Of a DNA stretch of 45,605 bases, positions 1 through 45,605 are shown in pieces. Made by a program: the position numbers and the translations under genes. The stretch spans positions 1-45,605 of the forward strand of contig CAWHMU010000015.1 of NCBI GenBank assembly GCA_963830365.1. Reading direction: 5' to 3'. The stretch is from an uncultured Chlamydiae bacterium. GTDB taxonomy: Bacteria; Chlamydiota; Chlamydiia; Chlamydiales; Parachlamydiaceae. The notes under the pieces were generated by a model. The model was not told the origin of the DNA and ran no database searches. It was given only the letters and a program-made list of their open reading frames with translations. The first letter of the stretch is position 1; each line of letters starts with the position of its first letter.

Positions 1-3000
1 GTTGCAGTGCGATTTCCGTCAGCATGCACAAAGGCACTGTCGGGCTGCCGTTTTCGGCAAAGCACCAGTGGTTTTGCGCAAGGTCATAAACGGCCGTGAC
101 TGTACTGCCGGCTTTCTCTACCTGTGGCGTAGCTTTGAGTGCTGAAATATAGCTCATGCAAAGATATGGCGGTCCTGGCAGGTGTAACGTCGGGATGACA
201 TCATCGTACATGGCAAAATTTGGCCCCATGGCCTTGGCAGCCCTGCCAAGACTGCAGTTGAGTATCGAGGTGTAATCTAAAGGCAGCGATCCGATGCTGG
301 CGGCAAGAGATGTAGTCGAATCCTCTTGAGGAACCGGAAGCGAAGTGATCGGCCAGTCGGGCATCAGCCTGATGCCGAGGCGTTCGCATAGGAAAGAGGG
401 GTGGCCATCCACGGTGCCCATTACATGTGCAAAAATCGTTGGGTAGGGATCCTGGATGATCTCATCGATATAGAGTTCATAGATCAACTCTTTGGAGGAG
501 GGGATGGCTTGTCCACGGCATTCAAAGGTATAGGGGGATTCTGGGACAATTTCAAATACCCAGCCGTCCTTATCAAGCGTCATGCCTAAGGCGTTCATGT
601 AGAAACCCATGATATCACCGCAGGCCTGGACCATCAGCGTGCCGGGCATGCAGGGGTCGTTTTTGAAGTGTCCTTGGTAAAACCACCTGCCGGGATGCAA
701 CTCCATCCTGGCCTTTAGATAGCCGCGCTTGGCGGGGCCGCCATTAGGATCAAAGAGGGTGACTTCATCGATCAGATGCTGCAGGCCGGCCGGACTGTGC
801 GGCGACCGTGTATGGGTGAGGGCGGTATCGAATTCCGGCCCGAAGCAAGACATCAAGGAGCCTGTCGAATAGGCTAACATGTCTTGTTTGGAAAAGGCGC
901 GCTTCGTTGTCATCTGTGGAAAGCTGGTTGAGGCTGTGTTCAAGGTGTATGCGGCAGTGGCAGGATTCCAGATGACACCATCGGATTCTTGAAGCTCCTG
1001 TTTTGTAAAGAATCCAGCCTGTCCGTTTCTAACGGAAACAGTGAGTTCACCATTCACATAGCAGTCGTAGTGGAAAAAGAACAGGCGCTTTCCGCCGAGA
1101 TTGGCATGGCTGTCCACATGGATATCGTATTTTAGCGTATCTCCCGGCCGTGGATGCCTGCCATAGAATGTCGAGGTGCAGCCGAGCAGGCGATAGGCGC
1201 GCAACCCCTGATTAAGGAAATCGATTCCCAGCCAGGAGATGAGTAGCAAATCGGCTTGTCCCGATTCGATGAGAATTCCGGCAGGGATCCTTCCCTGGCT
1301 TAGGAACCAGCGATCTTTTGTCACATCCGATTCGGTCCAGATGGTCCCGGTCTGCATGCTGCCGGCGTCGCCCGCGAAATCAGTGACCCTGTCGGCCAAG
1401 AGCAGGGGTGGTTCCGGCATTCTCACCTGGATTTCGAAGTGGTCCTGCTTTTCAAATAGCTGGCCCAGCACGGAAGAAATTTTGCCGGAGGCCAGCACTT
1501 CCAGCTGTTCTCTTGATAAGGCATAAAGTGATGAAGGTGCTGCGCTGGACATCGGTGGTACAGATGAGTGATTCAGCAATCCATGTGTATAGGCTTCAGC
1601 AGGTTGTGGCGGGTTCTGTAAAGAGATATATTCAGCTTGTGCTTCCATTTGCGCTTCAAGCTGTTCAGATCCTGTTGAGGGGGCTAACAGTAATTGCTGC
1701 ATTTGCTGCATCAAATGATCATAGTCTTTTTTGCCGGCTTGTTGTGAGGCTATATAATGCCGATGGGCTTCAGTAAGATAATGAATTTGCCTTTCGACCA
1801 GGTAACTCTTGGTCTGGCTTTTTGAAACTATCATGCGTTGTAGTGGCCTTTCTATGGATTCAATCGGAAGCTGAGATGCAAAGCTGTGCGCTTCAACCAT
1901 GTCTTGTGCGTCGACATGGCGATGTGATGCAGGCGGATCATTTTGCTCACATGCGGCAGCGGCTACTTCTATGGAAGGCAAAGCTTTAAGCGTTTTATGC
2001 CATGGGTAGGTAAATCTCAGTTCAGCACTGTCATTAGCCACTAATTCCTTAGAAGAGGAGGTTTGTGGCAGTTTAAATGGAGTAAGGTCGATAGACACCC
2101 CGGCACACCACAGCTCAGCTGCCGCCATGGCTGCCTGATCGGCAGATGATACTAAGGCCTTGTCCAACGGTATGGCTAAATGCGGCTTGTCTGCCAGAAT
2201 CTCTGCAATAGCATTGCATAAGATATTGCGCGGCCCATGTTCCACAAAAATTCTCACACCATCATGCCAGGCTTTTTGGATGAGTTTTGGAAAATCAATG
2301 GTATGCATCGCCTGGCCAGTAATGGCTTCGGCTACATTTTCAGTGGTCGGCTCATAGGTGCCGCCGAAATAGCTTGAATAGATTTTTACATTGGTCGGGC
2401 GGCACGGGCGCGTATGCAGCTTCTGCCATAGATTTTTGCCGAGGTTAGCCGGAGGACAATGCAGGATGGCATTATAGCCGGACAGTCTGCAGTGGTCCTC
2501 GCCGATTTCAGCGACGATCCGTCGACAGGCCTCTCCATCCCCCATGATGGTCGTTTCCTTGGGAGAGACGATGTAGGCTAAATAGGCGTGAGGTTCATTC
2601 TGTAGAAGTTTCTCTACCTGTGCGACAGGAGCAGAGATGATCCAGGTTTCCCAATTGGCATCATCTGTTTTAAAGAACTCTTTGGCGGCTTGGAATTCTC
2701 CGGCCAGTATCTTTGAAAACATGGGGCTGTGTTCGAAGTTGGCATAAAATTGATCTAAATCATTCCAAATTCCCATGGCGAATTGGGCGTGTGTTTCGCC
2801 GCTGCAAAAGCCGATGGCAGCGTGGGGCTTTAACTTGAGATGTGCAAGACTCAAGGTTGAGTGCATAAGCGACAGGTAGGCGGATCCCAAAGTCAGATAG
2901 GTAGGCAATGAAAATTTAGGACTGGCGCTATGATAAACCCATCGCATGCTTTCAATATCATCGACATCATATGCTGTCATAAGCTCGGGGATGGCATGTA

Positions 3001-5713
3001 AGAGCTCTCTTCCCAACCCCACATAAGTGCTGGCCCCGCCGGTAAAGACAAAGGCCATATCCCCTTTGACGGGCTCTTTCCGGAAGACTATCTGTTTGCT
3101 CAGCCACCCCTCTTTGGTGGATGCATTAAGCATTTCCCATGCTTTATGTCGAACGAGATCGCCCTCGGCGGCGGATTTGGCAATGCAAGCCAGCCGGTAG
3201 TTTTCATCATCGGCTACACTTTGGAGGCCATGTTTGAGATTAGCTTTAAGCTGATCGAGAGTTTTGCCAGAAAAAGTCTGAATGATGGGTTTCTTAATGT
3301 AAGAGATCGATTTTGCGGTACGCGGTGTTTTGACAATCCAATGTTGCGCAGAAGCGCCAACAGCGTGGTTTGTCACGCCGATGGTGCAGCTATCCCCTTT
3401 GGGAAGTAAGGGCTCTCCACGCCCTTTAGGGGAACCGCGAAACCAGCGCGACTGCACCATCGTGCAGGCTGCTGCCAGGTGTAGCAAGCCAGAGGCTGCA
3501 TGGGGATCGCCGAAAATCCCTTCAATAGGCGATTCATCTTTTTTATTGCTGATATTATAGCTGGAGTCTGTTTCACCTTTTTCGAGCAGGGCCATGATAT
3601 GATCGCCGGCTTTTTCAGCGTCTGCTAAGCGTTTAATGACGAAAGCCACTGCCGCATCGCCTCTTTCACTTTCATAGATAGCGGGTAAAAGCCTGGCCAT
3701 TTCCTCTGTAAAGGGATTACAGCCAAGATCCACCGCCCCCACTAGGGCGTTATCGATTTCATGGTTCGTTAATGCCATGCAGGCTAGCTGTAAGGCTCTG
3801 TCACCAGAAAGTTCCTGCCCCATGACCGTGATGCCAGGACTAGTGCAGTTGAGCTTTTTATTCAAGCGATTTGCTACCTGATTCATCATATAACCGACCA
3901 CATGAGAGGATGTGATCGATGGCAGGTAGTCCTTTAATTTCATGTCAAACTCTGCAGCGCTGGCATGAGAGTGCGCATTTTTAAGCATATCAGGCAGGCG
4001 CAGGCTGAGATAAAAATAAGCCTCTTTAATTAATGTATCCGCCCCGACGTAAATTCCCAAACGGTCATGATTAAGAGGTGTTAGCTGATGGATGGCATCT
4101 AAGGCGACTTTATAGAAAAGCAGATGTTCGGCGGCTGTCTGGTTGTTTTCTGAGGGGGGGCCGGGCAGTTGGCTTGTTAAAAAGCAAGTCTTCGCGTTGT
4201 GCTCTGTGGTAAGATTTCTTTTCTCATTAGGCAGCTGCCATTGCCTGGCAAATTCGTCCAAAGTGGCGCTGCTTTGTGTTTGTACTGCTAACGCGACAAT
4301 GGCAAAGACTGGATTTTTTGGTTTAACTTTTTTAGCGGATTTTGCAGGAGTTACTTTTTTTGTCTGCGTCGACAGCGATGATTCGTTCCATTCCTCAACA
4401 ATCATGCAGGCATTGTTTCCGCCGAAGCCGAAGTTGTTGATGCAGACGATACGCGGTGTGTCTTCACCCTTCCAGGCGCACGCATCTACAAGCACTTCAC
4501 AAGGCGAATTGGAAAGTTCTGCATTGAAGGGCGCCGCGTTAGGGGTGGGAGGGAGCATGTTATGTTTGAATGCTTGCAACACTTTGATTAAACCGGCAGC
4601 TCCCGCCGCCGTGATGAGATGGCCGAGATTGGCTTTGAGCGAACCTATCGGAATCTTTTTATCTTTGGGAAGAATTCTGGCAATGGCTCTCAATTCGGTG
4701 GCATCGCCCATAGCGACACCGGTGGCATGGCATTCGATATAGGAAACATCTGTGGCATCCACCGCGGCGCTGGTTAAGGCCTGCTGCATGGCACTCACCT
4801 GGCCATCTTCGGAAGGCACAAGCAGGCCCGTCGAGGCGCCATCATTGGAAAGGCCTATGCCTTTGATAACACCTAGAATGGTATTCCCATCGCGGATGGC
4901 GTCGGCCAGGCGTTTGAGTACCACTATGCCCGCCCCTTCGGCGGGGACAAGGCCATTCGCTCCTTTGTTGAAAGGGCGGCTTTCGCCAGTTGTGCTCATG
5001 GCCTTAAGGGCCGAAAAGCCTGTGCTGATGAAGAGGGGGTCGCTGCCACTAATGCCGCCGGCCAACATGAAGTCGACGTCTTTATTCTGCAGCATATCGC
5101 AGGCCGTTTTGATGGCATAAATACTGGAGGCACAGGCCGTTTCGATGCAAAATGAATCATTGCCATCCAGGCCAAATGCCTTGGCAATCAGCATCGCCGG
5201 GAAGCCTGTCATCATCAGATTTTCAGGACAGGCGACAGTCGAGGTAGAAGCAAGTTCAGGGAATAAGCGCTTGAAGAAGAAATTTTCATGGATGTTGATC
5301 AGCGCTCTTGTGGGATAACCAAGGTTTCCTAGAATAACCCCAGCACGCTTGCGCAGCGGAAATTGAGTCTGCCCGGCATCGGCCAGGGCTTGCTTAGCGG
5401 CATAGAGGGACCATTGGAACAAAGGATCAAGCTCCTTGACAAATTCCGGCTCTAGCTGATAGTCGTCCGGGTTGAAATGTCCAGCAAAGCCTTTGATGAA
5501 ACCTCCCCGAGCGGAATAAGTTTTGTTCTTTTCAAAATGCCCTCTTTCTTTTGTCACCACTCGGCTGAGATCCACCCGCCACTCTTCATCGGTCGGCTCG
5601 GATATAGCTGTGCGACCTTCAGCAATGTTATGCCAAAGCTGCTCCGGTGAGAAGGCTTCCGGCAGCACGCAGCCTTGTCCGATGATGGCGATAGGCTCAA
5701 ATTTACTTTTCAT
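1..5713 (-). CDS. pfaC: PfaBC/Pfa3-like PUFA synthase subunit (KS-CLF-AT-FabA-type DH domains), 3' end off window
   Basis: Absent from the ORF track, consistent with no stop before the window edge. ATG at 5713 overlaps the upstream TGA (ATGA). Hand translation gives MKSKFEPIAIIGQGCVLP, KS motifs ETACASS, ECHATG, KANLGHLITAAG and NNFGFGGNN, a CLF-like QELSGDRAL, an AT motif GFCSGE, and DH motifs ESGQADLLLISWLG and GHFKNDPCMPG. Frame spot-checked at 614-670, 1061-1072 and 2795-2812. Confidence 0.92.
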   Translation of the reverse strand, partial: MKSKFEPIAIIGQGCVLPEAFSPEQLWHNIAEGRTAISEPTDEEWRVDLSRVVTKERGHFEKNKTYSARGGFIKGFAGHFNPDDYQLEPEFVKELDPLFQWSLYAAKQALADAGQTQFPLRKRAGVILGNLGYPTRALINIHENFFFKRLFPELASTSTVACPENLMMTGFPAMLIAKAFGLDGNDSFCIETACASSIYAIKTACDMLQNKDVDFMLAGGISGSDPLFISTGFSALKAMSTTGESRPFNKGANGLVPAEGAGIVVLKRLADAIRDGNTILGVIKGIGLSNDGASTGLLVPSEDGQVSAMQQALTSAAVDATDVSYIECHATGVAMGDATELRAIARILPKDKKIPIGSLKANLGHLITAAGAAGLIKVLQAFKHNMLPPTPNAAPFNAELSNSPCEVLVDACAWKGEDTPRIVCINNFGFGGNNACMIVEEWNESSLSTQTKKVTPAKSAKKVKPKNPVFAIVALAVQTQSSATLDEFARQWQLPNEKRNLTTEHNAKTCFLTSQLPGPPSENNQTAAEHLLFYKVALDAIHQLTPLNHDRLGIYVGADTLIKEAYFYLSLRLPDMLKNAHSHASAAEFDMKLKDYLPSITSSHVVGYMMNQVANRLNKKLNCTSPGITVMGQELSGDRALQLACMALTNHEIDNALVGAVDLGCNPFTEEMARLLPAIYESERGDAAVAFVIKRLADAEKAGDHIMALLEKGETDSSYNISNKKDESPIEGIFGDPHAASGLLHLAAACTMVQSRWFRGSPKGRGEPLLPKGDSCTIGVTNHAVGASAQHWIVKTPRTAKSISYIKKPIIQTFSGKTLDQLKANLKHGLQSVADDENYRLACIAKSAAEGDLVRHKAWEMLNASTKEGWLSKQIVFRKEPVKGDMAFVFTGGASTYVGLGRELLHAIPELMTAYDVDDIESMRWVYHSASPKFSLPTYLTLGSAYLSLMHSTLSLAHLKLKPHAAIGFCSGETHAQFAMGIWNDLDQFYANFEHSPMFSKILAGEFQAAKEFFKTDDANWETWIISAPVAQVEKLLQNEPHAYLAYIVSPKETTIMGDGEACRRIVAEIGEDHCRLSGYNAILHCPPANLGKNLWQKLHTRPCRPTNVKIYSSYFGGTYEPTTENVAEAITGQAMHTIDFPKLIQKAWHDGVRIFVEHGPRNILCNAIAEILADKPHLAIPLDKALVSSADQAAMAAAELWCAGVSIDLTPFKLPQTSSSKELVANDSAELRFTYPWHKTLKALPSIEVAAAACEQNDPPASHRHVDAQDMVEAHSFASQLPIESIERPLQRMIVSKSQTKSYLVERQIHYLTEAHRHYIASQQAGKKDYDHLMQQMQQLLLAPSTGSEQLEAQMEAQAEYISLQNPPQPAEAYTHGLLNHSSVPPMSSAAPSSLYALSREQLEVLASGKISSVLGQLFEKQDHFEIQVRMPEPPLLLADRVTDFAGDAGSMQTGTIWTESDVTKDRWFLSQGRIPAGILIESGQADLLLISWLGIDFLNQGLRAYRLLGCTSTFYGRHPRPGDTLKYDIHVDSHANLGGKRLFFFHYDCYVNGELTVSVRNGQAGFFTKQELQESDGVIWNPATAAYTLNTASTSFPQMTTKRAFSKQDMLAYSTGSLMSCFGPEFDTALTHTRSPHSPAGLQHLIDEVTLFDPNGGPAKRGYLKARMELHPGRWFYQGHFKNDPCMPGTLMVQACGDIMGFYMNALGMTLDKDGWVFEIVPESPYTFECRGQAIPSSKELIYELYIDEIIQDPYPTIFAHVMGTVDGHPSFLCERLGIRLMPDWPITSLPVPQEDSTTSLAASIGSLPLDYTSILNCSLGRAAKAMGPNFAMYDDVIPTLHLPGPPYLCMSYISALKATPQVEKAGSTVTAVYDLAQNHWCFAENGSPTVPLCMLTEIALQ

Positions 5714-8055
5714 GAATTGATCTCGCTCAATGTGGCTTCAAGGATGTTTTCAGTGTTGAGTGTACTAGTATGGGTTGTAATGAAGTTGGCATTTATAAAT
5801 GATGTTAGAGCTTGCTGGTTTATATCTAGTAAATGCATATCGACTTTCATCTTGGTCGCAGTTAGTGATGAGATTTTAATCAAACATTTAACTGGTCGAC
5901 TCATTGGCAGGCGGTTATGCATTATTATTTCTTCAAAATGCATAGGCAGCATATATTGCCCTGTATTTTGCCAGTGGCATAACAAACTTAGCTGTGCTGT
6001 GGCATCAAGCTGCATAATTCGGGCGAGCCATGCATCGCGCGTATGACCTGGTGGAACATGTTTATTAAGAAGTGCTAAAGAGCCATGTTCGGAATATCCC
6101 TCGAGCTTTTCTAAAACTTGAAATGCCGGTCCATGGAATAATGATTTATCCACATAGGCTTCTTTAGCCTCGAAGGGATAGCTTTTAAGTTCCATCAGCG
6201 GAGAGATAGCTGGTGGCTGCCTCTCGCTGTCTTTGGGGGCGACTCCCACAGAGCACGAATATCGCTTAATCCCCTCTACATCTGTCATTGCAATGTCAAT
6301 CCATTGTTGGCTATCTTGCCCCTGTTGGACGGGGGAGGCCTCAAGGTAAAATAGATCGCCGCTAGTGTCAAAGTTGTGCAGTAGCAAGCCTTTTAAAATC
6401 CGCAAATTGTGGCAGCCGACAGTTTCATACCCTTGAGTTATGGCTTCGGCGAGGCCGCAGCTCCATACCAGTTGCAGCATCATCGGCACAACGGGAGTAT
6501 TTTGAATGCGGTGGTCATAGAGGAAAGGGTAGGTGGAGCGGTGGATCCATATGATGAAGCGTTTTTTTGCATCACCATTTTTCTTAAGCTGCAGGCTTTG
6601 CAGCGCATCGACCCAGCGGTTGATGGCATCGCCTAAGATGATGGAAACGCTGCGGCTCTTCTGCGCCAGCTCTTTAACAAAGGCCTCTCCTCCTTCCTGC
6701 AGCGGGATGGCTTTGATGCCCATCTTTTCAAAGTGTTGCTGCAAAGCGGTATCGGCCATGCCGCCGGCCCATGGACCCCACAGCAGGCTCTTCACGCGGC
6801 AGCTGTCGCTGCGCGTCCTTTGCTCTTCTTCACAGATCTGGTTGCAGATCTCATTGGCCATGGCGTAGTCGCATTGCCCGACATTGCCTACAAAAGCTGC
6901 AATTGAAGAAAAGCAGCACAAGACTTTTAGGGAGTCTTTCTGTGTGGCTTGCAAGAGGTTTTTAAGGCCCAGCACTTTGGTTTCGAAGACCGAGCGGAAT
7001 TGCTCCAGCGACTTGTCTTTGAGATATTTGTCAGCCAACACGCCGGCGGCGTGGATGACGCCGTCGATTTTCTTCCATTTTGTCCGGACTTTCTTAAGCG
7101 TCTCTTCGACGGCGTTTAACTGACGGATGTCGATAGGAAAATAGAGGACTTCGCTGCCGTTTTTTTCCAGCAGTTGGATGTTTTGACGGGCCTCTCTGCC
7201 ACCCAGAACACGGTCGGCCGCGATTTTAAGGTCTTTGGGGGTAAGCTTTATGGCATCGGCGACAGACTTTTTATATAACGCCTGCTTGATCTCGGTCTCG
7301 GTATGGCATTCTTTGGTTTCTGCCAGCTCGTCAGCCAGCGGCGTGCGCGCCAGGATGGCGATTTTAAGCGGCACCTTTTTGCTGAGTTCGATCAAACAGG
7401 TGGCAGTGACGCCCCTTGCGCCGCCGCTGACGACGATCACATCGCCTTTTGATAAAGGGAAGTCGCAGGCTTGGCCGGCGGTTTCTTCTTTGGCGCTGAC
7501 GCGCTGGCGCCGGCCTTTAGTGTCGATGGCAATTTGGGTGTCTAGTCCGCCGCATAGCAGCTCCAAATAGATAGCGTCGGCGCATTCTTCAGCTGTCGCC
7601 CGGCGGCAGTCGATATCGATGGCTTTGATGGTAGCTTCGGGCCATTCCAGGGCGGCTGTTTTGGCAAGGGCCGCCAGGCCGCCGGACCAGGCTCTATTTT
7701 CGGTGGGATTTTGCAAGCCGAAGGCGCCGCCGGTATCCTGGACAGAGACAAACAGGTTGCCAGGTTTTGACAAGGCGCTAGCGTGCGATGCGGCAAGGGA
7801 GAAGAAGCGCTCATTGAGCGCGATGTAGTTTGCTTCGGCATCCTGTTCCGTGTATTGAGAGCACCCCTCTAAAAATAGTATCAAAGAGGCATCGGCCGGC
7901 GGTGTGGCCGCCAGCTGCGCCGAAATGCCGGCGGCAGCCAGCTTTTCAACCAGGGCATGGGCGATACCGCGGTTGTCAGGGACGACATACAGCGTTTTGC
8001 CTGTAAACAGCTCGGCGAGGGCGATTCCCAAAGGGGGGGCTTCTTCCAATTCCAC
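5710..8055 (-). CDS. PfaA C-terminal half: ketoreductase (KR) plus PKS-type dehydratase; probably translated as the -1 frame continuation of 8094..11999
   Basis: KR motifs VSGGARGVT, HAAGVLADK and FSS...GQCDYAMAN; DH motifs YDHRIQNTPVVP and LFHGPAFQ. The frame stays open upstream of the GTG through 8103. Confidence 0.9.
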   Translation of the reverse strand: MELEEAPPLGIALAELFTGKTLYVVPDNRGIAHALVEKLAAAGISAQLAATPPADASLILFLEGCSQYTEQDAEANYIALNERFFSLAASHASALSKPGNLFVSVQDTGGAFGLQNPTENRAWSGGLAALAKTAALEWPEATIKAIDIDCRRATAEECADAIYLELLCGGLDTQIAIDTKGRRQRVSAKEETAGQACDFPLSKGDVIVVSGGARGVTATCLIELSKKVPLKIAILARTPLADELAETKECHTETEIKQALYKKSVADAIKLTPKDLKIAADRVLGGREARQNIQLLEKNGSEVLYFPIDIRQLNAVEETLKKVRTKWKKIDGVIHAAGVLADKYLKDKSLEQFRSVFETKVLGLKNLLQATQKDSLKVLCCFSSIAAFVGNVGQCDYAMANEICNQICEEEQRTRSDSCRVKSLLWGPWAGGMADTALQQHFEKMGIKAIPLQEGGEAFVKELAQKSRSVSIILGDAINRWVDALQSLQLKKNGDAKKRFIIWIHRSTYPFLYDHRIQNTPVVPMMLQLVWSCGLAEAITQGYETVGCHNLRILKGLLLHNFDTSGDLFYLEASPVQQGQDSQQWIDIAMTDVEGIKRYSCSVGVAPKDSERQPPAISPLMELKSYPFEAKEAYVDKSLFHGPAFQVLEKLEGYSEHGSLALLNKHVPPGHTRDAWLARIMQLDATAQLSLLCHWQNTGQYMLPMHFEEIIMHNRLPMSRPVKCLIKISSLTATKMKVDMHLLDINQQALTSFINANFITTHTSTLNTENILEATLSEINS

Positions 8056-8093
8056 GCAGTAGCGATGCAGGTTGAAGGCCTCCCTTTGGCCGG

Positions 8094-11000
8094 CTACTTT
8101 TTTGAGTCGGCTACACCAACCTCCATATGGCCGGATTGTGCCTTGGCGACGAAGTCTAGAATTTCCCTTAGCGTTTTCAACTGCGTCATTTTGGAGGTGT
8201 CTTGTCCTTCAAGATCGGGCACCTTTTCCTGCAGCGCCGACAGGATTTCCACGCGTTTGATCGAATCGATGCCGAGGCCGGCTTCAAGTTCGGTATCAAG
8301 TTCCAGCATTTCCTTGGGATAGCCGGTATTTTCGGCCACGATATCAAAAAGCATGTCCTGGAAGTTGACAGTGGCTTTGGCGGCCGGAATCTCTTTCGGT
8401 TTTGTCTGTACCACGGCGGCGGGAGCGACGGGTGGGCGAGGTGTTGGTGGAGCTAACGGTTGTGTGACTGCGCGTTGCATGTCGGCAAATTGTCCGCCCT
8501 GCCGAGACTGTTGTGGCTGCGGCATGACTGGCGACATGGAAGCTGATGCGCGCGCGGGGGCGGCAACTCTTGCCAGCGGCTGAGGTGCCTGTGCCCGTTG
8601 TTGTGCTTGCATTGGTTCTTCCATGGGCATGAAAGGCATTGGTTCGATTTCCCAAGCAGCTGCTTGATAACTGTCATCTAGGTCGATGGCTAGGGTTTGG
8701 CCATCATGATGGTTTGGTGCGCCGGACATATGGCCGATCTCGTGCAGGGCAGTCTGTACGATTTTAAGATAGGCGCGATGGCTTTCTGTCAGAGCCTGTT
8801 GAAATTGCCTTTGGGCGGAAAGGGCATTGGTTTGCAATACCTGCAGGGTGTGCAGCAACGAGCTGTCAGTTCGGCGCATAGGTTGTGGCAATTGAGCAAG
8901 TTCTCTAGTCTGATTTGATGACTGGTTATCAGCATGGGGCTGATTTTGTGATACATGATGGCTTTGTGCACCGGGCAGGTTGACCTGCATTTGGCCTTCA
9001 CCGAAAGATGGAGGAGGACCGAATTTGCGAGTATCTGGTGAATCTGAATGTGCCATGATTGGTGCTCCTTTATCGTTAATTTTTATAGTTTCGATCGTTT
9101 TTTGTATTTGATGATTCGGCGCCGTCTTAGCGGCGGCCCCTTTGGCCGGCGGATAGGGTTTGCCATATAGGGAGCCGTTTAGCTGGATTGTCGCCGGCGA
9201 GCGTTTAATCGACTCGTCGCTGGCTGCAGCGGCGATGCCTTCCCATAAGTGTTTGAAATGCAATTCCACGCCGCTAGCGGCGAGGGTGGCTAAGGCATTC
9301 CAAAGGGACAGCAGGCCGGACTTGCCTTTCTGATCCAGCGAGACGGCGGTGTGGTCTTTATTTTCCAGGCAGTGATGTACCAGGCCAGTTAAGATAGCTT
9401 GTGGACCGAGTTCGACAAATACTCTTACGCCATCGGCATAAAGCTTATCGACTTGTTCCTGGAATCTGACGGACTTGGCCAGCTGGTTGGCCAGCAGCTC
9501 TTTAATCTGTTTTGCCCCTTTAGGATAGATATCGGCGGTAGTATTGGCAAAGACAGGCGTTTTGGCCCCTTTTATAGCGATGGTATCTAAAAAGGCCGCA
9601 AAAGGCTTGACGCTAGCCTGCACAAGTTTTGAATGAAAAGCACTGGCCACCGGCAGGCGCTGGTAGCGTATTTTGTCCTGGCCGAGCTTCTGTTCCAGAG
9701 TTTCGATTTCCTGGACGGCGCCGGAGACGACCTGCTGCTTGGGGGAGTTGAAGTTGGCGATGGCTACATCGATTTTAGCTTCGTCGATGAGCTTTTGAAT
9801 TTGGTCCGCCGGCGCAAACACCGCCGTCATGGCGCCGGGAATCACAGCCGCCTGCTTCATCAGCTCGCCGCGCTTTCTCAGGATGGTCAGCATCTCATGC
9901 TCGTTGGCAATGATGCCGCCGGCAAAAAGGGCCGGAATTTCACCCGAGCTATGCCCTGCCGCATAGTGAAAGTCCATTCCCAAGCTGTTGAGCAGCGAAA
10001 GTTGGGAGAGGGCCACGGCACCGATAGCAGGCTGCGCCCATAGCGTCTCTTTGAGGCGCGCTTCCTGCTTTTGTTTTGACACCTCATCGAAGGCCGAAAT
10101 GGGGAACACGACTTCATGTAACTTTAAGTCGGGATCGAAAGCCAGGTCGGCGGCGCGGTCCCATACTTTGCGGCAGCTGTCGAAGGTCATGGCCAGGTCC
10201 TTGCCCATGCCGCAATACTGGCTGCCCTGGCCGGCAAACAGCAGGGCGACTTTTGGCTGCTGCAGGCCCACACCATAATGTGCTTCATTCTGCATGGAGA
10301 AGGGAGTTTCCTCATGCTCTTTGATGCGCTGCAGGTGCAGGGCCAAGCGCTTTTTAGCTTCATCTTTGTCTTTGGCAAGCACGGCCAGGCGGTGCTTGTG
10401 TCTGACTGAAAACTGCTGCTGACTGTCTTTGGCAATTTGCATTAGAGGGGCTTTGTCAAGCTGTGCAATCAGCGCATTTCCCAGTTCAAGCAGTTCTTTT
10501 CCATTGTCTGCCGCCAGCAGCAGCAGATGGTCTTCGCCAATGTAGTATTTTAAGGGCTGATTTGCGCCGCGGTATTCTTCGACACACACATGGAAATCGG
10601 TGCCGCCAAAGCCGAAAGCGCTCACTCCCGCTTTGCGGGTGGAAGCCTCGCTATGGATCCAGGGTTTGCTTTGCGTATTCAGATAGAGGGGGCTCTCTTG
10701 GAAATTCATCTTCGGATTTGGCCGGTCCACTTTGATGATGCCAGGCAGCACTTTGTGGTGCAGCGACATCACCGCTTTGAATAGTCCGGCTGCCCCGGCT
10801 GAGGCTTTGGTATGACCAACTTGCGCCTTGACACTTCCCAAGGCGCACAGCTGCATTTTGGACGGTTTGCTCTCTAAAAAGACTTTGCTTAGGGCCTGGA
10901 ATTCCACCATGTCGCCGACAGAGGTGCCGGTGCCATGCGCTTCGACCATCTCGACTTCATTGAGTCCGTAACCGGCCTTGTCATAGGCGCGGCGCAGGGT

Positions 11001-11999
11001 GAGTTCCTGTCCTTGCGCCATCGGCGCATAGACGCTCATCCCCTTGCCATCCGAAGCGCTGCCGATGGAGCGGATGATGGCAAAGATTTGGTCTCCATCC
11101 CTTTCGGCATCTTCGAGCCGGCGCAGGGCGAAGAGGGCGATGCCCTCTCCCAGCATGGTGCCGTCGGCTTTATCGGAAAAGGGGCGGCAATCACCCTCTT
11201 TTGAAAGGGCCCCTGTCTTTGAAAAGCAGGAAAACATGAACGGGTCGTTAAGGGAATCTACACCGCCGGTGATGGCCAGGTCGGCTTCGCCGGTTTCAAG
11301 TTCCATGATCGCCATCTTGATGGCGGCTAGGCCGCCGGCACAGGCGGCATCGACGATGCAGTTGGTGCCTTTTAAATCGAAGCGGTTGGCGATGCGGCCG
11401 GCAATGACGTTGCCTAGACAGCCGGGGAAGGTATCTTCGGTCCATTTGGGGTATGTCTCCATGATGCGATGGCGGATGGCGGCGATCTGTGTTTCGCTTA
11501 AGCCTTCTTTGCGCATGCCTTCTTCCCAGTGGGGCCAGCCGAGCATGCCACTCATTTCTGCCGTCAATGTTGTCGGACCGGCAGCCCCAAGGATGACGCT
11601 GATTCTTTCTTTTGACACCTTCTGATCTCTAACTGAGAGCGTTTCGGCGAGCAGCTGTTTGGCGACGACCAAGGACAGCAGCTGGGCGGAGTCGGTGGCT
11701 GAAATGGTGTTTGGCGGAATGCCGAACTCCATCGGGTCGAAGGGCAGGGCCGAGATGAAGGAGCCACGCTTGGTGTTGATCTTGCCGGGCTTGCTGCGGT
11801 CGTCATCGTAAAAGTCTTCTGTCAGCCAGTGGCTGGAAGGTACTTCAGTAATGAGGTCTTTGCCGTTGACGATGTTCTGCCAGAAAGCGGCCGATCCTTT
11901 GGACTGCGCAAATAGCGCGCCGGTGGCTACAATGGCGATGGGAGTATGCATTTTCGAAGATTGTCTTTCGGATTTGCTGTCTTTTGTTTTAGCTGGCAT
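8094..11999 (-). CDS. pfaA: PfaA N-terminal half: KS-MAT-linker-single ACP
   Basis: KS motifs DAACAGG, EAHGTGT and GHTKASAG; MAT motifs GQGSQY, GHSSGE and AFHS; one ACP with LGIDSIKRVEIL. Confidence 0.93.
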   Translation of the reverse strand: MPAKTKDSKSERQSSKMHTPIAIVATGALFAQSKGSAAFWQNIVNGKDLITEVPSSHWLTEDFYDDDRSKPGKINTKRGSFISALPFDPMEFGIPPNTISATDSAQLLSLVVAKQLLAETLSVRDQKVSKERISVILGAAGPTTLTAEMSGMLGWPHWEEGMRKEGLSETQIAAIRHRIMETYPKWTEDTFPGCLGNVIAGRIANRFDLKGTNCIVDAACAGGLAAIKMAIMELETGEADLAITGGVDSLNDPFMFSCFSKTGALSKEGDCRPFSDKADGTMLGEGIALFALRRLEDAERDGDQIFAIIRSIGSASDGKGMSVYAPMAQGQELTLRRAYDKAGYGLNEVEMVEAHGTGTSVGDMVEFQALSKVFLESKPSKMQLCALGSVKAQVGHTKASAGAAGLFKAVMSLHHKVLPGIIKVDRPNPKMNFQESPLYLNTQSKPWIHSEASTRKAGVSAFGFGGTDFHVCVEEYRGANQPLKYYIGEDHLLLLAADNGKELLELGNALIAQLDKAPLMQIAKDSQQQFSVRHKHRLAVLAKDKDEAKKRLALHLQRIKEHEETPFSMQNEAHYGVGLQQPKVALLFAGQGSQYCGMGKDLAMTFDSCRKVWDRAADLAFDPDLKLHEVVFPISAFDEVSKQKQEARLKETLWAQPAIGAVALSQLSLLNSLGMDFHYAAGHSSGEIPALFAGGIIANEHEMLTILRKRGELMKQAAVIPGAMTAVFAPADQIQKLIDEAKIDVAIANFNSPKQQVVSGAVQEIETLEQKLGQDKIRYQRLPVASAFHSKLVQASVKPFAAFLDTIAIKGAKTPVFANTTADIYPKGAKQIKELLANQLAKSVRFQEQVDKLYADGVRVFVELGPQAILTGLVHHCLENKDHTAVSLDQKGKSGLLSLWNALATLAASGVELHFKHLWEGIAAAASDESIKRSPATIQLNGSLYGKPYPPAKGAAAKTAPNHQIQKTIETIKINDKGAPIMAHSDSPDTRKFGPPPSFGEGQMQVNLPGAQSHHVSQNQPHADNQSSNQTRELAQLPQPMRRTDSSLLHTLQVLQTNALSAQRQFQQALTESHRAYLKIVQTALHEIGHMSGAPNHHDGQTLAIDLDDSYQAAAWEIEPMPFMPMEEPMQAQQRAQAPQPLARVAAPARASASMSPVMPQPQQSRQGGQFADMQRAVTQPLAPPTPRPPVAPAAVVQTKPKEIPAAKATVNFQDMLFDIVAENTGYPKEMLELDTELEAGLGIDSIKRVEILSALQEKVPDLEGQDTSKMTQLKTLREILDFVAKAQSGHMEVGVADSKK
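8097..8103 (-). other. Candidate -1 ribosomal frameshift heptamer A_AAA_AAG
   Basis: Minus strand reads TCA AAA AAG TAG. The heptamer is in X_XXY_YYZ phase and the -1 frame is the KR-DH ORF. Confidence 0.6.
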
Positions 12000-12028
12000 G
12001 CGACCCCAATAATGTATAGTTTAAATCT

Positions 12029-13666
12029 TTATAGTTCAAATTTGCGCGGGAAGTAGCAAAAGGCTGCATTCGGCACTTTTATCCCGTAGGTGCGCACTTG
12101 GTGCGCGCGCGTGATTTGGGCGGCTCCGTCGATCAGATTCAAGGCTACCTGCTTGATGTGGCGGCTGTCGGCTTTTTCCAGGAATGAGCCGGCCACCCAG
12201 CGGTTGAAAGACCCCATGGCAGGTCCGCACCAGATCTGGTAGTCGAGGCGCCTGTCGGCATCGCCTTTGAGTGGCCAGCGGCTGGAGTTGCCGAGGTACC
12301 AGCGGAAGACTAGCGCCATGCGGTGCTTTGGATTTATGTCAGCTTCGGCAATCTGCTTGGGGTCTATTTCTTCGAAATAGCGCACGGTCTCTTGCCAGAT
12401 CTCATCCAGCGAGGCGCGAAAAATATTCTTTTCGATATTTTGTCTTATCGATGCCGGAATCTCTTCCAGCGAGTTGTAGCGGGAATAAATATCATAAAGC
12501 TCGTTGCCCCGCATCGGCATCAGGATGCCTTTTTTAAGCACCTGGACCTTAACGCCCATTTCAAACATGTCGGCGGAGGCTGTCATGGCTACGTCGGCAA
12601 TACCGGCCTGGGCCAAAAGCGCCCTGCCATCGGCGGAAAGGCCGGATTCGCAGCATCCTTGATGGACAGAACCCAGCAGCACATAAGCGGCCCCTAGCGC
12701 GAAGGCGGCGGCAATGGCCTCCGGCGTGCCCAAACTGCCGGCGGCGCCGATGCGAATTTGGCGATCGTAATTATAGTGGGCGGCAAGCTGATCGCGCAGG
12801 CGTACGATGGCGGGGAAGAGGGCATTCAAGGGCCTGTTGTCGGTATGGCCGCCGGAATCGGACTCCACGGTGATATCTTCTGCGAGCGGTACCTGGCGGG
12901 CCATTTCGAATTGTTCGCTTGTGATCTGACCTTTATTGTATAGGACCTCCAGGATCTTTTCGGGAGCTGGCGAAAGGAAATGGCGGGCGACTTCTTCGCG
13001 CGAGATTTTGGCAAAGATGTGTGTCTGGCGGCAAATTTTCCCTGTCTGGTCTCGGTAAAGGCCGGCCACGCTATAACGCACGACGCTTGGTGTCAGGTTC
13101 ATAAAGGCCGAAGTTTCTACGCGTGCTACCCCGTGCTTAAGATAAAGCTCAGTGATAGCCTCTTCCAAGCCTGGCTGCTGGGGAGAATGGATCAAATTCG
13201 CTCCCCACACCAGTCCATCGCCTTGCAGGGCGGCCTTTATCGAAAGGATCTCTTTTTCCACCCTTTGGGGGGAGAGGCCGGCGGCGCCGAAGAAGCCGAG
13301 CATGCCGACCTGGGCCAATTCAATCACAGTCTGGGCGGAGGCGATGCCGCGCGCCATTGATCCGCCAACGTAATTGAAGCGGGTGTGATGGGTTGATTGG
13401 AAGGTTGGGTCGCCCAGCCATTCAGGATACAGCGGCGGCAGTACAGCCACCAGTGGTAAGGCGTTGTGATGAGGCTCAAAAAGTACTTCTCCAAATGCAG
13501 GCTGACCACCGACTCTAAGTGCCAGGCGGTGGCGGTGGGCGTCAAAGACTAGATAGAGGGTACGCCTGAAATCGCATAGCATGGCCAGTTCGTCATCATT
13601 GACACTTTCAGTCGTATACGACGTTGCATGCGTGGGGGTCCAATAGCCGATGGCATTTAGTGTCAT
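12029..13666 (-). CDS. pfaD: PfaD-family enoyl-ACP reductase (FMN-dependent)
   Basis: GGSMARGIAS, ESDSGGHTDNRP, ADMFEMGVKVQVLKKG and DYQIWCGPAMG motifs; first gene of the cluster. Confidence 0.95.
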   Translation of the reverse strand: MTLNAIGYWTPTHATSYTTESVNDDELAMLCDFRRTLYLVFDAHRHRLALRVGGQPAFGEVLFEPHHNALPLVAVLPPLYPEWLGDPTFQSTHHTRFNYVGGSMARGIASAQTVIELAQVGMLGFFGAAGLSPQRVEKEILSIKAALQGDGLVWGANLIHSPQQPGLEEAITELYLKHGVARVETSAFMNLTPSVVRYSVAGLYRDQTGKICRQTHIFAKISREEVARHFLSPAPEKILEVLYNKGQITSEQFEMARQVPLAEDITVESDSGGHTDNRPLNALFPAIVRLRDQLAAHYNYDRQIRIGAAGSLGTPEAIAAAFALGAAYVLLGSVHQGCCESGLSADGRALLAQAGIADVAMTASADMFEMGVKVQVLKKGILMPMRGNELYDIYSRYNSLEEIPASIRQNIEKNIFRASLDEIWQETVRYFEEIDPKQIAEADINPKHRMALVFRWYLGNSSRWPLKGDADRRLDYQIWCGPAMGSFNRWVAGSFLEKADSRHIKQVALNLIDGAAQITRAHQVRTYGIKVPNAAFCYFPRKFEL

Positions 13667-13775
13667 TTCAATCGTCCGGGTGAAGCAAAGACCTTGCTTG
13701 TTGAAAACCGTGAAACGTAATGAAAAACAAATTATATTTCAAGTTTGCTTTATAATTAAAAAAAAATAGTTAGCT

Positions 13776-13797
13776 AAAAACTGGCGATTGCCGCCAG
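13776..13797 (-). terminator. Hairpin plus U-tract upstream of pfaD
   Basis: Minus strand CTGGCG-gcaat-CGCCAG-TTTTT. Confidence 0.45.
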
Positions 13798-13870
13798 CTA
13801 AGGACGTAACCTCTCATGGATTAAGTTGTGTGAGAGAGAAGATAATTTAGTTGGCGTTATATGATATTTG

Positions 13871-13920
13871 CACCACAGAGGCATAGAGACACAGAGACAC
13901 AGAGAAGCTGAGAAGCAGAG
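13871..13920 (+). repeat. CACAGAG-type short-period repeat
   Basis: caccacagaggcatagagacacagagacacagagaag; a degenerate inverted copy lies at about 14364-14387 and related copies at 14443-14507, 17281-17392 and 17693-17712. Confidence 0.75.
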
Positions 13921-13943
13921 AGTAGTATGCCATATCCTTGTAG

Positions 13944-14156
13944 GCCAGGAAACATCTTTTTCTCTCATTTTGTAGCCCACACAAAGACTCGCCAGCGAAG
14001 CGTAGACGAGTCGCAGGTGTGGGAAACAATTGTAAGAGATCAACCAGTCCCTAGTTAGTTTCTAATTCCCACGATTCCCACACCTGTGGCTCCGTTCCTT
14101 CGCCTTAGTGTGGGCTACAAAATGAGAGGAAAAGGGCAAAAAAGATGTTTCCTGGC
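13944..14156. repeat. GTAG-tagged REP-like inverted pair
   Basis: gccaggaaacatctttt..ctctcattttGTAGcccacac pairs with gtgtgggCTACaaaatgagag..aaaagatgtttcctggc; inner caggtgtgggaa pairs with ttcccacacctg. Confidence 0.75.
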
Positions 14157-14395
14157 GATCCTAACTATCCTGCTTTTTCCGTTAGTGTTACCTACAATTC
14201 TTTTTTTTGAAAACCATGCCGAAAAAGGGGCAAAAATGAGGATTTTGTGGTCGTTTATACATTGTAAAATAAGACCTGGAAGATATTGGTAAGGCCTCTT
14301 TTAAGTTTAATATATTCATAATAAAAGCGTTATGTATTTGTTTATTGAAGTTTATCCTCTTCACGGTATCTCGGTGTCTCGGTGGTGAAAAATTC

Positions 14396-14538
14396 GGCTA
14401 TGTTCACCTTCACAGGAAAACTTTCGGTCATGTGATCCTATTCTCTCCGTGTTCTCTGTGCCTCTGTGTTTCAAAAAATCAAACACAGAGGCACAGAGAG
14501 CACGGAGCAAGAAATTGACCGGTTAGGTGAACAACGCC
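14396..14538. mobile_element. 143-bp MITE with IS1595-like ends and 8-bp target-site duplication
   Basis: Ends GGCTATGTTCACCT / AGGTGAACAACGCC, flanked by AAAAATTC at 14388-14395 and 14539-14546. Contains a CACAGAG palindrome. Confidence 0.8.
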
Positions 14539-14608
14539 AAAAATTCTGCCATTACCTCCTCCATAAGTGGCTTGAGAGAGGGCTAAGTCTTGCCGGTTTT
14601 TGAAAGGC

Positions 14609-15802
14609 TTATGGCAACTGCTGGTTGAAGTTGGCTAACAGCAGCGCATATGCCAGGAAGGGATCGCGCATATTTACCCGTGTCGGTTCACCATTAAGTG
14701 CAACTTCGATATATCCCTGCTTGAAGCCTTGCGCCAACTCGTCGTAGCTGAAGGCGTATTTGCCTTTGATGGCTTCTGTCTTGTCATGGCGAGTTTCCAT
14801 TTCAGCGGTCACTTTGCCCATGAAAATGGGCACGATGGACGCTACCAGGCCGGAGTCGGGGGTGATGGAACCTAAAGTCAGCAGGTGGTTGGTGAGATAG
14901 CCTGTCTCTTCCAGCATCTCTCTTCTAGCCGTATCTTCGGAGGTCTCATTGGTTTTGGAGGTTCCTCGTGGCATCTCGAATTCCCATGAACCGGTGGCAT
15001 GGCGGAAGGCCAGTTGCACTACGATCTTTTGGTCGATGCCATTGGGCGAGATGATGATCGGCATGGTAGCGGCACCGCCCACCCTTTCAAGGTCCGACTT
15101 CCAAACCATGCGGTTATAGGTGTGTTTGACATGCTGAGGGGAGATGACGACATCACGGATCCAGATCCAAAAGCGATCCTCAGCCACCACACCGGGACGA
15201 CTGAAATTGACCGCCATTTCATGGGCTTTGGCGGGAGATAGGCCTTGGGAGAGTTGTTGATTATAGAGTCTATGATAGCTCTCTTGCTGTACGGCTTTGA
15301 TCTCTTGAGGATCATAGATGATCTGATAGGTGCCTTTAGTGTAGTCGTTAAGGTCCCCCTCGCGCTTCAATTTCGGATAGCGCGTTAACAGCTCAAGATA
15401 GCGGTTCAACGCTTTGTCATCGGCGATTTCATCGGCCGATTTAGCTTCGAAAGCGGGATCTAGTGGCATGCCTGCGACATTGGGCAAACTAATTTGCAGT
15501 CCGGCCTGATTAAACGTGCGATTCCAAACGGCTATGGTCTTTAGGTGGGTGTTGTAACGCTCGGCGGCCAATGGGGCGCAGTCGGCAGGGGTTGTCTCTT
15601 TAAGATCGCAAGCTTTTAGTTTTAAGTGTATGGCATTGATGAATGAGATTTTTTCGCGCAGGGCGACCAGCTCGTGGCTGGGAAGTCCTTTAAGGGGTCT
15701 CCAGCTGGATTTCGTAGCAGAGGCTTTGTCGGCGATGTGTTCCAAGTGACGGGCATAGGTGACATACTCGAACTGTGAGATCGGTTGGATGGGCATTTGC
15801 AT
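14609..15802 (-). CDS. NUDIX hydrolase with long N-terminal extension
   Basis: Nudix box GTSKTNETSEDTARREMLEETG preceded by WEFEMPR; resembles ADP-ribose pyrophosphatases. Confidence 0.85.
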   Translation of the reverse strand: MQMPIQPISQFEYVTYARHLEHIADKASATKSSWRPLKGLPSHELVALREKISFINAIHLKLKACDLKETTPADCAPLAAERYNTHLKTIAVWNRTFNQAGLQISLPNVAGMPLDPAFEAKSADEIADDKALNRYLELLTRYPKLKREGDLNDYTKGTYQIIYDPQEIKAVQQESYHRLYNQQLSQGLSPAKAHEMAVNFSRPGVVAEDRFWIWIRDVVISPQHVKHTYNRMVWKSDLERVGGAATMPIIISPNGIDQKIVVQLAFRHATGSWEFEMPRGTSKTNETSEDTARREMLEETGYLTNHLLTLGSITPDSGLVASIVPIFMGKVTAEMETRHDKTEAIKGKYAFSYDELAQGFKQGYIEVALNGEPTRVNMRDPFLAYALLLANFNQQLP

Positions 15803-15913
15803 GATTTTTCTCCAAAGTGAAATATATTATGGGAGGTGTGTTTTTTCATTTTGGCAAGAAGTATAGAGAAACATGAAATTGATTTCCATAACTCTTAGGT
15901 CAAAAACTCGCAG

Positions 15914-16972
15914 CTATTTGCAGCAGGGGAGGGCATGGCGCCAGCCGCACAGCATTTCTACGGCGGTATGGCCGGTGAAATATTTGAGGCGGAGGCTTAT
16001 CTGCTTTAAATTTTCTATGGTAGCTGCTGCGTCATGCCGGGAGGCAAAATTCCAAGGCTTAAAGCAGGGGGCGACATAATGCTTTTTAGGCAGGGGGAGA
16101 TCCTCCTGCTGCCGGTTGAGGCAGCGCTCGAAATAGCCATACAGGCGGCGTCCATCGAGCGGCTTAAAGAGGCCATAAAGGGCAGAAAAAGTCCCCATCA
16201 GGGCATAAAGCGGCGCGCGGAAGATGTCGGCCACAGCCTGGCCGATTTTGCGCAGCTGCTCTTGGGTTTTTTGTCTGTTTTGTATTAGCGTTAAAGGCAA
16301 CGCGAGAGTCCGGAAGACGGCCATGGCGGCGTGATAGATGGTGCGCAGGGTTGTATCGATCCATGTCCTGGGGATGAGTAAAAAGCATTTGGCGCGCAGC
16401 AGGTTTTTGGAGTCGTGGTTGTAGATATAGCCGGTCTGGCAATCCCAAGGCAAATGGATGGTTTTGGCGCGCCAGGTGAAGGCGGCCACGCCCCAGCGGT
16501 CCGGGCCTTTTTCGAAGGTGAGTTTTGGCTTTTCCTCAGGGAATGCGATTTCGATGTTTTCAGGCAGGGCCTGGTTTCCTATTTGAGAGTGGTTGATTTT
16601 CAATAATGACAGGGTCTCTATCAGGTGTATTTTGTGATTTTGCAAAAGGGCTAGAAACCACGCTTTGCTGTCGTCGGCGCTGAGATCGATCGTGCCGTAA
16701 TTTGGATCGAAGAGGTGGATCTTGCCTTGCTCGTCTTTGAGCAGAGTCACGGCATATTGGGTTAAGGGGATGAGATATTCGCCGGCGACAAGTTCGTTTT
16801 CTAGATAGGGCAGAATTTCATGTAGTGGATAGTGCAGCGTCAGTTCTTTTGAAAAGGCCAGCGCCGCCGGTTCGGCAGGGGTTTGGGCAGGCATGGTTGC
16901 AGATGAGTGGGTGCTGTCAACGTTTAAGTAAGTCCAAGGGAGGGTTCGGCTGCAGTTCGATGTGTGAAGCAT
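15914..16972 (-). CDS. Hypothetical protein with hydrophobic C-terminal helices
   Basis: 352-aa ORF co-oriented with its neighbours; contains HLFDPNYG and two hydrophobic stretches. Confidence 0.75.
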   Translation of the reverse strand: MLHTSNCSRTLPWTYLNVDSTHSSATMPAQTPAEPAALAFSKELTLHYPLHEILPYLENELVAGEYLIPLTQYAVTLLKDEQGKIHLFDPNYGTIDLSADDSKAWFLALLQNHKIHLIETLSLLKINHSQIGNQALPENIEIAFPEEKPKLTFEKGPDRWGVAAFTWRAKTIHLPWDCQTGYIYNHDSKNLLRAKCFLLIPRTWIDTTLRTIYHAAMAVFRTLALPLTLIQNRQKTQEQLRKIGQAVADIFRAPLYALMGTFSALYGLFKPLDGRRLYGYFERCLNRQQEDLPLPKKHYVAPCFKPWNFASRHDAAATIENLKQISLRLKYFTGHTAVEMLCGWRHALPCCK

Positions 16973-17148
16973 CTATCGTCCTGTTTTTGTTAACTGGTTA
17001 ATTGATGGTTAGTGAGGTATCATATCATAGATAGTAATGTAAATACATTGAATTTATTGACTTTGATTTGTTCGGTTTCGTTTTTTTTGCGTCTTCGCGT
17101 CTCTCCTCAGGCAAGGTCTTTTGATTACAAAGATTTGATAGGCCATGC

Positions 17149-17628
17149 AGAAAAAGTAACAAGATTTTAGGATAGTCAGGATAAAGAAAAACTTCTATTG
17201 GTTCATCCTGACCATCCTAAAATGGTTCATCACGCAAATGAGTACCTAATTAACAAAACCCAAGAGCAATCTCCATTTTCCTTCTCTGTGCCTCTGTGTC
17301 TCGGTGGTGAAGCTTTTTGTAACACTCTGATTAATAATGCTATGCCACCAGCAAGCAGATTTCACCACAGAGGCACAGAGTCACAGAGAAGGTCGGGAAA
17401 ACCTCATAGGTACGCATTTGTTTGATGAACCAGTTTTGATTTGTATATTCTCGATTTGATTGGTATGGTGCAACAGTAAAGCAGGCATGTTAAATTCATT
17501 TTTATTTCAAGAGACCTAACAGATATCTGCTTCTCTTTTTTCAACCATTTCAAACTAAGCCATTTCCCCCATTCTCTAGGACAGGTACTCATTTGCGTGA
17601 TGAGCCCCTAAAATCTTGTTATTTTCTA
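17149..17628. repeat. GGAT-type palindromic repeat interrupted by a MITE
   Basis: agaaaaagtaacaagattttaggatagtcaggat pairs with atcctgaccatcctaaaat[insert]cttgttatttttct. Confidence 0.7.
17224..17606. mobile_element. 383-bp MITE with 24-bp terminal inverted repeats and 8-bp target-site duplication (IS1/IS1595-like)
   Basis: GGTTCATCACGCAAATGAGTACCT ... AGGTACTCATTTGCGTGATGAGCC, flanked by CCTAAAAT at 17216-17223 and 17607-17614. A third end copy lies at 17408-17431. Confidence 0.85.
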
Positions 17629-17824
17629 CTTTTTTTTCTTTGAATATCGTTGACGACTTGTCAAATATTGTTTATGAAATCGACCTATTATTCTTCGTGC
17701 CTCGGTGGTGAATGATTTTTAAGGCGCTGCCAGAATGGTCGTCTTGTTTAATAAAAAATATTTGCTATCACGTGTGTCGATCAGGTAGTGTAAGTGTAAA
17801 AAATAAATCCACAGGACCAAGAGC

Positions 17825-18586
17825 ATGGAGCATTTACAAGTCGAGCGGCATGGCACGGTCGCCGTGCTTACGGTCAATCGTCCGGAAGTTTTGAATGCCT
17901 TGAATGAAGCTGTCATGCGCGAGCTGCTGCATTTTTTGCAGGAATCCGCGGATAAAGCTGCTTGCCGCGCCTTGATTCTGATAGGGGCGGGCAGCAAGGC
18001 CTTCATTGCCGGGGCGGACATAAAGCAGATGTCTGGCATGAATCATCAGCAGATGCTGCGTTTCTGTGAGCTCGGCCAGCGAGTGACGATGGCTCTTGAA
18101 CAGGCTCCCTTTCTCACGATAGCGGCGGTGAATGGCTATGCCTTGGGCGGCGGTTTGGAGATGGCTTTAGCCTGCGACTTCATTTATGCTTCGCAAAGTG
18201 CCAAAATGGGACTGCCGGAAGTTACGCTTGGCATCATCCCAGGCTTTGGCGGCACGCAGCGCCTGGCGCGGGCTATCGGCACGAGACAGGCCAAGGAAGT
18301 TATCATGAATGGGAAGATGCTGTCGGCCGAGCAGGCGCACAACTTAGGTCTTGTCAATCGCGTGTGCAGCGATGCCGCGTTGCTTGAAGACTGTCTGGAG
18401 ACGGCGCAGGGGATGGTAAAATATTCGGCGCTGGCTATTGCACAAATCAAAAGGGCTGTTGATGGCGGCTATGCGATGAGCCTTGCCGACGGAATGGAGC
18501 TTGAGCGCAACATGTGTGCGGTGTGTTTTGCAACGCCTGAGCGCGAACAGGGCATGGCGGCATTTCTTAAGAAAGTCAATAAGTGA
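17825..18586 (+). CDS. crt: Enoyl-CoA hydratase (crotonase)
   Basis: AFIAGADIK, NGYALGGGLEMALACD and PEVTLGIIPGFGGTQRL motifs. Confidence 0.93.
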   Translation: MEHLQVERHGTVAVLTVNRPEVLNALNEAVMRELLHFLQESADKAACRALILIGAGSKAFIAGADIKQMSGMNHQQMLRFCELGQRVTMALEQAPFLTIAAVNGYALGGGLEMALACDFIYASQSAKMGLPEVTLGIIPGFGGTQRLARAIGTRQAKEVIMNGKMLSAEQAHNLGLVNRVCSDAALLEDCLETAQGMVKYSALAIAQIKRAVDGGYAMSLADGMELERNMCAVCFATPEREQGMAAFLKKVNK

Positions 18587-18596
18587 GGTCTTTGCG

Positions 18597-19943
18597 ATGA
18601 CTATTGATAAAAACTGGCAGCATGTCGTTGTTTTGGGAGCGGCAGGTAAAATGGGCAGCGGCATTTCCTTGTTGCTTTTGCAGGAGATGGCCGACATGCC
18701 TGGCACGCATCTCACTTTGCTGGATGCCAATATTGATGGGTTTGATGCGTTAAGGAAATATCTGCGGGATCATCTGCGGAAATATGCCGAGCGCAATATG
18801 AACCAGCTGCGGGCACAGTATGCCGAGCGAATGGATCTGATCGACAATGGAGCCATCATCGATGAATATGTCGAGCAGGCCATGGATCGCGTGCGCTGCG
18901 TGCGGTCGATTGAAGAATGTGCCGGCGCAAAACTTGTCTTTGAGGCCATCGTCGAAGATGTCGATGCCAAGGCGGAGCTATTTAAAAAAATCGATGTCTG
19001 CACCGGCCATGCCGCCTGGTATTTCACCAACACCTCCTCGATTCCGCTGGCGCTGTTACAGGAAAAAAGCCACCTTGAAGGACGGTTGATCGGCTTCCAC
19101 TTTTACAATCCGCCGGCCGTGCAGAAGCTGCTTGAGCTAGTGGTGCCTGAAACTATCGATCCAGAGTTACATGCCTGCGCCATATACTTGGCCAAACGGT
19201 TGAAGAAAACTGTCGTATCTTCAAAAGATATCGCCGGCTTCATCGGCAACGGCCATTTCATGCGCGAGATCATCGGCGCCTGTCAGAAGGTGCGCGAACT
19301 TTCCCATACCATGCCCGAAGTTGAGGCGTTGGAGGTCGTCAACCGCGTGACGCAGGATTTTTTGTTGCGGCCGATGGGGATCTTTCAGCTGGTCGATTAC
19401 GTCGGCATCGACGTCTGCCAGCGCATCGGGAAGATCATGACGTTGCATTTGCCGCATATGCATGCCAAGGCCTCCTTCATCGATCCACTGATCGATGGCA
19501 TGGTGGCGGCTGGAGTGCTGGGAGGGCAGTATCCCGATGGCTCGCAAAAGCCGGGTTTCTTCCGCTATGCGAAAGGACAGCCGGTGGAAATTTATGATCT
19601 CAGTAGGCAGGCTTATGTGCCATGCATGGATAAGAAGCTTGCCGATAGTAAGCTTGGGGTGATGCCTGCCGGCTATGCGCCCTGGAAAGTTTTTGGCAAA
19701 GACCCCAAGCGGCAAGAGAAAGTTGCCGTCTATCTCGATAGTCTCCGGCAGGAAAAGACCTTAGGGGCTGAACTTGCGATGACCTTTTTGCAACAGTCGC
19801 AGGGGATTGCACATGCCCTTGTGGCAGATGGCATCGCAGCTTCAATATCAGATGTCGATACGGTCTTGCAACAAGGATTTTTCCATCTCTATGGCGTCGA
19901 TGCGCCTTTCGTGTCATTTAATCCATTCTCGTATATCTCATAA
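18597..19943 (+). CDS. 3-hydroxyacyl-CoA dehydrogenase family protein
   Basis: GAAGKMGSGI, EAIVED, TNTSSIP, GFHFYNPP and GFIGN motifs. Start moved to ATG 18597 after a GAGG RBS. Confidence 0.9.
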   Translation: MTIDKNWQHVVVLGAAGKMGSGISLLLLQEMADMPGTHLTLLDANIDGFDALRKYLRDHLRKYAERNMNQLRAQYAERMDLIDNGAIIDEYVEQAMDRVRCVRSIEECAGAKLVFEAIVEDVDAKAELFKKIDVCTGHAAWYFTNTSSIPLALLQEKSHLEGRLIGFHFYNPPAVQKLLELVVPETIDPELHACAIYLAKRLKKTVVSSKDIAGFIGNGHFMREIIGACQKVRELSHTMPEVEALEVVNRVTQDFLLRPMGIFQLVDYVGIDVCQRIGKIMTLHLPHMHAKASFIDPLIDGMVAAGVLGGQYPDGSQKPGFFRYAKGQPVEIYDLSRQAYVPCMDKKLADSKLGVMPAGYAPWKVFGKDPKRQEKVAVYLDSLRQEKTLGAELAMTFLQQSQGIAHALVADGIAASISDVDTVLQQGFFHLYGVDAPFVSFNPFSYIS

Positions 19944-19962
19944 ACCCAGCCGGAGAAACGGT

Positions 19963-21198
19963 ATGAAAAAATTGCGCAAAAAAGTCTATGCCGCGGCCGG
20001 CTACAATACGGTATTTATGGGGTCGGGACGGAAAGAATTCGATCCGGCCAAGCCGATGCGGCCATTTGAAGAGTATCTGCAAGAAACTGCCAAGGGCACA
20101 AGCGCGCAGCTGCCCAACATCTCTGCCGATGAAGGCATCATCGGCAGCTTTATGTCGGCGCGTTTCCTTAAGCAGGCAAACCTGCCGGGCTTTTTACCTT
20201 TTATGCTGCCTGAGTTGACGGGAAAACCCTGCACGGCTGTTGAAGGGGCTTGCGGGACGGGCGGTCGGGCGGTCGGCATGGCCGTGCGCAGCGTGCTTTC
20301 AGAGCTTTCAGACAGCGTCTTTGTGGCCGGCTTCGAGGTGCAAAATACCATGAAAGCCGTCTATGGTGCCGACGTGCTGGCAGGCGCGGCCTATTATGCC
20401 AAAGAGCGCAAAGGCGGCGACGCCTTCTTCTTTCCAGGCATCTTTGCCGCTCGCGCCGGAGCCTATTCTAAGGCTCATGGAGAAAAAATCGTCCGAGAGG
20501 CCATGGCCAAATGGTATGAGCAGTCGATTCTCAATGCGCGCAAAAATCCGAAAGCCCAGGAATACCAAAATACTACCCAAGACTTATTTTCTCTGGGAAT
20601 GACGCCACCCGATGCCAAGCGTTTTGTACCCTATTTAAATCTCTATGACTGTTCGAAAGTCAGCGATGGGGCTTCATCGCTTATCATCGCTTCTGAAGAG
20701 GGATTAAAAGCCTGCGGCATTTCCAAGGAAAATGCCGTCGAAATTATCGGCATGGGGGAAGCCGAGGCCGATATCACCCTGGCGCCGACAGATCCAACCG
20801 TGCTGGCCAATACCGCCAAGGCCGTGGCTAAAGCCTTAGCCCAGGCGGGATTATCCAAGGACGATATCTCGCTATTGGAGCTGCATGACTGCTTCACCAT
20901 CACGGCGCTGCTGGCGCTTGAGGCCATTGGCTATGCGGGTCAGGGAAAGGCTGCTAATTACATTTTGGAAGGGCATACCGGACCTGAAGGGGTGATTCCT
21001 ACCAATCTATCCGGCGGCCTGGGGGGCTTCGGTCATCCTACCGGCGCCAGCGGTGTGCGCCAGCTGGTCGATCTGCTTCACCAATATACCGGCAAGGCGG
21101 ACAATCAGGCGCGGCCAAGAACTCCCTTTGGTATGATGATTAGCATGGGTGGCAATGACAAGACGGTCACCTGCCTCATCGTCAAAAAAGCAGACTAG
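19963..21198 (+). CDS. Thiolase, SCP2-type
   Basis: VEGACGTGG (catalytic Cys), ELHDCFT and GHPTGASG motifs. Start moved to ATG 19963 after GGAG. Confidence 0.9.
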   Translation: MKKLRKKVYAAAGYNTVFMGSGRKEFDPAKPMRPFEEYLQETAKGTSAQLPNISADEGIIGSFMSARFLKQANLPGFLPFMLPELTGKPCTAVEGACGTGGRAVGMAVRSVLSELSDSVFVAGFEVQNTMKAVYGADVLAGAAYYAKERKGGDAFFFPGIFAARAGAYSKAHGEKIVREAMAKWYEQSILNARKNPKAQEYQNTTQDLFSLGMTPPDAKRFVPYLNLYDCSKVSDGASSLIIASEEGLKACGISKENAVEIIGMGEAEADITLAPTDPTVLANTAKAVAKALAQAGLSKDDISLLELHDCFTITALLALEAIGYAGQGKAANYILEGHTGPEGVIPTNLSGGLGGFGHPTGASGVRQLVDLLHQYTGKADNQARPRTPFGMMISMGGNDKTVTCLIVKKAD

Positions 21199-21212
21199 CT
21201 AAAATTAACCAC

Positions 21213-21529
21213 AGACGCGGCGACGCAGAGTTAACAAGCAGCAAATTAGTGTGTCATTTAGGAGAAAGCGAACACTAAAATTAAAGGAAAAGATAAGATA
21301 ACTGCCGACGGTAACAGAGGAGTGGTCTACCTCCAACCACAATGAAAAAGTCATAGCTCTATAGCATGCGTCGCTGTGAGGCATGCCCTAGGATTGCTTA
21401 GGAAATCCTAGGGCTAGATAAGGATCCTGCCGAGGCTTCTGTCCGGCGGGTTATTTGCTGTTTGCTTTCATTACTTTCTCCTACATGACACACTAATTTG
21501 CTGCTTGTTAACTCTGCGTCGCCGCGTCT
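21213..21529. repeat. Long (about 57 bp) inverted repeat element between convergent genes
   Basis: agacgcggcgacgcagagttaacaagcagcaaattagtgtgtcat-t-taggagaaag with its near-perfect reverse complement at about 21474-21529; internal hairpin gccctaggatt..aatcctagggc. Confidence 0.85.
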
Positions 21530-21602
21530 CTGCGACTCTGCGTTGAATTTCACTCACAGACTATTAAGCGAGCATAATGAGACCAGTTTTATTGTTACCG
21601 GG

Positions 21603-24578
21603 TTAGATGTTTTCCAGGGGCAGGGGGGCTTTGCCTTGGGCGATGAGTTTGACGTTTTCTTTTTCCAGCAGTTCTTTGCCGGCAAATACCACGTTGGCGC
21701 CAGTATCAAGCTGCGGTAGAACATGCTTTTCTACAGCCTTGATGATGTCTTGATGTGACAGCCCCAATAGCCGGTTGCGGAAGGCTTGCCGGATCTCCGT
21801 CGTTTTTCCTTCGCGCATCCATCCGTAGGCGATGTCGCCGCGGCTGCCTGGGGCTACGGGAGAGTCCAGGGCTTGTATCATTTCGAGTTTGGCTTCTTCG
21901 AGGTCGGTATCGTCAAAATTTCCCTTTAGCAGCGTTTTGACCGATTGGTCGAAGGCTTTTAAGGTGGAAGCTATATTCGGATCGCGATAGGAGTAGAAAT
22001 AGAAGTTGGCAGACATGGCATTGCTTACGGCGCCGCCGCCATAGGCCCCACCCTTCTCTCTCAGGCTGGTATGCAGCGAAAGGTTGTCCATAAGAAAGGC
22101 GGCGATATTAAGCGCCGGCGCGTCCGGATGGGTATAACAGACCGTCTGCAGCACTTTACCTGTATATGCTACCGGCGAGGCTATGATGCGACCTTGCGAA
22201 TATGGAGGGGTCAAGGCATAATCGCCCTGCCATTTGCTGCCCGGTTTGGTTTCGATATTTTGCAAGCCATAGAAGTGGTTGCCCTTGATCTCGTCGTAAG
22301 CGGCAGCGTCGGCGGTGATGATGACATGCGGCGTGTTGATGCATAGCAGGGTATTTTTAAGCATTTTTAACTTTTCTACCAGCCATGCTGATTGCTTATC
22401 GAAGTTTTGGGCAAGGTCTTTAATCTTCCAATAGTATTCCAGTCCATACCACTGGCTGGCGATTTTAGAAGGCACATCAAAGCTGTTGGCGGACAGGTTG
22501 ATGGCGTATTTCAAAGCATTCTGCGTGAGCTGGCTTTGCAGGGCGGTGTATTGCTTTTGAACGATCTCTTTAAGGCGGGCTATGTCGGTGAAATCGACGC
22601 CGGTAGCCAGATCCTGGATCAGAGAGAACAGGTTGGCCGTTTTGCGATGCAGCGCTTTACCGCGGATATAAATCGAGGGGGCAAATTGATGGTGGTTGGT
22701 GGCTTGCAGGCTCATCGTCAGCGAGGCACTGATGCCGCCGGTATGTGCCTGGATGTATTCCAGGTTTTTTGCATAATCGCGTCCCTTGCATCCCATCTGT
22801 GTGAGCAGGGAAGCGAATAAGCGCACGTAAGTCAGATCTTCTTCGGCAATGCGGGGTAAATCAAAAACCAGGTCGGCATAGACGATATCATTGGTGAAGC
22901 AGTTATGATGGAAGACTTCCAAATTTCCGATCAATTCCTTTTCAAGGTCATAAACGCGGGCGGCATGAGGCACATCATTTAGCGTCACTTTAGGCAGGAT
23001 ATCACAATTCTGTTCTTCCTGCTTGTTCTGTAGATCAGCCAGTTCCGCCGCCTGGCGGACGATTTTACTGCGCTCGTCGGCGGTCAGCTTTGCTTGGATG
23101 GCGGCAAGGGTGGCTTTTTCTTGGGACAGTTCCTGTCCTGCCAGCTCTTTATCAGGGACTAATGTGACGCTTACAAAATGAGGATTGTCCAACAAATACT
23201 TTTGGAGCAGATCTGTTAGGTATTTCGGGTTTTCCAAGTTTTTGCGGCGCACTTCATCAAATAGGGAATGGATTTTTAGTCCGCTTTCCGGATCGCCGCC
23301 ATGTTGTTTTAGCAAAGCCGAACGCATGAATAATGACAGGCCGAAAGGGGCATGGTCGCCGGTGATTTCGCTGCGATAGAACTCCAGTTGATGGATGGCA
23401 TTTTCAAACAATTCCAGCGGGATGCCGTGCTGGATGATGTCTGCCAGCTTTGTTCTGATGATCTTTTCAAGTTCGGCGCCGCTATCGGGATTGCAGCCTT
23501 TGAAGGAAATGATGAATGGCACTTCTGAGATCTCATCGTCCATATAGCTAGAAACCTGTTTACAAAGTCCCGATTTCAGCAATGCCATCTTCAAAGGCGA
23601 GGCGTCGGTGTCCATTAAAATGATCTGCAGGATATTTAAGGCCAAAATCTCCTGCTGTTCCAGGATGTGGCAGGTGAGCCAGCCGAAAGCAAGCTGCGTT
23701 TTGTCTTCGCTGTCCTCGTCGGCAGAGATGGGATAGCCCTTCACTAGCCGGCGCGGTTCTTTGAAGCGGGGTTGCAGCGGCAATGGCGGCAGGGGGGCGG
23801 CAGGTTCCACTTCATCCAATATATTGTCGGCGATGAAATCCAGATGCTGCTCCAAGGGCAGATTGCCGTAAAAAAAGAACAGGCAGCGGCTGGGGTGGTA
23901 ATAGGTTGTATGGAAATCGCATAGTTCTTGATAGGAGAGTTTGGGGATGTCCTGGGGATCGCCGCCCGAATTTATGCCATAAGTGAGGTTTGGAAAGAGG
24001 GCTTGGCTCAAGGCTTCATTTAAGCGTGAACTGGGAGATGTCAGGGCGCCTTTCATTTCATTAAACACCACGCCCTTGTATTCCAAAGGGGAATTGGGAT
24101 CTGCCGGATGTGAAAATTCCAGCCTATGTCCTTCCTGCAGAAAACTTAGCTCGTTGATGAAAGGATGGAATACAGCGTCGAGGTAAACGTCCAATAGGTT
24201 GTAGAAGTCTTTAGGTACCTGGGATGCGGCCGGATAACAGGTGAAATCAGCGCCTGTCAGGGCATTCATAAAGGTATTTAAACTGCGCCGTTGCATGGCA
24301 AAGAAAGGGTCTTTGACAGGGAATTTTTTCGAGCCGCACAGTACGGTGTGTTCCAAGATATGGGCTACGCCATTTGAAGTTTTGGGAATCGTCTGGAAGG
24401 AGAGGCAAAAGGTGTTTTCCGGGTCGTCATTGGCGATATGCATGACGTGGGCGCCGCTTGGGAAGTGGATTAATTCGATGAGCTGGCACTGCAGTTCTGG
24501 AATCTCGGTGACTCTAGTGACTTTGAAGTGGTGGTACACCTGTCCAGCAGTGTGGAAATGGGGGGATTTTGAGGTCAT
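21603..24578 (-). CDS. M16C metallopeptidase (presequence protease/insulinase family)
   Basis: Inverted zinc motif HILEH in GVAHILEHTVLCGS; KGVVFNEMKG; LREKGGAYGG; YSYRDP. Confidence 0.95.
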   Translation of the reverse strand: MTSKSPHFHTAGQVYHHFKVTRVTEIPELQCQLIELIHFPSGAHVMHIANDDPENTFCLSFQTIPKTSNGVAHILEHTVLCGSKKFPVKDPFFAMQRRSLNTFMNALTGADFTCYPAASQVPKDFYNLLDVYLDAVFHPFINELSFLQEGHRLEFSHPADPNSPLEYKGVVFNEMKGALTSPSSRLNEALSQALFPNLTYGINSGGDPQDIPKLSYQELCDFHTTYYHPSRCLFFFYGNLPLEQHLDFIADNILDEVEPAAPLPPLPLQPRFKEPRRLVKGYPISADEDSEDKTQLAFGWLTCHILEQQEILALNILQIILMDTDASPLKMALLKSGLCKQVSSYMDDEISEVPFIISFKGCNPDSGAELEKIIRTKLADIIQHGIPLELFENAIHQLEFYRSEITGDHAPFGLSLFMRSALLKQHGGDPESGLKIHSLFDEVRRKNLENPKYLTDLLQKYLLDNPHFVSVTLVPDKELAGQELSQEKATLAAIQAKLTADERSKIVRQAAELADLQNKQEEQNCDILPKVTLNDVPHAARVYDLEKELIGNLEVFHHNCFTNDIVYADLVFDLPRIAEEDLTYVRLFASLLTQMGCKGRDYAKNLEYIQAHTGGISASLTMSLQATNHHQFAPSIYIRGKALHRKTANLFSLIQDLATGVDFTDIARLKEIVQKQYTALQSQLTQNALKYAINLSANSFDVPSKIASQWYGLEYYWKIKDLAQNFDKQSAWLVEKLKMLKNTLLCINTPHVIITADAAAYDEIKGNHFYGLQNIETKPGSKWQGDYALTPPYSQGRIIASPVAYTGKVLQTVCYTHPDAPALNIAAFLMDNLSLHTSLREKGGAYGGGAVSNAMSANFYFYSYRDPNIASTLKAFDQSVKTLLKGNFDDTDLEEAKLEMIQALDSPVAPGSRGDIAYGWMREGKTTEIRQAFRNRLLGLSHQDIIKAVEKHVLPQLDTGANVVFAGKELLEKENVKLIAQGKAPLPLENI

Positions 24579-25060
24579 CAGTTCGCCTTTTGCAATTCAT
24601 GTAAAGTTCATCGTAATGCAACGCGGCATTTTTGCCAATTTATCGTAGAGACGGTTTGTATTTCTTTGTAAATAGTTGGTGCGTGTTTGCGTATGCTGGT
24701 GGGGTGAACGGACGGCAGGGATACAGGATAGACGACATGTTGAGGGACAGGTGTTGAAGAGATAGCGAAATAGCCTAGAGCTGAGTCCGTAGCTGTAAGG
24801 GGATTTATCGCAAACGATCTGTAAAATATATAATAAAGATATGAATTGACATGTAATGGTGCTTCCTTTTAAAGCATGTAGTGAATAAATGAAGGACAGG
24901 TCGATCGTGCATAGAACGAGAGCGGGTTCTTAAAAAAGGTAATGCCATTAAGTGCAGTAATTTGTGAAAATGTTTTTAGTTGCTTTAAAAGGTGATGTTA
25001 GTTACTGTATCTTTTAAAATATAAATGTATTTTCATTAACATTAGTTTAGGAGGTTTTTT

Positions 25061-25267
25061 ATGACTATAGGCTTTGCAACTCCCGCTCATATACCCACCC
25101 CACCTGTTTGTCCAGGAGCACCTGTAAAAGGTCCGCAAACCAGAAGTCCAACACATAAAACAGCGACCGGTTACATACAAGGAAATGACCCTGTAAGGCG
25201 TGCGCTTTTTGGTTCTGATGATAAGGCTACTCGCGCTGCGGTCAGTACTCTCTTAAAGAATGGCTAA
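25061..25267 (+). CDS. Small Pro-rich hypothetical protein (68 aa)
   Basis: RBS AGGAGG-ttttt-ATG and a downstream palindrome. Confidence 0.7.
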   Translation: MTIGFATPAHIPTPPVCPGAPVKGPQTRSPTHKTATGYIQGNDPVRRALFGSDDKATRAAVSTLLKNG

Positions 25268-25303
25268 ATGCCACTCGATACAGGTATTAGGCAATATAAT
25301 ATA

Positions 25304-25329
25304 AATCCCTACGGCATGCCGTAGGGATT
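25304..25329. terminator. Perfect 26-bp palindrome, probable terminator
   Basis: AATCCCTACGGCA|TGCCGTAGGGATT, 36 nt after the stop at 25267. Confidence 0.65.
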
Positions 25330-25847
25330 ATTTCTCGCCCATTAGATCCTGTTATAAGCCTTTAAGGTATGTTAAGATCGGAAAAAACATAAAATAATGG
25401 CTTTGTTTACTGTTTCAGTCCATTTCGTCCCCGAGAGCATTTATGCCCTTTTCATTTGCTGCCTGCGCTAAAAAGCTGTTGAAATTCACGTAATCCAATG
25501 ACCGTTAGATAGATGCGATCGTGTTTTTAGCCTTTTTTGCCGGTTATGTTAATTCTGTTTGCGTGGTCAGTTTAGATTGGTAGCAAGTCATGTCTGTGTA
25601 TTTTAACTGCGATGACAATGAAGCTGGATTCTACTAGACTGTTATGCTCCTTGCTGTATGCGTAAGGCCAAATATCCAATCTTTGATGTATTTGCGAAAG
25701 TTGTAACTTTAAAATTTGTTATGTCTGTATCTTTGCATTTTTACAAAAGGTAATGTTGCTTTAAATTCGTGTTTTCTCTATTGTCTCGGCCGAAATAGAT
25801 GAATTTATTTATTTCAAGCTCATTCATTCATTACAAGAGAGGTTTTT

Positions 25848-26171
25848 ATGACAGCACCTGCTGCTTTTCCAATTAACGGACCGTTATATTATAATCCACC
25901 GCAAGGACCAACTAAGGCGCCAAGAGGGAATTCTTTGACTGAGAAAGGGAATTGTTATGTTGTTCGTAATCTCCAAAGTGATTTTGACCGTTGCAGATTT
26001 ACTGAGTCTAAGATAGCTAATTTAAGTGGCCAGGAAATAAGCGCACTAGCCCGTAATCTCTGCAGAGATAATAACTTTCTAAAAACCACTGAGTCCAGGA
26101 CGGATCATTTAACTCAACAGCAAGTAAGCGAATTAGCCCGTAAGCTTTTCGCAGTTACAATGGTCAAGTAA
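25848..26171 (+). CDS. Small hypothetical protein (107 aa) with an internal 29-aa-period repeat
   Basis: RBS GAGAGG-tttt-ATG; TESKIANLSGQEISALARNLC repeats as TESRTDHLTQQQVSELARKLF. Confidence 0.75.
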   Translation: MTAPAAFPINGPLYYNPPQGPTKAPRGNSLTEKGNCYVVRNLQSDFDRCRFTESKIANLSGQEISALARNLCRDNNFLKTTESRTDHLTQQQVSELARKLFAVTMVK

Positions 26172-26336
26172 ATGGTGAAGCACATCTATAGTGTAATTAG
26201 TCGATAAATGATTCCGAGGATGCGGATAGAATTTATTATTCATAGCCTCAGATTTATTTGCATATTAGCTGATTAGTTTGTTTGTGTTGCGTGTTTGTTA
26301 TTAATTTTAGAAGTTTTATATAAAGTAAGGTTTTTT

Positions 26337-26555
26337 ATGCTACTGCCAGCGGCTAATCATTCTCCTGTTTCATCACCCTTTTCTTCGCTTTCGCTACACA
26401 TTCACCTTCCTGACATCTCGACTATCTGTCCGTTGCAATCTAATGCAGCTGTAAAGGGGTATTTAACTGGAAGTTGCCGAGCCAATCTTTTTGATAAACC
26501 AATTGATAAAAGAGTCAGCGTGGTAGCTGTGGAAAGCTTACTAGTAAGTAAATGA
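26337..26555 (+). CDS. Small hypothetical protein (72 aa)
   Basis: TAAGG-tttttt-ATG, the same leader style as the two upstream ORFs; followed by a terminator. Confidence 0.65.
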   Translation: MLLPAANHSPVSSPFSSLSLHIHLPDISTICPLQSNAAVKGYLTGSCRANLFDKPIDKRVSVVAVESLLVSK

Positions 26556-26588
26556 ATAAATAATATCAATGCCATAGCGTTAGCCTAG

Positions 26589-26619
26589 ACCCGCATAGTC
26601 CCCTATGCGGGTTTTTTTT
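26589..26619 (+). terminator. Rho-independent terminator
   Basis: ACCCGCATAG-tccc-CTATGCGGGT followed by a T-tract. Confidence 0.85.
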
Positions 26620-26699
26620 ATATTTATAAAAATAGCATCCATAAAAAATCAACTTTTGGCGTATACCAGCATCTTGAAATATTAAAGAGGCAAAATCAT

Positions 26700-28205
26700 A
26701 TGCTTAAAAGTTCATTATACCCCTGGCGGCTGGCGCTGTTAATCATCTGTGGCGGTGCGCATTTTGGATCACTTTTAGCGGGCGAATCTAAGCCGCTAGC
26801 TTTGCCGCAGCTTGAAGAGAGGGTGCAGCACGACTTGCAATGCTTGAACTTGCCACCTGCATGGGTGAAGGCCGAAACTATCGAGCATGAAATGCTTGAT
26901 GTGGCCGTCATTGGCGGCGGTATGGCCGGCATGACAGCGGCTTTTGCGCTGATTAAGGAAGGCGTCAGGCATATCCATATCTTCGATGAGAACAAGCCAG
27001 GGCAAGAAGGGCCGTGGAACAAATACGCCCGCATGCGCCATCTTCGTTCGAGCAAGGCTCTGGCCGGGCCGGCTTTAGGCATACCGAGTTTGACCTTTCG
27101 GGCTTGGTATGAAGCCTGCTATGGCACCGCGGCCTGGGATGAATTGAAGTATATTCCGACATTTTGCTGGCATGATTATCTCTCCTGGTACAGGCAGGTG
27201 CTTGATCTGCCGGTTTCAAATCAAATGGTATTGCAGGCTATTAAGCCTTTGTTAGTCGGGTTTGAGCTGACGTTCCTCTGCCAGCAGGAAGTGAAGGTGT
27301 TGTATGCCAGAAAAATTGTTTTGGCAACAGGCAGAGAGGGATTTGGCGGGCAAGAGATCCCGGAATTTATGCAGGAGCTACCCAAAAGATTTTATGTACA
27401 TACAGGGGAAAATATCGATGCTGCCATCTTTGCCGGCAAAAGAGTGGTGGTGGTTGGAGCCGGGGCTTCGGCCTTTGATACGGCGGCCGTGGCGCTGGAG
27501 AATGGAGCCGAAGATGTCGTCATGCTGGTGCGCCGGAAGGTGTTGCCATTGGTTAATAAATTTTCAAAGTTTTCTTTTCCCGGAATCCTGCATGGCTTCT
27601 ACTCCTTATCTGATGAGACGCGCTGCTATTTGTTTGTGGAAGCCTTTCAAAGTGGGATTCCACCCACGCAAGAGGCTGTAGAAAGAGTTAAAGGCAACAT
27701 GTCCTTGCGCATCTGTTATGACGTAACTATCCAGCGCGTGGAGCAAAACCTGCAGGGGGTGCTGATCCATACTGCGAAGGGTGATTTCGCTGGGGATCTG
27801 GTGGTATTGGGGACAGGATATGGCGTCGATGGATTTAAAAGGCCAGAGATGCAGAGTTTTATGGATGTCGTCTTACTTTGGCAAGGACATGTGTCTGAAG
27901 AAATTTTGGAGCGAGTGCCCAAGCTTGGGCATTTTCCATATCTTGGCGCGCACTTTCAATTTCAAGAAAAAGAGGCCGGATTGGCGCCTTATCTAAAACA
28001 CATCTACTGTTTTAATTATGGGGCTTTTTTAAGCCACGGACTCATCAGCGGCGATATCCCGGGCATCAGCATCGGCGCGGCGCGTTTGGCGGCAGGGGTG
28101 GCCGCAGATTTTCTCTTGGAGGATATCGAATTGTATAAGAAATCGGTCAAGGGATATGCTATGCCGCTTTTTGACGTGGCCGATTATCCCTTTTTGGTCA
28201 AATGA
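26700..28205 (+). CDS. FAD/NAD(P)-dependent monooxygenase (HpyO urate-hydroxylase-like)
   Basis: Two Rossmann motifs (VIGGGMAG, VVGAGASA); GQEGPW..YARM..LRS; LGTGY. Confidence 0.8.
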   Translation: MLKSSLYPWRLALLIICGGAHFGSLLAGESKPLALPQLEERVQHDLQCLNLPPAWVKAETIEHEMLDVAVIGGGMAGMTAAFALIKEGVRHIHIFDENKPGQEGPWNKYARMRHLRSSKALAGPALGIPSLTFRAWYEACYGTAAWDELKYIPTFCWHDYLSWYRQVLDLPVSNQMVLQAIKPLLVGFELTFLCQQEVKVLYARKIVLATGREGFGGQEIPEFMQELPKRFYVHTGENIDAAIFAGKRVVVVGAGASAFDTAAVALENGAEDVVMLVRRKVLPLVNKFSKFSFPGILHGFYSLSDETRCYLFVEAFQSGIPPTQEAVERVKGNMSLRICYDVTIQRVEQNLQGVLIHTAKGDFAGDLVVLGTGYGVDGFKRPEMQSFMDVVLLWQGHVSEEILERVPKLGHFPYLGAHFQFQEKEAGLAPYLKHIYCFNYGAFLSHGLISGDIPGISIGAARLAAGVAADFLLEDIELYKKSVKGYAMPLFDVADYPFLVK

Positions 28206-28206
28206 G

Positions 28207-28482
28207 TCAGCGGCCGTGGCGGCGGTCCCGTTGTTGATTATCAAGGCGTTTTTGCTGCACGCGGTGGTCATCATATTGTTGGCTTTGATGCTGCTGGTCT
28301 TGGCGGACTTGAGTTTGGAGCTGCTCTTCCCTGCGCGCATCATCGAGCCTTTGTTGCTCTATCTGTTCTGTCTGGCGCGCATCATCGGCGGTGAATGAGC
28401 TCCAGATGGCAGCGGCTAAAAGCATCAAGGCGGCAGTGGCTAAAACAGATGTTAGCTTAATTGATTTCTGTGTCATTTTCAT
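28207..28482 (-). CDS. Small exported Gln/Arg/Asp-rich hypothetical protein
   Basis: GGAG RBS, signal-peptide-like N-terminus and a repetitive QQRLDD tail. Confidence 0.6.
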   Translation of the reverse strand: MKMTQKSIKLTSVLATAALMLLAAAIWSSFTADDARQTEQIEQQRLDDARREEQLQTQVRQDQQHQSQQYDDHRVQQKRLDNQQRDRRHGR

Positions 28483-28622
28483 GTACGCTCCACATGTTTA
28501 ATATATTTTTTAAAATGGCGAAGCCGGGATTTAAAATCCATACCGAAATCTAATGTCAACTTTTCACTGGAGTCCGGATAAAGCTGTTTATCAATCGTCG
28601 TTTTTGCTATGCTGGTTGTATT

Positions 28623-29483
28623 ATGATAACTAATAAAATGAAACACGTACATTTGCTTCCCAACGTCATCACTGCCTTTGGGCTGTCATGCGGCCTTTTT
28701 GCCATATTCAAGATGAATATGATTGAGACCGGCACTGTCAATTACCATACCTTGCTGGCGACAGCGGGCATTTTGTTGTTGGCATGCCTGGCGGATCTGC
28801 TAGATGGTGCCGTAGCGCGGGCGATGAAGGCGGAAAGTGATTTCGGCGGTCTTTTCGACTGCCTGTCGGATGCCATTACTTTTGGTGTCGGTCCGTCGGT
28901 GATAGTCTTAAAGAGTTTATCAGTGACGCCAAAGACCGAGCTTTCCTTTTTTGTGACGACGGCGGCCATGATTTATTCTGTATGCGGCGTACTGCGCTTG
29001 GTTCGTTTTGGCGTGCTGTCCAAACAGGCTGCCGTTGATCCCGATTTGATAAAGGCCCACAATAAAAACTTCACCGGCTTACCCATACCGGGAGCGGCGG
29101 CGGCGGCGGTGTCTGGCAATCTTATTTTGCATTCCGATGAATTCAAGAGCGTTTTTGTGCTAAGCGAGAATACGCAGGCTTGGCTGTTGATCGTGATGCT
29201 GATAATGCTGGGATATTTCATGGTCAGCCGCTGGAAGTTCCCCAGTTTAAAAAACTTGCATATTCGCGTGGCTTCTTTTCAGGTCGTTTTTCTCACCGTA
29301 GTGGGTGCGGCACTGATGTTTTATGGTTTGATCAGCCATTTTGCCATCGTCTTCTTTGCCTGTGCGTGGGGATATCTCTGCATCGCCTGGACGTTGTCGC
29401 TCATCCGGCTGATTTCGGGCAGGAAATCCAAAACTTTAGAAGAGTTTGAGCCGGATTCCGATGATGACATAGGTCTAGAATAA
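28623..29483 (+). CDS. pssA: CDP-diacylglycerol--serine O-phosphatidyltransferase
   Basis: CDP-alcohol phosphotransferase motif DLLDGAVAR...GGLFDCLSD; LRLVRF; FTGLPIP. Start may be 28638. Confidence 0.9.
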   Translation: MITNKMKHVHLLPNVITAFGLSCGLFAIFKMNMIETGTVNYHTLLATAGILLLACLADLLDGAVARAMKAESDFGGLFDCLSDAITFGVGPSVIVLKSLSVTPKTELSFFVTTAAMIYSVCGVLRLVRFGVLSKQAAVDPDLIKAHNKNFTGLPIPGAAAAAVSGNLILHSDEFKSVFVLSENTQAWLLIVMLIMLGYFMVSRWKFPSLKNLHIRVASFQVVFLTVVGAALMFYGLISHFAIVFFACAWGYLCIAWTLSLIRLISGRKSKTLEEFEPDSDDDIGLE

Positions 29484-29533
29484 GCCGGTACTCAGCCGTG
29501 TGTAATACCGTGTGTATAATGGGGTTGGGTATA

Positions 29534-30154
29534 CTAGCCATACTGCCGCAGTAAGCCGACCAAGACCCCTTGGATGAGGATGTCTTCCTGGCGCAAAATC
29601 ATGGGGTGGTGCTGGAAGTGGGCGCCGACCAGGCGGATGTAATCCCCTTCGGGGTAATATTTCTTCACAATGGTATCATGGCCGTTGATCAGTGCAATCA
29701 CGGTTTCTCCCGGATAGGCATGCTGCCTAGCTTCGACAATCAATAAATCCCCATCGGCAATCATTTCTTCATTCAGCGATTCTCCTTGCGCGCGCAGGGC
29801 ATAGGTTTTATCGGGTGCATGGGCCAGATTGTGGGGGATGACAATTTGTTGGGATTGTGGAAAGGTGTGGACAGGCTCGCCGGCTGCGATATGGCCGATG
29901 AGAGGGATTTCGAGGTTGTTTTGAGAGGAAAGCTGCGGCACGTCGCTGGCAGGAGTGATGGAGCGGCTGGTGTTGCTTTGGCCGGTAAGCGCCCCTTTGC
30001 GCTTAAGGGCGCCGATATGCTTATATACCGAGCCTAGGGAATTGAAGCCAAAATGCTGGCCGATTTCACGGTAACTTGGAGAATAGCGGTTGTTGCCGAT
30101 GAATTCCTGGATGTAATCGACAATTTCACGCTGCCTTTTGGTTAGTCCTTTCAT
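29534..30154 (-). CDS. lexA: LexA repressor
   Basis: N-terminal winged helix LTKRQREI..PSYREIG; Ala-Gly cleavage site IAAGEP; catalytic Ser in GESL and Lys in TIVKK. Confidence 0.95.
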   Translation of the reverse strand: MKGLTKRQREIVDYIQEFIGNNRYSPSYREIGQHFGFNSLGSVYKHIGALKRKGALTGQSNTSRSITPASDVPQLSSQNNLEIPLIGHIAAGEPVHTFPQSQQIVIPHNLAHAPDKTYALRAQGESLNEEMIADGDLLIVEARQHAYPGETVIALINGHDTIVKKYYPEGDYIRLVGAHFQHHPMILRQEDILIQGVLVGLLRQYG

Positions 30155-30855
30155 GATAATTCTCCGCCGTGATCTTGATCATTTTCCGCATCAGCATATA
30201 CCCACCTATCCACCGCATAGGCCGTCAGCCACATAATCAGCGCCGTCATCAAGGTGTCGGAAAAATAATGCCCCCCTTGGGCAATGCGCGTCAAAGACAA
30301 TAGGCCGCCTAAAACGATGGCAACACATAGGCTCGTCCAAAATAGCGCCTGCAAGTTAAGTCTTCTGCCAACCAGCGCCAAAGCAAAAAAATAAAAACCC
30401 ATCGTGCAGTGTCCGCAAGCAAAGGATTTGGAGGGTTCGGGCTGATGGAGGAAATTGGGTTCATAGTAGGGGCGAAAGGGCTGCGTGCCGCCAAATTCAA
30501 TGGTCTGTTTCGGCCGTGGACGCCCCCATTGGTCTTTAAGCAGCACGTGTGTGATGAGGCCGGCCCCGATGGCAAATGTCAGACAGAGCGTGAGGGCGGG
30601 GCGGCGCCATTTTTTGTAGTATGGACGCAGATAAGACATCAGCAGCAGCACCATTGATAGGCAGAAGGTAAGGATGGCCGGCAGGGTGGCATAGCTATAC
30701 ATAAAAGAATAAAAGCCGTTAGAGGCAAAGCCATGCGGCGGCCGATAGAAATGGCGGGTGATGGCTAGATCGATGGCCGGGGTGAATGGCGTGATAATGG
30801 CCAGGATGATGACCGGCCATAGCCAGGCGCGTTGCTGCGTTAGAAAGGCTTTCAT
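30151..30855 (-). CDS. PAP2-family membrane phosphatase
   Basis: KDQWGRPRP, SFACGH and RIAQGGHYFSD motifs; stop overlaps the lexA start. Confidence 0.9.
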   Translation of the reverse strand: MKAFLTQQRAWLWPVIILAIITPFTPAIDLAITRHFYRPPHGFASNGFYSFMYSYATLPAILTFCLSMVLLLMSYLRPYYKKWRRPALTLCLTFAIGAGLITHVLLKDQWGRPRPKQTIEFGGTQPFRPYYEPNFLHQPEPSKSFACGHCTMGFYFFALALVGRRLNLQALFWTSLCVAIVLGGLLSLTRIAQGGHYFSDTLMTALIMWLTAYAVDRWVYADAENDQDHGGELS

Positions 30856-30935
30856 TATAAATCTAAAGGGTTGGGTTTACTTTTTCGGCCAGCGGTGTTA
30901 AATTGTAATGATATCAATCCTATGGAATCTTATCT

Positions 30936-32462
30936 ATGCCAAATGCTTGGATCGCCGTCTTATCATTATCGATCATCCTTTTCCTGGCAATCATGCTGAT
31001 CGGCTGGTTTTTTCTGGCGTTTAAAAGAAAACATATCGAAGCCGTACTCTGGCAGGAGAAATTCGGCAGTCAGGAAAAGTATTTCCTAGCTCTACAGGCT
31101 GATGTCGAGGCTATCAATCAGGAAGCAGAAAAATGCCGTCAGGAACTGAAGGTGGAGTGCGAACGCCGCGCTGTGGCTGAAGCCAGAAGCTCAAGGTTGA
31201 CCGAGATCGAGCATTGCCTGAAAGTCAAAGAAGAAGAACTTAAAAGCTGGCAAACGCAAAATTCGGCCTTGAGAAGCAGTTTAGCAGAGGTCGACACCAA
31301 GCTGACCGAACAGGCCAAAGCGGCCCAAGAGAAAGTCGAAATTCTTTCACAAGCCCAGGTGAAATTGGCCGATGCTTTCAAGGCGTTGTCGGCCGATGCC
31401 CTTAAAAATAACAGCCATTCCTTCCTTGAACTAGCCACGGCCAAGCTTGAACGTTTCCAAGAAGCTGCCAAAACTGATTTACATTCACGCCAAAAAGCCA
31501 TCGATGAAGTCGTCAAGCCGGTTAAGGAATCCCTCGATAAATTCGATCATAAGATCCAGGAGATAGAGAAACAGCGTGCGTCTGCCTATGCCACACTGAG
31601 CGAGCAGGTTAGGACGATGACGCTTGCCCAAAGCCAGCTGCAGCTGGAGACTGCAAATCTTGTAAAAGCTTTGCGCATGCCCAATGTGCGCGGCCGCTGG
31701 GGGGAAATCCAGCTGCGGCGGGTGGTGGAAATGGCCGGCATGGTGGAATACTGCGATTTCACCCAGCAGGAATCACTGTCTGGCAATGATCGGAAGACCG
31801 GCGATGACAGAAAGCTGCGGCCGGACCTGGTCATCAAACTGCCCAACCACAAGCAAATCGTCGTCGATTCCAAAGCCCCGTTGATGGCCTATCTGGAGTC
31901 CTTGGAAGCCTTGGATGAGGGCTCAAGGCAGCTCAAATTGAAGGAACATGCCCGCCAGGTGCGTACGCATATCGCGCAACTGGCAGCCAAATCCTATTGG
32001 GATCAATTTCCCGCCGCCCCCGAATTTGTGGTGCTCTTTCTTCCAGGAGAAACCTTCTTTAGCGCAGCCTTGGAGCAGGATCCATCCCTCATCGAATGCG
32101 GCGTCGAACAGCGTGTCATTCTGGCCACGCCGACGACGCTGATCGCGCTTTTGCGCTCGGTAGCCTATGGCTGGCGGCAGGATCTGATCTCCAAGAATGC
32201 CCAGCAAATCAGCGATCTGGGGAAATCGCTCTATGATCGTATCCGTGTGCTCGCCGATCATTTCGAAGATATCCGCAAAGGCCTCGACCGGACGGTTGAC
32301 GCCTATAACAAGGCGGTGGGGTCTATGGAGGGAAGGGTTTTGATTACCGCCCGCAAATTCAAGGAACTGGGCGCTGCTACCGAACAGGAAATTCTGACCA
32401 TCGAAACCATCGACAAAGTAACCCGCCCGCTGCATCTCGACGTCGTCCTCGATGCGGTGTGA
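30936..32462 (+). CDS. rmuC: DNA recombination protein RmuC
   Basis: N-terminal TM helix, coiled coil, [26 protein letters not shown] and FVVLFLPGE. Confidence 0.95.
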
Positions 32463-32466
32463 TTTT

Positions 32467-33984
32467 CTATTTCAGCTGGCGGAAGGATAGGGCCTCCATC
32501 AGATGCTCCCTGGTAATGTGGGGCTGGCCGGCGAGGTCGGCGATGGTCAGGGAGACGCGCAGAAGGCGGTCGCAGCCTCTGGCGGACATGCCGAGGGTGT
32601 CCATGGCCTGACGCAGCACTTCGTGGCAATCCGGAGACAGTTTGCAGTGTTCTTTCATTTCACGGGCTGACATTTGAGAGTTTGTTCTGACCTTGCCGAA
32701 GCGCAGCTGTTGGCGGGCTCTGGCGGCTTTGACGCGAGCTCGCACGGTGGCTGAACTTTCAGCGATTTCGGCCTGGATGATATCGCGGTAGCGCAGCGCC
32801 GGCACGTCGATATGCATGTCAATCCTATCCCATAGCGGTCCTGAAATCTTACTGCGGTAGCGCTCGATCTGCGTTTGTGAGTCTTTGCAGGGTTTGTCCG
32901 GATGTCCCAAATAGCCGCAAGGGCAAGGATTCATGGCGGCCACGCAGATGAAGTCGCTTGGAAATGTGAAGTTGCCTTGGGCGCGGCTGATGGTGACTTT
33001 GCGGTCCTCCAGCGGCTGGCGCAACACTTCCAGCACGGTGCGCGAGAATTCCGGCAGCTCGTCAAGGAACAGGATGCCGCCGTGGGCCAGCGAGACCTCG
33101 CCCGGACGGGGGATGGCGCCGCCGCCGATCAGTCCGGCATAACTCACGGTATGGTGTGGCGAGCGGAAGGGGCGCTGAGTCACTAAGCTCACCCCATCGC
33201 CGAGCAGGCCGCTGATGGAATGGATTTTGGTGACTTCTAAAGCCTCTTCGATGGTCAATTCGGGCATGATGCCGGCTAGGGCTTTGGCGATCATGGTCTT
33301 GCCGGAGCCTGGCGGCCCGGACAGCACGACATTGTGGTTGCCGGCAGCCGTGATTTCGATGGCGCGTTTGACGTGGGCCTGTCCTTTGATGTCGGCAAAA
33401 TCCACCACCGGGATGGCGTGGCTGAACAGTTCACTTGAGACCTGGGCTGAGGTAGGTACGATGGAGGCTGGCTGCTGCAGGAATTGAACAGCATCTTTGA
33501 GATGTTTGATGGCGATGACATCGACACCGGGCAGGGTAGCGGCTTCTTTGGCATTGGCGGCGGGCAGTAAAATACCTTTTTTGCCGCTTTCTTTGGCCAG
33601 CATGGCACTGGCAAGCGCCCCCTGGATAGGGCGCAGTTCGCCGCCGAGGCCCAACTCTCCAACTACCAGATAGTCGTTTTGGACACGTGTTTCGATGGCT
33701 TGCATGGCGCAAAGCAGGCCCAGGGCGATGGGAAGATCGTAAAGGGCTCCTTCTTTTTTTAAATCACCGGGAGCTAAGTTGACCGTGCAAATCAGATTGG
33801 TGGCGGCATAGCCGGAATTTTTGATGGCGGTAAGGACGCGGTCTTTGGATTCTCTGACGGCATTATCGGGCAGCCCGACGATAATCAGCGTGGTTTTATC
33901 GGAGCGTCCGACGTCGACTTCCACCTCGACGGGAAGGGCGTCCAAGCCAAGTAAAGCCACCGAGTGCATGCGGGAAAGTGCCAT
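32467..33984 (-). CDS. comM: ComM/YifB Mg-chelatase-like AAA+ ATPase
   Basis: IVGLPD, VNLAPGDLKKEG, GPPGSGKT, LFLDELPEF and AAMNPCPCG motifs. Confidence 0.95.
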   Translation of the reverse strand: MALSRMHSVALLGLDALPVEVEVDVGRSDKTTLIIVGLPDNAVRESKDRVLTAIKNSGYAATNLICTVNLAPGDLKKEGALYDLPIALGLLCAMQAIETRVQNDYLVVGELGLGGELRPIQGALASAMLAKESGKKGILLPAANAKEAATLPGVDVIAIKHLKDAVQFLQQPASIVPTSAQVSSELFSHAIPVVDFADIKGQAHVKRAIEITAAGNHNVVLSGPPGSGKTMIAKALAGIMPELTIEEALEVTKIHSISGLLGDGVSLVTQRPFRSPHHTVSYAGLIGGGAIPRPGEVSLAHGGILFLDELPEFSRTVLEVLRQPLEDRKVTISRAQGNFTFPSDFICVAAMNPCPCGYLGHPDKPCKDSQTQIERYRSKISGPLWDRIDMHIDVPALRYRDIIQAEIAESSATVRARVKAARARQQLRFGKVRTNSQMSAREMKEHCKLSPDCHEVLRQAMDTLGMSARGCDRLLRVSLTIADLAGQPHITREHLMEALSFRQLK

Positions 33985-34097
33985 AACAAACCGTCTTTAA
34001 TTTTTATTTTCAGCAGGAAAAGCAAAATATAATTATGCAGTAGTGCTAATGGATATACATGGCTGGCAGCTTTTGGACAATGTGAATTATTAATAGC

Positions 34098-34123
34098 GAA
34101 GGCATCCCTTGCGGGATGCCTTC
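34098..34123 (-). terminator. Hairpin downstream of the SH3 protein gene
   Basis: GAAGGCATCCC-ttgc-GGGATGCCTTC, an 11-bp stem. Confidence 0.65.
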
Positions 34124-34141
34124 AGACGAGAGGATTTGATG

Positions 34142-35461
34142 TTACTCTAGGCCGAGTACGAAATAGGCCGGGAAGGCAAAGTTGTTGTTCGGCCGCGGCG
34201 CAGCATAGACGGTAATTTCTTGACCGACTCTGTCCTGCAGATTGACGCGTGTGCTATAGATGAAGGCGATAGGCAGATGGCTTGTTTGGTTCATCAGCAC
34301 ATAATCGCCGGGTTTGTTTTTGACCACACGGGCATAAGGTTCAACGATCCCTTTGAGGACGATGACTTTTTGGCTTTGCTCTTGATAGAAGTCTTCCTGG
34401 GTACCGTTAGCATTTTGATTAGCCCATGTTTCATAAAGGCTCTGTTCAACAGGCATCCAAACACTCATCTTATCGGTGATGCCGTTGTTATTGGTTTTGG
34501 GGGCTGATCCTTTACTATTGGCAGGAAAAGCGTTATTGGTTTTGTTTGCCCTTTCCTTTTGCAGTTGTCCTTCAAGCTGAACCAATTTCTGTTGCTGCGT
34601 CTTCATTTGTTCAGACATCTGAGAGGAGCCGCTGGCTTTGGCTTCAAGATAGGGGATTTTCTTCTGCATGTAATCGTTCTGCAGCTTGTTAAGCAGATCG
34701 CGCGCGCGCGCCACTTGGTCGGGGAAGTCGGCATAGCTGCTGATGACTTTATTGTAGTTGGCATATGCGCCGCTTAAGTCGATGTCAGGAAATTCTTTTT
34801 CCATTTCCTTTTGGGCGCCAAGCGCGGTGGAATTTAGCAGCAAGTTGACTTCATCGCGACGGCGTTCGATTTTTGCCATCAGTGAAGCATCGCCAATTTT
34901 TTCCACATATTCCTTAGCGACATAAAATCTAGTCGAGGATGGCGGGGAGATTTCCAGCCATTTGCTATTAAGCGTACTGACGCTGCCTTCGACATGGTCG
35001 CCGCCATTCAGCTGAGCGATGATGGGAGCGTCGACATCGGGTTCAAGGCGAACATTGACCTTGGTGCCTTCAACGACATTATCCAGCACGAAAGTTCGGA
35101 AAATATAGGCTTTGGTACCTGCAGGCGGCTGGATGGCATAAAAATCGTCAACCTCATCGAGCACGATGAACATATCGTCTTTATTCATTTCGCGTACGAT
35201 GGGGCTGTCCAATTTGGCTTGGGCGCGGATGCGTACTTTACTTCTGGCTACCTTGCCTGTGAATGTTTTGAAGGGTTCTGCAGACGTCTGTTGGGTGGGT
35301 GGGGTGGTTTTTTGCTTTTGAAGAATGGGCTGTGGAGCCGGTGCTGGTTCTTCGGTGGCTTCATAGGCCGGAGATGGATCGTCGGACGCATCGCCGAAAA
35401 CTGTTGCAAAAGGCATCAATAGGGTTAGGCTGGATAAAAAAATGACAGTGGGTTTACGCAT
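34142..35461 (-). CDS. Exported tandem-SH3b protein, Chlamydia CT017 (Ctad1)-like
   Basis: Signal peptide from ATG 35461; FTGKV..SKVRIR and VNVRLEP SH3b repeats; C-terminal RPNNNFAFPAY; synteny with the next two genes. Confidence 0.8.
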   Translation of the reverse strand: MRKPTVIFLSSLTLLMPFATVFGDASDDPSPAYEATEEPAPAPQPILQKQKTTPPTQQTSAEPFKTFTGKVARSKVRIRAQAKLDSPIVREMNKDDMFIVLDEVDDFYAIQPPAGTKAYIFRTFVLDNVVEGTKVNVRLEPDVDAPIIAQLNGGDHVEGSVSTLNSKWLEISPPSSTRFYVAKEYVEKIGDASLMAKIERRRDEVNLLLNSTALGAQKEMEKEFPDIDLSGAYANYNKVISSYADFPDQVARARDLLNKLQNDYMQKKIPYLEAKASGSSQMSEQMKTQQQKLVQLEGQLQKERANKTNNAFPANSKGSAPKTNNNGITDKMSVWMPVEQSLYETWANQNANGTQEDFYQEQSQKVIVLKGIVEPYARVVKNKPGDYVLMNQTSHLPIAFIYSTRVNLQDRVGQEITVYAAPRPNNNFAFPAYFVLGLE

Positions 35462-35529
35462 GGTAAAAATCCTGAATAGTGGTTTTATATTAGTTCGCGA
35501 TTCTAATGCGTTTTTCTGATTTATGACAA

Positions 35530-36321
35530 CTAGCTTTTTAGGACAGCTAAAATATGTTCGCATCCTTGCTTGCCGCAGGTACATCCCACGGGATCGCCAA
35601 GGAAAACATTGTAGGTCTCATTGGGATCCAACCGGTTGGAGACCAGATAGAGTTTTTCAGCCGTCTGCACAATTTCCCATGTTTGGAAGGCCAGATCTTC
35701 TTCGGAAACTTCTTCTTCATCCTTTGCCTCGCGCGCTAAGGCCGGGGCTGAGGCCGGCAGGTGGTCATCCGGCAGCTTATGGATGGCTCTGGCAATCTGG
35801 CAATGCGTGCAGTTGCAATGAGGCTCGGGCAAAGGCATGTTTTCGATGTCTTCGGGTGCGACGATGCGGGCGACTTCGGCGATTTTGTGTAAGATCTCTT
35901 TCGGCAGACTGGGCATGTTGGCTTGCGCTATATTGTGTTGCATGGCTGAACTTATCGAATCCATCGATTCCATGCCAAAGCGCAACGTCGGTCCGCCTTC
36001 GACATTGATCAAAGGTGGGGTTCCGTCAGCGTGGGGATTGGGCGCCACTTGAAATAGATGAAAGGGAGCGGGAGATTCAGGCGCGGCGGTAGCTGAATGT
36101 GTTTGTGTCGGCGCTTGTCTTTGCTGCTGTGCTTCCAAAAAAACGGCATAGCTGCCGAAGATGGTATCGCGGATTTCGGGCGTTAGGCCGGGGATGGCGA
36201 TGGTATCTCCATTTAGCAGCGAGACGATCAAGTCGGTTTCTTTAAGGTAGAGTGCACGTACCTGTACCCAACTTGTTGAGAGATGGGGAGGGATATGAAG
36301 GATGGTGGGTGTGATTTTCAT
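35530..36321 (-). CDS. Conserved chlamydial protein, CT016-like, Cys/His-rich
   Basis: IPPHLSTSW, PEPHCNCTHCQIAR and C-terminal GCTCGKQGCEHI. Confidence 0.8.
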   Translation of the reverse strand: MKITPTILHIPPHLSTSWVQVRALYLKETDLIVSLLNGDTIAIPGLTPEIRDTIFGSYAVFLEAQQQRQAPTQTHSATAAPESPAPFHLFQVAPNPHADGTPPLINVEGGPTLRFGMESMDSISSAMQHNIAQANMPSLPKEILHKIAEVARIVAPEDIENMPLPEPHCNCTHCQIARAIHKLPDDHLPASAPALAREAKDEEEVSEEDLAFQTWEIVQTAEKLYLVSNRLDPNETYNVFLGDPVGCTCGKQGCEHILAVLKS

Positions 36322-36581
36322 GGGACACTCCTTTCGCTAAAAGCGATGTGCGGCTAATGACTTCAGCCTGTATTGCGTTCTATCTGATATGATTGTACGT
36401 GAGCAAGCAGAAAATGTCAACTAATTAGCAGTCGATAGTTGAGAGTGCTGGTGTTTTTTTAATGTTCTGTCCCCCAACCACTTACTGCTTATTTAAAAGT
36501 CCGCTTTTTCTTCTTTGCGCTTTTTTAAAAGGCATTGTAAGATCTAAAATTTAATATGAATTCCATTTTGAGGGCTAACGC

Positions 36582-37880
36582 GTGAATAAGATAACCTACG
36601 TACTCGATACCAACGTCTTGCTGCATGATCCTGAATCGCTTACCAAATTTCCCAATCACAATGTCGTCGTACCGGTGACAGTGCTTGAAGAACTCGATAA
36701 AATGAAACGCCTGCCAAGCGATCTCGGCAGAAATTCGCGCATCGTCTTTAGGATGCTGGACTCTTTCAGTACTTTGGGTAAAGGAGACTTGCACCACGGC
36801 GTGCTGCTCGATTCCGGTTCTACCATCCGTATCCAGCTCGAAATCAAGACCGATTATCACTATAACTTCGCTTTGTCGGTCAATGACAACCGCATTATCA
36901 TGGCCGCATATTTCCTGCATGAAAAGGGCGATCAGGTCATTTTTGTCTCTAAAGATTTTGCCGCCAGAATCAAAGCTGAAGCCATCGGCCTGCGTGCGCA
37001 GGACTATCAAAACCTCAGATATTCTTACGAAGCCATCTACAAGGGCATCCGCAAAATTGAAACCAGCAAACACGATGTGGATGTCTTTTACAAAGATGGC
37101 GAGCTGGTCCTGCCCAAGCTGGATTGCCGCCCCAATGAGTACTGCATCGTCACTTCCCCCGAACACTCTTCGGCTGTCGGCAAATACGATAGCCAACGCC
37201 AAGCCATCGAGCCATTGTTGAAAACTCCCAATATCTGGGGGATCAAGCCCCGTAACGTGGAGCAGCGCTGCGCCATCGATGTGCTGTTGCGCGACGAGAT
37301 CAAGCTGGTGACGCTGGTTGGACAGGCAGGTACAGGAAAAACGTTGTTGGCTTTGGCCTGCGGCATGCGCAAGGTGTTTGATGAGGGATTATACTCGCGT
37401 ATCCTGGTTAGCCGTCCGGTCATCCCGCTTGGCCGCGATATCGGCTATTTGCCGGGTACCAAAGAGGAGAAATTGTTCAATTGGATGCAGCCGATCTATG
37501 ACAACCTGGAGTTCTTATGCGACTCTTCAGGCAACGAGCCCAATGACACGCTGCGCTGGGTGATGGAGAGCAAAAAAATAGAAATGGAAGCTGTCACTTA
37601 TATCCGAGGACGCTCCTTGCCGAAAATGTATATCATTATCGATGAGGCGCAGAACCTCACCCCGCATGAAGTCAAAACCATTATTTCACGTGCCGGCGAG
37701 GGCACGAAGGTGATTCTGACCGGTGACCCGACGCAGATCGACAATCCTTATCTGGATAAGGATTCTAACGGCTTGACATATGCCATCGGCCGTTTCTGCG
37801 ATCACAAAATCTATGGCCATATCTTCTTGGAGAAGACTGAACGCTCAGAACTGGCGGCTTTGGCGGCTGAGATCCTGTAA
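36582..37880 (+). CDS. phoH: PhoH-family PIN-domain ATPase (PhoH2, CT015-like)
   Basis: PIN motif VLDTNVLLHDP; GQAGTGKT; YIRGRS; IIDEAQN; GDPTQID. Confidence 0.93.
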   Translation: MNKITYVLDTNVLLHDPESLTKFPNHNVVVPVTVLEELDKMKRLPSDLGRNSRIVFRMLDSFSTLGKGDLHHGVLLDSGSTIRIQLEIKTDYHYNFALSVNDNRIIMAAYFLHEKGDQVIFVSKDFAARIKAEAIGLRAQDYQNLRYSYEAIYKGIRKIETSKHDVDVFYKDGELVLPKLDCRPNEYCIVTSPEHSSAVGKYDSQRQAIEPLLKTPNIWGIKPRNVEQRCAIDVLLRDEIKLVTLVGQAGTGKTLLALACGMRKVFDEGLYSRILVSRPVIPLGRDIGYLPGTKEEKLFNWMQPIYDNLEFLCDSSGNEPNDTLRWVMESKKIEMEAVTYIRGRSLPKMYIIIDEAQNLTPHEVKTIISRAGEGTKVILTGDPTQIDNPYLDKDSNGLTYAIGRFCDHKIYGHIFLEKTERSELAALAAEIL

Positions 37881-37899
37881 AAAACGTGAAGGTAGACTG

Positions 37900-38934
37900 A
37901 TGGTTAATTCACACCTTTTCCATTTGAGCCAAATCAAGCCTCAAAATCAGCTGGCCGGAGGCTATCGCCTTGAAGCCACCAAGAGCAACTTCCCCATGCT
38001 GCAAGGGATGTCTTTTTACCGACTTCTGCTTGCGCCTCAGGGTGTAAGAGAGCCGCATTGGCATGCCAATGCGGACGAACTGGGGTATTGCCTTAAAGGG
38101 AAAGTGCTAATTTCGCTATATGCCACAGGCAACGTCAAAGAGACCTTCTTGGTCAATAAAGGCGAGGCTTTTTTCATTCCCTCTGGCGCGCTGCACGGGA
38201 TCGAAAATGCAAGTCATGCAGCCAGCGAATTGATTCTGCAGTTTTCGCATGAAGAACCCGAAGATTTCGGGCTATCATCTGTGTGTGGTATGTTTTCCGA
38301 TGCCGTGTTGGGTAATACCTGGGGCGTGTCCAGCGACGTATTCAAATCCCTGAAACGGTCGACCAAAGAGGTCTTCATCGCGCTTAATCAGCAGCCTGTG
38401 GATATTCCCAAAGATGCTGCCTACGCCTCGGCTTATCGATATAACCTTGCTGGCGCCCCCGCCTTGATCTGCAATGCTGGCGGCATGGCAAAGGTAGCCA
38501 GACAGGACGTTTGGCCAATCTTAAAACGGCAGGCCCTCTATTCTTTGCTATTGACCAATACCGGCATGCGGGAGCCGCATTGGCATCCTGAGACAGCCGA
38601 AATGGGCTTTGTCGACCAAGGCAAGGGACGCATGTCGATCCTGTCCCCATCGGGAAAGGTTGATACCTACGAGATGAATGTCGGCGATATCTATTTCATC
38701 CCCAAGGCCTATCCCCACCACATCGAAAATCTGACGAGTGACCCGCTGCATTTGCTGATCTATTTTGATCAGGCCATGCCGGGTGATATCGGTTTCACCG
38801 GCAGCGTGAAGTCATATCCCGATGAGGTGCTGACCAGCATCTTCAATAGTCCTAAGGAATTCTTTGCCAAACTGCCCACCTATTACCAGGATCTATTCAT
38901 CGTCGAAAGGGTAAACCCGTTGGATAAAAGCTGA
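37900..38934 (+). CDS. Bicupin, oxalate decarboxylase-like
   Basis: Two REPHWH...E cupin metal motifs with downstream His (LHGIEN, HHIEN). Start at ATG 37900. Confidence 0.85.
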   Translation: MVNSHLFHLSQIKPQNQLAGGYRLEATKSNFPMLQGMSFYRLLLAPQGVREPHWHANADELGYCLKGKVLISLYATGNVKETFLVNKGEAFFIPSGALHGIENASHAASELILQFSHEEPEDFGLSSVCGMFSDAVLGNTWGVSSDVFKSLKRSTKEVFIALNQQPVDIPKDAAYASAYRYNLAGAPALICNAGGMAKVARQDVWPILKRQALYSLLLTNTGMREPHWHPETAEMGFVDQGKGRMSILSPSGKVDTYEMNVGDIYFIPKAYPHHIENLTSDPLHLLIYFDQAMPGDIGFTGSVKSYPDEVLTSIFNSPKEFFAKLPTYYQDLFIVERVNPLDKS

Positions 38935-39149
38935 CTATAAAGCACGTCGTATAAGAAATTCATTCCGGAGACGCCAACAGACAATGAATAAAGTCGGGAA
39001 ATCTCCGATCATTAAATGATTTTTATTAATTACTTTCGTGTTGAAATTAATGATTAACTCATTTAAAATAATTTCACTAATGTAGTTATTTATTTGTTAT
39101 CGTGTCGTTGTTTAGTTTTGTTGAACGAAAAATTAACTAAGGTTTTATC

Positions 39150-39341
39150 GTGAATCGCGCACGCGCCTTGACGTTAGTGGCAGCCTTTTTGGGCCGGGTC
39201 TTTGCTGCCATTGGCGTGTTGGGCATGGGCTCTTTAGTCTACGATTTTTCAGGCAGATATCAGGCAGGCGGGCGCGTGTTCAGCTATATTTATGCTTTCG
39301 GCATCCCGCTGATCTTTTTCTTGCGAATGAGACTTTTGTAA
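39150..39341 (+). CDS. Small two-TM hypothetical protein
   Basis: TAAGG RBS plus GTG; two hydrophobic segments; ends 19 nt before the MFS gene. Confidence 0.45.
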   Translation: MNRARALTLVAAFLGRVFAAIGVLGMGSLVYDFSGRYQAGGRVFSYIYAFGIPLIFFLRMRLL

Positions 39342-39360
39342 AAATACATTTAAAGGTGAG

Positions 39361-40605
39361 ATGACGATGGACTTTTGTAATATCACACGGGCCTGCCGCG
39401 CCACGCGCTTTATCTTTCTGGCTTTCGGCTTAAGTATTTCCAGCTGGGCCCCCATGGTGCCTTTTGCCAAGACCAGGCTGGGGCTCGACGATGCGCAACT
39501 GGGCTTGGTTTTACTGGTCTTTGGCATCGGGGCGCTTGTCACCATGCCCTTTTCCGGCTGGCTGGTACAGCGCTACGGCAGCCGTCTGATCACCTTGCTT
39601 TCCGGACTGCTGATGATCACGGTTGTGCCTCTGCTGGCAATTGCCGATACGGCACTTGCGCTGAGTGCGGTCTTGTTTTTCTTCGGTGCCGGCACTGGCG
39701 CTTTGAATGTATCGATCAATGCCCAAGCCGTGGCGGTAGAAGCTAAGAGCCCGGTGGCGCTAATGTCGGGGTTTCATTGTTTGTTTAGCACCGGCGGACT
39801 GTTAGGCGCGGTGCTGGTCAGCGTTTTATTGGAGTTTAAGTTTGAATTGCTGTTTTGTGCCTTGACAATAGCTTCAATCATGGCCTTGATATTCATTTTT
39901 CAGTGGAAATATCTCCTCAATGTTATCGAAGATAGGCCCCAAATTCAGATCCAGAGCCCTACTGAAAAGCGTTTTGTCTTTCCCGATGCCACAGTGCTGC
40001 TGCTTGGCGTGATGTGCTTTATAGCCTTCATGGCAGAGGGTGCGATGCTAGACTGGAGCGCTGAATTCTTGCGTTCTGCGTTGCATTACGAGGCTGCGCT
40101 TGCCGGCATCGGTTATGCGCTATTCTCCATCGCCATGGCAGGCGGACGCCTGACAGGGGATCGGCTGATCCAGCGCTTTGGCAGTCTGGCCGTATTCCAG
40201 GTGGGGAGTTTAGTGGCTGCCGGCGGCTTTTTGGTGGTGGTCACTTCAAGCTGGGGATATGGGGAGCTGTTGGGATTTTGCTTAATCGGCATCGGTGCTG
40301 CCAATATCGTGCCCATTCTTTTCAGCACCTCCGGCCGGTTGCCAGCCACCTCGCCAAGCTATGCTCTTAGTGTCGTAACCACCGTGGGGTATTTGGGGAT
40401 GCTGATCGGACCTGCCTGCATTGGTTTTATCGCTCAAGCTACCTCGTTGTCCTTGGCCTTAGGCGGTATCGCCCTTTTGCTGGCCGCCGTCGGCTTAAAG
40501 GGCGGAGGCGTTTTGCTTGCCTCCCCTGCTATAAGCCAATATGCTGTAATGCCCTCGATTGAAGGTGAGGGGGAAAGGCCTTTACTTACATCCGAGGGAA
40601 TTTGA
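39361..40605 (+). CDS. MFS transporter
   Basis: About 12 TM segments; GWLVQRYGSR and GDRLIQRFG loop motifs; EGAMLDWS. Confidence 0.92.
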   Translation: MTMDFCNITRACRATRFIFLAFGLSISSWAPMVPFAKTRLGLDDAQLGLVLLVFGIGALVTMPFSGWLVQRYGSRLITLLSGLLMITVVPLLAIADTALALSAVLFFFGAGTGALNVSINAQAVAVEAKSPVALMSGFHCLFSTGGLLGAVLVSVLLEFKFELLFCALTIASIMALIFIFQWKYLLNVIEDRPQIQIQSPTEKRFVFPDATVLLLGVMCFIAFMAEGAMLDWSAEFLRSALHYEAALAGIGYALFSIAMAGGRLTGDRLIQRFGSLAVFQVGSLVAAGGFLVVVTSSWGYGELLGFCLIGIGAANIVPILFSTSGRLPATSPSYALSVVTTVGYLGMLIGPACIGFIAQATSLSLALGGIALLLAAVGLKGGGVLLASPAISQYAVMPSIEGEGERPLLTSEGI

Positions 40606-40622
40606 GAAATCAAACGATCCGT

Positions 40623-41645
40623 TTAAAAATCAAATTTCGCCCTGACTGTTAAGCCGGAGAGAGCGAGATCTCCATGCGGCCCAGGGGGGAGGATGGCAGA
40701 CTGCCACTGCCACTGATTGAAAAAGAACTGCTGTTCCCAGCCGATCAAGAATGCGGCGTGATATTGTCCACACAGCCAGGTATCCCATTTAATTCCAACG
40801 CAGCCATCGGCAATGGCTTTGGCGATCCAGTAGTTATCTTTGTTATAACTTAGCAGAAATTGTGAAGGGGAGATGTTTTCAGACACACTCAAGCTATAAT
40901 AGCCCGGAATTAAAGAAAAAGCCCCATCAACACATAGCGATAACCCATATCCGAAGCCCCATTGCGTTTCCAAGCCAGTCCTCAGACCGACGCCCCAGAA
41001 GTTGTTTTTAAAACGCAGCACATCGGGATTGCCAAAGATGGGGTTTTGCAAGCTATAATTCACATGATGGTGTTCTTGTAGCCATTCGGCTCTAAGACCG
41101 ACATGCGGCTTTAGAATGAAAAAATCGCAAAAGGAAAATTCTTTGCTGAGCTGTAAATCGATGAAGTCAAGATTCAGTTTGAAATGTGAAGAAGCGGCTT
41201 CAAGGAACTGGTTTAAAACAGGTGAAGCCAGGATTTCCTGCAACGTGCCACCGGCAGGAACAGTTAAATTCCCTTTGGCATCGGCATTAAAGTGTGTCCA
41301 AGCCAGTGACAGGTTAGCACCATTATACGGCAGATTTTTGCCAACGCCCAAGCGGAACCCGCAATCCCAATCAAAATGGGGTGCTTTATCGGCGCCGACA
41401 TTTATGCGATTGTCCGTGCTTCTAAAGGCATATTCAAGCCCGGCTTGATGGGCCTTCCAACAAAGCAAGTCAGCAAAAATATCAACGGCACATTCACTTT
41501 CACAGCCGGCTGCCGGTAGCTGTTCATATTCGCTGCCATATTGATTGGGAGCCACCTCATAGCCGTTATAGTCATAGTCTGTAGCGGCGATAACCGAAGA
41601 AAAAGCCAGGGCGGATAAAACGGCGCTCTTTAGAAAAATCTTCAT
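40623..41645 (-). CDS. Outer-membrane beta-barrel (Lpg1974/MOMP-like porin)
   Basis: Signal peptide, WDCGFRLGVG, FWGVGLRTGL and a C-terminal Phe (GLTVRAKFDF). Confidence 0.85.
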   Translation of the reverse strand: MKIFLKSAVLSALAFSSVIAATDYDYNGYEVAPNQYGSEYEQLPAAGCESECAVDIFADLLCWKAHQAGLEYAFRSTDNRINVGADKAPHFDWDCGFRLGVGKNLPYNGANLSLAWTHFNADAKGNLTVPAGGTLQEILASPVLNQFLEAASSHFKLNLDFIDLQLSKEFSFCDFFILKPHVGLRAEWLQEHHHVNYSLQNPIFGNPDVLRFKNNFWGVGLRTGLETQWGFGYGLSLCVDGAFSLIPGYYSLSVSENISPSQFLLSYNKDNYWIAKAIADGCVGIKWDTWLCGQYHAAFLIGWEQQFFFNQWQWQSAILPPGPHGDLALSGLTVRAKFDF

Positions 41646-41722
41646 GATCAGCTCCTTAAAATAAAGCGTATGTGTAAAAATCTATTTAGCATCATGCTCC
41701 CAATTATTCTCTAACATAAAAT

Positions 41723-42253
41723 GGTTCATCCGAAAAATGAGGACCTCGACTCGTAGAGATAATAAAGCTGGTTTAAAATATTCCATATTCAAGAAGTCGT
41801 ATACTTGTCTTTTCGACGAAGGTTTGCAAGTAGGCTAAAAGGTGCACTTACCGCGGCAGCGGTCGACAGATTTCAGCCCCGCGTGCAGGTGCTTCCTGCG
41901 CCGGAACGTGGGGTTCGCATAAATTTAAAAGGCAACCGCGGCAGCGGTGTAAGAGGCCTACAAAGCTCTTACACCGCTGCCGCGGTTTTGATATTATGTG
42001 TATTCTGACCCCACGTTCCGGCGCAGGAACGCTGCACGCGGGGCTGAAATCTGCTGACCGCTGCCGCGGTATAGGCACTATCCAACATCTTAATTTGAGC
42101 TACCTAAGTACCTTTGCAATTATCTCAAACGGGGATTGTAGAAGCTTTACTCAAGATCTCAAGCAGTTCATAAAGTTCTGATAATGAAGGTTCATAAAAA
42201 TCTGAAGACTTAATACTTTTACCTGCTAAAGGTCCTCATTTGTCGGATGAACC
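41723..42253. mobile_element. 531-bp non-autonomous element with 24-bp inverted ends related to the 17224 MITE
   Basis: GGTTCATCCGAAAAATGAGGACCT ... AGGTCCTCATTTGTCGGATGAACC; no target-site duplication seen. Confidence 0.75.
41849..42071. repeat. GC-rich nested palindrome (REPIN-like)
   Basis: Four copies of ACCGCGGCAGCGGT, two per strand; outer arms about 65 bp and inner arms 22 bp. Confidence 0.9.
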
Positions 42254-42590
42254 TTAATAAACCTCATTGTGAATATATTTCAAAGTTTTTTTGTTGGCGG
42301 AGCTTATCTCTTGTAGCCCATGGCTAAGGCATGCGAGCGCTATAGTCCATATGTTGTCCATATTATCCGTGATTTGATTCTATTTCGACATTTTTGCACA
42401 GCAGAGTGTATGCCAAGTGGAATACAGAGGGTCTTCGACCTTTTGGCAAGGGTAGGGCACGGTGTCCTTCTGAATTTTTTGGTGGGAAATTTTTGGCATT
42501 CCCAATAGGATGGCTGCAAAAGTTTTAAAGCTAGCAGATAGCCGGTGAAGTGCTGACGAAAAATACTGATAACAAATATAGAAATTAACG

Positions 42591-44646
42591 ATGGAAAAAA
42601 TATGTTTTGCGCTCGCGCTATTGATACCCATATTAGCGCCGGCGGATACAATGTTAGATCTTTTAAGGATCGTGCCTGCCGCACAATCACAGGACTATGT
42701 AGCCAATAAAAAGCAGTTTCAGCTCCACACGCTAATTACCGAACAGCGCCATCCTAAAACATGGGATTTAAGCCAAATCATCCAAACTGATACGCTGGCC
42801 GGTATCCAGGCTTTGCTGAGTGTTGATACCGATATCGCTCAGAAATTTATCGCACTTTCAGATCATACAACCCTATTGGATCAGGCTGCCTCGGCGGTAA
42901 AAAAAGCTATTTTAGAAAACAAAAAAGTCTATATCTACGGCTGTGGCGCTACCGGCAGACTGGCCAAACAGATGGAAAGCTCTTTTTGGCGTCCTTTTTG
43001 GAAAATGATGCAATCCCTCCCCCATTGGGAAGCTATTAAAAGCTCTTTTCCGGATATTGAAAACCGTCTGATCGGTGAGATGACCGGCGCCGACCGTGCT
43101 CTGATAAGTTCTTTAGAAGGCTTTGAAGATCTGCAGCTGATTGGGGCATTACAGCTTGAAGATCATGGCAACCAATGGGGAGATGCGGTTTTTGCCATCA
43201 CCGAAGGCGGAGAAACATCCTCAGTAATCGGCACCATCTTAGCCGCCCTGAGACAGTACCCTGAAAATGATGCCAACAGCGCTACCGAAGCCCAACAGCG
43301 TCTCTATTTCATCTATAATAATCCCGACCAGGTGCTGCTGCCATATGATAGAAGCCGCAGTGTCATTGAGAACCAAGCCATCACCAAAATCTGTCTTTGC
43401 ACAGGACCGCAAGCGATTACGGGTTCTACCAGAATGCAGGCCACGACGAGTGAGACTTTTGTCATGGGCATTATCCTTGAGCAAGCCCTCTATGAATTGC
43501 TTGAACCTCATCTTTCATCCACCGAGCTGGCAGAGCTGGGTTTCCAGGCCTCCAACATGCAGGAGAGACTGTTGAGCTTTTTAGCAGTGCAACAAGCCGT
43601 GAATGCATCCAGGGAGGCGCTCAGTCTGTTGACTGATCTGGAAGCTGCGACCTGCCGCAATAATGGCTTTTCGACATATTTTGCAGAGGCGGCGCTGATG
43701 ACGGTGTTTACCGATTCCACCGAACGCTCTCCTACCTTCAGGCTCTCTCCACTGGATACTTATGACGCCGCGCCAAGAAAGTCGTGGGTGCAGGTATGGA
43801 CACCGGCGGTAGATAAGCTTAGCGCCTGGAAAAGCTTATTGGGACGCCCCTTTTATGGTCTGGAGAAGGAATTCTATGCCCAACAATTTTCGCAAGGCAT
43901 TGAAGATGCCTATTTAAAAGCGATGGCTCTCAAAAGCTTGGATAAAGCAGGTAATGAGCAGCAGTACCTGTATGACTTTTCCTATTCCCAAGCAAACGTA
44001 GCTGCGCATGGCCCGCAGCAAAATGATTTGGGCGTCATGGTCCTTTTTGCCGATGAAATAGCTCAATTGACCGATGACTTTTCACCATTTAAGAGCTGGC
44101 TGAAAACTTTTGCCAGACAAGCAGGCCAAACTGGCCGTGATCTTGCTGCCTGCTGAGCTGCTGCCTGTTGAAAATGCTGCCATGCAAGCTATCCATGCGA
44201 TGGCGCCGGACATACTCGTCTTGCAATTGCCACTAGATATTAGCCGGGATCCTTTGAAGCTACGTCAGCATGTGGGCTTGAAAATGCTGCTCAATGCCCA
44301 TTCCACCGGCGTGATGGCGAAATTGGGCAGAGTTGTCGGCAATACCATGACCAGTGTCGATCCCGGCAATTTAAAACTGATCGGCCGCGCCACCTTCCTG
44401 ATTTTTAGCCATGTGAACGATAAGCTCTCTCCCGTAGACAAAATCTCCTACGCCGAAGCCAATGCTGTGCTTTTCGATGCCATTGCCTACGCGCAAAACG
44501 CTCAGAAAACAGGCCAGAATAGCGAGGTCGGACTGAGTGTCATCCGCATTCTGGAAGCCTTGCGCCATAAAGCCTATATCTCTTGGGAAGAGACCGAAGC
44601 CATCTTGCTACAATGCGGACTCGAGGCGTATTTAAACACATTTTAA
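42591..44646 (+). pseudogene. MurQ/GCKR-like SIS-domain protein split by a +1 frameshift near 44110 (pseudogene or assembly error)
   Basis: The first ORF has YGCGATGRLA, EGFED and GPQAITGSTRMQA. The overlapping +1 ORF has the MurQ-like C-terminus KMLLNAHST...GNTM..V...NLKLIGRA. Confidence 0.75.
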
Positions 44647-44663
44647 CTGGTAGACATGTAGAA

Positions 44664-45605
44664 ATGATGAGAATTATTGTTGATAATATAATAGCGAGAA
44701 TTTTAGCTGATGACGCCACCAAATTGCTGAAACAGCCATTGCTAGCAAATTTGGACAATCGCATAAGTTTAGGGTGGCCGGCTTTGCTGGTATTTTTGGG
44801 GTGTGGTGAGATATTGTCAAATCTTCCCGCCTTTGATGCAGACAAGCCCCTTTTCCAGGCTTGCCTTGCGACGTTATATGCCAGCCAAGAAAAAGAAGTT
44901 TTGTTCCATGTGTATGATCATCTTTTTGCAGAGAATTTGAATCAAATCAAGGCGCTGCCACAAATCAATGCACCGTTCCTGCTCCAGGCTATAAGGGACC
45001 AGCGGGCAAAGGCTTCCTTTGTGGAAGCCGCCAAGATTCTATCGCCTGCTTTGGGAGTCAAAGAAACGGCGTTAATATTGAATCCTTCCCAAGTTATGCA
45101 TGATCTCATCCTTTATCTGGCCTGGGATCGCATGTGCGTGTGTATGGCGCGTATATTTAATCATCAATCGCCAGATCCCAAATTCATCCATGGCATTGCC
45201 GTTATGCAAGACTGTCTGGTCGAATCCTATCAGCATATCAAGCAGCATGGACGTACGTCTCCAGGCATTTATCGGCTGCTGGAGGCGCTTTTTTTCTATC
45301 ATATGCGCGAAGAGCATATTAATAATCATTCAGACGCAGAGTGGGCCTTGTTAAGTCGAAGCTTTAACGCCCTGAAAGCCGATGAGGAACTGATGGATCA
45401 TGGCTTACATCGATGATGCAGTCATCATGCGTGAAAAGTTAGGCATTGAAGAAGAAAATCCGGCATGCTATTTGACCCTAGATTCTGCTGATATTGTCAA
45501 CGCCAGGCTAGCGCTAACTAACTTCATGCTGGCCAAATTAACCGCTGAAGTCCCTCAGTGGAGCTATGTGCTGCGCCCAACGCAAATCGTCCACTTAAGC
45601 TTGTG
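44664..45605 (+). CDS. Hypothetical protein, probable +1 frameshift near 45399, runs off the window
   Basis: ORF from ATG 44664 stops at 45416; the +1 frame (MAYIDDAVIM...) is open from 45400 to the window end. Confidence 0.65.

Follow-up and report, generated by a model that had tools for sequence, protein, structure and literature searches.

To our knowledge, programmed frameshifting is known in few non-mobile bacterial genes. According to the accessible portions of the articles cited here, dnaX (tau/gamma) uses a -1 programmed ribosomal frameshift at A_AAA_AAG in E. coli and slippage at a run of nine A's in Thermus, and where dnaX consists of two ORFs, these are recoded to the long subunit (PMC3711429). 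The chlD magnesium/cobalt chelatase genes are also -1 frameshift genes, for which 10-63% frameshifting has been measured (PMC3711429, PMC9227772). In signals of the IS3 family, an X_XXZ_ZZN motif is accompanied at 6-17 nt by an SD-like element, and the three -1 motifs of highest efficiency in E. coli are A_AAA_AAG, G_GGA_AAG and C_CCA_AAG (PMC4066793). Known transcriptional slippage requires more than seven A's (PMC3711429). Split pfaA1/pfaA2 of pfa cluster Types D and H have been treated as two genes (PMC3098273), and the word "frameshift" is absent from the main texts of PMC3098273 and PMC4882568 on pfa clusters. No programmed frameshift in a fatty-acid or polyketide megasynthase was found in the literature searched, the scope of which excluded the PMC4066793 supplements and the GeneTack database; no PKS or PUFA entry occurs in the main text and two supplementary files of PMC3711429, and no PKS/PUFA term in the first 300,000 characters of PMC5009743 or in bioRxiv 10.1101/2025.10.02.679949.

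We analysed a window of 45,605 nt, the whole stretch of DNA considered here, from an uncultured Chlamydiae bacterium (Parachlamydiaceae; GCA_963830365.1, contig CAWHMU010000015.1), in which a pfaA-type gene is split at A_AAA_AAG-TAG. The sequence evidence points to a programmed -1 ribosomal frameshift at this site, with a probability of roughly 0.7, and suggests that a short enzyme and a full-length one are likely made from one message.

Organization of the pfa locus

The split gene has the PfaA/Pfa2-type order KS-MAT-ACP-KR-DH and is clustered with pfaD- and pfaBC-type genes (Table 1), the start of the latter overlapping the KR-DH stop via ATGA. The KS-MAT-ACP ORF covers positions 6-1285 of the TIGR02813 profile and the KR-DH ORF positions 1880-2467, and the halves, scanned separately, score 927 and 266 bits (curated cut-off 1010). 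The motifs DAACA, EAHGTGT, GHSSG and GIDS were all found in the KS-MAT-ACP ORF, and the predicted structure of KR-DH matches the fold of modular PKS ketoreductases. Tandem ACP repeats are a hallmark of omega-3 PUFA synthases; a single ACP is present here (Pfam, residues 1219-1282 of 1301). The genome also contains three PPTase-family genes, an anti-SD-type sequence and, among the 35 tRNAs found in this incomplete assembly, UUU as the only tRNA-Lys. In addition, a second frame break is likely in the window near 44110-44156, in keeping with the original prediction that frames are broken elsewhere near the window end.

Table 1. Features of the pfa locus and its frame junction (window coordinates)
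Feature	Position	Strand	Basis or remark
pfa1/pfaD-type enoyl reductase, first gene in cluster	12029..13666	-	TIGR02814, 613 bits (cut-off 449)
KS-MAT-ACP ORF, 1301 aa, zero-frame short product, C-terminus DSKK-stop	8094..11999	-	Pfam KS, AT, PP-binding
KR-DH coding region, -1 frame, 796 codons from slip site	5710..8100	-	KR and DH domains
pfa3/pfaBC-type KS-CLF-AT-like-DH gene, extends past contig end	2..5713	-	Domain content
Slippery heptamer A_AAA_AAG, in X_XXY_YYZ phase	8097..8103	-	Sequence
TAG stop of short product, adjoining heptamer	8094..8096	-	Sequence; layout common to L379, L380, L321, L378, L361, L215
Upstream SD-like GGAGGT (GGAGG 8124-8120)	8119..8124	-	About 16-17 nt before heptamer
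Downstream SD AAGGGAGG 8086-8079 (GGAGG 8083-8079) and in-frame CTG 8070-8068	8068..8086	-	Candidate rival KR-DH start
Predicted long stem, begins 7 nt past heptamer, pairs part of downstream SD	8028..8089	-	z -1.21
Arg codon of LHRY, start of structural KR subdomain, 3 codons before annotated GTG (8055)	8062..8064	-	Near-invariant

Sequence features of the frame junction

At the junction the minus strand reads GAC TCA AAA AAG TAG (A6 at 8103-8098, G at 8097). The central elements of the original prediction were confirmed: the heptamer is in phase and abuts the stop, the -1 frame runs into KR-DH to give a fusion of about 2096 aa, the junction falls at a domain boundary after the complete ACP, and an in-frame CTG lies 8 nt after GGAGG. 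The -1 frame is stop-free from 8208 to 5710 and reads KKVAGQREAFNLHRYCVELEE, and the computed join of 2096 aa contains no internal stop. As a check on chance, A_AAA_AAG followed by a stop ends only 2 of the 1796 ORFs of at least 200 aa in the genome, the pfaA-type ORF1 included. Adjacent ORFs in the genome favour the -1 frame generally (147 vs 108), which counts against slippage.

The flanking elements gave a more mixed picture. Of the SD-like sequences predicted upstream, GGAGG stands; it lies 16 nt before the heptamer, just at the limit of the 6-17 nt spacing considered in PMC4066793, whereas GGTG is not among the stimulators that Sharma et al. searched. The short GC stems predicted downstream did not hold up, with the 60 nt 3' of the heptamer folding no better than shuffles (z +0.68). 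The long stem was not significant (26/200 shuffles equally good), and z for all four pseudoknot-free folds of downstream structure ranged from +0.68 to -1.21. An upstream SD at the limit of its working range and a non-significant downstream structure both count against slippage, as does the in-frame CTG, which has a strong SD at a distance of 8 nt and would retain the Arg of LHRY. This Arg was found in 269 of the 281 fused homologs described below, and a strand is predicted over residues 12-20 at the KR start (block pLDDT about 87). The annotated GTG was rejected as the KR-DH start because it would remove the near-invariant Arg and part of this first strand.

We propose that ribosomes would slip back one base at A_AAA_AAG-TAG part of the time, so that termination at TAG would yield the 1301-aa KS-MAT-ACP protein and slippage the 2096-aa KS-MAT-ACP-KR-DH protein, the short form then being identical to the N-terminal part of the long one. 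In the shift, two tRNA-Lys(UUU) may re-pair in tandem, moving from AAA AAG to AAA AAA, a step presumably stimulated by the upstream GGAGGT and perhaps also by the downstream stem. The most speculative step concerns purpose, which might be to provide more KS-MAT-ACP than KR-DH for the synthase complex.

Homologs of the split gene

In protein-level comparisons, the closest homolog, P0242, is 67% identical and ends in ADTKK (KK-stop), and the closest homolog of the KR-DH half, P0002, is 63% identical and has no ACP. Both are Logan-only, and because their contigs are equal in size (22,956 bases each), they probably represent one independently assembled split locus. The KK-stop is kept in this homolog despite a 6-residue indel just upstream of KK.

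No pfaA was detected in 60 relatives, in which the only matches were to modular PKS and SDR proteins (best 35-37%, to modular PKS KR domains), and the pfa cluster was found in 0 of 48 genomes of the same family. One other pfaA, L235 (genome G722), turned up among 350 genomes sampled from the phylum and 400 from the order (one genome unscored); its halves lie in a -1 relation, its second half has a separate ATG 3 codons upstream of the Arg, and there is no slip site. Judged by these features, L235 is a true two-gene split. A single-protein scan of the genome-contig collection returned no match, the family of G199 (3 genomes) no new match, and 151 genomes around Pelagicoccus one new weak match.

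Survey of the ACP/KR junction

Of 377 loci (L021-L397), 26 lacked a recognisable ACP or KR motif in the stretch and could not be classified; removal of another 24 (21 duplicates and 3 loci with N gaps) left 327 non-redundant pfaA-type junctions. The order sampled around L023 was a myxococcotal group, and canonical Shewanella-/Moritella-type pfaA lay outside the survey. Shared ancestry of the loci and sampling centred on earlier matches mean that the counts do not represent independent events.

The results revealed 281 fused junctions, 43 split in -1 (the window included), 3 split in +1 and none with an in-frame stop; thus 43 of 46 split loci are in -1, and 34 of these 43 have either a slippery heptamer or at least 8 consecutive A's (16/25 outside Desulfobacteraceae). 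Slippery sequences at this junction, among them A_AAA_AAG, G_GGA_AAG and C_CCA_AAG, are kept in relatives from several bacterial phyla, and the heptamer-plus-stop layout of the window recurs in L379, L380, L321, L378 and L361. The homolog comparison called for by the original prediction came out in its favour: nearly all split pfaA are in -1 and have a slippery site where ACP and KR meet, and the closest homolog has the KK-stop. Its premise that PfaA is normally one chain has to be qualified for the split pfaA1/pfaA2 described as two genes in PMC3098273. The absence of a canonical slip site from 9/43 -1 loci and 197/281 fused loci counts against slippage.

XXX_AAA_N was counted across the first 140 fused loci, where it occupies 23/3640 codons of the last ACP-KR linker, 3/4082 of inter-ACP linkers and 231/248,617 other codons. 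Of 36 fused heptamer loci, 23 have a -1 stop no more than one codon further on, vs 55 of 788 background positions, and in fused relatives the slip signal is often retained with a -1 stop behind it, an arrangement also known from dnaX. At 9/10 split XXX_AAA_N, 18/23 fused XXX_AAA_N and 10/13 fused XXX_TTT_N sites, an SD-like motif is present 6-17 nt upstream, vs at only 1/23 and 7/48 A-run sites (background 146/788). Among the 34 slip-site -1 loci, 19 have no ATG, GTG or TTG before the conserved Arg, and a canonical start with SD is present in only 2. Two complete Persicobacter records share an identical G_GGA_AAG, one being split and the other fused with a -1 stop. In the FastTree phylogeny (deep branches weak), the split loci of Desulfobacter group in a single clade of 16 rows with support 92 and stay in -1 with either A9 or A10; phase variation is disfavoured for the A-run class, in which the frame is retained across differing run lengths. 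In Desulfobacteraceae, A9+ runs are also found inside the KR region (19/435 control windows), and at KK pairs such runs occur outside the linker too (60/479, vs 65/87 inside it), which counts against slippage.

The candidate slip site is a recurrent feature of the family, in split and fused layouts alike. Across the family, sites with heptamer and SD may work by ribosomal slippage and A9-A10 runs without SD by transcriptional slippage, and lineages may switch, in a dnaX-like manner, between a split layout, where a slip would give the long form, and a fused one, where it would give the short form. On balance, we think that in PfaA-type iterative synthases the linker between ACP and KR probably acts as a family-wide recoding switch with at least three slip chemistries, through which a single gene would produce a short and a long subunit. 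These chemistries would be lysine heptamers with SD, C_CCT_TTY heptamers and A9-A10 runs, re-invented or retained across several phyla in split and apparently intact genes.

Alternative explanations

The split types described in PMC3098273 (accessible part) raise the alternative of two ordinary genes, pfaA1 and pfaA2, with KR-DH translated from CTG 8070 or by re-initiation after TAG and acting in trans, and the heptamer incidental or a relic. L235, with its ATG 3 codons before the Arg, is a clean example of such an arrangement, and at the present locus the CTG follows GGAGG by 8 nt and retains the conserved Arg. However, CTG is a rare and weak start codon, and the SD before it is partly paired in the predicted stem, itself not significant. 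A CTG with SD occurs in no other slip-site locus, and the scarcity of canonical starts with SD (2/34), the rarity of A_AAA_AAG plus stop at ORF ends in this genome and the retention of KK-stop across the indel in the closest homolog also speak against two genes, which we consider unlikely. CTG initiation and frameshifting could also operate together at this locus.

If the true run were A7, the gene would be one in-frame PfaA; homopolymer loss of one base would mimic -1, and a further frame break is probable near 44110-44156. Yet the homopolymer is just 6 bases, A/T run lengths in the genome fall smoothly up to 10, and only 18 long-ORF overlaps lack a nearby start, divided 9 and 9 between frames. 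Moreover, a separate assembly has the closest homolog split in the same position, with the KK-stop, and an assembly error is therefore very improbable. RNA polymerase slippage adding one extra A would agree with the A9-A11 runs at the same site in many homologs, but the run here is A6, below the more than seven A's of known cases (PMC3711429, accessible part) that many homologs reach, and SD-like motifs mark the heptamer class and mostly not the A-run class; as the cause at this locus it is highly doubtful. A recent inactivating frameshift in a decaying, horizontally acquired cluster would suit the lack of matches to the cluster in the 60 relatives and the 48 family genomes searched, but is scarcely credible when both halves and both neighbours are open, the checked KS, AT, ACP, KR and DH motifs are present in the halves, three PPTase-family genes are available and the break is common to a homolog 33-37% diverged.

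Implications and comparison with known systems

If the programmed -1 frameshift is real, recoding would set the subunit composition of PUFA-type synthases. Many pfaA1/pfaA2 pairs would then be single genes, wrongly annotated in many genomes as two genes or pseudogenes, and many "intact" pfaA would also make an overlooked KS-MAT-ACP subunit tuning the reduction of the product or the supply of carrier. When pfa genes are refactored or codon-optimised, one of two products would be silently lost. Cultured strains are among the sister pairs of opposite layout (Persicobacter, Desulfobacter and relatives, Bradymonadales), which makes the proposal directly testable.

According to the accessible parts of PMC3098273 and PMC4882568, the locus resembles the Type L/myxobacterial pfa1-pfa2-pfa3 PUFA synthase, with the ER gene first, then KS-MAT-ACP-KR-DH and then fused pfaBC, and Type D pfaA is split at the same KS-AT-ACP/KR boundary; it differs from the Type L/myxobacterial clusters in having one ACP only, and its pfa3 end lies beyond the contig. 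Like the IS3 family, it has an X_XXZ_ZZN-type motif and, at a distance within 6-17 nt, an SD-like element, but pfaA is a non-mobile biosynthetic gene, and no strong stem-loop was found in pseudoknot-free folds. With chlD it shares annotation as two adjacent genes that are fused in relatives and, if the frameshift proposed here holds, the joining of the two by slippage into -1 at an A-rich site, although the protein family is another one, and frameshifting was measured for chlD whereas the case for pfaA is built on sequence. Compared with dnaX, pfaA encodes a lipid megasynthase known here from its sequence, its SD is farther off, no significant hairpin is present and the zero-frame stop directly follows the heptamer. 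The likeness to dnaX lies in the same heptamer, in a short and a long subunit (predicted for pfaA) with a common N-terminus, and in fused and split layouts in which ribosomal and transcriptional slippage would interchange across lineages.

Structure of the split pfaA-type gene in the window

The pfaA-type gene of the window is split into two halves, ORF1 and ORF2. As originally predicted, the KS-MAT-ACP frame ends on A_AAA_AAG directly before a stop codon, and translation of the join revealed that a -1 slip on this heptamer fuses it to the KR-DH frame in a stop-free chain of 2096 aa. ORF1 comprises KS-MAT and a single ACP, which is separated from the stop by about 19 residues; ORF2 comprises KR-DH, and the two cover different parts of the PfaA model TIGR02813. 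In the assembly of this genome (2.73 Mb, 82% complete), A_AAA_AAG plus a stop terminates only 2 of 1796 long ORFs. The organism is probably chlamydia-like, to judge from a sub-threshold Chlam_OMP6 match. Judging from sequence, we consider the feature to be genuine, and its most likely explanation is a programmed -1 ribosomal frameshift, one case of a family-wide recoding site (probability about 0.7); having both protein forms would presumably be advantageous. Profile matches identified a pfaD-type ER gene upstream and a pfaBC-type gene downstream, a gene order shared with Type L and myxobacterial clusters.

Coordinates of features in the window
Feature	Position	Strand	Remarks
ORF1	11999-8094	minus	1301 aa; 3' end GAC TCA AAA AAG TAG
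ORF2 reading frame (-1)	open 8208 to 5710	minus	
Slippery heptamer A_AAA_AAG	8103-8097	minus	
ORF of 352 aa	15914-16972	minus	Peptidase_C58 match weak and sub-threshold
Outer membrane protein	40623-41645	minus	Legionella_OMP family
GKRP/MurQ-like gene	42591-44646	plus	apparent break near 44110-44156

The GKRP/MurQ-like gene goes on after its break in the +1 frame, where MurQ models match too, which would be compatible with a pseudogene or with an error of assembly. On C39 (plus strand, near 41230) of the same genome, an ORF stops directly after C9 and is overlapped by a +1 ORF without a nearby start, possibly reflecting phase variation or an error. Four genomes of the same family (G003, G004, G018 and G035) encode very large modular PKSs, in open frames of up to about 9500 aa.

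Split loci in the pfaA family

We collected 377 pfaA-type loci and left out 26 that could not be classified, 21 duplicates and 3 with gaps; the remaining 327 were fused (281), split in -1 (43, including the window) or split in +1 (3), counts that are not independent of kinship, since sampling followed matches and relatives therefore inflate them. An in-frame stop was the cause of the split in none of the 327. The 43 -1 split loci contain an A-run of at least 8 (23 loci), XXX_AAA_N (10) or XXX_TTT_N (1), and a canonical slip site is absent from 9. The original prediction had asked whether A_AAA_AAG plus stop is kept at the ACP/KR junction of split homologs; the layout of loci L379 and L380 is identical to that of the window, and L321 and L378 have G_GGA_AAG, then a stop, with GGAGG upstream. 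Among 87 classified Desulfobacteraceae loci, 15 are split, all in -1 and with A9-A11. In the KR tree, whose deep branches are weak, split loci fall at about a dozen separate places, and the window and P0002 form a pair (support 100) within a larger group to which the split loci L034 and L117 and the fused L129 also belong.

P0002, the closest homolog of ORF2 (756 aa, 63% identical), is a KR-DH protein without ACP, while P0242, the closest homolog of ORF1 (1246 aa, 67% identical), has the C-terminus ADTKK. Because both are Logan-only and each comes from a 22,956-long contig, we infer at the protein level that they probably represent a single locus split at the window's position. Among the matches listed, fused homologs show at most 40% identity. 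KK at or near the C-terminus, just past the last ACP, was found in the KS-MAT-ACP-only proteins P0277, P0294, P0301, P0303, P0307 and P0311.

Other junctions were observed as well. In the unclassified L233, outside the count, the ACP frame ends near 847 soon after at least 8 A's and the -1 frame reaches the KR motif, so that this is probably one more split case. The related loci L360, L362 and L366 share a +1 split at one position, roughly 80 codons past the ACP motif. GGAGGGG precedes the stop at a short distance, an SD-equipped start codon is absent, and the junction may be a distinct +1 recoding site. In one clade of -1 split loci (L365, L368, L370-L373; CCY then TAG at the split in five of these six), a GC-rich inverted repeat was seen by eye just downstream of the split, and likewise after C_CCT_TTT in the fused sisters L363, L364 and L375.

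Candidate slip signals in fused genes and the probable mechanism of slippage

Within the first 140 fused loci, the last ACP-KR linker has 6.3 XXX_AAA_N sites per 1000 codons, compared with 0.7 in the linkers between ACPs and 0.9 in the remainder. Of 36 fused loci with a heptamer, 23 have a -1 stop at most one codon after it (background positions: 55 of 788), and the sole AAA codon of the whole L129 ORF sits in its slip site. Fused Desulfobacteraceae loci carry A9-A12 in this linker in 42 of 72 cases (control windows, A9 or longer: 19/435). Two complete Persicobacter records both contain G_GGA_AAG; in one the gene is split, and in the other it is fused and a -1 stop is present. In a locus on a Nostoc plasmid, the -1 frame opens at A9. 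However, a slip site is absent from 197 of the 281 fused loci, which counts against retention of the signal in fused genes.

Desulfobacteraceae have a further in-frame A9-A11 cluster (PxKKK[VI]Y) in the structural KR region, about 104-115 codons past the last ACP motif. In Nostoc flagelliforme (L398), the structural KR part, annotated as hypothetical (5055-5828), could be reached by -1 at A9, and the catalytic KR-DH is another separate ORF (5983-7749).

SD-like motifs (list of Sharma et al., 6-17 nt upstream of the slip site) were present at lysine-heptamer sites in 9/10 split and 18/23 fused loci, and at A-run sites in 1/23 and 7/48, respectively, against a background of 146/788. Because these motifs lie upstream of heptamers and mostly not of A-runs, the data fit ribosomal slippage at heptamer sites and transcriptional slippage at long A-runs, a duality reported for dnaX (PMC3711429). 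The three heptamers reported as most efficient in E. coli (PMC4066793) are all among those found at pfaA junctions. The window's own site is of the heptamer type: the predicted SD-like GGAGG is present 17 nt upstream, and tRNA-Lys UUU is the sole tRNA-Lys detected in the genome. The GC stems proposed downstream did not hold up, as folding found no significant structure downstream of the window heptamer.

Possible independent initiation of KR-DH

The annotated GTG at 8055, originally noted to lack a properly spaced SD, is an unlikely start: 269 of 281 fused homologs share an Arg that it would cut off, together with the beginning of the first predicted strand. The real rival to frameshifting is translation of KR-DH on its own from CTG at 8070, which has GGAGG 8 nt upstream and would retain the Arg. 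Free-standing KR-DH genes exist, since L235 is a clean two-gene split with its own ATG and without a slip site; its genome belongs to the order of the window's genome but to a different family, and L235 does not group with the window on the tree. Across the 34 slip-site -1 loci, 19 lack ATG, GTG and TTG upstream of the Arg, and a start codon with an SD precedes it in 2.

Comparison with known recoding systems

PMC3098273 presents split pfaA as a pair of genes, and PMC13291983 treats it so as well. In agreement with the original statement that no described case in a PUFA synthase was known, we found no report of a frameshift in a PUFA or polyketide synthase in the literature searched, which included two recoding surveys and one review, with subscription papers and some supplements beyond reach. 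A programmed -1 frameshift at the window's site would work like the recoding of dnaX and chlD, while for the pfaA family no description of such recoding was found in these searches.
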